Below are positions 1-64,000 of a stretch of 64,000 nt of DNA, piece by piece. Source of the DNA: the human T2T-CHM13v2.0 reference genome, Homo sapiens; NCBI RefSeq assembly GCF_009914755.1, contig NC_060930.1; one strand, given 5' to 3'. How positions within the stretch are numbered: the first letter of the stretch is position 1; each line of letters starts with the position of its first letter. Both the position numbers and the translations under genes were made by a program. Below the pieces are notes generated by a model that saw only the letters and a program-made list of their open reading frames with translations, searched no databases and was not told where the DNA came from.

Positions 1-1005
1 AGACAAGTGGAACTTAATTAAACTAAAGAGCTTCTGCACAGCCAAAGAAACCATCAAGACAGTAAATAAACAGCCTACAGTATGGGAGAAAATGTTTGCA
101 AACTATGCATCTGACAAAAGTCTAATATCCAGAGCTTATAAGGAACTTAAAGAGAAAAAAAATTTTTTTTAAATGGGCAAAGGACATGAACAGACACGTC
201 TCAAAAGAAGACATACATGTAGCCAAGAAGCACATGAAAAAAATGCCCAATATCACTATTCATTAGAGAAATGCAAGTGAAAACCACAGTGAGATACCAT
301 CTCATATCAGTCAGAATGACTCAAAAAATAACAGATGCTGGAAGCATCGTGGAGAAAAAAGGAATGCTTACACACTGCTGCTGAGAATGTATGTTAGCTC
401 ATACATGCTGCTGAGAATGTATGTTGAAAGTGGTTTGGAGATTTCTCAAAGAACTTAAAACTGAACTGCCATTTGACCCAGCAATCTCATTACTGGAAAT
501 ATACACGAAGGAATATAAATTATTCTACCATAAAGAGTCATGTATGTGTATGTGTTCACAATAGCAAAGACATGGAATCAACCTAAATACCTATCAACAG
601 TGGACTGGAGAAGAAAAATGCATGGTACTTATATACCATGGAATACTATACACCCATGAAAAATGAAATCATGGCCTTTGCAGCAACATGGATCCTGATG
701 GAGACCATTATCCTAAACAAATTAAAGCAGGATTGGAAAACCAAATGCTGCATGTTCTCACTTGTAAGTGGGAGCAAAACATTGAATACACATGACCACA
801 AAGAAAGTAACAATAGACACCAGGGCCTACTTGAGTTGGAAGAATGGCAGGATGGTGAGGGTCAAAAAACTACCTATTGGTTACTGTGCTCACTACCTAG
901 GTGACAAAATCATTTGTACACCAAACCCCAATGACACGCAATTTACCCGTGTAACAAACCTGCACCTGTGCCCCTTGAAACTAAAATAAAAATTAGGGGA
1001 AAAAA
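1..1005 (+). mobile_element. L1 (older primate L1PA/L1PB-type) 3' end: ORF2 C-terminus, 3' UTR and A tail
   Basis: L1 ORF2 motifs (aactaaagagcttctgcacagc; gccatttgacccagcaatc), ORF 638-904 resembles the L1 ORF2 end, and the 3' UTR ends gtaacaaacctgcac...aaactaaaataaaa. Confidence 0.9.
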
Positions 1006-1089
1006 AGGAGAAGAGAGATAAAAGGGCAAACAAAAAAATTGTTCAAAAAATGTTGGCAAAATTTTTTCAAATTCGATAAAAATAGCAAT

Positions 1090-4552
<3,463 letters not shown>

Positions 4553-4607
4553 GGAAATCCTGTATATCCTAAGCATATACATATACAACAAAAAATTTTC
4601 AAAATTA

Positions 4608-4899
4608 GCCTGGCTTGGTGGCTTACACATGTAACTCAGCACTTTGGGAGGCCTAAGCAGGTGGATCACCTGAAATCAGGAGTTCGAGATCAGCCTGGTC
4701 AATGTGGTGAAACACCGTCTCTACTAAATATACAATAATTAGCTGGGCATGGTGGTACATGTCTATAATCCCAGCTACTCAGGAGGCTGAGGCAGGAGAA
4801 TCACTTGAACCTGGGAGGCGGAGGTTCCAGTGAGCCGAGATCACACCACTGTACTCCAGCCTGGGCGACAGAGTGAAACTCAGTCTAAAAAAAAAAAAA
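4608..4899 (+). mobile_element. AluS (AluSx-like)
   Basis: Full Alu dimer with A tail. Confidence 0.93.
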
Positions 4900-5180
4900 G
4901 CCGGGCACGGTGGCTCACGCCTGTAATCCCAGCACTTTGGGAGGCCGAGGTGGGCGGATCACGAGGTCAGGAGATCGAGACCATGGTGAAACCCCGTCTC
5001 TACTAAAAATACAAAAAATTAGCTGGGCGTGGTGGCGGGCGCCTGTAGTCCCAGCTATTCGGGAGGTTGAGGCAGGAGAATGGCGTGAACCCGGAAGGCA
5101 GAGTTTTCAGTGAGCCGAGATCGCGCCACTGCACTCCAGCCTGGGCAACAGAGCAAGACTCCGTCTCAAAAAAAAAAAAA
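4900..5180 (+). mobile_element. AluY-lineage element with a 12-bp left-arm deletion (Yd-like), directly after the tail of the preceding Alu
   Basis: AluY diagnostics (gagatcgagacc, gagaatggcgtgaacc); gagaccatggtgaaacc lacks the usual cctggctaacac. Confidence 0.85.
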
Positions 5181-5371
5181 TTAAATTAAAAAGCTATAAA
5201 AGCTATAATGAGATATCACCTGATATCCACTAGAATGTCTATCACATGACCCTGAAATTCCACAAATAGGTTTTGACCAAAGAGAAATGAAAATACACAT
5301 ACACAAAAGACTTGTACATGAAAGTTTATAGCAGATTGATTCACAACAGCAAAAACTGGAAACCACCCCAC

Positions 5372-5937
5372 ACTGTTTCTCTATTACAGCATAAAAAGTT
5401 ATCCCAAAACTTAATGGCTTCAAACAACAAATATTTATTATCTCACAGTTTCTATGGGCCAGCAATTCAGAAGCAGCTAAATAGTAGCTGGTGATTCTAG
5501 CTTAGGATCTTTCTTTTAACTTTTTAAAAACTTTTTGTGAATACATAGTAGATGTATCTATTTTAGGATCTTTCTTGACATTGTAGTCAAGAAGTCAGCT
5601 GATTGTATTTCTAAGATTTGGATGAAGCTGAAGGATTCACTTACAAGATGTCCCAGTCACATGTTGCACGTTTTTAGTAGGGAGCCTTAGTTTCTCCCCA
5701 TATGTGTGTTTCCATTCACTGCTAGGATGGCTTCCTCCAAAGTAAACAATCCACAAAGAAGAAGTCACAATGTTACTGTGACATAGTCTTTGATGTCACA
5801 TCCCATCGTTTCTACCAGATTCTATTTGTTAAAACTGAGTCACTCAGTACAGCTCCCATGCAAAGGTAAGGGAAGTAGGCTCTACTTTGTGAAGGGGATA
5901 TAAGAAAATTGGGGGCCATATTTTAAAACAACCACAA
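5372..5937 (-). mobile_element. MLT1-family (ERVL-MaLR) LTR
   Basis: cccaaaacttaatggcttcaaacaacaaatatttattatctcacagtttct ... ggccatattttaaaacaaccaca. Confidence 0.7.
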
Positions 5938-5939
5938 AC

Positions 5940-6355
5940 CTGAATGTTCATCAACAAGTGAATGGATGAAAAAATTGTGATATATTTAGGCAAGAGAATA
6001 CTACTCACTGATATTTTTAAAAAAGAATTGGACTATTGATACACAAAACAACAGGGATGATTCTCCAAACTGTGGTACAGAGCATAACACACCAAACACA
6101 AAGAGTATGTGCTGAATGAATCTTTTATGTGAAGTTCTGGAAAAAGCAAAACAAAATGATAGAAATCAGAGCAGTGGTTGCCTAGAGCATGGGGAGAATT
6201 ATTGTAAATGGGCATGATGAAATTTCTGGAGTGATGGAAATGTTCTATATCTTCAGTAGGGTAATGGTTGTCTGGATGTATACATTTGTTCACATTCAGT
6301 GAATTGTCCATTAAAATATGTGCACTTCATTATGTAAATTATACCTTAATTTTAA
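5940..6355 (+). mobile_element. Old L1M 3' end fragment
   Basis: aatgttcatcaacaagtgaatggatgaaaaaattgtgatatattt...gtaaattatacct. Confidence 0.7.
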
Positions 6356-6817
6356 AAAGAGAAAGGAAATAAACCAAAGTCAGGGGGGATTGAATGAGCA
6401 CATTCGAGGCTTGAGAGGAAGGCTGGAAATATGGGACACTCAGAAGGTGTGGATCAGGAGAGAAGAGTGCCCTTTTACTCCCCAGTGACACGGAGAAGCA
6501 GTGGTGACCTTTTTATATGCCAAAGGGAACTCAGTTGCTGGCACACTTCCTTTGAATCTTCACATTCCTTCTTAACCATTAGTAGCTGTGGCCAATTAGC
6601 TGTCTATAGGTTATGGGGCACCTAGTCTTGGCAGAATTAATGAGCTACTTCTCTCTATGGGATGGGAGTCTTGGGATTCCTCCCCCCATCATCTCACTAT
6701 GCCTTTTTTTCTGCCTTTAATGTCACTAAAAGAGAGGTTAACTTACTGGATTGAGGAAAAGAAGTCGTTAGCAAGAGTTCCATAGTAAAGCGCTAACTCT
6801 AGCTCATGTGTCTGGCA

Positions 6818-7510
6818 GAGCAATGGTGGAATGTGGTTAGCGCATAGCTTCTTCAGCCAGCCCACCTGGGTTAAAATTTGGTCTTTGGCGCTTACTAGCT
6901 ATACTTTCCAGAACAAGATATTCAACCTCTACATGTCTTCAATTATTGATCTGTAAGGGAAGGTAATAATAGTACCCACCTTTTGAAGTTATAAGGAGCC
7001 GTAAATATGAAGCGCTTTTTTGAGTGCCCATGGAAGTAAGCACTAGCAATCAATACTCTTAACTGAAATCCAAGTTCCAATAATCATCAAGAGTATAACA
7101 TTCCTCTTTAGTTTGCTTTTAGTTCTCATTGTGAGATCACAAGTGGAGGCTCCAACCAGTCCAGAAGTTCCTTTCTATGGGGAAGCTGTGGCAGCAAGGC
7201 CGTGAAGAGAGTCTGACTTAATTGCAAGTAAGTCACAAGTTTATTCCCCTACAGCCCATCAATTTCCACATGTTCTTAAGACAGTTCTGAATCAAACAGG
7301 GTCTACAATCCTGGCACTGACACTCATTGGCAGGGTAACCCTGGGCAAGTTACTTAACCTCTTTGAGACTGTTTGTTCTTCTGCAGAGATATTAACTGTC
7401 TAGCAGGGTTCTTTTAAGAAGCAGATATTCCAGGAAATTATTTAGCACAGTGTTAGTATATAGGACATCAACAGATAGTAACTGTCAAAACTATAAGTGG
7501 TTATTATTAT
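6818..7510 (+). mobile_element. Two MIR copies (~6818-7050 and ~7280-7510)
   Basis: MIR core motifs ctgggcaagttacttaacctct and ctgtaa...ggtaataatagtacc. Confidence 0.65.
7123..7227 (+). other. Candidate 5' non-coding exon of OR2H1
   Basis: Pyrimidine-rich acceptors (cctctttag / gcttttag, ~7111 and 7122) and a strong donor GCAA|GTAAGT at 7228; candidate downstream acceptors at 10152 and 10408 before the OR ATG. Inferred; no transcript evidence here. Confidence 0.4.
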
Positions 7511-8853
7511 TGAACTGTAGGGCAGAATTTGTCTCATAACTTTGTAGCAGTTAGTACATGACTGGCTCTTTGAGGACCAAAAAAGAATAAATTAATGTGC
7601 TTCTGTGTGGAGTTAATGGGATGTAGGGAAAGTAGTGCTTGCCTATTATTGGTGTCAGAGAAAAGGACCAGAAGAAACAGGGTAAGGAAAAGGCATGTTA
7701 TTAAAGATAGAAAATAGGAGAGTGCAGAGGGTCAAAGGAAGATATAAACTGAAGAGATTAAGAAAAAACATACAGTGAGACAAGTTGCCAAGAGAGTAAG
7801 AATGTAAGAAATGCTGCAGTTTATGGATGAATAAAACTCTGGACAATTGCTGAGACACAAAAGATATGAGGCTGCAAAGTTTAAAAAGGAACGATACATT
7901 TAAAATAATCAGAATAGTGTTTACTTCTTCAGTGGGAGAGAAGGAGATGTGATCAGGGAGGAGAACACAGAAGACTTCTAAGATACCAGTAATATTTGAT
8001 CTGTTCTTAAATCAGGAGGAGATTCAGGTACACCATGTGTTTATTATTCCATAAAATCCATAGATGTGTTTTATATACTTTTTGTTTATATGATTTTTAA
8101 AAAATTAAGGGAACAAATCTTATCCTCAAGGAGAGACGTAATGATGGAGGAAGGAATATAGAAGGAGACAAAAAGGAGGGAGTCTTGATGAAAAGGGAGA
8201 TGGGAGGCAGCTTTTAACACCAGACAGGGTCCTGTGATGCAGAGGTGATTGTGCCATCCCATAAAGTCCCAGGGCACTGTCTGCCAATGAGACCACCAAC
8301 TTGCTTGCCCTAAATGGCCACATCCCCTAAACGGCCCTCCTGCCATTGTCTGTGCTCAGAAAACCCTCAGTTTCTGCCTCTTACCTGCCAGGGTGGTGCC
8401 GCATCCCACCCCCATCATTGAGCTTGCCTCATGTGTCTCAGCACAGTCTTTTACAGCAAAAATGCATGTCACCTCCTCCTAAAGGCTTTCCGTGGCCCAC
8501 CCACCCAGATTCCTCCTTTATTGTGCAGACTCTTTCCTAACCCACACCTCATCTTAATTTATTTGCCTTCAATTCTGGGCGGCGGTGTTGGGGAGGGTCT
8601 CAATTTTCCCATGTATTTCCCAGTGTTTATTGAATACATGAGGCCATACTCTTCTAGTCTCTCTGCTTCTCATGCTAGGAACTGAACCGACCAGCCTATA
8701 CTTTAAGGCTTGTTATTTCACTGACTAAGGAAAGGCTACTTAAGAGGGCAAGCTCAGACATACATAATCTGGAGTGGATCTTCCATGGGAAAACACGTAT
8801 ATAACAGAAATTATTGGCAAAACTATAAGTATGGTCTACAGAGTAAGTAATAA

Positions 8854-9176
<323 letters not shown>

Positions 9177-10427
9177 AATAATACTTTATCAATGTTGGCT
9201 TTCCTGTATTTAGTAACTGAGCTGTTTTTACACTAAAAAAAAATTCTATCTTAGAAACATGAAGAAGTGAAGAGGCATTATATATACAACTCACTGTTCA
9301 GTAGCTCAGGGTAAATATAATTGCATATGCAAAGATAAAGATGTAATGATAAAAATGTCAAGTGTTAGCACTTTACTAATATAGATAAAGAACATTCAGA
9401 AATTCTTTAAATTACTCTTAAAATTTGGGGGTATGAATTTTTATAAAAATAATGTTTTAAATCTTAAATAGTGAATAGAATTAAGAAAGTAACAAATTCT
9501 AATTCCTTCCTTTTTTTCTTTAAATTCTTCTAGATCCTGAATAATTTCTACTTAAACGTCCCAATATCAACTCTCTATTTTGCTATTGACATAATCTTAT
9601 TTGAGAGGCAAAAAATTTTAAAAATTATATCATCTTTTTAATTTCTAAGCCCCAGAACAAGACAATTGGCAGCATTTTTTTCATGTCATTTTGCTACATT
9701 CTACATAATGTTAAGTTGAGGTTAGGGATTTTCATTTGTGGAGGAAGCTCTTACATTTAGTTTAATGAATCATAATTTTTTTAATGGAGAAGGAACAAAA
9801 TACCTCATTGATTTTTCTATGAGTGGAGTTAATACACACAGCGGAGAAATCTCTTTGTTAATTCTACACTCTGCCTCTGATTGACACCTCTGCAAACAAA
9901 GATAAAGTAGATAAAACATGAATAATTCCAGGAAACTTATGCCCCAGAATACAGAATAATTTTGCATACATATGAATAGTAGGGCAATTCTATCAAATGA
10001 TTCTTTTCTAATTCTTTATGGATGTACATAATGAAATATTCAGAACTACCACAACATTTAGAATAAGATAGAGCCTAACAATTTATTGTTGAATTAATGA
10101 AGATCGGTTAATTAATCCATGTTTTACATCAGCTTTCTTTGCCCTCAACCAGGAAGTCAGAGGCACCAATGTGAGGTTCCACCTGCTTTCCAGCACATTC
10201 TTGGTTTCCTCACTTCTGCTAGACAACGTTTGATCAGAAGGAACAGGGAACGAGAAGGAGCTGCTGGATGACGATAAGCCTGGGAAAGGGAGGCTGGGTG
10301 AGCAGAGACAGAAAAGAAACACCTACCTGCTGTGACCTCACAAACACCCAGGCTGAGTTTTGATAAGACAGGTTGAATCACACTGGGGTGACAGCCTCAT
10401 CCCTCCAGGTACAAACAAGAACAGGCC

Positions 10428-11378
10428 ATGGTTAACCAAAGCTCCCCCATGGGCTTCCTCCTTCTGGGCTTCTCTGAACACCCAGCACTGGAAAGGACTC
10501 TCTTTGTGGTTGTCTTCACTTCCTACCTCTTGACCCTGGTGGGCAACACACTCATCATCCTGCTGTCTGTACTGTACCCCAGGCTCCACTCTCCAATGTA
10601 CTTTTTCCTCTCTGACCTCTCCTTCTTGGACCTCTGCTTTACCACAAGTTGTGTCCCCCAGATGCTGGTCAACCTCTGGGGCCCAAAGAAGACCATCAGC
10701 TTCCTGGGATGCTCTGTCCAGCTCTTCATCTTCCTGTCCCTGGGGACCACTGAGTGCATCCTCCTGACAGTGATGGCCTTTGACCGATACGTGGCTGTCT
10801 GCCAGCCCCTCCACTATGCCACCATCATCCACCCCCGCCTGTGCTGGCAGCTGGCATCTGTGGCCTGGGTTATGAGTCTGGTTCAATCGATAGTCCAGAC
10901 ACCATCCACCCTCCACTTGCCCTTCTGTCCCCACCAGCAGATAGATGACTTTTTATGTGAGGTCCCATCTCTGATTCGACTCTCCTGTGGAGATACCTCC
11001 TACAATGAAATCCAGTTGGCTGTGTCCAGTGTCATCTTCGTGGTTGTGCCTCTCAGCCTCATCCTTGCCTCTTATGGAGCCACTGCCCAGGCAGTGCTGA
11101 GGATTAACTCTGCCACAGCATGGAGAAAGGCCTTTGGGACCTGCTCCTCCCATCTCACTGTGGTCACCCTCTTCTACAGCTCAGTCATTGCTGTCTACCT
11201 CCAGCCCAAAAATCCGTATGCCCAAGGGAGGGGCAAGTTCTTTGGTCTCTTCTATGCAGTGGGCACTCCTTCACTTAACCCTCTCGTATACACCCTGAGG
11301 AACAAGGAGATAAAGCGAGCACTCAGGAGGTTACTAGGGAAGGAAAGAGACTCCAGGGAAAGCTGGAGAGCTGCTTAA
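10428..11378 (+). CDS. OR2H1: Olfactory receptor 2H1 (316 aa, single coding exon)
   Basis: OR motifs LHSPMYFFL, MAFDRYVAVC.PLHY, KAFGTCSSHL, PSLNPLVYTLRNKE; the N-terminus MVNQSSPMGF and C-terminus RESWRAA match OR2H1 as I recall it. Confidence 0.96.
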   Translation: MVNQSSPMGFLLLGFSEHPALERTLFVVVFTSYLLTLVGNTLIILLSVLYPRLHSPMYFFLSDLSFLDLCFTTSCVPQMLVNLWGPKKTISFLGCSVQLFIFLSLGTTECILLTVMAFDRYVAVCQPLHYATIIHPRLCWQLASVAWVMSLVQSIVQTPSTLHLPFCPHQQIDDFLCEVPSLIRLSCGDTSYNEIQLAVSSVIFVVVPLSLILASYGATAQAVLRINSATAWRKAFGTCSSHLTVVTLFYSSVIAVYLQPKNPYAQGRGKFFGLFYAVGTPSLNPLVYTLRNKEIKRALRRLLGKERDSRESWRAA

Positions 11379-12321
11379 TATACTTTCGAAAGTAAGAAGA
11401 GTTTCTTCAAGATTTATGAACATGTTAAGTTTTCCAGACTACTACCCTTCCCACATACACCTGAGCCACTGTGGTGGGTCACAGTGTGGCTATGTTATCT
11501 ATGAGAGGGAGAATGAGAAAGAGAGGGACAGAGAGATAAAAGAAATTGGGTGAGAGGAGATAGGTAGCTCCATAAGGCACACAAATTCAAATATTATCAT
11601 TCCTATCACTGTCCATTCTTAATATTTCTATCCTCCATTCTGTTCTTTTTACTGTCATCACTTCTATAGATTTCCTAACTCCACCATGCCTATTTCTGGT
11701 TATATAATTGCTCTCCAATTGTCATGTCAGTGTAGGGGAACTACTCCATCATAGCATTCTGGACACCTTGCATGTATCTACGTAGGTCATGTAAGCAAAG
11801 GCTTGAAGAACAGCTAATCTGAGATTTAGAAGAATGCTTTTTGATCCTCCTGGAATATGAGAGGATGGGAGGCCCTTTAGAACCTGCCTCAATGCCATCT
11901 CTCACTCTCCTTCTTATATCCCTGGGAGTATGTCATGTGACAAGTCTTTACTGTCTCCCAGGTTTTGGATGGAGCATGGGGTTTTCTGCCCCACACCCTT
12001 TAGGATATAGCTGAAGAATATAATGAGGAATAGCTGGATTCTAGAACTGACTCCTCACCAGTGGTATATTCCACAACAGTGTCACAGTCGTCTGGCCCCT
12101 TTGGTTTCCGTGTCATCCTTTTTGGTGTGTAGGACAAGGAGCCAGGGAATTGGCACGTTTGGCTTTTACTTCTTTTTTATATGTAAATAATAAGCCATCT
12201 AAGTGTAAAAGTGGCTCATATCTTCTCCAGCCAAATCAGCTAGGCCATGGCCTTGCCTTGCTTCTCATGAGTGTGCTTGACAGTCATCACCGTCACTCTA
12301 TCTTCATTTCTGGTTCTTACC

Positions 12322-12685
12322 GTGTTAGCTTAGTTCATTCAAGCTACTATCACAAGCTACACATAAATTGGGTGGTTTATAAATAACAAACATTTCTTTC
12401 TTACAGTTCTGGAGGCTGGAAACTCCAAGATTAAGGCAGATTTCATGCCTATTGAGGGCCTGCTTTCTGATTATAGAAGGTGACTTCTTGCTGTGCCCAC
12501 ACATGGTGAAAGGGACTACCAACTCTCTGGAGTCTCTTTTATGAGGGCACTAATTCCAATTATGAAGCCTCTTCCCTCGTGACCTAATCACTGCCCAAAG
12601 GCCCCATGTTCTAATGCCATCATCTTGGTGGTTTAGGATTTCAACATATGAATTTTGGAAGGACATAAGCATTCAACCCCCTGCA
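12322..12685 (-). mobile_element. MLT1A-type LTR
   Basis: cttacagttctggaggctggaaactccaagat...ggatttcaacatatgaattttgg. Confidence 0.8.
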
Positions 12686-13249
12686 CATGTCTTCTTTCCT
12701 ACTTCCTCAAGGTTCTTTCTGTCCAGTTGCTCCTTCTTCTATTGACCCTTTTTTGCCTTCTCTTTCTCCTTCACTGCCTCAAGTTACAGCCAGAGGAAAG
12801 GAGGAACTAAAACTTAGCAAATCTATAATCACATGCAAATACACAGAATGGATTGTTACAACCAAAATGCAGGCTCTATTGTTTTCAATTTAGCAGCCTT
12901 TCAAATGTATATGGTTCTGGCCACATTAAAGTTGCAAATAACACTTTTTTTGAGACTGAAATAAAGGTGAAATATTGGAAGGAAAAGTTTAATGTTTTAT
13001 TTGTAGTATTTTTTTCCATTTTCCACTAAAGAGTCCAGAAAAAAAAAGCAAACATAATATAACCTTTGAGTTATAACAGAATATTTCAACAAGAACTTTG
13101 TTGCTATCAAGTAACCATATAGTATAGGTTACACAGAACTCCTATCTTCTGGATTAAGACTCCGTCTTCAAAGTATTTGGGCACCCTGGTTACTGAACAT
13201 GAGCCAGAAGAAAATGAACTGCTTTTCCTTAAGCATCTCTCTACCCCTG

Positions 13250-13615
13250 GGTCACCTCCAGTGGAGTGGTGTGTCAAGAAATGTAATTTGTCCTTTCTGA
13301 TGCCATAATCTACCATATTTTTTTAAATTAAGTCATGCCAGGAGGAGATTTCTCTGCTCCTCATCACATGTTTCCACCAGAAACATGGGCAGCTCCGCAT
13401 CTTGGGCTTCACCACCTTTAAGGTGAGGTGGATGGTCTTCTTCTTGGAAATTTCATAAGACGATAGCATTTTCTTGGGCTTTGGGGTCTTAAAGCCCAGC
13501 AGAAAAACCAAGTCCTGCATGGGAACCTTGGTCTTAGACCAGAGCTGTTCACCTACCTTCTTCACTCCATTTTAGCAGCCAATGTCATTAATTCCCATTC
13601 CTCACAATTGACACT
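13250..13615 (-). pseudogene. UBDP1: Ubiquitin D (FAT10) pseudogene, frameshifted and internally deleted
   Basis: Minus-strand peptides VNCEEWELMT, SKTKVPMQD...TIHLTLKVVKP, ELPMFLVE and MVDYGIRKDKLHFL...GG match UBD exon 2; about 100 nt of the second Ubl domain is missing. Confidence 0.9.
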
Positions 13616-14063
13616 CATTTAGGCAATTCTATATAAAGTTAAAATATTCTTCAGAAACGAAGATGAAGTAAAGATATTCTCAGTGAAAGTAGGTATCACC
13701 AACTCATCTGATTTAAAAGAAATGCTTTTAAGCATGGATTGCACTGCTTCAGGCAGAGAGGAAATAAAACCAGAGGGAAAATCAGAATATCATGAATGAA
13801 AAAGGAACAACAGAAAGAGTAATTATCTGGGTAAATGCAATCGTATATTATTCTCTTTTTGAATTATTTAAAATATGTATCTCTGTTGGAACTAAAAAGT
13901 ACAACACTGATGGGGATTCATACAAATGTAATACATATGACAATTACTGAATAAACTAATAATAATAAATGGATCTATTCATTCTAAGTAGACCATGAAA
14001 GGGTAAATATTTATATCATAATCCCTAAAGCAACAATTCCAATAAAACAAAAAACCATACTGT

Positions 14064-14682
14064 TGTTATAGGCGTTTGAACCAGAGTGACTCCATCTTGA
14101 GTAGTGGCTGGGTAAAGTAAGGCTGAAACCTGCTGGGCTGCATTCCCAAAAGGTTAGGCATTCTCAGTCAGAGGATGAGATAGGAGGTTGGCATAAGATA
14201 TAGGTCACAAAGATCCTGCTGATAAAACAGGATGCTGTAAGGAAGCCGGCCAAAACCAAGATGGCAATGAAAGTGACCTCTGGTCCTCCTCACTGTTCAT
14301 TATACTCTAATTATAATGCATTAGCATGCTGAATGACACTCCCATCAATGCCGTGACAGTTTACAAATGCCATGGTAATGTCCAGAAGTAACCCTATGTA
14401 ATCTAAAGAGGGGACGAACTTTCAGTTCTGAGAATTGCCCACCGTCTTCCCAGAAAACTTATGAATAATCCACTCCGTGTTTAGTATATAATCAAGAAAT
14501 AACTGTAAGTATACTCAGTTGAGCAGCCCATGCCACTGCTCTGTCTATGGAGTAGTCATACTTTATTCCTTTACTTTCCTAATAAACTTGCTTTCATTTT
14601 ATGGACTCGCCCCAAATTCTTTCTTACATGAGATCCAAGAATCCTCTCTTGGGGTCTGGATTGGGGCCCCTTTCCAGTAACA
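14064..14682 (+). mobile_element. MER41B-type solo LTR (ERV1)
   Basis: Starts tgttataggcgtttgaaccagagtgactccatcttg, ends ggggcccctttccagtaaca; ~620 bp; AATAAA at 14581. Confidence 0.85.
14426..14455. promoter_or_regulatory. Tandem STAT1 GAS motifs in the MER41B LTR
   Basis: TTCTGAGAA (14426-14434) and TTCCCAGAA (14447-14455) both fit TTCN3GAA. Confidence 0.6.
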
Positions 14683-14699
14683 CAGTGACATCAACAAAA

Positions 14700-15860
14700 A
14701 TAACAGAGTAATGACTTCCAAAAATGACCTACTTCCTAAGAGTAAAATGAACTATGGAAGAATTGTCAGAATTAATATTGTTTAGAACTCTAGAAATTAA
14801 CCAAAGGCTTGCTGCAATCTGGGGAGTGTTTGTTCAAGAATAATAGCTGAATCTTGATAAGAACAGTGAGCTCTGTGATGTTTTAACTGGTTCCACTCCT
14901 GTTCCTTCCTCCTCAGCTCTTAAAAACCAACGGTCCACAATCATGGTGAAAACCAGCAGACATGAAATCACTGGAGGGGACACAATAGGGTTACAGATCC
15001 TTTAATCCCTTATTTCCAGAGGACTGTTATTATTTTACCTGTCTGGTTGTTCCCTAGAACTCACAATGCTATCCTTATTTGACTTGACTCAGAGCTATCC
15101 CAGAGAGAACAATGTATTTCCTGGGGAAATGAGTAAAAAGAATCATAGGCAGTTGTTGAACATCATGGTTGCCGATGGTCATAAATAACAGTTGGAACAA
15201 ACAATAGCCTAACCAAGAACTTAAAAACGAAATGTCAGGGAATGAGATGCCCATAAAGGGGATTGAAAAGCCTTAATATACTCCAGAAAGTTCCGACGGC
15301 CACATGCATGCATAGATGTGGGCATGACAAGTGCTGCATATATGCTTTGAACAGACCTGAGCAGGCTCTAAGCTCTAACCCTGAATAAGTTTGAGGCACT
15401 GCACAGACAGGAAATGAAGGCTAGGACACAGTGTAAACTGCTTGGTTGGGCTTTGAAGACCTGTATCTACCTGCACACAGAGCCTCTCTACATACACTGG
15501 GAGACATTACTTCCAGGAACCTAAGGAAATCTTTGTCCAGTCTTTACCTGGCCACTAAGCTAACCAAGCAGAGACTTCAGTGGCCACGTTGAACAACAAC
15601 AACAACAAAAACAAAACAAAACAAAAAAACAAAAAAGAACAGACTTGACAGATAGTTTTTAAAAACCTGATCAAAAAACATCCACTAGCAATAGTAAAAT
15701 CTGGGAACAGAAAAAATATGACTTCCAGAGTTGCCACATTATACTGTTTAAAATGCTAAGTTAAAAAAGAAAGAACGAAATAATACAACATGCAAAGAAA
15801 CAATAAAGTAAGGCCCATACACAGAAAAACAAGCAGTTAGTAGAAACTGTCTCTGGGACC
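14700..15860 (+). mobile_element. Ancient L1M 5'/ORF1 region
   Basis: gaactctagaaattaaccaaaggcttgctgcaatctgggg and catgcaaagaaaca motifs; contains an (AAC)n/(AAAAC)n repeat at ~15591-15632. Confidence 0.55.
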
Positions 15861-15885
15861 AGGCTCTGAAGGAGGTGTCTGCCTC

Positions 15886-16650
15886 AGTGCATCCAAAACA
15901 GCCAGGTAACCTTTGCTTTGGGACTGAAGTAATGGCTCTGATTCTGAGATGAGAGCTCACACTAGCCCTTAATTTAATCTTTACTTGAGGTGAAATTCAA
16001 TGGATTATTAGAATGGGCCCTAATCCAGTAGGACTAGTGTCCTTATAAGAAGACGAGATTAGGATACAAACACCACAAGGGACAACGATGTGAGGACACA
16101 GGGAGAAGATATCCATCTAGGAGCCAGGGAAAGAGTCCTCAGAAGAAACCTATCCTGCCCACTCCTTGATCTCAGACTTCCTGCCTCCTAGAACCGAGAG
16201 AGAATAAACTTCTGTAGTTTAAGCTACTCGGTTTGTGGTCTCAGTCACGGGAGTCCAAGCTGATGATCACAGTTGTGATGAGAACTTTACAAATTGAATC
16301 ATGGGAAGTCTTGCAATAGTGAGATCTACGACCTGGTAGATCCTATAATCCTATAATCTGAGATGCTGATTCTACAACTCTGAGCTGCTAACGCTTTGCT
16401 TCTGGGTCACAGAAGCTTCTGGAAATAAACTTGTCCCACAAACTGATAAATGCCTGTGATTTTTCTAGAAATATGCCACAGGCAACCCTGGCATCTGCAG
16501 TCACATGTCAGTATATCAGTGGGGTTTCAGGAGAAGTTTAGGGATCAGCTCCAAGTGAACCTAGTGTTTCAATCTTCCCTCCTTGCTGGGATGATGGAGT
16601 CCCCTTCAGTCAAGGCTCTGTTGAAATGAAAGGGTCTGTTCCCAGTTCCA
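15886..16650 (+). repeat. Local segmental duplication, copy 1 (includes a partial MLT1B at 16005-16270)
   Basis: 15886-16000 matches 27396-27505; 16010-16650 matches 26104-26705, including unique sequence beyond the LTR (ggagtccaagctgatgatcacag...aatcttccctccttgc). Confidence 0.85.
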
Positions 16651-17419
16651 CTCTTCCCACCCAGGGTTCTGGACTGTTAATGGTTGTCCTTTTTTTGTTT
16701 TCTTCCCGTTGATTCTTTTACCATCTTCCTCCTCTTACTGATTTTGCGTGAAGGGGGGTTTTGATGGAGGTAAGGTAGCTGATAAGAAATGAGGTAGTGA
16801 GAAAACTAGTGAGGGGTCTTCTGGCTGTCCCCAGACAGTCCTCGTGTGGTCCCCAGCCCAGCCTGCAGGTTCTGGGCTGGCTACCTCTTGGCCTCTGTGC
16901 TGTGTGTCTAGAGCTGGCCTCTAAGGGAAGGGCCCTGTGAGACCTGGCAGAACAGGGTAACTGGTCCAACAAACATCCCTCCTTTCCTCTGGCTCCACAG
17001 CTCAGGATTAGATCTAGATAGCATGTCCAGTAGGTGCCAGACTACCTCATTATATCCTGTGAGATGGGCCCAGAGGGCCTTGAGGTGGGTAAGCTTGAAG
17101 CTGGGCACCCAGAGCCTGAGACTGACAGTTCCTCCCTCCCTGTATCCTGCAGGAGGGGCCCTGTCCCAACAAGAGCCCCAGGGCCTGGCCTGAGGGTGTG
17201 GATGTGGGGAGAGGAGGGTCTGTGGGCCCAGGAGGGGGCATTTGTAGGGGACATTGAGTACTGCAGCTCAGAAGACATGAATGACAGGGTGGGAGGTGTC
17301 TTCCATGTCTGTCCATGGCACAGCACCCCTGTGATTCCCAAGGGCTGCCAGGGGCCCATTCATCTGAGCTCTTTATAGATCCTACATATGAGTCCTTCAT
17401 CAGATGTGAGATTGAAACC

Positions 17420-18970
17420 ACTTCCTCCAGCCTGGAACTTGCCTTTTCATTCTCCCCACAGGGTCTTTCAAAGTGCACACATCTTATATTTTGATGAAAT
17501 CCAATTGATCAATTTTTTCTTTTATGCATCATACTTTTTGTATTCATCCAAGAAATATTTTCCTAACCATAAGTTACACTGATATTCTCTTTTCTTTTCT
17601 TACATACAGCTTACAGCTTTAGGTCTTACATTATGGTTTATGATAAATTCTGAATTAATTTTTATGTATGATGCCACGTATGGATTGAAGTTCTGTTCAT
17701 ATGTGCATATGTATATCCAATAATTCTAAGGACCGTTTGTTGCTAAGATTGTCCTTTCTCCACTGAATTTACTTTACACCTTCTTCAAAATCAATTGAAG
17801 ATATATGTTAGGGTCTATTCTGGACCCTCTTCTGTTCTGTTGACCTATTTGTCCATCCTGTTACCAATATCACACCATCTGGATTTCTGAACCTTTATAA
17901 TAAGCCTTGAAGTCGGGTATTATAAACTGTCTCACTTGCTTCTTCTTTTTTCAAAGTTTTTTTTTTTTTTTTAACTATTCTAGGTCTACTGCATCGCCAC
18001 ACACAGAATCACTTTCTCATGAACATACATACATGTGCACCAGAAATATAAATATATGCACATCAAGACCAAGTGAAATTTATCCCAGGGATACTAGGCA
18101 GGTTTAACATGAAAAATGAGCCAATATAATTCACCACATTAACAGATTAAAAGGCAAAAACATTATTTCAGCAGATTCAGAAAAAGCATTAGACAAAATC
18201 CAATAGGCTCATAAAAAATTTCAGTCAACTAGGAATAGAAACGAAGTTTCTCAAAATGATAAAAGGCAGCTACCAAAAAAAAAATCCTATGGTTGATATT
18301 TAGTGGGTATTACCCTTAATAATGAAAGACTGGATGCTTTCACCCCAGATGAGGAACAAGCCAAGAATGTTGGCTCTCACCACTTATTTCAGCGTCTTAA
18401 GAAGATACCATCAGGGCAAAGGACTCCTTCCTTAAATAGACACAGATTTCCATGTGGAGTCATTATTCTCTTGCTGGATGTATGTCTTTTACCACTTCTC
18501 AGTCTGCATATCTCCTGGTGATGATTTGTTTCATCTTTTTTGTGTCTCCAAAAACCTCTTTATTTTGCCATCTCTTTGGGAAATATTTTGACTGTGTAAA
18601 AAATTTTAGGCTGACAAATTTATTTCTTTTAATATTTTAAAGAATTTTCTCCACTGTCATACAACTTGCAACTTTCCAACAAGAAATCTGCTTCATTCTT
18701 ATCTTTGATTTTCTGTACATATATGTCTTGTTCTTCTCTGGCTGTTTGTAGGAGGACTCAGTTTCCTGGGCATAGATATGCACGGGAAAGATGCAGTAAC
18801 TACATCAAGTGTGGTGTTGTCCAAGGGTGGATAAATAGGCCAACAGAACAGAGCAGAAGGCCCAGAGACAGACCCACATAAGTCTAAACATGATTGATAA
18901 CCAAAAATCAGAACAATAGTGAAGGACTATATTTGTTATAAATGTGCTGGGACCATTGGATAACAATCAG
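17420..18970. mobile_element. Fragmented old L1M in mixed orientations
   Basis: Decayed ORF2-like pieces on both strands (e.g. gcagattcagaaaaagcattagacaaaatcca). Confidence 0.6.
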
Positions 18971-20594
18971 CTAAGTGGGCCAAGCAGCCTTTTGGCTTAG
19001 GCTGAAGCAGGATAATAATGTTACCTATTAATAGAGTGTGAAAACTGGCTTCATGTTTTCACAGTGATTAGAGCAATATTGAGATACAGTAAATCATCAG
19101 TGAACATATTTGCTCTAGTTGCTATTGCTACTATTCATCTTCCTGTCCCGTGCAGCGTCTTATGGTTACCATGATTCAAGTGCCTCCTGGTGAGGCCGAA
19201 ACTCCACAAGACACTCTGGTCAGTCCTGGGGTACAGTTTCTTCCAGGTGGCAGAGGCTCAGTCCTGGTCACCCGCTGATCCCTTCTCAGGATGTGCCACA
19301 CAGTTCTGCCCTACTGCGGGGTGAATGCTGGGATGCCTCTCTCTTTAAAAATTCCAAACAAGGGAACTGGTGTGAGAGGGTGGGTGCCTCCACTCCCTCA
19401 GCCCTTATTTCCAGGTGGGGATCACCCCAGAGGAGTAATTCTTGAGATGTGGTCCCCAACACCTTTTTAGGGGAAGGGAGGCCAACATAATCTTCAGGTA
19501 ATACTTGAAGTATTGAAGTGAGTCTGTGTTTCTCACACTCATGCACTCCTGAGTGAAAGTGGAGTTTTCCAGAGACTGTATGAGGTGAGATGAAGCCGCC
19601 AACTGGAAAACTACACCAATGCAGAAGCAGCTGTGAATGTCCAGCTTGCTGCTGGGCCTCTAAGAGGTCTGCAAAATACAAAACCATCTTGCTCTTCTCA
19701 ATAACATAACTTTTTAAAGAAAACATAGTTATTTTTTCTAAAATTTATTCATGTTTACATGGAATAGGCATACAATTTATGTTCTAAAGGAGTTAATAAG
19801 TAAACATTTGTAAAGTTCTGAGTTATAATTACTAATACTGTAAATATTGAAAGATACAACCCTGATCCACAAAAGTTCTTTGAGCTGCTCAATACTATTT
19901 AAGACTGAGAATCTCAGGTCTATTTTAAGCTCTGGGCTCTCTCTCTTTCCCCGCACTTTTTCCCTCCCGGGGAGAAGGAAAGAAACTGATGAGTGAGTTT
20001 GGAAGAATAACCTGGAGTGAGTGCTCCCTTCACCAGTGGGTGGTGAGTTCCCCAGAAGGACTGCTTTCCTCCAAAGAGAGATGGGCAGGAAGAGGGAGGA
20101 GGGATGGGATCCTCTGGAGTAGGTACCATTTAAGGGGCACTTTTGAAAGTCAGTTTTTTAGACATCCAAGCCCCTTTCTCCAGTTCAATTTTAGGAGCAA
20201 TAGAAGTAATGCATTGTTCTCCATCTGACACTGTCCTCATTCCTTCATTCACTTTCATCAGTAGTTCTCAATTCCAGAGGGAAGGAAGGGGATTACTTAC
20301 TAAACTGTAATAGTCCATACCTAGCCTTGACATTTTTGTTTTTCTGAGTGAGTGAGAGAATTCAGGAAACTGAGGACTGTCTGTGTTGCCAGGAGCTCAT
20401 CAGCTGCAAGGATAATAGAGACGTTTCCACAAAAAACTAAAGAACCATAAGCCAGATGCTCACCTCCAAGGGAACTGTTGGCCCAGGGTAAAGGCACATA
20501 AAATGCCCAAATTGTATCCCCTGCCTGAACATAGCAGCAGCCCAACTCTGTGAGATCAACCTGCCTCTTACTTCCAGGCATCCAAACTTCACGG

Positions 20595-20938
20595 GCTAAA
20601 GTCCTAACCCTGAATGTGACAATATTTTGAGATAGGGCCTTTAAAGAGATAATTAAGGTTAAGGAGCTCATAAGACTGAGGTCCTAATCCTAAAGAATTA
20701 AAATCCTCATAAGAATAGAAAGTGTCCCCAGGGATGTGGGTACACAGAAAAAGGCCATGTCATGACACAGGGAGAAGGCGGCCATCTCAAGTCAAAGAGG
20801 GAGGCCTCAGGGGAAGCCCACCCTGCTGATACATTGATCTTGAACTTCCAAGCTCCAGGACTCTGAGAAAATAAATATCTGCTGTTTGTAGCCTAATCTA
20901 TGGCATTTTGTTAGAACAAAACACGCTGACTAAAGACA
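20595..20938 (+). mobile_element. MLT1A/B-type LTR
   Basis: gagatagggcctttaaagagataattaaggtta...gactaaagaca. Confidence 0.8.
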
Positions 20939-22573
20939 GGCAGCCCGGATCAGCCCTTCTGTGCTCTAGGGCCAGGGTTTCTGCCATTCACTTATCAAAG
21001 GACAACATCAAATTATGTAAATCAAACTCTGTTTCAAATTCTAGTGTGATGTGAAACAAACTAATAGGAGATATGAACATGTCCCTATCAATTTTGTCAT
21101 TTACACTAGGCAGAAATCAATATGATCCAAGTAACAGCATTTAAAGAATTGCTGTAATCTAAACATCTCAGAATTGCTTTAGAATGTATCACATTGAATA
21201 TCTAAAATAAGAGAATGTACATTGCTTACCAGTATCACTGGCACATTTACAAACCTGAGCAAGTTTTCGGCAACAGAGAAAACAGTGTGAATTTCACATA
21301 ACAGTCATAGTATTATACAAGTGACATTTTCCAAGTGAGTAAAAAACTGACAAATCAATTACAAGAACACTGGGAACAATCTCCAAAGACGTGTTCGTCG
21401 AATTCTAGTTAGAATATGGTTGGGAAGCCTCAAGAAGGCAGAGACAATGAAAACATGTGGAAACATGCAAGGTGGAAAGGTGGACTAGTGAGCGATGGAT
21501 AACATCAGATGATGGGGGGTTAATGTCAGACTTGCAGGGCATTTTGCTACTTGCTGGGAATTTGCTAGGGTAGGAGGAAGGTGTGGCCTCTGCCCTACTG
21601 GGGCTTCAAGTGCAAATGAGGCAGGAGTACAATAAACTGATAACAACACACAACACAGAATACATAGAAAATAATTATAGACAATTATCTTCACATTAAA
21701 AGAAACAAACCTTTTAGAGAAGAGTCAAAAAGGGGTGGAGATTTAAATGGGGTGGTCTGGACAAACATCTTTAAGGAGTGAAGGGTGAAAAAGAGTAAAA
21801 TGTACAGATAGTGTTGAGGGAGTGCTCTAAGCAGGGAAGGGAGAAAGGGACCTTGCAAGGTTGGGCGCGAGTCTGGTGCAAACAAGGGAGAGAGTGAATC
21901 CTGTGTGAGGATGTCATGGGACAAGGTCAAATGGTGCACCTGAGGACAACTCAGGGGGTGGACACCATCCTGAAATCTAAGAGTTACGCTGGCTGGGGTG
22001 CAATTGAACAAATGAAGCAGGGTGATGTGCTGCTGTGATGGCTATAGAGCATTGACGGGATGGAGCTGGGGCTGGTCAGGGGCTCTCATTAAGGTTCTGA
22101 CCATGGTGGGTGCCGGGCAACACCCTGGTCAGGGTGGGGAAGAATGCATGACATTCTGCAGGGTGGGATTCCTGTGAAGAAGCACAGGCGCTAGATTGTG
22201 TGATGAGTCTGGGAAAAACACAGAGAGTAGCCTGTGCGTGGAACCTGGAATGAGCAGAGTGAAACAGCTTGGAGAAACCAGGCTGTAGGCCAGACTGCCA
22301 GCGTTAGATCTCTCCACAGTGAGCAACGCCAGAAACAACTTGTTATGGCACTCTTACTGAATCGCTTTCCTGGCTTTTGTAGGAAGGGATGGATGGAAAC
22401 TTGAGGCCATAATGGTGGAGGAACATCAGGATCATGAATCAGTCTCTGCCCAGGGGTCCCCAGGAAGGATGGACTGGGGTGACAGAGGACAGAACTCCGA
22501 GCAAGGTGACTGAATAAGGATGAATGACACTTGTCACTCTCAGAAATATGGAGCTTGCAGAAGCCAGGAAGGT

Positions 22574-23392
22574 TGAACTAGTTTACAGTCCCACCAACAG
22601 TGTAAAGATGTTCCTATTTCTCCACATCCTCTCCAGCACCTGTTGTTTCCTGACTTTTTAATGATCACCATTCTAACTGGTGTGAGATGGTATCTCATCG
22701 TGGTTTTGATTTGCATTTCTCTGATGGCCAGTGACTATAAACTAGTTCAACCATTGTAGAAGTCAGTGTGGCGATTCCTCAGGGATCTAGAACTAGAAAT
22801 ACCATTTGACCCAGCCATCCCATTACTGGGTATATACCGAAAGGATTGTAAATCATGCTGCTATAAAGACACATGCACACGTATGTTTATTATGACACTA
22901 TTCACAATAGCAAAGACTTGAAACCAACCCAAATGTCCAACAATGATAGACTGGATTAAGAAAATGTGGCACATATACGCCATGGAATACTATGCAGCCA
23001 TAAAAAATGATGAGTTCATGTCCTTTGTAGGGACATGGATGAAGCTGGAAACCATCATTCTCAGCAAACTAGTGCAAGGACAAAAAAACCAAACACCGCA
23101 TGTTCTCACTCATAGGTGGGAATTGAACAATGAGAACACATGGACACAGGAAGGGGAACATCACACTCTGGGGCCTGTTGTGGGGTGGGGTGAAGGGGGA
23201 GGGATAGCACTAGGAGATATACCTAATGTTAAATGATGAGTTAATGGGTGCAGCACACCAACATGGCACATGTATACATATGTAACAAACATGCACGTTG
23301 TGCACATGTACCCTAAAACTTAAAGTATAATAAAAAAAGAAAAATAAAATAAAATAAAATAAAATAATTAGCTGGAAAAAAAAAAAAAAAGA
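22574..23392 (+). mobile_element. 5'-inverted, truncated L1PA (twin-priming insertion)
   Basis: 22574-22735 is antisense ORF2, 22736-23392 is the sense 3' end with tail; TSD agaagccaggaaggt at 22559-22573 and 23393-23407. Confidence 0.92.
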
Positions 23393-23726
23393 AGAAGCCA
23401 GGAAGGTCTGCTTTGCTCCTGACCTGCCTTTCCAGAGGGTTTCCATGGGAATTGAGAATAATGGGCTATCAACAGAAGCAAAGTAATTTTGTCTTGAATT
23501 CAGTCAGAAATCTGGTTACTCTGAAAATACACAAAGGTAATAAATAATCTCAAGAACATTCACCCTGCTCCTTGGAGGATCCAGCATGTTTTCCAGACAT
23601 GATCCCTTTTACAGCCTTGTGCATAGGCAGTCCCTGCCTTTGTGGAGGAGCTGAGCCCCCTAGAAGAGCAGTTTGTTTCCAGCTGTGAGGCTGAAATCTG
23701 CCCTGGGATCGGGGGCCTGAAACGCC

Positions 23727-24667
23727 TCATTTTATCCATGCCTCCATCTCACTCAACAAAGCCCTCTGAAAAACAGCCTTTAGGGACTCCCTGTGCCTCT
23801 TCCTGTAGAGTTACTCAGCCAAGAAGTAGATGACTAGGTGAGGCATGCTGACCACAATGGACAGTAGCAACAGGAGGTCAAAGGCAAGGGTCAGAAACTT
23901 TCCTGGCAGGCACACAAGGACAACTAAGGGCAGGACCCAAAGGAAGAAGCTGATGATCACAAAGCAGACAACATGATAGGTCCTGATGGGGGAACACCAC
24001 TGGGGACAGCACAGACCCCAGATGATCAGGATCAGCTTGGACATGCCCATTACAAAGCAAATAAGTACATGACATGTCATAAAGCCTCATGAAATTGGTC
24101 ACATGCCAAGCACTTCTCCCAGTACTCACAGACCTGGCTAACTGCATACAAAGAAAGGGCCAGGGCCCACCTCACCATGGCAGAGGTGTGCTCTGGGCGG
24201 TGGCAGCACCAGGTGGGACAGAGGGCACAGAGAAAGCTCTCAATACTCATGGCCACCAGGAGACAGAGACCCACTGTGTCGGAGAAATAGGAGACAGGAT
24301 CCAGAAACACAGCCACCTGCAATGCCGCCTGGTGATACAGCATGAGGATTTTCTCCAGCAGGATCACAGTTACACAGGAGAGGTTGACCATATCAACAGT
24401 GGCCAGGTTAAGGATGTAGGTCACATAGGGGCTGCTCCAGACCTGTGAGTAGAGAAGCCAGCAGATCACATCATTGCCTACCAGTCCACAGAGGGCCACC
24501 AGCACTGTCAGGGAGAAGACCACCTGCCTGTCCACCAACCACTCACCTCCCGTATGGCTCATGTTCACATGTCCTGAGGTCTCAGTCTCATTGTCCCAAT
24601 CCAGCTTTCCAGAGAGGGTTGCGAGAAGCTAGGCTATGGTGGGCTACCTTTGCTGCCTGCGCACATC
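23727..24667 (-). pseudogene. MAS1LP1: MAS1L-like (Mas-related GPCR) pseudogene
   Basis: ORF 24568-24077 covers TM1-4 (LCGLVGN, PYVTYILNLA, CHRP); a frameshift into 24080-23811 gives TM5-7; premature TAA at 23811 is followed in frame by LYRKRHRESLKAVFQRAL, matching MAS1L LRKKRLKESLRVILQRAL. Confidence 0.92.
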
Positions 24668-25974
24668 CTGCAAAAACAAAGGCTGGTAACATACCAGGTC
24701 TGGAGAGGAGAGTCAGGGTTGCCCTCTGTCCTCAGAGGTTCCTGCTGAGCCTCATGAGATTGGCAGGGATTCTGCAGAGCAGAGTGGAGGAAAGGAGCAA
24801 GCTTCTTGTGGGAGACCCATCCCTTCCCTCCCAGATTCTCCATTGCAGGATGCCCTCTCATGCATACCCTTACCCCTCTCTCCACCGCATTCAGTTATCC
24901 CTGATGCTTCATGCTGTGCCCAAGGCCCAGTGTGTATCCCGTGCACCCAGATTATCTATAAGGCTGCATAAAAAAATACATTTGTTTACATTAGCCCATA
25001 AGGATGGTTCTCCAACTTTCCCACTGGTACAGGCTGTTTTTGTGACATCGTTTTGGTGGGGGCACTGAGTGACTACTTTACCTTGAGGTTCTGAGACTCC
25101 TTGAGTCCTGGATGGGGAGGTTGCTGGTCAGTACTCAAGGGAAGGGCTCCCAACCTTGCTCCTGCTCACCTCTTCTCTGTTAGCTCTCAGGCCTCCTCCC
25201 TGGACCTTTGCACATGCTGTTCTCCTGCTTGGAAGAGCCTCTGTGCCTCAGTGAGCTCGGTCTCCTCCTTCCAGTCTCTGCCTCAGGGTCACCTTCCAGG
25301 TGATCTTCTGCTGATCAGCCTTTAAACATTGCACTCTTGACCTGCTGGCAGTCTATGATATTCACTTACTTGCTTTTGTGGGAATCATGCCCTGGAATGG
25401 AAGTTCCATGAGAATTTACTTTGTCTTTAAAATTCTGTTCACTGCCTTTTCTCCAGCCCCTGGAACAGGGTTTGACACTGAGGAGCTACTTGGGGAGGGT
25501 GCCTGCAGAGGACTTAAGTTGCTCTGTTACATGTAGGTGAGAGCAGGGGACCCTGCACACCAGAAGCTGCTTCATGGGGTCCCGAGGGAGACATGCACTT
25601 GAGCCATGGGCTCTGTCCACTTCAGGAGCAGGCACTCCGCTTCAGGCTGCCAATCACAGGTCTTTGTGTGAAGAATTGTGCAGGGAGGGCAAAGGTACCA
25701 CTTTGCCTTAGAATTTCCTAGTTTGTATTCCTGAAAATTCCTTGTCCTGAATATCCCGATAGCCCTGGGAAAACCAAGCTGGTTGGTCACCTAACTAAAA
25801 ATGAAACGGGAGAGGATCAATACCTCTTCTGGGAACCCACAGCTGAGTCAAACCTAGTAACCTGGGAGTTCAGGCCAAGGGTATGAAAGCTGATCTTATG
25901 TGGGCAAATCACAGCTATCTTTGATAAGCAGTGGATCCTTTTCTGCCTCAGTATTCCCAGCTATCTAAGGGTTG

Positions 25975-26360
25975 CTGTTATTAGCTGAATTGTGACCTTC
26001 TAAATTCATATGTTAAGGTCCTAACCCCTAATACTTCAGAATGTGACTGTGTCTGCAGACAGAATCTTTGAAGAGGTAATTATGTTAAAATGGGTCTTTA
26101 GGTTGGGCCCTAATCCAATAGGACTGGTGTCCTCATGAGATGAGGAGATTAGGATTAGTTAAACACACAGGGACAACCATGTAAGCATGCAGGGAAAAGA
26201 CAGCCATCTACAAGCCAAGGAGAGAGGTCTCAGAAAGAACCGACAGTGCCGACCCCTTAATCTCAGAATTCCAACCCCCAGGACTGTGACAGAATAGACT
26301 TCTATCATTTAAGTCACTCAGTCTGTGGTCTTAGTCATGGGAGTCCAAGCTGATGATCAC
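25975..26360 (+). mobile_element. MLT1B-type LTR (part of duplication copy 2, which spans 26104-26705 and 27396-27505)
   Basis: aaattcatatgttaaggtcctaacccctaatacttcagaatgtgactgt...; paralogous to 16010-16270. Confidence 0.8.
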
Positions 26361-26799
26361 AGTAGTGAAGAGAACTTTATACATGGAATCATGGGAAGTC
26401 TCAGAATGGTGAGACGAACCTGGTCCTACAACCCTGAGCTACTGAAGCTTTGTTTATGGATCACAGAGGCTTCTAAAACAAAGATTGTTCCACAAATTGA
26501 TGAAAGCCTAAGATATGCCAGGAAATATCTCACACGTGACCCTGTGATCTGCAGTCACATATTGGTGCATCAGTGGGGTTTCAGGAGAGTGCTAGGGACC
26601 AGCTCCAAGTGAGCCCAGTGTTTGAATCTTCCCTCCTTGCCAGGATGATGGAGTTCCCCTTCAGTCAGCAGCTCTGTTGAAATGGAAGGGTCTGGCCCCA
26701 GTCTCGCCCCTCCCTGTGCCTGTTGCCTAGACTTTCTTATCTGAGGCCAGGAGAGGAAAGCAGATCCAGCTTATATCTAATCTGGTCATAAGACGAGGC

Positions 26800-27312
26800 T
26801 TGGGGCTTAGTAACATTGGTGTCCATGGAAACATCAGGCTGATGTGCGGTTCTGTGCCCAGGCCAGGGTGTCAGAACTCGTGATGGTGACAGAAGAGAAA
26901 CTGCAAACAGGACTCCATGGCCCACCCCAGGCCACCAGGGCACCAAGCAGGAGCAGCTGGGCTTTGGTCTCCAACAAGGAGAGGAGATTTATAGATAAAA
27001 TAGTTTCATGGGAAGAAGTGACTTCCCCTCCAGCCAGAAGAAAAGATCCGCTATGGAGGTGGCATGTGGCCTCAGGGGCAGAGTCATGCTTCCCATTCCT
27101 GAGCTCATTGAAACCCAGCTCATGCCCAGAGACGACCACTGAGCCCAGTGACTGAGCAGTACATTCTTCATTGTCACCTAGGAGGAGGAGGCAGCCCTCC
27201 TGGGGTGGAGAGGCCTCGGCATCTGGTGTGGCCCCAGCACTGGGCATAGAGACATCCTGGTACTTGGAAATGTCATTTGTGGTCTTGGGAATGTCATTTC
27301 CAAGTTGGGTCA
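26800..27312 (-). pseudogene. Heavily decayed MAS1/MRGPR-like relic (tentative)
   Basis: Collinear fragments across frames: SLGSVV.SGHELGF..LR (TM1), CHL/SIADLFF (cf. MAS1 THLSIAD), ILSIN (cf. ILSID), W.GHRTAHQ (cf. [10 protein letters not shown]). Confidence 0.45.
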
Positions 27313-27487
27313 TGAGCCAGGCTCCCCAAGGAGTAGATACAACAGGCTGGATCCTGGGATTCAGGGAGCCAGCGCTGTTGGAAGTGCTCAGTTTGGTGCA
27401 GCCAAAATAGCCAAGTAGCCTTTGCATTGGGATTGAAGTATTTGCTCTGATTCTGAGGCGAGAGCCCACCCTCCCCACTTAATTTTT

Positions 27488-27825
27488 ATCTGAGGTGAAA
27501 TTCACATAACATAAATTAACCAATTTAGAGTGCACAGTTCTGCCTCACTTTGCCTCTTCACAATATTGCGCAACCCCCAACTCTATCTAGTTCCAAAACA
27601 TTTTCATGCCCCATAAGGATGCCCTTAGCAGTTACATCCCTTTCTCCCTCCCAGCTCTTGGCAACCACCATCTGCTTTCTGTCTCTGCGCATTCACCCAT
27701 TCTGGACACGTCCTATTAGTGGAATCAAACCTTCCGTGACATTTTGTTTCTGTTTCTTTCACTCAGCCTCATGTTTTCATGGCTTGTTCATGGTGCAGCA
27801 TGTGCCAGAACTTCATTTTCTGTGT
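27488..27825 (-). mobile_element. L1MB/ME-type 3' end
   Basis: gaggtgaaattcacataacataaaattaacc-like terminus; ctcttggcaaccacc..ctttctgtctct. Confidence 0.75.
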
Positions 27826-29499
27826 TAGATGAGAATTAAATACGAATATAGAAGCTGGGAAATTGGAAAATCTGAAAGGTTACACCCAGAAGTCATAGAC
27901 CACACCTCAGTAACACAGTGGCTCAAATCCTACTTCTAACAGAAAAACACACCCTCTGCCCATCTACACAGCCAGGGCACCTGTGAACCAGGGACCAGAA
28001 CACAGAAGTAGCTCACCCACTGGGGCTACCTTGGGAACCGCAGGCCCTCCTTTTTCCAGGAAACTGGTTTCTATCCTGTCAATCTTCAAATGCACCTTCC
28101 TCAGTAAAAAAAAAATCACAAGGTTTTAAATTTTTTTAAAAAATGAGTCTTTGAGTTAAAATGCTTTGAAAATGAAAAAAAAGGTAGAGACCTTTTTTCT
28201 CATACCTGGGAGGACTTGGACGGACTTGGTATCACAGAGGCCAACCTCCTGAGAGATCAAAGTTCTGCCCTCATGTCAGGAAGCTCTCTAAGCATATCTG
28301 CTTTGAACTGGGTCTTGACAAGCAGTTATCAAGTTCCCTGTGTCCCTTAGGTCTTCCTGTACCAGGGCCACTTGCATATCAGAGCCCAGGCCTTTAACTG
28401 AAGCATCTTTATCTCAACATCTCACGATATCCCCCAATCCTGTCTGACTCTATTACTCTGTCCTTAAGAACTGTCCCCTGAAACAAAGAAGAATCTTTAA
28501 GAGAAGTCAGTCTCTCCACTTTAATGCATCTCCCAGACTGAGGTCCAGCCCAGCCCAACCCATCCTAGAAGGCAGAAGAGGAAAGTCAGGTCAGCATTTT
28601 CCCAATGAACTCAGGAATTCCAGTAGCTCAAACGTGCTCCTTGGATTTTGTCATGAATTGAATTGCATGTTTTGTAAAGTAAAATTAATGTAAGAACTTT
28701 ACTTTGCTGTCTTCTCAAAGATCAATTTGCTCTTTCTTGATTTTCTCTAGTGCATGTTTGTTTTTGTTGGAAAATTAGTCATGAATGATCCATAAACATA
28801 ATGTAAAGAAGTCTTGGGAATGTTTTTGTGCTGTGCCACTTACCAAGCAGGTTCTGACACAACATATTGGCAAATTCTTACTGAAAGCCAGATCAAGCTC
28901 ACACTCCATGTATCCTCATGCTATTCCCCTCCGTTCACCTACAGCTGTTTGTGAAGGAGCCAGCTGATCATTTCATATAGACTTTTGTTCACATGTGGCT
29001 CAACTTGGGAAAAATGAGATGGATGCAAGGCTCCTTTCGTTGGTTTCTCTAGCAATTCATGCATTTCTAGCTTGAAGTTGCTTCTTATCCCTGCAGGAAA
29101 TAATCTTTTATTATATTCCCTCTTAAAACCTTGTGGTTAAATGTGATTCACATAGTGGGGCAGATGGTTTCTGTATGGTTCTACAGTGACCAGGAAGGAG
29201 AGATATATAAGAATGAAATACACTATGATCAAAGGGTGACAAGATGTTAAAATACACCCCTCCTTGTCCTTCGGTGCTGACTGGCTGTTTACCTCACTGC
29301 AGAGATAGAATCTGAGAAGACCTCAAGGTCACATAGGGAATGTGACTTTATGGGACAGTACTGATCCTCCCTACAAGGGAGCCATTAAGGGTCTAGAGCA
29401 GCTGTTACCTTTGGTCCTATCTCCTCTATATTTCATGTAGTTTTTATATTCAAGAGATTGTGGATCTTGAATTTTTTTATTATATGTACCCAAATTATT

Positions 29500-31308
29500 T
29501 TTTCATTATTATTATTTTTTAAATTATACTTTAAGTTCTGGGATACATGTGCAGAACTTGCAGGTTTGTTACATAGGTATACATGTACCATGGTGGTTTG
29601 CTGCACCCATCAACCCATCGTCTACATTAGGTATTTCTCCTAATGCTATCCCTCCCCTAGACCCCCACCCCCAACAGGCCCCAGTGTGTGATATTCCCTG
29701 CCCTGTGTCCATGTGTTCTCATTTTTCAATTCCCACCTATGAGTGAGAACATGCCGTGTTTGGTTTTCTGTCCTTGCGATAGTTTGCTGAGAATGATGGT
29801 TTCCAGCTTCATCCATGTCCCTGCAAAGGACATGAACTCGTCCTTTTTATGGCTGCATAGTATTTCATGGTGTATATGTGCCACATTTTCTTAATCCAGT
29901 CTATCATTGATGGACATTTGGGTTGGTTCCAAGTCTTTGCTATTGTGAATAGTGCCGCAATAAACATACGTGTGCATGTGTCTTCATAGTAGCATGATTT
30001 ATAATCCTTCGGGTATATACCCAGTAATGGGATCACTGGGTCAAATGGTATTTCTAGTTCTAGATCCTTAAGGAATCACCACAGTCTTCCACAATGGTTG
30101 AACTAATTTACACTCCCACCAACAGTGTAAAAGCCTTCCTGTTTCTCCACATCCTCTTCAGCATCTGTTGTTTCCTGACTTTTTAATGACTACCATTTTA
30201 ACTGGCATGAGATGGTATCTCATTGTGGTTTTGATTTGCATTTCTCTAATGACCAGTGATGATAAGCCCTTTTCATATGTTTGTTTGCCATATAAATGTC
30301 TTCTTTTAAGAAGTGTCTGTTCATATCCTTCACCCACTTTTTGATGGGGTTGTTTGTTTTTTTCTTGTAAATTTGTTTAAGTTCTTTGTAGATTCTGGAT
30401 ATTAGCCCATTGTTAGATGGATAAATTGCAAAAATTTTCTCCCATTCTGTAGGTTGCCTGTTCACTCTGATGATAGTTTCTTTTGCTGTGCAGAAGCTCT
30501 TTAGTTTAATTTAATTAATTTGTCAATTTTGTCAAATTTTGTCAATTTTAATTAGTGTAATTTGTCAACTGAACTAAAATTTGTCAATTTTAATTAGTTT
30601 AATTTGTCAATTTTGGCTTTTGTTTCCATTGCTTTTTGTGTTTTAGTGATGAAATCTTTGCCCATGCCTATGTTCTGAATGATATTGCCTAGTTCTAGGG
30701 TTTTTATGGTTTTAGGTCTTATGTTTAAATCTTTAATCCATCTTGAGTTAATTTTTGTATAAGCTGTATAAAAGGGGTCCAGTTTCTGTTTTCTGCATAT
30801 GGCTAACCATTTTCGCCAACACTATTTATTAAATAGGGAATCCTTTCCCCATTGCTTTTTTCTGTCAGGTTTTTCAAAGATCAGATGCTTGTAGATGTGT
30901 GGTGCTATTTCTGAGGTCTCTGTTCTGTTTCATTGGTCTATATATCTGTTTTGGTACCAGTACCATGCTGTTTTGGTTACTGTAGCCTTGTAGTATATTT
31001 TGAAGTCAGGTATCGTGATGCCTCCAGCTTTGTTCCTTTTGCTTAGAATTGTCTTGGCTACACAGGCTCTTTCTTGGCTCCATATGAAATTTAAAGTAGT
31101 TTTTGCTAATTCTGTGAAGAGAGTCAATGGTAGCTTGATGGGGATAGCATTAAATCTATCAATTACTTTGGGCAGTATGGCTTTTTTCACGATATTGATT
31201 CTTCCTATCCACAAGCATGGAATGTTTTCCCATTTGTTTGTGTCCTCTTTTGTTTCCTTGAGAAGCAGTTTGTTGTTCTCCTTGAAGAGGTCCTTCACAT
31301 CCCTTGTA
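29500..31308 (-). mobile_element. L1PA (about L1PA7-age) 3' 1.8 kb
   Basis: Antisense L1 3' UTR and ORF2 peptides ([34 protein letters not shown]; [15 protein letters not shown]). Confidence 0.95.
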
Positions 31309-34300
31309 TGTTTTTTTTTAAGAAACAGAATCTCACTTTGTTGCCCAGACTGGCATGGAGTGAAATGATCTCGACTCACTGTCTCAAATTCTTGGTTTCA
31401 AGAGCATCCTCTGTTCCCACTCTCTCATGATACCTAATACTGGTGATTATCAGGCTCAAGTCCTGCCTATAGTCATGTATCTGAAACACAATTGGGATTC
31501 TATCCAGGGACTCTTGTCCACAGGACACCCCTAATAAGATTGGCCTCCCCCATATAGTGTATCTCTTATGCTTTTCTACCTTTGAGAACCAGCACTATTT
31601 GCTTCTATCACAGTAAAAGCCACACTCAGATAATTTTATAAACATAAATCTAGGCCCTGGTTTAACAACAATGGGCATCAATGTATGAGGCAAGCTTATC
31701 TAGTACTAGGATTCCAGTTTGCTGTGTAGCATTCCCATAGAAGGCTGTCTTTGCCTTTTCATTCAAGGATAAGAAAATATTTCCAGTTAGAAATGTTTTT
31801 GGCTGCCAAATAGAGAAGCTCAATTAAACTAATTTTAGCAGTCAGTGATGTATAATATTGAAGCACAAGACACCTGTAGATAGGGCTGCTGCAAGATGTT
31901 CAAGTCAGTGGCACAATGTCTTGAAAAAATTAGAATTATCCACTTTTACTTCTGGCATCTTCAGAATATTGTCCTCATTCCTCACTGGGCATGTTTTCCG
32001 AATGCTTAGGATATGACTTCATACTCAGAATATGATATAAAAAATGCGAGAAAAAAGAACTTCCTTTCCTTCCATCTCTTTTTATATCTGTGAAAACTCT
32101 TCTTAGAGTCATACCACATAGAATGTCCTGCGATATCTCATTGGAATGCCCTCACCATAACCAACACTTAGGCCTTTTTCACCTACCCCCAAATTATATA
32201 CACCTCCCTCCCTTGTCCAAGTTAAAATTAAAATATTTGCATCTATTTGAAATGCATTCATTATTTTGTCAAGAACTGTATGTACCTAGTATCATCTTGT
32301 TACTGCCTCTAGCTCCATTCTGGCACCCACGTGACAGGCATTTAATTCCATTCATTCAGTGAGTGTCCTTTCCAGCTAGACATTCTTGGGTAAAAGAACA
32401 GACAGAATCACACTTGTTGTCAGGAAAGTAAGTTCCATCACTCTCAAGCTCACAGTTCTCTGTTCTTCTCATTGGAAGGATTCACCTAATCTATTTAGTG
32501 AATTGTCCATAGACACTGGAACTTCCCTCTGGGAGATTTTCCTTATTTGGTTTATTCCGTGGCCACACCTGGGTGTTTGAGGTGAAACACCTTTCTAATG
32601 TTTGTTCATATTTCACAATCCCATTTCTTTTGGCAAAAGGTCAGGGTTCAGGTTTGGACCTTTGGGTCTGAACATATGATGTTATTGGCCATGTTATTTT
32701 CACTTATTAGTTTGATTTTATTTGTTTTATTTTTTCCTTTTATTTTAAGAGGTGGGGAGTAGTAATTTCATTAAAAACTTTTGTCTTACAAATTCCCTGG
32801 AAACAATCTCATGAAAATATTTATCAATGTAATTTGTGTGTGTGTGTGTGCGTGTGAGAAGATTCCTGTTCCTAGCTATGGGCACCAGTTCCTGCTAAGT
32901 CCTACTTCATGGCTTTGCCTTGGAGAAGTACATAACAGCTACAGGTGTGAAAGTGCCCAGTCACCCAATCCCTCCCAGATGCATCTCTGCAGTAGGGACA
33001 GTGGGATTTTCTGCCTTGGGAGCAGGTAAAACCAGTATTGTTGCAATAAACACCCTGTCACGGATATCACTTGGTAACACTATTTTGTCTCTGTAAAATG
33101 GAGCAATAAAACTTTAAACGTTGATTATAAGTGTATGTGTGTTTATAATTTTAAGGTACAGTACTCAATTTTTCCCCAACAAAAGCAATAACTTAAACTC
33201 ACCACTTTGGTTGCAGAAGACATTAAATCCTCCATATTCTTCTGTGTGTCCAGCCATTAAAGCTTATTAATAACAGGGGTAGAAAATCATGTCTCATTAT
33301 GCAGTGCTCCTGATGACTAACAAAGTTGAATAATTTAACCGTTTAACAAAAAAGATTAAAGTGGGCTTATACTTCACACTATCCTCCAGTAAAAAAAAAT
33401 CAAATTGATCAAATATTTACATGTTTACAAATTAAATAATTTAATAGTATAAGACAGCATAGATTCATTTTATATTATCTCATGTAGGTAAGACTTCTTT
33501 AATCATAACTCAATACATAAGCCATAAAAGACTGACAAATTCAAATTTATAAAAACGGTGTGCTTGACAATAACATGTTTTTAAAATCATAACCGAAGTA
33601 AGTGACCAATGAAAATGTTGGAAATTGTATCTGCAGCTCAGACAACTGAAAAAGGACTAATCTGCTTATAGATGGAGAGCTAACAGAAGTGGAGAGACAA
33701 AGACCTGTCCACGAGAAGTCTCATGCCCCTTCCTTCACTCTGACACCTCCTTAACATGCTCCTGAAATGTCAGCATCATGAGACATGAGCTACACAATGA
33801 TGCAGTATGGGAATTAAGAGGTAACCATATATTTTAATATCAGACTTGAATGAATCTTCTTTGTTTTGAGTAACATGTACACATAATTGAATAAGCACAT
33901 ATAGAAATCATTAAAAAAAGTTATTTGACAAATTACACCTTAAAAGGAGACTATACATTATTTTAAACACCATGGTGGACAAAACTGACCATGTCTTCAG
34001 CCACAGAGTAAATCTGAAAGAAATACAAATAATAATATTAATAATAACATTTTGTTGGTTATATTATTTGACCACAATAAAATAATATATACAATAACTA
34101 GAATTTAAAGCATATATATATATAAAGCAATATTATAGAATGGCAATTCTAGTCCTTGAAGGATTGTCTAAAATCACAGATATAAAATTAATAAGGCTTA
34201 AATAAAGGGTATGTACTTAAAGGGAATGCAATTTTTATTCAAATTACAAAGAGGTATTATTAAAACAACTTATTATGTACAAAGCACTGGGACATTAAAC

Positions 34301-35422
34301 TGAATCATGAAGTAATGACTTCAACCTCACAAAACTTCTCGTCTTCTAGGGGAAGCTTAAAATAAGACCAAAATGGTGGAACCATTACAAATTACAATAA
34401 TGTTGTAAGAAATAAAAGATCAATAAGACCAGCCAGAGAATGTGATCATAGAAATGCTCTTAAAGTTGACCTTTTTAACTAGAGATAAAACATGGAAAAG
34501 GCAAAAACAAGGAAAATTGTGAGTGACATAATTCCTCACAGAGGAAAGAAAATTTGCAAAAAGGATGTGTTCCATTTAACAAAAGAAACCCAATATGAGA
34601 GTTTTGTAAGCAATGTAAGCAAGATGAAGAATTAAATGGTATTAAGTTGGAGAGAGGATGAGGTAAATTTGCTTTCTTCAAAGTAAAAGGTTTGGGTGTA
34701 AATTCTAACCTAGTGAGGAGGGATTATATTATCCAACGTAATGTTTTTGTACATTTATTCAACACACTGCAACATATTCATCATCCTTACTAAATAATTG
34801 TTACACATGTTGTAAATAAAATCCAAGGAGTCCTGTATATTCATAAGGTTAATTAATCCTCACACCAACCATGCATATTAAATACCAACTTTATCCTCCT
34901 CTTGCATAAGATGAAACAGAGTTACAGAGAGTTATTTGCCCACAATAACATGCTTTGAATGGGAGAGCCAAAGTTTGGACAAAGGCAATCTGGGTCCAAA
35001 ACCCTGACTCTTACTCTTATGTGATGATGCCTCTTGGTAATTCCGACAAGCTCAAGCTCTATCTAAGGAGGAGATAGACAAAGGGAGGAAAATCTGTGGC
35101 TGGATTTGGAGGATGTTCCAGGATAATGATTGAGAATAATGCATGGCCTTTTGTATGGTCTTTATTTGGGATTCCACAGGTACCAGGAAAGTCTCACTGG
35201 GTCCCATTCCCCTCATCGTTGGAACTGGAGCACATTCAAACTGGGCTTACTGCCTAGGAAGGAAGTTAATGTCTCTTCCAACCACAAACAGCAAGGGGTT
35301 GTTTTGAAAGTCCATGAAAGCTGAACTTGATTAGAATAAAGCATTGATTTGATGCAGCAGCCTTATGATGCAGAACAGGCTGGGTTACTATGTGTACAAT
35401 TCCCCAGCTCAGATGTGGGAAA

Positions 35423-36559
35423 TTATGTTTCCACATCGACCCTGTGCTCCCTGGGAAGAAGGTTCTCCACATGCTGAGTAGAGTGTGGTTGCTCCATTGG
35501 GTCGATGCCAGCTGCCTTTTTGTTCCTCCCCACCTCTGGCTTATCTGCTAACGCCCGTTGGAGAATCACTCTGAGAGATTCCTTCAGCCTTTTCTTTCTG
35601 AGGCTCCCCACAAAGAAATAAATGATAGGGTTGGCGCTGCTGTTTATAATGAGGAACAAGGAAATTAAATAGGAGGTGGTGACAAACATTTTGAAATCTG
35701 TTATGAGGGGTGCCACGCTCAGGGGTAGGGCCCAGAGTAGGAACATGGGGGCCGAGATCTGCACCACCGCATAGACCCTGGTGGCCTTTTGCTGCTGGGA
35801 GCAGCACAGGAATCTAATGAGTAGAGTCAGACTCGACACACACATCACAAGTGAAAGGATAGCATGGAAGAGCCCAGAAAGCTTTAGAAATATGACACAT
35901 GCCTTTACATGTTTCCAGTAAGTTAGGAAAAGTGATTTTACTATGTTGATGCAAAAAGGCAGGCCCCAGATGAGGGTGCAGACAACATTAGATGTGTATT
36001 TTGGGCGGTGGCATCTGTACCAGATGGGGAAGAGGACACACACACACCGCTCTGTGCTGATGGCCACCAGGAGACAGAGACACACCTCAAAGGAGAAGGG
36101 AGACAATATGGCCAGGAAATCAGGGATAAAAAACACGACTCCATGATAAGTTAGCAGAGTCACCTGTAAGAACCCCACTGCCGAGCAGCAAAGATAGATC
36201 ACGTCAGCAGCGACCAGGTGGAGGATGTATACCATGTAGGGATTCGTGGCCCCACAGCAAAGCAGCCAGAAGACAGTGCCATTCAATAAGACCCCACAGA
36301 GGGAGACCAGCACAGCCTTGGGGGCAATGATATTCAAGGGCAGGGCCTGCTGTCCCACTGCCATGCTCATCTGCATATGTATGGTTTCATTCGTCTCATT
36401 TTGAAGAAAGACGCCACAGAGCTGAGATACCAGGTTTGGGTTCTGTGCCTCCTGGTCACCACTGTGGAGACAAAGGCTACATGAGAGAGATATCTGTGAC
36501 TCAGCAAACACTGTCCATCCAGCCCTCTGGCTGAACCAGCAAATTTTCCCCCAGACCAT
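35423..36559 (-). CDS. MAS1L: MAS1 proto-oncogene-like G protein-coupled receptor (378 aa)
   Basis: Intact ORF with Mas/MRG motifs NPYMVYILHL.AAD, AISTERC.CVLFPIWYRCHRPK and NSSANPIIYFFVGS. Confidence 0.96.
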   Translation of the reverse strand: MVWGKICWFSQRAGWTVFAESQISLSCSLCLHSGDQEAQNPNLVSQLCGVFLQNETNETIHMQMSMAVGQQALPLNIIAPKAVLVSLCGVLLNGTVFWLLCCGATNPYMVYILHLVAADVIYLCCSAVGFLQVTLLTYHGVVFFIPDFLAILSPFSFEVCLCLLVAISTERCVCVLFPIWYRCHRPKYTSNVVCTLIWGLPFCINIVKSLFLTYWKHVKACVIFLKLSGLFHAILSLVMCVSSLTLLIRFLCCSQQQKATRVYAVVQISAPMFLLWALPLSVAPLITDFKMFVTTSYLISLFLIINSSANPIIYFFVGSLRKKRLKESLRVILQRALADKPEVGRNKKAAGIDPMEQPHSTQHVENLLPREHRVDVET

Positions 36560-36867
36560 GGGGTGCTGGGACCTGAGTGGGCCACAACATCACAGTCAGG
36601 AGCAGTGGTCCATCTAGTGGTGTCCTCTGGCCTCAGACCCCTTGCCTCTACATTTTCCTAGGCTGGAATAGAACACCCATTGTTGGGTGTGCTTTTTAGG
36701 AACAGCTGAACATTAACTACATATCAGAGTGGATGGGAGTATCTGCTCTGCAAATAGCTCTCCATGAATTTGTGATCTGTTCTCCCTCCCCTAACACATC
36801 TCCTGTTGTACAGGATGCCCCAGGCCTACCCACATAGACCCAATATCTTGTTGTTGGGCACTAATGA

Positions 36868-37327
<460 letters not shown>

Positions 37328-37569
37328 TCAGACAGGTACAAGGGAGCACTGAGATTTCCAAGGCAGGCATTTCACAGCAGTTGGCACCAAAGAAGTCCTT
37401 TCTATGGCTGGCAGGACTTGACCTGGAAAATAAGGAAATCTGCGTTTCTCCAGGGGCGTGAGTCTCAGGCAGTGTCTGTGTGGGCATCATCGACTGCTAT
37501 GCTCCAAATGTCAGCTGAGGAGAAGGAAATGAACAGACTTAGGGTGCAACAAATACAAAAGAGGCCTAA

Positions 37570-38750
37570 GAATATTAATATAAATATTAATATAGAGAAT
37601 AGTATTTTAATGCTATGTAAATATATTAATATAGAGAGACTAGCATATTAATACTATGTAAATATTTATATATTAATAAATTATATTAATATAACATTGC
37701 TATATTAACATGTTATTAATATTGATGTTAATATATTCACATTATATATTTATGTTAATATATTAATTATATTAATATAACATATTCTCAATTATGCTAT
37801 CAAGGATATTGATAATTAATATTGACATTAGTTTATTAATATTTATGTATTTATTTATTGCTGTTGTCCCAGGTTTATTGAAAATAAAATCCAGTGACTG
37901 CTGTATATTACAGCATTGGAGAAAGAGTCAAACAGCTCCACGAGGCATTTTGAAATTCATCCCAACTGTAGGCCGAGTGACCTGCAGGTTGGACAGGCTG
38001 CCAAAGTCCAAAAGCTTCAGCATTTCCTTAGTGTCAGGATCTACTTCGATGATCTCCTGATCCAGGGCTGAGACCTTGGGGACATAATTGTCCCTCCTTT
38101 CTTTCTCCTCCTCCTGTAGCTTGATGGAGATACCTCTCACTGGACCTCTCTGAATCTGGTTCGTCAGATGCGTGACGCAGCCTGCTCTCCTGTTGTGGAG
38201 CTTCTTGCTGAGGATAATGGGGATCTCCTCACACACACTTGTTTGTGTGGAAGTCATTGCCCAGGCACATGTAGTACTTTTCTACGATGACCTAGGCCAC
38301 CTTCGTCACAGTCTTGATGCCAACACGACCCATGTTGGTGGGTCTTTGGTCATTAATATTAATTGATATTAACATTATTCAGTTTATTAATAATGTATCA
38401 TTAATAATATTTATACAATATTAGTAAAATAGTTTATCAGTACATTTTAATGTTGATATGCTTTCAATATTAAGATATTAATGTATTATTGATTACATGT
38501 GAATATATTAGCATATTAACAGTATATATTAATATATTTGGTATACTATATTAATATTATTTATATGATATGAATATGCTATTAGTGGCATATTAATAAC
38601 AATATATTAATAATATAATGTGATTAATAGTTGTATGTGATTATTAATTATTTATGATTATATTATGATTAACAAGTAGTACTATTATATCTTGTTTCTA
38701 ATGAATAATTATTATTAATATTCAAAAAACTAATAATAATTGTTATTTTT
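37570..38750. repeat. AT-rich low-complexity tract ((TAT/ATTA)n-like) split by the RPS17 retrocopy
   Basis: Near-pure A/T attaatatt-type repeats at 37570-37860 and 38352-38750. Confidence 0.85.
37860..38351 (-). pseudogene. RPS17P1: Processed ribosomal protein S17 pseudogene
   Basis: ATG at 38333; intronless ...[13 protein letters not shown]...[14 protein letters not shown]...[21 protein letters not shown]; frameshifted N-terminus; AATAAA and decayed A tail. Confidence 0.93.
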
Positions 38751-40414
38751 ATAGAATCTGGAATTGTGGAGCAGACTTCGCAAGGCTTCTCTGACCTCTG
38801 CCTCCCGCTCTGGGATCTGTGAAACACACTGGGCTCTTCTTCTAGACCTCCCTTTTTGAAGCTCCTCCAAAGACCGTTTCATCATCTCTACTCAACAGTC
38901 TCCTCAGGAAATTGCCTCTTCAGTAGGCAAATGTCACTTGCCACAAACTTATCTTTGGCATGAGGATAAGACAGTGCTAAGGTAGAACTGTCTGTACCTT
39001 CTTTGGGTTTACATTGTGATAACTGCAAGGAGAAAAATAAATTGGGCTGAGTGGATAGAAAATGATAAGGGTAATGGATGTTTCCTAGTGGGATAAATGA
39101 GGGGAGTTTCTTAGTAGGACATGGAGATCTGAATGACCTACTGGAGCAACCAGGTGACAGCCAGAAGGAAAGAGCCACAGGCAGGCTCAGCAAGTTCACC
39201 ACCCTGGGGCAAGTGGCTTCATCTGCTTTGTTAATCTTTGATGCTCCTGTCCAGAGAGGGCCTCTTAAGCAACTTGAGTGCAATAACTATTTTTCTATTA
39301 TTGCGTTAATAAACCCCAAGAAGGTCCCTGCAACTCTAGAGAGTTAAAGACTTATAAGCCATTTTCAAGATTGGAGAATATTCTTATCTCAGCCATCAGT
39401 GGACAGAAAGGGGCAGCCAGGCCCCTTCAGAGCAGCACTGAGCTACTGTCCCTGGAGTGGTGGGGCCTGACCACAGCTTCCTCTTTCAACCATGGAATCC
39501 TTATCACTATTTTGCAAACACCAAAGATGTAGCCTCAGATGTGAATCTACTCACATGCTGGAAGTTTGTCCATGATGTTGAGAGCTCGTTTAAGTGGAAG
39601 ATCCTGGATGAGTGCAGATACAGACTGTGAGCAGGAGAGCTCTGCTCTGTCTCTTTTCAAGACTCTGAGACAGAGGCCAAGAGCCTAGCATGCAAAACAC
39701 CTCAGACAATGCATCCAGGGTAGGGGAGAACTGATATGAACCATTCACCCTTAGCCAAAAACCTGCTCACCTTGGGCAGGTGTGGTACCTCAAGGCTGAC
39801 CACAGACTAGAGGAGATCTCATGTGTCTTCCTTAGAGAGATTCCTGTCCACCTTCCTGTCTCAGGAAGATGGATGGAATCATTTCATTGGAGGATGCCAA
39901 CATCCCCTGTCCAGGGCCCACTGCCTGAGCCTTGGACATTTCGGCTGAGCTGGCTAGGCCTCTGAGAATCAGCCCTGATGACCCTTGATGCCCCACTATG
40001 GAGTCCAGAACACTGAAGAACTTAGGATGCTTGAGAGGTGAAACGCTCTGGGCCCAAAGAGATCAGACCATCCTTTCCTGAGATCCTGAACACTGATAAT
40101 GACTTCTCATACTTTAAGACAGCTTCACAGATGAAGTTGCCAGAGAAGCTGAGCTCACTAAAGCAGGATGTATCTGTAACAAGAAAAAAATCCTTAAATG
40201 AGTTGCTATAGCTGATCCATGGGAATGCCCAAAAAGATGTTACAGATTTCACTAGGGCTTAATCTTAGTCCTGCAGCACCAAGTACACACTCTTCCTCCT
40301 ACTAACCTGGGAAGAGCCAGTTCAGGGGAGAACGGGAGGGAATAACCCAAATGTCCATTAACAGAGAGTGCCAACAGCTTCCAAAATGTGTCTCCAGTCA
40401 AGGACAGGCCAAGA

Positions 40415-41430
40415 TGACTCATCAAAGAAATGCAAATCAAAACCACAACTAGATAGCACCTTACGCCTGTTAGGATGGCCATTCTGGAAAAACAAAAGAT
40501 AACAAGTGCTAATGAGGATGTGGAGAAAGGGATCCCTCACACACTGTTGGTGAAAATGCAAAATGGCGCAGCTGCTGTGAAAAGCAGTATGGAAATTCCT
40601 CAAAAAATTAACAGTAGAACTGCACCGTATGGTCCAGAAATCCCACTTCTGAGTATTTGTCCAAAAGAATTGAAATCAGGTTTTCAAAGAAATATTAGCA
40701 CTCTTATGTTTGCTGCAATACTATTCACAATAGCCAAAATGTGGAAACAACCTAAAAATCCATCAAAAAATGAATGGATAAAGAAAATGTGATATAAACA
40801 TAAGATAGAATAGTATTCAGCCTTTAAAAAGGAAGAAATTTGGCCAGGTGTGGTGGCTCACGCCTATAATCCCAGCACTTTGGGAGGCCAAGGTGAATGG
40901 ATCACGAGGTCAGGAGTTCAAGAGCAACTTGACCAACATGGTGAAACCCCGTCTCTACTAAAAATACAAAAATTAGCTGGGCATGGTGGCAGGTGCCTGT
41001 AATCCCAGCTACTTGGGAGGCTGAAGCAGAGAATTGCATGAACCTGGGAAGCGGAGGTTGTAGTGAGCCGAGATTACACCACTGCACTCCAGCCTGGGCA
41101 GGGGAGGGAGACTCCATCTCAAAAAAAAAATGGAAGAAATTCTGTCATATATGACAACATAGTTGAACCTGCAGATCATTATGGTAAGTGAGATTAGCCA
41201 GTCATAGAAGAATAAATCCTGCATGCACTTAAATAGGGTATCTAAAATAGTCAAATTCATAGAAACAAAGAGTGGGATGGTTGTTCCCTGGGCTGTAGGA
41301 CAGGAAGTAGGGAGCTAGTAGTCAGTGGGCATAAAGTTTCAGTTTAACAAAATAGATAAGCACTAGAGCTCTACTGCACAAAAGTAGTAGTTGCCTATAG
41401 TTAACAACAGTGTACTGGAATGTTTTTGCA
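40415..41430 (+). mobile_element. L1M (L1MA/MB) 3' fragment interrupted by an Alu
   Basis: gaaatgcaaatcaaaaccaca...; ORF 40475-40792 resembles the L1 ORF2 end. Confidence 0.8.
40842..41130 (+). mobile_element. AluS
   Basis: Full Alu; TSD ggaagaaatt on both sides. Confidence 0.93.
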
Positions 41431-42049
41431 ACTGAAGCTGCTTCATCTTTTTGAGCCTCTGGTATTTCCTCTGCAAAATTAGAATACTGATAATACCTAC
41501 TTGTGGGTTTGAAAATTAAATGGGTGGATAGCATGTAAGTGCATGGAACAGTGATGAGCATATAGTGAGAGATGAATGAATAAATACTGTCCTGTTGGGA
41601 CAGATGAATGTCAATAAGCAAATGCAGTAAATTGGATCATTTCAGACGGTGCTTACTACTCTGAAGGAAAAAAAAAAGTGGCAGTGGGATGGACTATCTT
41701 AAGGAAAACGGGAAAGACAGTGAGCCACTTAGGTTGGTCCTTTCTGAGCTGACAATATTTTCTGGCTTTTTCAGGAAGCCAATCCTGGGAATATCTAGAG
41801 GAATAGTGCTGCAGGTAGTGGGAACAGGAAGTACAAAGGCGCATAGGAAGAACAGTCGTATGGTTGAAGAAAAGAAAGAAGGCCAGTGTGGCTGAAGTTT
41901 AGGGAGGGAAAGAGAGAGTGAGAGAAATAAGCTTTTAGAGAGGTAGGCAGGTGTGGAATCATATAGGCCAAGATAAGAAGTTTGAATTTTAAGTGCAATG
42001 TCCAGGTGTTGGAAAGTTTTAAGCTCAGATAATAATATTATCTGGATTT

Positions 42050-42369
42050 ATTTATTTCTTTAGAGACAAGGTCTCACTCTCTCACCCCCAGGCTGGAGTG
42101 CAGTGATGCAATCACTGCTGACTGCAGCTTCCACCTCTCCAGCCCAATCGATGCCTCCACCTCAGCCTCCTGAGTGGCTGGGACCACAGGCGTGTGCTGC
42201 CACATCTGGCTAGGTTTCTTTTTTAATTTTCTAATTTTTTTCTTTTTGTAGAGATGGGAGTCTCCCTTTGTTGCCCTGTGCTGGTCTCAAATTCCTGAGC
42301 TCAAGAGATCCCCTCCACCCCGACCCCACAAATTGCTGGGATTACAGGGATGAGTTGCCATGCCCAGCC
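42050..42369 (-). mobile_element. AluJ-like
   Basis: Diverged reverse Alu (gagacaaggtctcactct...gggattacagg). Confidence 0.85.
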
Positions 42370-45300
42370 AAGGATTTGCATTTTAAAGATCACTACTGTG
42401 CACTTAAAATTATTAGGATAATAGATCTCGTGTCAAGAATTCTTACCAAAATGAAGCAAAATTCGCACACAAAAAAAGAATAAGCAAGGATGGATTCCAG
42501 TCCCCAGTCCTCAAATGAAGGGTTGCACTGTCCTGATAATGTTCTTTCCCTTGGGGAAAACACATCTAAAATCCTTGCAAAAACTCCTCCGAATTAGAGA
42601 GATGAGAAAGAGAGTCAGATGAAGAGAGAACACAGTTCTCATCTTACCTGTGACATTTTTCCTGGGGGCAGGGGTAAGTCAGGGGGCAGTGAGGCTGACA
42701 CAGACACAGAAGGACAGGTGACACCTCTGTGGACCAATGGTCTGGAATTGTCTTCCTGTCCTCTGAATATGAGCTCTCTCTTGGGCTTCCAGAAGTTACT
42801 GGACCTTGAGCAACTTTGATCAAGATTCCCATGTGCTCCTTGTTTTTCTTCTGGCCAATGAGTGGCTTCTATCTGTGGGGACAGATAGCTGAGCATCCCG
42901 AGGTTTATCACATGGTCAGCTGCTCCACTGTGGCTTTATGTGCCCAGGCAGGTCCTTCCTGTCTCCATAGGGCTCCTTTCTCTTACTCTGGTCAGAGCTC
43001 CGCATAGCCCTGGCAGCCCCTGACTCCCTCATCCTAGGGACAGGGAATAGGGCCTTGCAAGGAGTAGACCCAGTTCCAAGTTGGATATGTTGAGTCAGTT
43101 TCTAGTGAGCTGAACTTCATGGCATTGCTCTTGATAAACACAAGATCAAGATCAAATTCAGAGAACCCCTCAGGCAAAAGCTTTCACCATGCTTCACTCC
43201 CAAAGAAAGCACCCCTTGAGGGGTGTTCCAATACAATTTGTGCAGAGAGAAGCCAGTAATGTGGCCCTTTCTTCACCTCAGTAAGAAAAGCTTGGCCCTA
43301 GCCCTCACAGTTTGAAAAGAGTGTCCTCCTATTACAGGCATGGGTATGTATTGGGACTTCTGTGTCCACATTTCACCTGCATTCTCAACTCTCAGGGACC
43401 ACAGCAGGTCTGAGAGATTCTGCCTGTCTTTCTGACACACATCGGGTCAACCCTGTGCACTGACTGATGTCTTAGGACTCAGATTCGGGGTTGCCATGAG
43501 CTCACTGTCATTTTACCTTCTCAGTACTTTTCCCTTGCTCTGATCTCACCTGCCACATTCACTTTAAGAATGCACATTTCTAGATTATTGATTTTCCAAC
43601 TGAGTTGTCCCGAGGGCTGATGTTCTGTAAACAGTTATTTCATTTTCTCTGTTCAAAGATGGTTTGTACCCACCATCTTCATGTAACAGTTTCTTGGTCA
43701 CTTACCATGTGAATATGCAGTCTCTGGGCATGGAGTCCCCTGGACTCTCAATATCTTGTGTCCTGTTTTGCCACCTGATCCTAGTTAGGACAGGCACTGA
43801 AAATCAACACCAATGACGTATTGTTACCCTGAGAGAAAATGTCTTGCTTAAGTGTAGAATAACATTTTCTGTTGTCTCTTGTCACCCCTCCTAGCCTTTT
43901 CCCCACAATCCCACAGTCATGTTGATGCATGCTGAAGGGTGTTATGCCCCACTCTGTTCCTCCCACACTGACCGGCTTTTCTCACCCATCAGCTCTGAAG
44001 TACAAGAGGCTCCTGGACTTCAAGGTGCTCTGCAAGCTCCTCACCTGTATCTGCCTCCCAGTTTCCACAGTGCCCTTTCATGGCCTTTCTCCTGGACATA
44101 CGAAGTGTGCTTCTCAGAGGAGTTTTACTTAGTGGAATTATCTGTCTCTTAAAGTGTAATCTGTATCTTTTGAATGAAAAAAAAAAGACCTACATTTGTT
44201 CTCTCTGGTATGCAGACACCAGACTCTTTTGTGACCCCTGAAATCAGTTTCTCTGTTTCTGATGAACTCTGGAGGTTTTGTCACTGCTGCTGCACTGCTT
44301 TACTTGATTCCAGGAATTCGTCCTTTGTCCTCTGTGGAAGTTTTAGTTCAGGTCTCATTTTTTTCCCTTAAGCACAAGACCCCTCCCTTAATGTAACACC
44401 ACACGTTCTCCAGCGCAGGCCATCTGTTCTATTGAAGCGATTCCAACAGCTTCTGCAATTAACTTGTCAAGAGAAGGAAGAAAAGAAAGAAATGAAATGG
44501 TCAGGTATCCCTTGAAGATTCTGATGGTCACACAGAGGGAAAGAGCCTTGTGTGTGGGACCTTGAGTGTCAGGCCACCTCTTCTCCAAGATGGGCAGGGT
44601 TTGGTCCATCTTCCCAAATGGAGCTAAAGATCCATGCTGGAAATTTCCCTGCTCTAGAACAGACAGCTTGGAGTGATGAGTCATGATGAAGACCTTTCTA
44701 TTGATTCTTCATTGCTGGGGTTTCCAACCTACAGGGATGAGGACTGATGCATCTGTGAATGAGCATGCCATTCCCTGGCAGACACCTGAGTTCATTGCTT
44801 GCTAAGAACTTGGTTCTACATCACTTCTTCTGAAATAGAAGGGCCTGCTGGCTTGTCAGCAAATAAGCAAAGTTTGGCTTGCTGTTTGGAGAAGCCTAAT
44901 TTTATCAGTGTCAGCTCAACATTTAAATTTGAAAAAGGAAATTCAGCATAAGCAAGGTTCACATTCAGGTGTATGCTTAAATTCTAGGTATTCATCTCAT
45001 TCATGAACTCAATCAGTAGCCAGAGTTTCCAGGATGCCTAGGGATTGCCCCCAAGGATCAGTGCTGGTTTGCAGCTACAATACCAGAGTTTGACTCTGAT
45101 GCCACACTCTGAGGGCAGTCCTCACCTATTGTGATAAAACCCTTCAGGTCCTGTGGCGTAGCCATGGCCCATCCTGGACATGTTTAACTTCACCCACCAG
45201 GCACCCATCTCACTAAGAAGACTTTGATGTTCATGAGAAATGAATTTCTGCTGCCTACAGGAAGGAGATAGGACTTCTCTGAACCGTTGAGGCTCCTGCT

Positions 45301-45962
45301 ACCTCCAGAGCAGGCAACAAAGATTAGACCCTGCCAGGAGGGAAGCACACCAGATAAGGATGGAGAATTATCTTGACAAGGGGCATGAAAAAAATTACTG
45401 GATGACAAAAAAAATACATCACCAAAGATCAATAAAACATTTGTAGAACACCCCACGGAGATGTGATCTGCCCACTGTACAGATCAGAAGAGCTTCCTTT
45501 CTTCTTCTGCGTCAGAAAATATCTGCTTGCTGGTCAATGTCCAGAGGATGATGTGAAGATGGGAAAGGACATTTTCCCTGGACACCATTTCTGAAGTTAC
45601 ATCTCTGTGTGTGCTTTCATTGGTGATGCCATTTCTCTTTGCTTTCTCTTCTTTTCTTGGGAAGACTTCTCTGTCTACATTTGTATATTTATTTGGCTGA
45701 CTTTCCCTGAATTTGCTGCCTGACTGAGTAATTTATTTCAAAATAACTACATGGCAAGCTGTTTTATGCTGTTTAACTAAATCCATTGATTGAAGCATTT
45801 TCTGACACCTGGCCGTCCACATGGAGATTTCTCTTTTCCAGTCTTCCTAGTCTGGAAAAGACGTCACCATCCACAGGAAGTGTTTGTCATTGTACCCAAT
45901 CTGGTCTCAGTAGCACCATTTACATACCAATAGTGTAAATCTCTGTGTTTCTTATAGACACA

Positions 45963-46338
45963 TGATATGGTTTGGATTTGTGTCCCCGCCCAAATCTCAT
46001 ATCGAATTGGAGAAGCCTGGTGGGAGGTAACTGGATCATGGAGGCAGATTTCCTCCTTGCTGTTCTCATGACAGTGAGTGAGTTCTCATGAGATCTGATG
46101 GTTGAAAATTGTGTGACCTTCCCCCTTCACTCTCTCTCTTTCTCCTGCCACCATGTGAAGAAGGTGCTTGCTTCCCCTTGGTGTTCTGCCATAAATGTAA
46201 GTTTCCTGAGGCCTCCCAGTTATTCTTCCTGTTAAACCTGTGGAACTATAAGTCAGTTAAACCTCTTTTCTTCATAAATTAGCCAGTTTCAGGTAGTTCT
46301 TTATAGCAGTGTGGTAATGGACATAATGGACTAACACT
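45963..46338 (+). mobile_element. MSTA/THE1-type MaLR solo LTR with internal splice donor (GTAAGT at 46197)
   Basis: tgatatggtttggatttgtgtcccc...ctttatagcagtgtg...ggactaac. Confidence 0.85.
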
Positions 46339-46959
46339 ATCTTGTTCTCTGGTATCTTTATTAAAGCATTTTCAGTGTCTGCTCATGCTCTCTTCTTTAA
46401 CAATAATGTGCTTTCTGTGTTTATTCCTGTGACATGCAGCAGCCAGCACTGCCAGCCCCCATGGCTCTGCATGTCCCCACTGAGGTCCTGTTCCAGTGTC
46501 TGCAAGTCCCTCCTGATATTAACATATAACCACTGGCAATTATCTCAACATTTCTATTTTCTAAATAATTTTCATTTTAAAATCCTCCAGTACCAAAAGT
46601 TGTTTAAGACAAAAACAAATAGTTAATTTCCAGTTAGCAAAGCTTTCTCTTTGTATTAAGTATGCTTTAATCACATATTCAAAAACATGTGGTTTCTATT
46701 TTAATAACTTCTAAAAAATAATTTGGATTTTGTTTTGGGTGGATTATATTGTATGAAATCCCTTGTCTTTTCATATTTTGACCATTGTATTTTAATGTTT
46801 TGTAGCATGTCTTAGAATGAATGCAGGCATTCCTTTGGAGCATATATCCAACGAAAAGGAGTGAAATTACTGGGTCAGCAACTTCTTTTTTTTTTTAATA
46901 TTTGATTAAATGAAATGTTTTACATCTCTCTGTTCCTCTTGCTCTTCTGTACATTATCA

Positions 46960-48480
46960 TTCTTGTGGCTTTTTAAATTCAACTTTTAATTTTTAGATAA
47001 TTGTAGATTCACATGTAGATGCAAGAAATAATGCAAACAGATCCCATACCCAGTTTTCCAGTGGTAACATCATGCAAAATTATATTATAATATTTTTAAT
47101 GTGGGTGTTTATCACTGTAAACTTCTCTCTTAGAACTATTTTGCTGCATCCCATAAGTTTAGGGATGTTGTATTTCCATTTGTGTTTGTCTCAAGATAGT
47201 TTTTAAATTTGCCTTTTGGTTTCTTCTTTGACATACTGATTGTTCAACATGATATTATTTAATTTTCAAAAATTTGTAAATTTTCCAATTTTCTTCCTGT
47301 TACTAACTTTTAATTTATTACCATGGTGGTCAGAAAACAGACTTGATATGATTTTAATCTTCTTAAATTTGTTAAGATTTGTTTTGTGGCTTAATATATG
47401 ATCTATCTTAGAGAATGTTCTGTGTATGCTTGAGAAGAATGGTCATTCTGCTGCTGTTGAATGTAATGTCCCATAAATGTCTCTTAGGACCTCTTGGTCT
47501 ATCGTGTTGTTCAAATCCAAAGTTTCCTTTTTGATTTTGTGTCTGGACAATCTATCCGTTGTTGAAAGTGGGGTATAAAAGTTTCCTGCTAATGTTGTGT
47601 TGCTGTCTGTTTCTCCCTTCATTGTGTTCATATTTTCGTTACATATTTAGGTGCTCTGAACTTGGGTGCACATACACTTAAAATTGTTATATTTTCTTGA
47701 TAAATTGACTCCTTCGATCATTACAAAATTATCTTCTTTGAATCTTGTGGCAGTTTTTAACTGAAAGTCTATTTTATCTGATGTGTGTATAGCCACCCCT
47801 CTTCTCTACTAGCTACCATCTGCATGGAACATCTTTTTCCATCCCTTCACTTTTAGCCTATGTGTGTCCTTAAAGATATATTGAATCCCTCAGATGCAAC
47901 ACATAGTTGGATCTTGGTTTTCTTTTTCTATTCATTCAGCCACTCTATGTCTTTTGATGGAGAATTGAATTCATTTATATTTAAAGTGATTATTGACAGA
48001 TGAGGACCTATTACTGCCATTTGTTCAGGGGTTTCTGACTATTTTGTAGATATTTTGTTCTTTCTTCCTCTTGCTGTATTCCTTTGTAATTTAATGATTT
48101 TTTTGTGTGGTAATATGCTTTGATTTTACTCTTTTTGTCTTGTGTGTACCTACTACAGGTTTTTGTTTGTTGTTGCCATAAGACTTACATAAAATATCTT
48201 ACAGTTTTTAGTCTATGTGAAGCTGCTAATAACTTAACTTCAACTGCATACAAAAACCCTACACTTTAACTTCTTCTCTCTACACATTTTTATGTTATTC
48301 ATGTCACAATTTACATCTTTTCATACTCTGTATCCACCAACAAATTATTATGGCTATAATTGTTTTATTTTATCTTTTAATTTTATACTAGAATTAAAAG
48401 TGACTTATGCCATCAGAGTATGAGAGAAGTCTGAATTGTACTATATTCTTATTTTTACAGTGAGTTTTATACTTTTGAAA
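46960..48480 (-). mobile_element. Old L1M ORF2 (endonuclease region) fragment
   Basis: Antisense peptide AGNFYTPLSTTDRLSRHKIKKETLDLNNTIDQ..RDIYGTLH. Confidence 0.8.
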
Positions 48481-48648
48481 TGAGAAAAGTTCCCTTGTTC
48501 CCCTCGCGGGGCACGTGATGGGGGTGTGGCTTGCTTCTTCAGTGCCCCACTGCTCAAACCTCTAGGGGAGCATACAGATGGGCAGATTGTGGGGCTCCGA
48601 CCCCACGGTGGCATCTAGGGGTGGATGTTTACAGCTCCTGAAGCCCTA
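48481..48648. mobile_element. ERV1-class LTR fragment (MER48-like, tentative)
   Basis: aagttcccttgttcccctcgcggggc..gggggtgtggcttgcttcttcagtgcccc; abrupt GC shift. Confidence 0.5.
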
Positions 48649-50160
48649 GGAGGAGAAACTTCTCATCTGCTAAATGGGGCTCCCTTGCAGCTCTGAGGTT
48701 CTGAGATCTTAATGTGTGCACTGTGTCTTCAGTGCACACAATACCACCCAACACAAATTCAATGCAATTGATTCCCCAGCAGTTGAACTCAATCACAATG
48801 CCACTGGCCTTGTTCTAAAAATTAAAGAACTGCTGCAGGAAGGGCCCTATAAATTTTGTCATCATAACTGCCTGAGCCAGAGATGTGGGGTGTTCCCTGC
48901 CAATCAGGGCAGAACAGGTTGACATGGGCCAATGAAGCCCAGAGGTCCTGGAGGAGATGAAAGTCACACAGGCCCCCTCAGAGATATCTGCCAACGTCAG
49001 TGTTGGGGTCTCTTCTGAAGGACGCTGTCTGTGAGATTGGGAAAGGTACCCAGCAGCCTTGTTTCTGTGGCCCAATACTTTTTCCACCAGACTCCTTCAC
49101 GTGCCTAATTTGGGACATGGTTTCTGAGCTGCAGGTGTTGCCCACTCCAGCCCAGAGATCCCAGAACATCCTGCAAGCTCAGACGCAGGATAAAGGGCCA
49201 CAGGAGCAGGAGCCTCCTCTCTCTGGGCAACTTCAGACTGTTTCCCCACTGTGCTGTCCTAGAAGGGGCTGATGCAGTGAACAGAGCCCTTGGGGCAGGT
49301 GGGGCCTGGGCTCAGCTGCAGAGACCAGGGGACGGGCTGGACCACATTCTCTTTCTGCCATATGCAGCTGCCTTACACTACAAGAGGGGGAAGAAGGGAG
49401 CTGAGGAGGTAAAAAGAGAAAAGACCCAGAGCCAGCGGGCTTTGTCACATCGGCTGTGACAGTTAAACCTGGCATTACTCGTAATTGCTTACATTTACTA
49501 CACATTCATACAGAGGCCATGCTGTGGCTAGGCGTCTCTGGGCTAAGAATGTCTTATTCATTTAGAACTAGTACCTCGGACTCTGATTACGGGCCTTGCT
49601 GCGTGTAAGGAACAGCACTGCTTTAGCATGAAGCCTAGCCTATTGTCAGTGCTCAGAGAGCTCTGACACCAACAATTGGTTTTCCTACGAAGAATCACGT
49701 AATATTTGGGTTATAGAAGCAGGGCAGTGCTAACTGGATGTCCTGAAAGGAATGGACCTGGCATAAGAAGGGATGGAGAGCAGAATTTGAAAAGCATCCA
49801 ATCCTGAAATTGGGCTGGAGGGAGCATGTCCCAAGCCTGTTAGGGACGGCAGGAAATTCATGACCAGTATGAAGGTGAAGCTGGGCACCTGCAGGCAGGC
49901 TGGTCTGCTCTCTCTGCTGTGACCCTCCTCAGGGCAGGCTGTGCTGTCAACAGGTGTTGTGCAATGCCAAGAACCCATGAGAATTCTCACTACGCCAGGG
50001 TTTTGAGGCACCCCTGTTCCCAGGTTCCTTCCTAGAACCCTGGTCGCCTTGGGATGACTGGGGGATTCTAGTTGACTACCCAAGGAAATCTGAAGCTTGG
50101 GAAGTTTGCAATGTTAAGTCTCGGTCCAGAGTCGGACCTGGCTCCGCGCCTGTCTGGCAG

Positions 50161-50320
50161 CAGCAGCAGCAATCCCTATCCGGGTCCAGAGCCCTGCCCA
50201 GTGGATACTGTGTGGTGTTTCCACAAAGTTGCATCTTTGAGCACCTCACAGAGAATCTGGAGCCTCTCAACCAGGACAACGTGAGAAAAAAATCTGAAGA
50301 AAAAGGCCCAGGTGCTTGGG
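50161..50320 (+). pseudogene. MS4A-like exon A (N-terminal cytoplasmic tail)
   Basis: SRALPSGYCVVFPQSCIFEHLTENLEPLNQDNVRK/NLKKKAQVLG|gtaaga vs MS4A6A SQPVPNETIIVLP...AEKPEPTNQ..LKKHLHAEIKVIG; no ATG; +1 in the A7 run at 50286-50292. Confidence 0.75.
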
Positions 50321-51489
50321 GTAAGAACAGCCAAGCAAAGGGCAGAGGCTGAGTGGGTGCCAGGAGGACACTTTGTCACTTTGGAGACAGAGCCTTTGGC
50401 TTAAGGAGTTCCAGGCTGCTCTGGAGGCGTCGGGGGAGGCCTCTGGGACCACCTAGTCATTTTCCGCAAGAAAGTAAGAGATTTCCCAGTTTTGTGCTCA
50501 TGGGGAGCATTCACCTGAGATATAAAACTTTGGCTGCTTAACTCATTTTAAGGGAATAATAACATATTTGCATACACTTTATTTGGAGGCAAAAGAAAAA
50601 AAATAGTCTGTTGAATAAATTATTCTAGATTTTACTTCCCAGGGATTTTTTTTTCTTTCTAAAAATTATAGACAATTCATCTCCTATTCTCCCTTCTTGA
50701 GAAATTAACCATTTGAAAACAGATATGTGCCCTTAGTCTGCCTTCCAATATCTCTCATACGATCCATGATTTTTAAAGAAATACAACTCCATTGCATGAC
50801 CAAAGGGAGGAGGGGGAAATGGAAAGAAGGAGCTGGGCAACACAAGCACCAGGGGGAAGGGCCTGGGGCCCAGGGCCAGCACCTCCCTACTTGTGGGAGC
50901 CTCAGCTGTTCCTTCAATCCCCAGGCCACACCTAACCTTGGGTTGAAAAGTGCTTTCTGGGCTGACTCCGCTGTTAGAACAGGTAGGAGGTTGCTTGGTA
51001 AATGTTGCAAGAATGTGAACTCTTGTGGTAGAAATATTCTGAGGCTGATTCAGAGGCTGCCTGGGACCCCGTCACAGCTCTGGGGTCTGTCTCCCACAAG
51101 GAGCCATGCCCCGAACAGAGGTACCTGTGTCCACTCATCCTGCAGAGAGTGGGAGCCAGTTCCTGCCCCACCTGCTGTCTCCTAAGTGCTTCTTTGTGCC
51201 CAGGAGGGAGAGGGAGCAAAGGGCATGGGAACCTCCTGGGCTGTGACCAGTCATCACCTGGGATCCCACTGCCACAGCTCAGAGCTAAAGACAGAAACAC
51301 CCAGCATTTCACTGCACGCTGATCTCAGCCAGCACTGGGAAGGGCTGGGAGCATGTCCTGCGTGCTTGGTTTCCCATGCCCCTGAGACGCTTTTCCTGCT
51401 TCCGCACTATCTCCTTGGGTTGCACAGAGAGTTCCAGCACTCCGCTTCCCTGGGGAAACTGACAATGACTGGCCCTTGATTGACTCACC

Positions 51490-51940
51490 CAGTGAGTTGG
51501 TTTCCTGGGGCCATGGTAACAAACTACCACAAACCAGATGGCTTTAAAAAAAAAAAACAAAAAAAAAACAAAACAAAACAGAAACTCATGCTCTCCCAAT
51601 TCTGGAGGCCAGAGGCCATAGTCTGAAATCCAGGTCTGGGCAGGGCCAGGCTTTCTCTCCCAGCTCTGGTGTATCCTGGCAGTCCTTGGCTCTCCTTGGT
51701 TGCAGCTGCATCCCTCCCACCTCTGCCTCCGTTTTTGTGTGACATTCTCTCTGCCAGCATCTGCCTGTTTCTCTTGTCTTGTACCTACACCAGTCATACT
51801 GGATTAAAGGCCCTCCCTGCTCCACTCTGATCTCATCTTAACTGACATCCCAATGACATCTACAAATACCCTATTTCCAAAGAAGATCACATTCCCAGGT
51901 ATCAGGGGTTAGGACTTGAACATATCTTTCTGAGGTCACA
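51490..51940 (-). mobile_element. MLT1B/C LTR in an MS4A-like intron
   Basis: ggtaacaaactaccacaaacc...ctggattaaaggcc...ccctatttccaaa. Confidence 0.75.
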
Positions 51941-51965
51941 CCAGGTGACCCTTCTTCCCTAACAG

Positions 51966-52100
51966 ACCATCCAGATCCTCTGTGGCTTTGCAGTTATGAG
52001 CATGGGGATCCTTTTGGCATGTACTTCCTTTCCCTGTCACTTTGGCCCAGTGGTTCTCACCTTGGTGAGGTCTGGATACCCATTCGTAGGAGCCAAGTAT
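51966..52100 (+). pseudogene. MS4A-like exon B (TM1 to start of TM2), 135 nt, open
   Basis: aacag|TIQILCGFAVMSMGILLACTSFPCHFGPVVLTLVRSGYPFVGAKY|gtgagt; about 24/45 identical to recalled MS4A6A TIQILCGMMVLSLGIILAS...AYPFIGPFF. Confidence 0.93.
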
Positions 52101-52811
52101 GTGAGTAGGATGGGTGTTCATGGAGGGTGGTCTCTGGGATGGAGCAGGGCACAGACAACTGATATGCTACCTAGCAATGTCTCTGTGGAGAGCAAAGATG
52201 CAGGAATGGAACTTGTTTTGAGGGCAATCAGCCAGGAGTGAGAGAAGGCCTGGCAGGAGAAGGGGTTTTGCCAATGGGAACAGAATTGATCATCTGGCTC
52301 AAATATCAGTTCTTCCAAAATCCTCATAGTGCCATCCTCGAGGGCCCTGGGAGCCCTGCAGCTTCTCTCTGGGGTGACAATAGCATGTGTAGCCTCAACA
52401 GGGACACTATAAGAATAAAAGAGTGTGCTATTACTATTTATGCCATGATCACAGGAATACCCAGGACTGTCCCTGACACACTGGACATAGGGTCACCCTA
52501 CTTCTCCCTAAGTTCAGGTGACACAAGGAGTAGGAGTGAGGTGGGCAGACAGCAAGTGAGAAATGGGGTGGACAGGGCACACAGTGGGGTGGCCAGGCTG
52601 GTGCATTTGTGGCCCTGTCTATGGGGCCAGCAGGACCAGTGGGGTCAGTAGAGCATATACTGAGCTTGAAGAGGTGGCATGGAGCACTTAGAAGCTCTAT
52701 CTGCTGCTTGTCATCTCTTGGCATGTGGAAGGCCTTCTGCAGAGTTACGCTCCAGACATAGCCTCGGAGTCCTGAATATCCCCCAGGCTCCTGGAATCAA
52801 GGAGTGTCTTA

Positions 52812-53165
52812 GACGGCTTGAGCTGCTTTAACAAAAATACCATAAGCTGGGTGGCTTATAAACAGCAAGCATCTATTACTCACAGTTCTGGAGGCTGGAA
52901 GTCCAAGATCGTGACACCGACAGATTTGGTGTCTGGTGAAGGCTGTTGCTTGTTCATAGATAGAGCGTTCTCGCTGTGTCCTCATGTGGTGGAAGGGCAG
53001 AGGAATCTCTCTGGGTTCCTTTTATAAAGGAAGTAATCCCATTGATGAGGGCTTCACCCTTACGACCTACTCACCTCCCAAAGACCCCACCTCCAGATAC
53101 CATCGCATTGGAGGTTAGGTATTTAGCACATGAAATCTGGGGGCAACAGACATTCAGGCCACAGC
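52812..53165 (-). mobile_element. MLT1A-type LTR
   Basis: aacaaaaataccataagctgggtggcttataaac...cacagttctggaggctggaagtccaagatc. Confidence 0.8.
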
Positions 53166-53977
53166 AAGAAGCTTCAGGAGAAAGCTTTCAGTCTTGTGAA
53201 ATGTGAATGAGGCTTTCCCACAGCCTAGACCTGTCTTCACGCCCCAGCCGCAGCCTCTTGCATTCACGGTGGCTTTTGAGCATCCTCTGACCACTGAGTC
53301 ACAAACCTCCCTGTTCCCTCTCTATCTGGCTATTTTCTTGGTAGGACCAGAAAAACTTTTTTTTATAGTCTTGCCACCATGCCATGTAGTTTTCGTACAT
53401 TGCAGCTATTTCAAATTACTGCATTACCACAGAACACTTTTTCTGTAATAACCCAGAATCAACAGTTTTTTTCTAGCTGTTAACCTGGCCTCAAAATCTT
53501 CCCTTTATTTGGGCCCCCTTTTTCTTCTGTCCTTAACTCTGACTCTGGTAGAGCCCATGGAACTGACAGTTCAAAGCCCGCGTGGCTTTTCTCTCCCCAC
53601 CACAACATCTTCATCTAAATAGAGTCTTGTAACATTTACCTGCCCTCTCTCCCTTGAAAATCACTGTTCCCTGGTCCCTGTTGGGGAGCCTGGGCCTTAA
53701 GCCCCTTTGTCTTTGCCCTAGAAGAACTTCCTCTCCAGCTGAGTCAGGTTCTCATGAGATTCTAGGGGTGGCTTGGCCTCCTATATCCACTTCCCCCAAC
53801 ATTGGCCTGTAGCCACATATGGCCTGGACTTTGGCCCAGCTTCCAGCATGCCCAATAATGTCAGCCCTGTGGGGAAGTTCCTGGAGGTGTACAAGGACGT
53901 GACAATTCAGTGGTAGGGACATCGGGGTGCTTGTTCATGTGGAAACTGACTTTACCATTTTCCTCTTTTCTGAGTAG

Positions 53978-54034
53978 TTTATCATTTCTGGATTGCTGTC
54001 TGTCATTTTGGGAAGAAAATCAAACAAGCATCTG
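53978..54034 (+). pseudogene. MS4A-like exon C (TM2), 57 nt, open
   Basis: gtag|FIISGLLSVILGRKSNKHL|gtgagt; carries the MS4A hallmark FIISG(S)LS. Confidence 0.92.
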
Positions 54035-56122
54035 GTGAGTATAGGAACAACAGTGCCTCACTTACTAAAAAGAGACTTTAGCGGAACCTCATCCAGTTGG
54101 ATCTTTCCAAGGTTCAGACAAAGGAACTGAACCCCAGGTTGCTGACAAGTGTCCTTTGGTCAGTGGCCCTGTGGAAGTACACAGGGCCCACTGATCTGGG
54201 GGACACCTTTCATGATCCTCATTTTGAAGAGAGTCCTGTACCCTCTCCAGGCTCTGGGTGGCTTTATGGGAAAATTCTGCCTCATCATGACACCCTTTGG
54301 TGTTCACTGACCACCGGGGTTCAGGTCCTTGGTGAGCACAGGGGAAAGAGGACAGTGAGAGCATGGGCTGTTAGTTGTGCACCACAGCCTGGGTGAGAAA
54401 AGCATCAATCAAAAGAGATGAGCCTTGCTGGTGGGGGCCAGGAAGGGTGCAGAGTGAAAAGGGGGTGTTCAGTGATGGGTGCACATCTGATTGACAAACT
54501 TTTGCAGAATCATTTCCAGGCCTTTCTTAGGAGGCTAAGAGGCATGGGTTGGGGGACAGAGATGGGTATGGTGGAGATTCTGGTGACCTGGGATTTGGGG
54601 GTCTCCCTGTCCTGACACAGAAGCTGCCAAGAAACTGGCAGCCAAGCCTCAAGGTGGCAGTGCCAGGTTTGGACACTGTCATTCTCTCAGACCTCCCTCA
54701 AAGGATCAGATGCCCTTCTTCATCCCCACCCTCAGCCTCCCCTGAGCCCTCCAGGAAAGCAGCCTGTGTGGATCCCCTAAACAAGGGCAGGAGCACCAGC
54801 CCTACAGAGCAAGCAGCAGCTGGGTGAGGCAGACGGCGGCACAAGGTGGGGACCACGGTGTTCCAGGGCCACTTAGGCTCCTAGGAAATTCACCCGCCAC
54901 CATCCTCAGGGACCTCTTCTTTGAAAAAAAGGGACTTTCTCAGAACATTCTGACAACACGAGTTGTGAATCCCTGGGGCTGTATGGAGAAATGGCCCACG
55001 ACCTTTTTCCATCTCTTCCCCCATCACTGCCCAGCTCTGAGATTGAGCCCCTGGGAAGAGGGCCCGGATCTTTGCCAGAGGCTGCTGGGCATACCTGAGC
55101 ACACGTGCCATGGGCTGTTTGTGACGGGCTGGAACACCTAGCCCAGGTGTCCCAGAAGCCACCACAGACATCAGCCTATTCCTCCCCTGGTGTTGGTCTT
55201 TGAAAAGTGAGTCTGGACACTGCAAAACTGGAATCCAGGTTTCCTACTTTCGAGGGGAGGTAGCCCCCCATGGCGCAGCTGTGATTCTCAGCCTACCTCT
55301 GGGCCGTGCCCCAGCCGGGATCTGAACATCCACCCTCGGCCCCAGGTGCTGTTGCCCCCACACTGAGCCCTCGTACCCCATGCTCCCTGGCCCTCCTGCC
55401 AGGGCACCCTTTTCACAAAGTGGAGTGGATGAAAAGAACAGGAAAGAGCACCAACCCTGCTGCTGTCCCCATATGACAGAGGCTGCTGTGGGGGCATCTG
55501 TTGTACTTGGGTGAGCAGGCCCCTTGGCCTCGAGCTCTACCATGCAGGGGTGCTGCAGACAGAGCCAGGTGATAGGAAAGAGCATGTCTGGGAACCCACC
55601 TGATGACAGCCTCAGCTCAGGATGAGGCAGGAGGCCTCTGGCTAGGCTTAGGGGAGATGGCTGGAGGAACCTCCTCAGGGTGCCAGTGGACTGGGTAAAG
55701 CCAGCAGGGGGCTTGGAGGTCAGGGAAGCTGTGATTTATCAAGCACTGTGGGCATTGCAATATTTTCTCTGTTCGGTTCAGTCCAATGGGACATCAGTTC
55801 TATACATATCTTCCTCTTCCTCTAGCCCTGCTCAGTCCTGGGTGGAGAAGCTACCAGAACCACATCTCCTGTCTGTCCCACCATAAGTCTCTGCTTCATT
55901 CACGCTTTCATGTGTCGTTCATCAAGCAAGCATTTGCCTGTAGGCTTGGGGAGCTCTGAGAGGGGTTGAGAGTGAACAAAATTAATCAAATCGTATAACA
56001 GAAGAGGAAGTCCCATCCTGCTGAGGATCCTGGATGTGAGAACCTGCTGCTGGCCTGGTGGGATCGTGGTGCCCCAGGAGCATGAACTGCTCAGGAGCAG
56101 ACCCTGACCAGATCCCCTGCAG

Positions 56123-56325
56123 GCCTGGAACAGCCTGATCAGCAGCCTCCTAAGCCCCATGGCTGCCACAGTGGGCCTCATTGTCCTTCCCTATCACCTA
56201 GCCGGGGTGTTCCCAGCTGCCAGACAGTGCCAACTGGTGGTGCCTGCCCATCAGTGCCCCAAGACAGCCACTACTTTTCGAAGAATGAGACCACCAGCTG
56301 CTTTGTGGCCAGCTCCAGCTTACTG
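56123..56325 (+). pseudogene. MS4A-like exon D (TM3 and extracellular loop), 203 nt, frameshifted
   Basis: gcag|AWNSLISSLLSPMAATVGLIVL...PAARQCQL, then in the shifted frame HYFSKNETTSCFVASSSLL|gtgagt; both loop cysteines retained. Confidence 0.88.
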
Positions 56326-57319
56326 GTGAGTATTTTTAGGTAGAATCTTCCAGACTAGTGAAGTCTTTGAGATTTTCTGCTTCTTGTTCACTGCTTCCTT
56401 CTGATGTGGACCATGCGGAAAGAGGCAGAACACAGGAACCCACACATGGGAGAATAGCAGGCATTTGACTGGACTGTGCCAAAAGAGTTGTTCAAGTACA
56501 ATATCAAGCAAGACTGTAGTTGCAAAAAGACATAACCAACAACTTGGTTTCAATTTGAGCACCTTAATAAACAAACTGATTTAACTGTCATAGTCTCAAG
56601 GGATGGGTTTTTCCAAGCAAGAACTCTAGGGTCAGGGTAGCGAATTGCTCAAGAAAGGCCAAGAGCTCAGGGAGACATAGGAACCTCATAAACAGGGTGG
56701 CCACAGGCTGGCAGTGCCCAGGTTCAGCCAGGCAAGAGCCACAGGTCAAGGGAGGCTGCAAGAGGCTAAATCCTAATTCCACCACATGCACAAAAATGGA
56801 TGGGATGGCCAAAAATGACCCCAAAAAATCAGGAAACAAATACGGAATGGGCTTTTTAATTGTTGTTTGCAATCAGAACTTTATGAAAATGACAGAATGT
56901 GGTTTCGCATTCTCTGTTGCATTAGAGCCAGTCTGAGCATCAGTATTTGCTCTAAAATGTGTTTAGTCAATAAAGTCAAGAGAACATGTGTGTGGAACAC
57001 TGAGAAAAGAAGGCAGAGGAAGTTTGCATTCCTGCAGCCATAGAGGGGGATATTCTAGGGGTGGAGAGGCAGCAGGCAGGGGGAATGTGTGCACAGCCTG
57101 GCCGTTGTCCCATCCCCTCATCGCTGGCTTCAGGCCATCCTCCCATAGATGGAGCAGCTATAATGGGAGTGGAGGGTTGAGGGGCAGGGGAGGCATCTGC
57201 TGAGCGGCTGGATGGGGTTTGTGTAGTGGGTTAGGATGAGCTCCTCAGAAACCAGCCTGAGCTCTCTGGCTCAGGAGCTTCTCAGGAAGAGCTGAGAAGC
57301 GGCAACCCCTGCCTGAGGG

Positions 57320-57770
57320 GTCCTTGTGTTCATTTCCCATGGCCACAATAACAGAGGACCACAAACTGGTGACTGAAAACAACAGAAGTGAATTCCTTCA
57401 CAGTTCTGAAAGCAAAGTCCAAGATCGAGGAGTCGGCAGGGCCGCTCTTTCTCTGAAGGCTCTAGGAAAAAACTCTTTCTTGTCTCTTCCAGCTTTGGGG
57501 AACTCCAGGCATTCTTTGGCTTCTGGACACGTCTTTCTAACCTCTGTCTCCATCCTCATGAGGCCTTCCCCTCTGTTTGTCTCTGTGTCCTGTTCTCTTC
57601 TTATAAGAACACCAGTTATTGCATTTAGGGTCCACCCTAAATCCAGGATGATTTCACCTTGAGATCCTTAACTAATTGCACCTACACAGACCATATTTCC
57701 AGATAAGGTCATATTCTCAGGTTCTATGTAGACATGAATTTGAGGGGGGACACTAACCCACTATAGTCAC
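57320..57770 (-). mobile_element. MLT1C-type LTR
   Basis: cacagttctgaaagcaaagtccaagatcgagg...ccaccctaaatccaggatga. Confidence 0.78.
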
Positions 57771-58401
57771 AGTCTGTACAAATAAATTCTAGATTCTGCC
57801 CACCTGTGGCCTTACCTGTTCTACTTGGAAGTCATTGTTCCATGGAAGGTGACCCAGGGAAGCAGAATTGTTCTCCTCCTCAGGCAGATAGCTCCTGGGG
57901 ACTGGCGTGAGAATTAGCAACTGTGCCAGCACATCACTTTGATTGGTCAAGGTGCCCCTTGCTGCCTCCCAGCCAAGCCAAGCAGGCCCACCCCAGGGAG
58001 CATAGGTGGGTAGCAGGTGCTGGCGCTCAGTTTACAAAGGAAGGCCTTCTGCCTCACCACCTCTGTGGACCTGCAAACCGCCCTAAGGGGTGAGTGGGAA
58101 GTCCCCATCTTACAGAAGACGAAATTGAAACCCAGACAGGCGGAGACTCTCCATGGAGGCCAGATGAATGAAGAGTCAGGAGGCTCAGCTCAACCTTGGG
58201 TGTCACCTGCCACCTGTACTGCTGTCCCTGGAGTGGCCCAGGATACTAGGATATGACACTGTCTCCCAGATCATGAGCAGGTTGAGTCAGGTACGAGGGA
58301 AGAGGAGCCAGCAGATGACACTGTCTAAACCCATCTGGTCATCTCAGGAAGGCAGAAGGGTTGGCCAGTCCAGCACAGACCTCGTGCATCCTGCATTTCA
58401 G

Positions 58402-58503
58402 AGGATCCTGTCTGTGATGCTCCTCTTCACGGCATTGGAGCTCAGTGTCGCTATCCTTTCTTCTGTCCTCTTGTGAAAAAAGACCTGTTCAGATGTCCTC
58501 AGG
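58402..58503 (+). pseudogene. MS4A-like exon E (TM4), 102 nt, nonsense codon
   Basis: ttcag|RILSVMLLFTALELSVAILSSVLL*KKTCSDVLR|gtgaac vs MS4A6A GTLSLMLICTLLEFCLAVLTAVLRWKQAYSDFPG; TGA at 58474-58476 where Trp is expected. Confidence 0.9.
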
Positions 58504-58924
58504 GTGAACCTGCTGTGCCGTGGGCTCTGGGGCCTGGGTGGTGGCACAGGGCATGGTCCTGGGGCCAATGGCAGGTGGTACTAAGGTCGACCCATGAATC
58601 TTGACCTTAGTCGAAGTCGACAGGTTTTGTTGAGTGAGGCAGCAGCCGGCAGAACAGGATGACAGCAAGTGCCCAGGGTGGAGGAATCACAATAGGAAGC
58701 GATGGGACCAAAGAGAGCACATCACACATCTGCTCATTTAGCAAAGCAGGAAACAGGCTAAGGTGCAGAAGCCCTCTGGTCCCTGGAACCCTCAAGTTTT
58801 TATATTTGTGTATCCCTTGTCTTTTGTTTCAAGATATTTTTTAATTTCTCTGGTTTGATTTTTTGGAGATAAAAGGCCTTCCACTCAGCGTACAAGGCCT
58901 GTTCACTTGCTTTGTCCTCTCCAG

Positions 58925-59196
58925 AATGTGTTTCCTGACCCAAAGTGACACAGTGATCACCAGCATGCCCCAGGCAGCATTTGCTGACACCGTCCTGGAG
59001 ATGAACAAGGAGTGCACCCTTAGTGTGGGGGCAGAGAGAGAGAGAGCACGTTGTCTGCAGGAGTCAGCTGAATGATCTCACAGACCCCACCTGCTGGGCT
59101 CTTCCATTTTATCACAATTATTCCGCCTGTTCACGTGCAGAGAGAACACTTGGGGCAGATTTTAAGACCTTAGAGAGTAATTTGTTTACAAATAAA
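58925..59196 (+). pseudogene. MS4A-like terminal exon F with polyadenylation signal
   Basis: tgtcctctccag|NV/FLTQS cf. SVLFLPHS (frameshift near the exon start); shifted ORF stops at 59075; AATAAA at 59191-59196. Confidence 0.65.
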
Positions 59197-59799
59197 ATAT
59201 CTCTTTGATGATGTATTTGGATTCCATGTCATTTTGCCACATTTCTCTTAATTTACTGGACACCAACAATGATATAAAAGTTAAGATTTTAGGAAATGTA
59301 GAAAATTTCTAAATAAAAATCAAAAAAGAAAATAAAACAACAAAATGAAGAGCTGCCTGGGAGAGATGAACCCATGGTCCCCGTCTTCACGCTAAGATGC
59401 AAAAGAGCAGAGCTTCCAGCTTCCAACTGGAGCTCCCACACAAAATACTGGGGAAATCTTCCTCCTTCCAACAATGGTCTTCCTATTGATCCTGAGACCT
59501 TGCTGGCAACCAGCCGTGTCTCTGCCCCTCTTTCTGTGCTCTCGTGACTCATCCCAGCTTCTCTCTCTGTGCCCCTTTCTTGTTCCCCTCTGCCCATTTC
59601 TCTTTTTATCTGAATCCCCAGATGCCCCTGCACAATCTGAGTGTGCAGAGTGGCCCAGCCCTCCCTAGGAAGGGAAAGCACTGGCCCCTTGCTTGGAGAG
59701 AAGGCAGAGACTGCTCTCCCACAAGACTGTAGTGCCCTAAAACCCCCTGATCAGCTCACACCTTGTTTCCTGGTGGCCAGGCCAATGATGAGGTTCACC

Positions 59800-60150
59800 A
59801 CAGCCTACCTCAGCCAGGGACCTTATGACTTAATAGGGGAAGAGCCACAGAATATAGCCACATATATGGGCAGAAGTCCTGAGATATCCATGGGGCTGGA
59901 TACTAAAGGGTCTCCATTTCCAAGTAGAACCTAAGGTTAGATGAGAGAGGTTTATTATCAATGCAGGAGGATCCTCACAGGATACAGGATTTAACAGCCT
60001 AACAGGGATTCCAGAAGATAGTTCAAATCAGATTCAAGGTAAGCTCCTGTAAGTATGGAAAAAGTGACAACTCCCCACGAAAGACAGAGGTGAGAAGGCT
60101 CAGAGAAGTGGATATGCTGGGGTGGATACACTCTGTAAATCCAGAAAAAT
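59800..60150 (+). mobile_element. ERVL-type internal fragment (tentative)
   Basis: aacctaaggttagat...gatacaggatttaaca resembles ERVL gag-region consensus. Confidence 0.4.
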
Positions 60151-60477
60151 CTACCTGCTGCCTATTTTTCAATTGTTCAATTTGCCTGTTAAATCATCTG
60201 GGCCTGGTCATGCTAAATTTTTTTAACTACCAATTTTGATTTACTTAATGATTGTAAATCTGGTTTATCCATTTCTTCTGTTTTTTAATTCACTCTGCAT
60301 TGATATTTATACTACAACTCTCCAAACACTATTTCACAAATCAAGCTTCTATAGCAAAAGTAGGAAAACGTTTTAAGAAATTTTATTTTACCTTGTCAAT
60401 GACCAAAAACACTCAAGACTGGCATCCTCACCCAATTTCTCTAGACTTTGTTTCTGGGATCATCAGCTATCACATGT

Positions 60478-60852
60478 TGTATTAGTCCGTTCTCACGCTG
60501 CTATAAGACAGCCTAAGACTGGGTAATTTATAAAGGAAAGAGGTTTAATTGACTCCCAGGTCTGCAGGGCTGGAGTGGCCCCAGAAAACTTACAATGCCA
60601 GCAGAAGGGGAAGCAAACACCTTCTTCTTTACATGGTGTCAGCAAGGAGAAGGGCAGAGTGAAAGGGGACAGGGGGAAGCCCCTTTTAAAAAACCATCAG
60701 ATCTGATAACAATTCACTATCACAAGAACAGCATGGAGGCAACCTCCCCCATGGTTCAATTACTTCCCACCAGGTCCCTCCCACAACATGTGGGGATTAT
60801 GGGAACAACAATTCAGGATGAGATTTGGGTGGGACACAGCCAAACCATATCA
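60478..60852 (-). mobile_element. THE1 solo LTR
   Basis: tgtattagtccgttctcacgctgcta...gggacacagccaaaccatatca; 5-bp TSD catgt. Confidence 0.92.
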
Positions 60853-60890
60853 CATGTCTTCAATTTCTGCCTCCTAAAAATGACATCTTT

Positions 60891-61178
60891 GCCAGGTGTG
60901 GTGGCGCACACCTGTAATCTCAGCAGTTTAGAAGGCTGAGGCAGGTGAATCACTTGAGGTCAGGAGTTTGAGACCAGCCTGACCAACATGGTGAAACCCC
61001 ATCTCTACTAAAAACACAAAAAACTTAGCCTGGTATGGTGGTGTGCACCTGTAGTCCCAGCTACTCAGGAGGCTGAGGCAGGAGAATTGCTTGAACCCAG
61101 GAGGTAGAGGTTGCAGTGAGCTGATATCACATCACTGCACTCCAGCCTGGGTGACACAGCGAGACTCCATCTCAAAAA
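60891..61178 (+). mobile_element. AluS
   Basis: Full Alu; TSD aaaaatgacat. Confidence 0.92.
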
Positions 61179-61289
61179 ACAAAACAAAACAAAAAAATGA
61201 CATGCTCAACCTTGGTCTTTCCTCAACTGTCAACTCTGAGTGCTAAGAACCTAAAAGATATCTCTGCTTTACTGCACAGCAAGGTCTTT

Positions 61290-61641
61290 GTTGTGAGTTG
61301 GGTTGTGTCCTCTCAAAATTTGTATATTGAAGTTCTAACCCCCAGTATCTCAGAATGTGACTTTCTTTGGAAATAGTGTCTTTATAGAATTAAAATGAGA
61401 TCATTAGGGTGGGCCCTAAGAGGATATTAGGGCACGGACACTCACAGAGGGACAACTGTGTGAAGACACAGGGAGAAGACAGTTATCTACAAACCAACAA
61501 GAGAGGCCTCAGAAGAAATCAACACTGCGGACACCTTAATGTCAGAATTTTGGCCTCCAGGACTATGAGAAAATAAATTTTTCTTGTTGAAGCTTCCCAG
61601 TCTGTGATACTTCGCTATTGCAGCTCTAGCAGACTAATACA
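61290..61641 (+). mobile_element. MLT1B-type LTR
   Basis: gaagttctaacccccagtatctcagaatgtgac...gcagactaataca. Confidence 0.8.
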
Positions 61642-62333
61642 CCCTTCAAATTCACCAGGGCCAAATTGAACCCACCATTCTCCTCTAAAAATTTCTTTTG
61701 CTTTCACCATTTTGTTTAAGGTCCTCACTCTTCCCATCACTCAAACTCTGAAAGTTCTTTTCCCATAGTGAAAAGGCCTAATGAAGGTGTTTCCCCATGG
61801 ATTCTTTCCTTTTAGTTCTGTCTTGTGGACTGCAGCTGACTCAGCCCTGAGGGTGCCCTTGATGTCCCCGCTCAATTAGCATCTCTACCATTTCACCATT
61901 GCTTGCATGAGACAGTCGAAGGGTCATGAAAGCTTCTGTGATCTGGAAGACGTATTCTATAACAGTAGCGTTTCACAGCAGAAGCCAGACTTGCAACATT
62001 GCAAAGATCATGGGATTTGGAAGCAGAAAACCTGAGTTTCTATTTGGACTCTGCCACTTACCAAGTGTAGAACTTTTGGAAAAACCTTGGAAAGTCTTCC
62101 TATCTCCATTATGGATCAAGAGTGTGACCTTGGTTCACCCTCTCACCATTCTTTCCTTAATTTTTTTTTCTTATAAATAATAGCTTCCACCTTCCACCCT
62201 GCAGAGCAATTGTAAACTTCATAACACATGCGAAGCGCTTGACTCAAAAAACAGGAAGCACTAAGGACTGTTAATTTAACTGGCATCTCATTACTTTTAT
62301 AAGAAAGCCTAGCATAAAGAAAAGGTGTGTCCA

Positions 62334-62780
62334 CTGTTATGGGTTGAATTGTGCCCTCCCAAGAAAGATACATTGAAGCTCTACTCCCCAAACCTCAGAA
62401 TGTGCCCTTATTTGGAAATAGCAGCATTGCAGATGTCATTAGTTAAGACAAAGTTATACTAGAGTAGAGCAGGCCCTAATCCAATACGGCAGGTGTCTTT
62501 ACGAAAAGATAGCATGTGAAGACACAAACATACAAAGAGAAGGCAACCATGTGGTGACAAGAGGAGAGACTGGAGTGATGCTCCTGCAAGCCAAGATTGC
62601 TGGCAAACCACCAGAAGTTAGGAAGAGGCAAGGTAGGATTCCCTTACAGGTTTCAGAGGGAGGGTAGCCAGCTGACACTTTAGACTGCTAACCTCCAGAG
62701 TTATGAGACAATAAGTTCCTGTTGTTTGAAGCCGCCCAGTTTGTGGTACATTGTTACAGCAGCCCTAGGAAACTGATACA
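62334..62780 (+). mobile_element. MLT1C-type LTR
   Basis: tgttatgggttgaattgtgccctccc...cagccctaggaaactgataca. Confidence 0.82.
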
Positions 62781-63170
62781 TCTACACAATGCAATGTCCT
62801 TCAGCCATAAAAAGGAATGAAACACTGGCATTGGCTATCATGTGGATGAAATGTGAAAACAGCATGTTCAGTGAAAGAAGCCAGGCACAGAAGACCACAT
62901 ATTATATAATTCCATGTATGTAAAGTGTCCAGAATAGGTGAATCCATACAGACTAAACACAGATTAATGGTTGCCAGGGGCTGCAGGAGGGGAGAATAGG
63001 AACTGACGGCTATTGAGTATAAGCTTTCTCTTAAGGGTGATATAAGTGATCTGGAATTAGATAGCAATGATAGTTCCAAATCTTGTGAATATATTTAAAA
63101 TTAAATTGTGTAACTTAAAATGGTGAATTTTATGTGGAATAATAGCAATAAAATTCAATAGAATAAAACA
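62781..63170 (+). mobile_element. L1MB-type 3' end
   Basis: cagccataaaaaggaatgaa...aaaatggtgaattttatg. Confidence 0.78.
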
Positions 63171-64000
63171 AAATGAACGACATGAAGCCCAACACCTCAC
63201 TGGAACATGCAAAACCCTTCCTTTATTCTCTGGTGGATCCCATTTCTCGCCATTGTTCAGTGCTCTCTATGCCCCACCATGCTGTCCTACTCTCTTCATC
63301 CTCTGCCTTCTCCCATGCTGTCTGCCTACCTATAGTCCCTCTTTCCCCACGCCCTGTTTTGTTCCTGTGCTGCCCCTTTCTCACCCTGTACTCTTTCACT
63401 TTGAAGTCACTGCCCCAGAACCTTCTCTTTCACTCCACGATTGGGTTGTGTTGACCCACTTGCACATCATATGTTTCTGAGGGCAGAAATGTTGGCCCAT
63501 AATTACAGTTGTCTGGTTATGTCTCTGTCTCCCTCACTAACATGCAAGCCCTACAGAAGCAGGAGCTGTGTCCAGCATGTTCACCAGGGTATCTTCCAAG
63601 TGTATCACATGATACTAGGTGCTCCGTAGACACCTGCTCAATGTCATATAGGTTCTTGGTCTTCTCTTCCAAATAAGGTAGAATAGTTATTTTTCATTTT
63701 ACAGGTGAGAACATTCAAGTTGAAAGAAATGAAGAGAATATTTGATGTCCCGCAATACAGGGGAAAGCCGTTACTGCATCCCAGGAATGTTTGACCATAA
63801 AGCCCTTCCTTGCCCACTAGGCCAGGTATGTCCCATCATAGAGCCCCTCACCCCACTTGCAGGTTACCCTTCCAAAGTGCTGTTCCAAAAGAGCTCACGG
63901 AGACAAGGTGATATTGGAGAAGTGATAGACACATAGATCTATGGAAGACATTGGGAAGCTTGGGAATAAACCCACACAATTATAGCTAATTATTGACAAA

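What the first reader, a model, noticed from the sequence alone, without database searches (positions are those of the whole stretch)
50161..59196. Hidden six-exon MS4A6/MS4A7-like (CD20-family) gene relic in the extended MHC
Seen in sequence: six short segments spread over 9 kb among LTRs, each bounded by AG/GT, join in order into a four-TM MS4A protein: ...EPLNQ..KAQVLG | TIQILCGFAVMSMGILLA...SGYPFVGAKY | FIISGLLSVILGRKSNKHL | AWNSLISSLLS...QCQL...TTSCFVASSSLL | RILSVMLLFTALELSVAILSSVLL*KK | NV.FLTQS. Three internal exons are 135, 57 and 102 nt, all phase 0, matching the MS4A6A peptide blocks as I recall them. The ORF track captures only fragments. Established knowledge: human MS4A genes cluster on 11q12. 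I know of no MS4A annotation on 6p22; my unverified recollection is that only a lncRNA (LINC02829) is annotated here. Inference: an old, intron-containing, translocated MS4A paralog that stayed functional for a long time and may still be intact in other mammals.
Basis: partly seen in the sequence, partly recalled or inferred. Interest (0 to 1): 0.93.

Follow-up and report, generated by a model that had tools for sequence, protein, structure and literature searches.

The report
Dead MS4A gene beside human MHC
The stretch holds the broken human copy of a CD20-family (MS4A) membrane-protein gene that is still whole in horses' relatives, bats, a manatee and an elephant shrew, and a human long non-coding RNA reuses three of its six old exons in whole or in part.

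Summary
Six + strand pieces (50161-50320, 51966-52100, 53978-54034, 56123-56325, 58402-58503, 58925-59221) all keep AG/GT borders. Together they read as a four-helix CD20/MS4A protein. Four pieces hit Pfam CD20 in order. A profile of intact relatives hits only these six pieces in the whole window.

It is not a copy of chr11 MS4A6A or MS4A7. In a tree it falls (100/99) inside a separate clade of intact 245-288 aa proteins from donkey, white rhino, four bats, a manatee and a sengi, and the branching follows the species tree. So it is a unitary pseudogene, the human ortholog of an unnamed eutherian MS4A lineage.

Lesions found:
- no start codon at the aligned place
- frameshifts in exons 1, 4 and 6
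- TGA in place of an invariant W in exon 5

LINC02829 reuses exon 3, the exon 4 donor and the exon 6 acceptor with its poly(A) signal. Its first exon lies in a dispersed repeat.

"Translocated" could not be tested. One donkey gene model that joins this gene to a MAS-like receptor exon hints at shared linkage. Eight paper searches found no description. Interest is moderate.

The parts
50161..50320 (+). Exon 1 remnant (N-terminal cytoplasmic tail). Acceptor AG at 50159-50160, donor GT at 50321-50322. Frame change near 50284 in an A-run. No ATG at the aligned start (codons 50179-50187).
   Evidence: profile positions 4-39, only 3.0 bits; 15-17 of 43 residues identical to donkey, rhino and manatee proteins; the only ATGs in 50050-50330 are at 50054 and 50111.
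51966..52100 (+). Exon 2, 135 nt, phase 0/0, open. Encodes helix 1, the first loop and the start of helix 2.
   Evidence: Pfam CD20 27.9 bits, E 2.8e-6. Clade profile 66.1 bits. 31/45 identical to donkey P0028, 57% to the chr11 60.13 Mb gene and 47% to the chr11 60.34 Mb gene.
53978..54034 (+). Exon 3, 57 nt, phase 0/0, open. Rest of helix 2. Identical to LINC02829 exon 3.
   Evidence: 13.5 bits; 19.4 bits; 13/19 identical to P0028. Hub annotation gives the LINC02829 exon as 53978-54034.
56123..56325 (+). Exon 4, 203 nt. Helix 3 and the extracellular loop with two Cys. One base missing near 56252-56253 shifts the frame. The donor is the end of LINC02829 exon 4 (55826-56325).
   Evidence: (37.1 bits in one frame for profile 112-158, 18.8 bits in another frame for 156-181).
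58402..58503 (+). Exon 5, 102 nt, phase 0/0. Helix 4. In-frame TGA at 58474-58476.
   Evidence: the TGA aligns with TGG of the chr11 paralog; 21.1 bits; W>X at a column invariant in 9 intact proteins.
58925..59221 (+). Exon 6: C-terminal tail and 3' UTR. Two bases missing at about 58931. AATAAA at 59191-59196. Identical to the last exon of LINC02829.
   Evidence: 7.5 bits, profile 215-246, in the shifted frame; 13-14 of 32 identical to donkey and rhino. Hub annotation.
45962..46327 (.). Dispersed repeat of about 365 bp that holds LINC02829 exon 1 (46132-46196) and its GT donor.
   Evidence: 8754 candidates genome-wide, 40 scored, 83-88% identical; a 74% match on chr11 in the opposite orientation to the gene matches..
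52803..53166 (.). Interspersed repeat in intron 2.
   Evidence: many copies at 74-80% identity.
57325..57755 (.). Interspersed repeat in intron 4.
   Evidence: two of the 40 scored rows, 72-73% identity.

Best explanation
The interval holds a unitary pseudogene: the dead human ortholog of a distinct, so far unnamed eutherian member of the MS4A/CD20 family of four-helix membrane proteins.

The ancestral gene had six coding exons, with internal exons of 135, 57, about 204 and 102 nt, all phase 0. It existed before Afrotheria and Boreoeutheria split. It is still predicted intact in perissodactyls, bats and afrotherians.

On the human lineage it lost its start codon, acquired frameshifts in exons 1, 4 and 6, and acquired a TGA in exon 5. 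It can no longer make the protein.

Its splice sites and poly(A) signal survive. A transcript that starts in an upstream dispersed repeat (LINC02829) splices into exon 3, the exon 4 donor and exon 6. So the lncRNA is in part the transcribed remnant of the gene.

Shown: family, exon structure, lesions, clade membership and overlap with the lncRNA exons. Inferred: that the gene tree means orthology, that the gene already lay beside the MHC in the ancestor, and that the loss is tens of millions of years old.
For: - Pfam CD20 hits 4 ORF pieces in collinear order.
- A profile of 8 intact relatives hits only these exons: 6 of 3643 pieces of the whole window, both strands.
- Exon sizes 135/57/102 are identical to those of the chr11 60.13 Mb paralog. 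The TGA sits opposite that paralog's TGG.
- Four hydrophobic peaks fall where the four helices should be.
- Searching exon 2 against 1.84 billion representatives gave 26 hits at E <= 0.001. The best spliced ones are 70% identical, against 57% for the best human paralog.
- A profile search gave 10 proteins at 354-448 bits, then a drop to 243 bits. Nine carry names, from 8 species: Equus asinus, Ceratotherium simum, Rhinolophus ferrumequinum, R. sinicus, Hipposideros larvatus, Pteropus medius, Trichechus inunguis and Rhynchocyon petersi.
- The four of these that I scanned have a full-length CD20 domain, 99-111 bits.
- Tree of 27 rows: relic plus these proteins 100/99. Inside, Afrotheria versus (human relic, (Perissodactyla, Chiroptera)) at 93/86 and 95/87. 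MS4A6-type (97/94, holding the human chr11 60.13 Mb gene) and MS4A7-type (100/100) rows are separate.
- The rhino protein searched back against the human genome hits chr6 exon 2 best: 61%, against 46% and 43% on chr11.
- Unspliced ORFs P0005 and P0007 read from exon 2 into an intron and, by eye, resemble the human intron read-through.
- No second copy of this clade turned up in the human genome.
Against: - The orthologs' chromosomal positions are unknown, so orthology rests on the tree and reciprocal best hits alone.
- The intact relatives are automatic gene models. I have no DNA for them and no test of selection.
- With fragmentary outgroup rows added, support for relic plus clade fell to 84/98, and the program warned of long-branch joins.
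- The relic's end branch (0.58) is no longer than the root-to-tip paths of the intact relatives (about 0.47-0.77), so the tree does not itself show decay.
- Differences from the chr11 paralog are spread 38/26/43 over the three codon positions in 98 codons. That leaves little trace of past constraint on that long path.
- The exon 1 match is weak.
- The genome-wide PF04103 scan did not list the locus at E <= 0.001.
- No primate, rodent, carnivore or artiodactyl member was returned. That may be loss, or it may be the limits of the word-indexed search.
Confidence: 0.85

Rival explanations
1. It is the same orthologous lineage, but the copy reached chr6 only on the primate or euarchontogliran lineage. 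The intact orthologs of other mammals would then lie in or near the canonical MS4A cluster.
For: All other human MS4A exon matches lie on chr11, apart from the CD20-like matches on chr7, chr12 and chr1. Zuccolo et al. 2010 state that all human MS4A genes cluster on 11q (PMC2826416, Introduction and sections 11-12 read). I have no positional data for the orthologs.
Against: The donkey model P0039 joins exons 1-3 of this gene to an exon encoding helices 1-2 of a MAS/MRGPR-like receptor. That exon is 35% identical to human MAS1L residues 70-128, E 3e-5 pairwise. On human chr6 the relic lies between MAS1L and GPR53P (hub table). I recall no such receptor inside the 11q12 cluster, and I did not test that. 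The match is weak and no better to the chr6 receptors than to MRGPR-type places elsewhere.
Confidence: 0.1
2. It is a young duplicated pseudogene, made by a segmental copy of MS4A6A or MS4A7 from 11q12 to 6p22, and has no orthologs of its own.
For: The exon sizes are identical to those of the chr11 60.13 Mb gene. Four collinear blastn matches, including short intron flanks, reach 62-74% identity.
Against: Ungapped exon identity to that gene is only 68%, 61% and 59%. Introns do not align beyond about 80 nt. The relic is closer to the donkey and rhino proteins (51% and 49% overall, 69% and 62% in exon 2) than to any human paralog (57% and 47% in exon 2). The tree separates it from the MS4A6 and MS4A7 clades.
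Confidence: 0.02
3. The locus still encodes something in humans: either a short peptide from the open exons 2-3, or a function of LINC02829 as RNA that explains why all ten splice dinucleotides are kept.
For: Exons 2 and 3 are open. 10 of 10 splice dinucleotides and the poly(A) signal are kept. RefSeq lists a curated transcript (hub table).
Against: The RefSeq transcript skips exons 1, 2 and 5, so it cannot encode the helices in frame. At 5-10% neutral change per site, keeping 20 bases has a chance of roughly 0.1-0.4, by my own arithmetic. So their retention is not significant. The three papers that mention LINC02829 appear only in a search listing of titles and abstracts, and none concerns its origin.
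Confidence: 0.03

Closest known systems
Predicted proteins named 'membrane-spanning 4-domains subfamily A member 6A/6B/6C/6D-like' in Equus asinus (P0028, P0003), Ceratotherium simum (P0030), Rhinolophus ferrumequinum (P0029), R. sinicus (P0031), Hipposideros larvatus (P0033), Pteropus medius (P0032), Trichechus inunguis (P0006) and Rhynchocyon petersi (P0018)
   Same: Same clade (100/99). Collinear over all six exons. Shared motifs at the exon 2/3 and 3/4 joints and in helix 4. 35-51% identity overall. The relic keeps 33 of the 44 columns that are invariant in nine of these proteins.
   Different: They are open reading frames of 245-288 aa with a complete CD20 domain in the four scanned. The human copy has five disabling lesions. 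Their names are automatic and place them under MS4A6, which the tree does not support.
Human gene at chr11 60.124-60.133 Mb, minus strand. It is MS4A6A by my recollection of the map, and it falls among proteins that sources name MS4A6.
   Same: Same family and same exon plan (135/57/102 nt, phase 0). It is the nearest human paralog, with 57% identity in exon 2. W stands where the relic has TGA.
   Different: It sits in a different clade, is intact, and lies on chr11. Its exon 4 is 210 nt against 203. Nucleotide identity is only 59-68%.
Human gene at chr11 60.336-60.344 Mb, plus strand. It falls in the clade that sources name MS4A7.
   Same: Same family. It is the second-nearest human paralog, with 47% identity in exon 2. 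In the rooted but weak tree, clade X groups with it (94/95).
   Different: It forms a separate clade (100/100) and is intact.
CD20 (MS4A1) and Fc epsilon RI beta (MS4A2), the members with solved structures
   Same: The clade profile matches 8y81_B at E 1.5e-19 and 6vja_C at E 8.6e-16. Both have four helices and a Cys-bearing second loop.
   Different: They are distant paralogs. The relic's exon 2 alone reaches only E 0.04.
Unitary pseudogenes transcribed as lncRNAs (a known kind; recalled, not searched)
   Same: It has introns, disabling mutations and intact orthologs elsewhere, with no working copy in the genome. Its old splice sites are reused by a non-coding transcript.
   Different: I found no annotation of this one as a pseudogene. 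The hub's RefSeq table lists only LINC02829.

Membership tests
MS4A / CD20-like family (Pfam PF04103) | Significant match to the CD20 profile | tested here: met
   Exon 2 alone scores 27.9 bits, exactly the curated cut-off. Three further exons hit collinearly at 13.5-19 bits. The clade the relic belongs to scores 99-111 bits over profile positions 1-156 in the four proteins scanned. It was not listed at E <= 0.001 in the whole-genome scan.
MS4A / CD20-like family (Pfam PF04103) | Four membrane-spanning helices with cytoplasmic ends | tested here: met
   Kyte-Doolittle windows of 19 residues on the read-through (X at each break) peak at residues 49-67, 84-102, 113-131 and 179-197. These lie in exons 2, 2/3, 4 and 5. 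Orientation in the membrane was not tested.
MS4A / CD20-like family (Pfam PF04103) | Shared exon plan: phase 0 exons, with one helix or helix pair per exon | tested here: met
   The 135/57/102 nt exons are identical in size to those of the chr11 60.13 Mb paralog. Exon 4 is 203 nt against 210.
MS4A / CD20-like family (Pfam PF04103) | Location in the 11q12 cluster (stated for all human members in PMC2826416) | tested here: not met
   The locus is on chr6 (the hub gives chr6:29326001-29390000 for the window). The cluster matches lie at chr11 60.01-60.42 Mb. Location is a habit of the family, not part of its definition.
Unitary pseudogene | Introns kept (not a processed copy) | tested here: met
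   Five introns of 1.6-2.1 kb (one of 0.4 kb), each with GT...AG.
Unitary pseudogene | Disabling mutations | tested here: met
   No ATG at the aligned start. Frame changes near 50284, 56252 and 58931. TGA at 58474-58476.
Unitary pseudogene | Intact orthologs in other species | tested here: met
   Clade of 10 intact rows plus the relic at 100/99, with branching that follows the species tree. Reciprocal best hit. The models are automatic predictions.
Unitary pseudogene | No working copy of the same lineage in the same genome | tested here: met
   Exon 2 and the rhino protein, searched against the whole human genome, find only the chr6 copy and then the chr11 paralogs at 43-56%. The first-look filter limits sensitivity.
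Unitary pseudogene | Same chromosomal neighbourhood as the intact orthologs | not testable with these tools
   No mammalian genome other than the human one can be read here. The only hint is the donkey read-through model P0039 with a MAS/MRGPR-like exon.
MS4A6 subfamily (as the automatic names imply) | Falls within the clade that holds the human chr11 60.13 Mb gene and the mouse, pangolin and bear MS4A6-named proteins | tested here: not met
   The MS4A6-type rows form their own group (97/94), apart from the relic's clade (100/99). In the weaker rooted tree the relic's clade sits with MS4A7-type rows (94/95).

The most novel reading that the evidence does not exclude
Eutherian mammals had, and many still have, a further MS4A gene lineage that has never been named or studied. 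It would lie outside the canonical MS4A cluster, in the extended MHC among MAS-like and olfactory receptor genes. It is intact in bats, perissodactyls and afrotherians and was lost on the lineage to humans. LINC02829 is its transcribed corpse. The human MS4A family would then count one more locus, on 6p22, and the gene's function could be studied in horse or bat.
Probability: 0.45. Interest if true: 0.6.

Novelty: new member of a known kind. Interest (0 to 1): 0.5.

Why it matters
MS4A genes (CD20, the Fc epsilon RI beta chain, and the MS4A4/6 Alzheimer-risk cluster) are treated as one cluster on 11q12. This locus shows a separate old lineage of the family, with a human remnant beside the MHC.

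It explains the origin of part of an otherwise uncharacterised lncRNA. It documents a gene loss on the human lineage for a gene kept in bats, equids, rhinos, a manatee and a sengi. It also flags that automatic names ('MS4A6B-like' and so on) hide a distinct ortholog group.

The practical consequence is small, because the human copy is dead.

Tried and rejected
Explanations rejected:
- Chance ORFs. Collinear profile hits rule this out.
- Processed pseudogene. Introns are present.
- Recent copy of MS4A6A or MS4A7.

Searches that led nowhere or fell short:
- DNA search of 50100-59300 against the human genome returned only interspersed repeats among the 40 rows scored of 7666 candidates. It therefore says little about chr11 similarity. 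A local blastn against chr11 60.11-60.15 Mb was needed.
- The first homolog search, with exon 2 in the word-indexed library, found only a 100% identical 81 aa fragment, P0001. The full HMMER scan was what found the relatives.
- The ESM Atlas did not hold P0006.
So MS4A4A, MS4A4E, MS4A6E and the distal cluster genes are not in the trees.
- A search with the chr11 paralog's exon 2 did not complete.

Analyses that did not settle their question:
- Rooting with fragmentary human rows for three other chr11 genes gave long-branch warnings and did not settle the order of the MS4A6, MS4A7 and clade X splits.
- A first codon-position count for exon 5 used wrong coordinates. It was redone.
- Dating the loss: 8 of 41 invariant residues are changed and there are 3 frame-shifting indels. 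By my own rough arithmetic that suggests tens of millions of years. I do not regard it as a result.
- An ATG followed by two codons that match the relatives' first three residues lies at 50111-50119. It is about 70 nt too far upstream and out of frame, so it stays a possible old start, unproven.


Full report
**What is in the sequence**

Reading the DNA around them gives six segments:
- 50161-50320
- 51966-52100 (135 nt)
- 53978-54034 (57 nt)
- 56123-56325 (203 nt)
- 58402-58503 (102 nt)
- 58925 onward, with AATAAA at 59191-59196

All five donors are GT and all five acceptors AG. According to the hub's RefSeq table, 53978-54034 is exactly LINC02829 exon 3. Position 56325 is the end of its exon 4, and 58925-59221 is its last exon. 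So the lncRNA reuses three of the old exons wholly or in part, and skips exons 1, 2 and 5.

**Is it more than chance?**

I submitted 8 ORF pieces to Pfam. Four hit CD20 (PF04103) and no other family convincingly, at profile positions 4-47, 41-62, 59-104 and 120-154, which is the order in which they lie on the DNA. Exon 2 alone reaches 27.9 bits, exactly the curated cut-off. The other three score 13.5-19 bits. The two frames of exon 1, the second frame of exon 4 and exon 6 gave nothing.

A profile built from eight intact relatives (A1) was run over all 3643 stop-to-stop pieces of the 64 kb window on both strands. It found six pieces at E <= 1: exons 2, 3, 4 (two frames), 5 and 6 (exon 1 did not reach E <= 1). 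They are in order on the + strand, at 66.1, 19.5, 37.3, 19.1, 21.1 and 7.7 bits. There is no second copy in the window.

Against this, a whole-genome scan with PF04103 listed 14 exon matches at E <= 0.001 and none is the chr6 locus. The 14 lie on chr11 at 60.01-60.42 Mb, on chr7, on chr12 and on chr1. The exon 1 match to the clade profile is only 3.0 bits.

**The nearest human paralog**

Exon 2 searched against the human genome finds itself first. Next come chr11:60131122-60131250 (-) at 56% and chr11:60336355-60336483 (+) at 47%. That is 3 matches from 4 candidates.

After fetching chr11 60.00-60.20 Mb, tblastn matched every relic exon, in order, on the minus strand between 60133018 and 60124321. 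The exons of that gene are 147 (coding part), 135, 57, 210 and 102 nt. Three sizes are identical to the relic's, and TGG stands where the relic has TGA. By my recollection of the map this gene is MS4A6A. In the tree it sits among proteins that sources name MS4A6.

Identity is low. In ungapped codon alignment it is 68%, 61% and 59% for exons 2, 3 and 5, with differences spread 38/26/43 over the codon positions. A local blastn finds only the four exon neighbourhoods, with up to about 80 nt of intron flank, at 62-74%. This is not a recent segmental copy.

**Intact relatives elsewhere**

The word-indexed library gave only an identical 81 aa fragment. A full HMMER scan of 1.84 billion representatives with exon 2 gave 26 proteins at E <= 0.001. 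The best spliced ones, P0002 and P0003, are 70% identical in exon 2. That is closer than any human paralog.

Their sequences share the relic's own features at the exon 2/3 and 3/4 joints, in helix 4 and in the exon 6 tail. Two others, P0005 and P0007, are unspliced ORFs. They run from exon 2 into the intron and, by eye, resemble the human intron read-through.

Searches of the named library with P0006 and with alignment A1 gave 10 proteins at 354-448 bits, then a drop to 243 bits. Nine of the ten carry names:
- Equus asinus (two isoforms)
- Ceratotherium simum
- Rhinolophus ferrumequinum
- R. sinicus
- Hipposideros larvatus
- Pteropus medius
- Trichechus inunguis
- Rhynchocyon petersi

All are called 'MS4A 6A/6B/6C/6D-like' by NCBI's pipeline. 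The four that I scanned have a complete CD20 domain, 99-111 bits over profile 1-156. The clade profile matches the solved Fc epsilon RI beta and CD20 chains at E 1.5e-19 and 8.6e-16.

**Tree**

I made a read-through of the relic inside a script, with X at each break. I aligned it with 25 of the 43 proteins fetched, plus the human chr11 60.13 Mb gene. Eighteen proteins were left out: P0001-P0005, P0007, P0008, P0010, P0012-P0016, P0019-P0021, P0026 and P0039. These are fragments, unspliced ORFs, repeats, chimeras or isoforms.

IQ-TREE (LG+C20) gave these groupings:
- The relic with the ten clade rows, at 100/99.
- Inside that clade, manatee plus sengi versus the rest.
- The human relic as sister (93/86) to a perissodactyl plus bat group (95/87).
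- MS4A6-type rows (97/94) and MS4A7-type rows (100/100) as separate groups.

The gene tree thus follows the species tree, which is what orthologs do.

The rhino protein searched back against the human genome hits chr6 exon 2 best, at 61%, ahead of chr11 at 46% and 43%.

Adding fragmentary human rows for three other chr11 genes as an outgroup kept the clade (84/98) and put it next to the MS4A7-type rows (94/95). The program warned of long-branch joins, so I leave the order of these splits open.

**Lesions**

These are measured against nine intact proteins.
1. The aligned start codon is absent. The only ATGs in 50050-50330 are at 50054 and 50111.
2. There is a frame change in the A-run near 50284.
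3. One base is missing near 56252-56253. Exon 4 is 203 nt, where 67-68 codons are expected.
4. TGA at 58474-58476 replaces the second of two invariant W residues. The first W is changed to L.
5. Two bases are missing at about 58931.

Of the 44 columns invariant in the nine intact proteins, the relic keeps 33. The changes include C>Y at the end of exon 2, L>P in helix 3 and G>R at the start of exon 5. Overall identity is 121/238 (51%) to the donkey protein, 117/239 (49%) to the rhino protein and 35-47% to the rest.

The relic's end branch (0.58) lies within the range of the intact lineages' paths, so the tree does not itself date the loss. Counting the changed invariant residues and three frame-shifting indels suggests tens of millions of years. 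That is my own rough arithmetic, not a result.

**Where did it sit?**

No tool here reads other mammalian genomes, so 'translocated' is untested.

One hint exists. The donkey model P0039 has exons 1-3 of this gene followed by an exon whose last 60 residues align to human MAS1L residues 70-128, at 35% and E 3e-5 for that single comparison. Against the human genome that part hits MRGPR-type places on chr11 and chr19. More weakly, it hits chr6:29413080-29413241 (inside GPR53P by the hub's coordinates) and chr6:29350359-29350523 (inside MAS1LP1).

On human chr6 the relic lies between MAS1L and GPR53P. A read-through model that joins this MS4A gene to a MAS-like receptor fits such a neighbourhood. 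The match is too weak to name the receptor.

**The lncRNA**

LINC02829 exon 1 (46132-46196) lies in a dispersed repeat of about 365 bp at 45962-46327. The genome search found 8754 candidates and scored 40, at 83-88% identity. From memory it looks like a MaLR-type solo LTR; no tool named it. The likely picture, which I infer, is a repeat-driven transcript that falls into the surviving splice sites of the dead gene.

**Literature**

Eight searches found nothing on an MS4A gene or pseudogene at 6p22.
- The three papers that mention LINC02829 were seen only as a search listing.
- Zuccolo et al. 2010 (PMC2826416; passages and sections 11 and 12 read) state that all human MS4A genes cluster on 11q.
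- The bat and cat MHC papers (PMC4753418, PMC2453318; term passages only) do not mention MS4A.
- I did not open supplements.
- GENCODE could not be consulted.

**Verdict**

The locus is a real, well-preserved unitary pseudogene of a distinct MS4A lineage. It is a new member of a known kind, of moderate interest.

Noticed in passing
window 50111-50119: An ATG followed by two codons gives the same first three residues as several intact orthologs. It lies about 70 nt upstream of where the alignment expects the start, and in another frame. A (CAG)4 run and a 9 nt word repeated at about 50122 and 50183 lie in between. It may be the old start codon, displaced by an insertion.
   Followed up: partly
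window 45962-46327: LINC02829 exon 1 and its donor lie in a dispersed repeat of about 365 bp with thousands of copies at 83-88% identity. From memory it looks like a MaLR-type solo LTR. The lncRNA's promoter is probably repeat-derived, not the old gene's.
   Followed up: partly
protein P0039 (Equus asinus model): A gene model joins exons 1-3 of the intact donkey ortholog to an exon encoding helices 1-2 of a MAS/MRGPR-like receptor. It is either a read-through of neighbouring genes or an annotation artefact.
   Followed up: partly
L009 = G000:C1:154391708-154394830: The PF04103 scan of the human genome gave a 35.5 bit match (profile 1-41) on chr1 inside a 356 aa open frame. This lies away from the known CD20-like places on chr11, chr7 and chr12. 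I did not identify the gene.
   Followed up: no
protein P0001: An 81 aa ORF in a public library is identical to the human exon 2 plus intron read-through, apart from one residue in the intronic part. Five member sequences were listed for it. I did not trace it.
   Followed up: no
proteins P0026 and P0015: Some library proteins are chimeras or intron read-throughs of MS4A4-like and MS4A6-like pieces. Automatic MS4A models in public sets need care.
   Followed up: no
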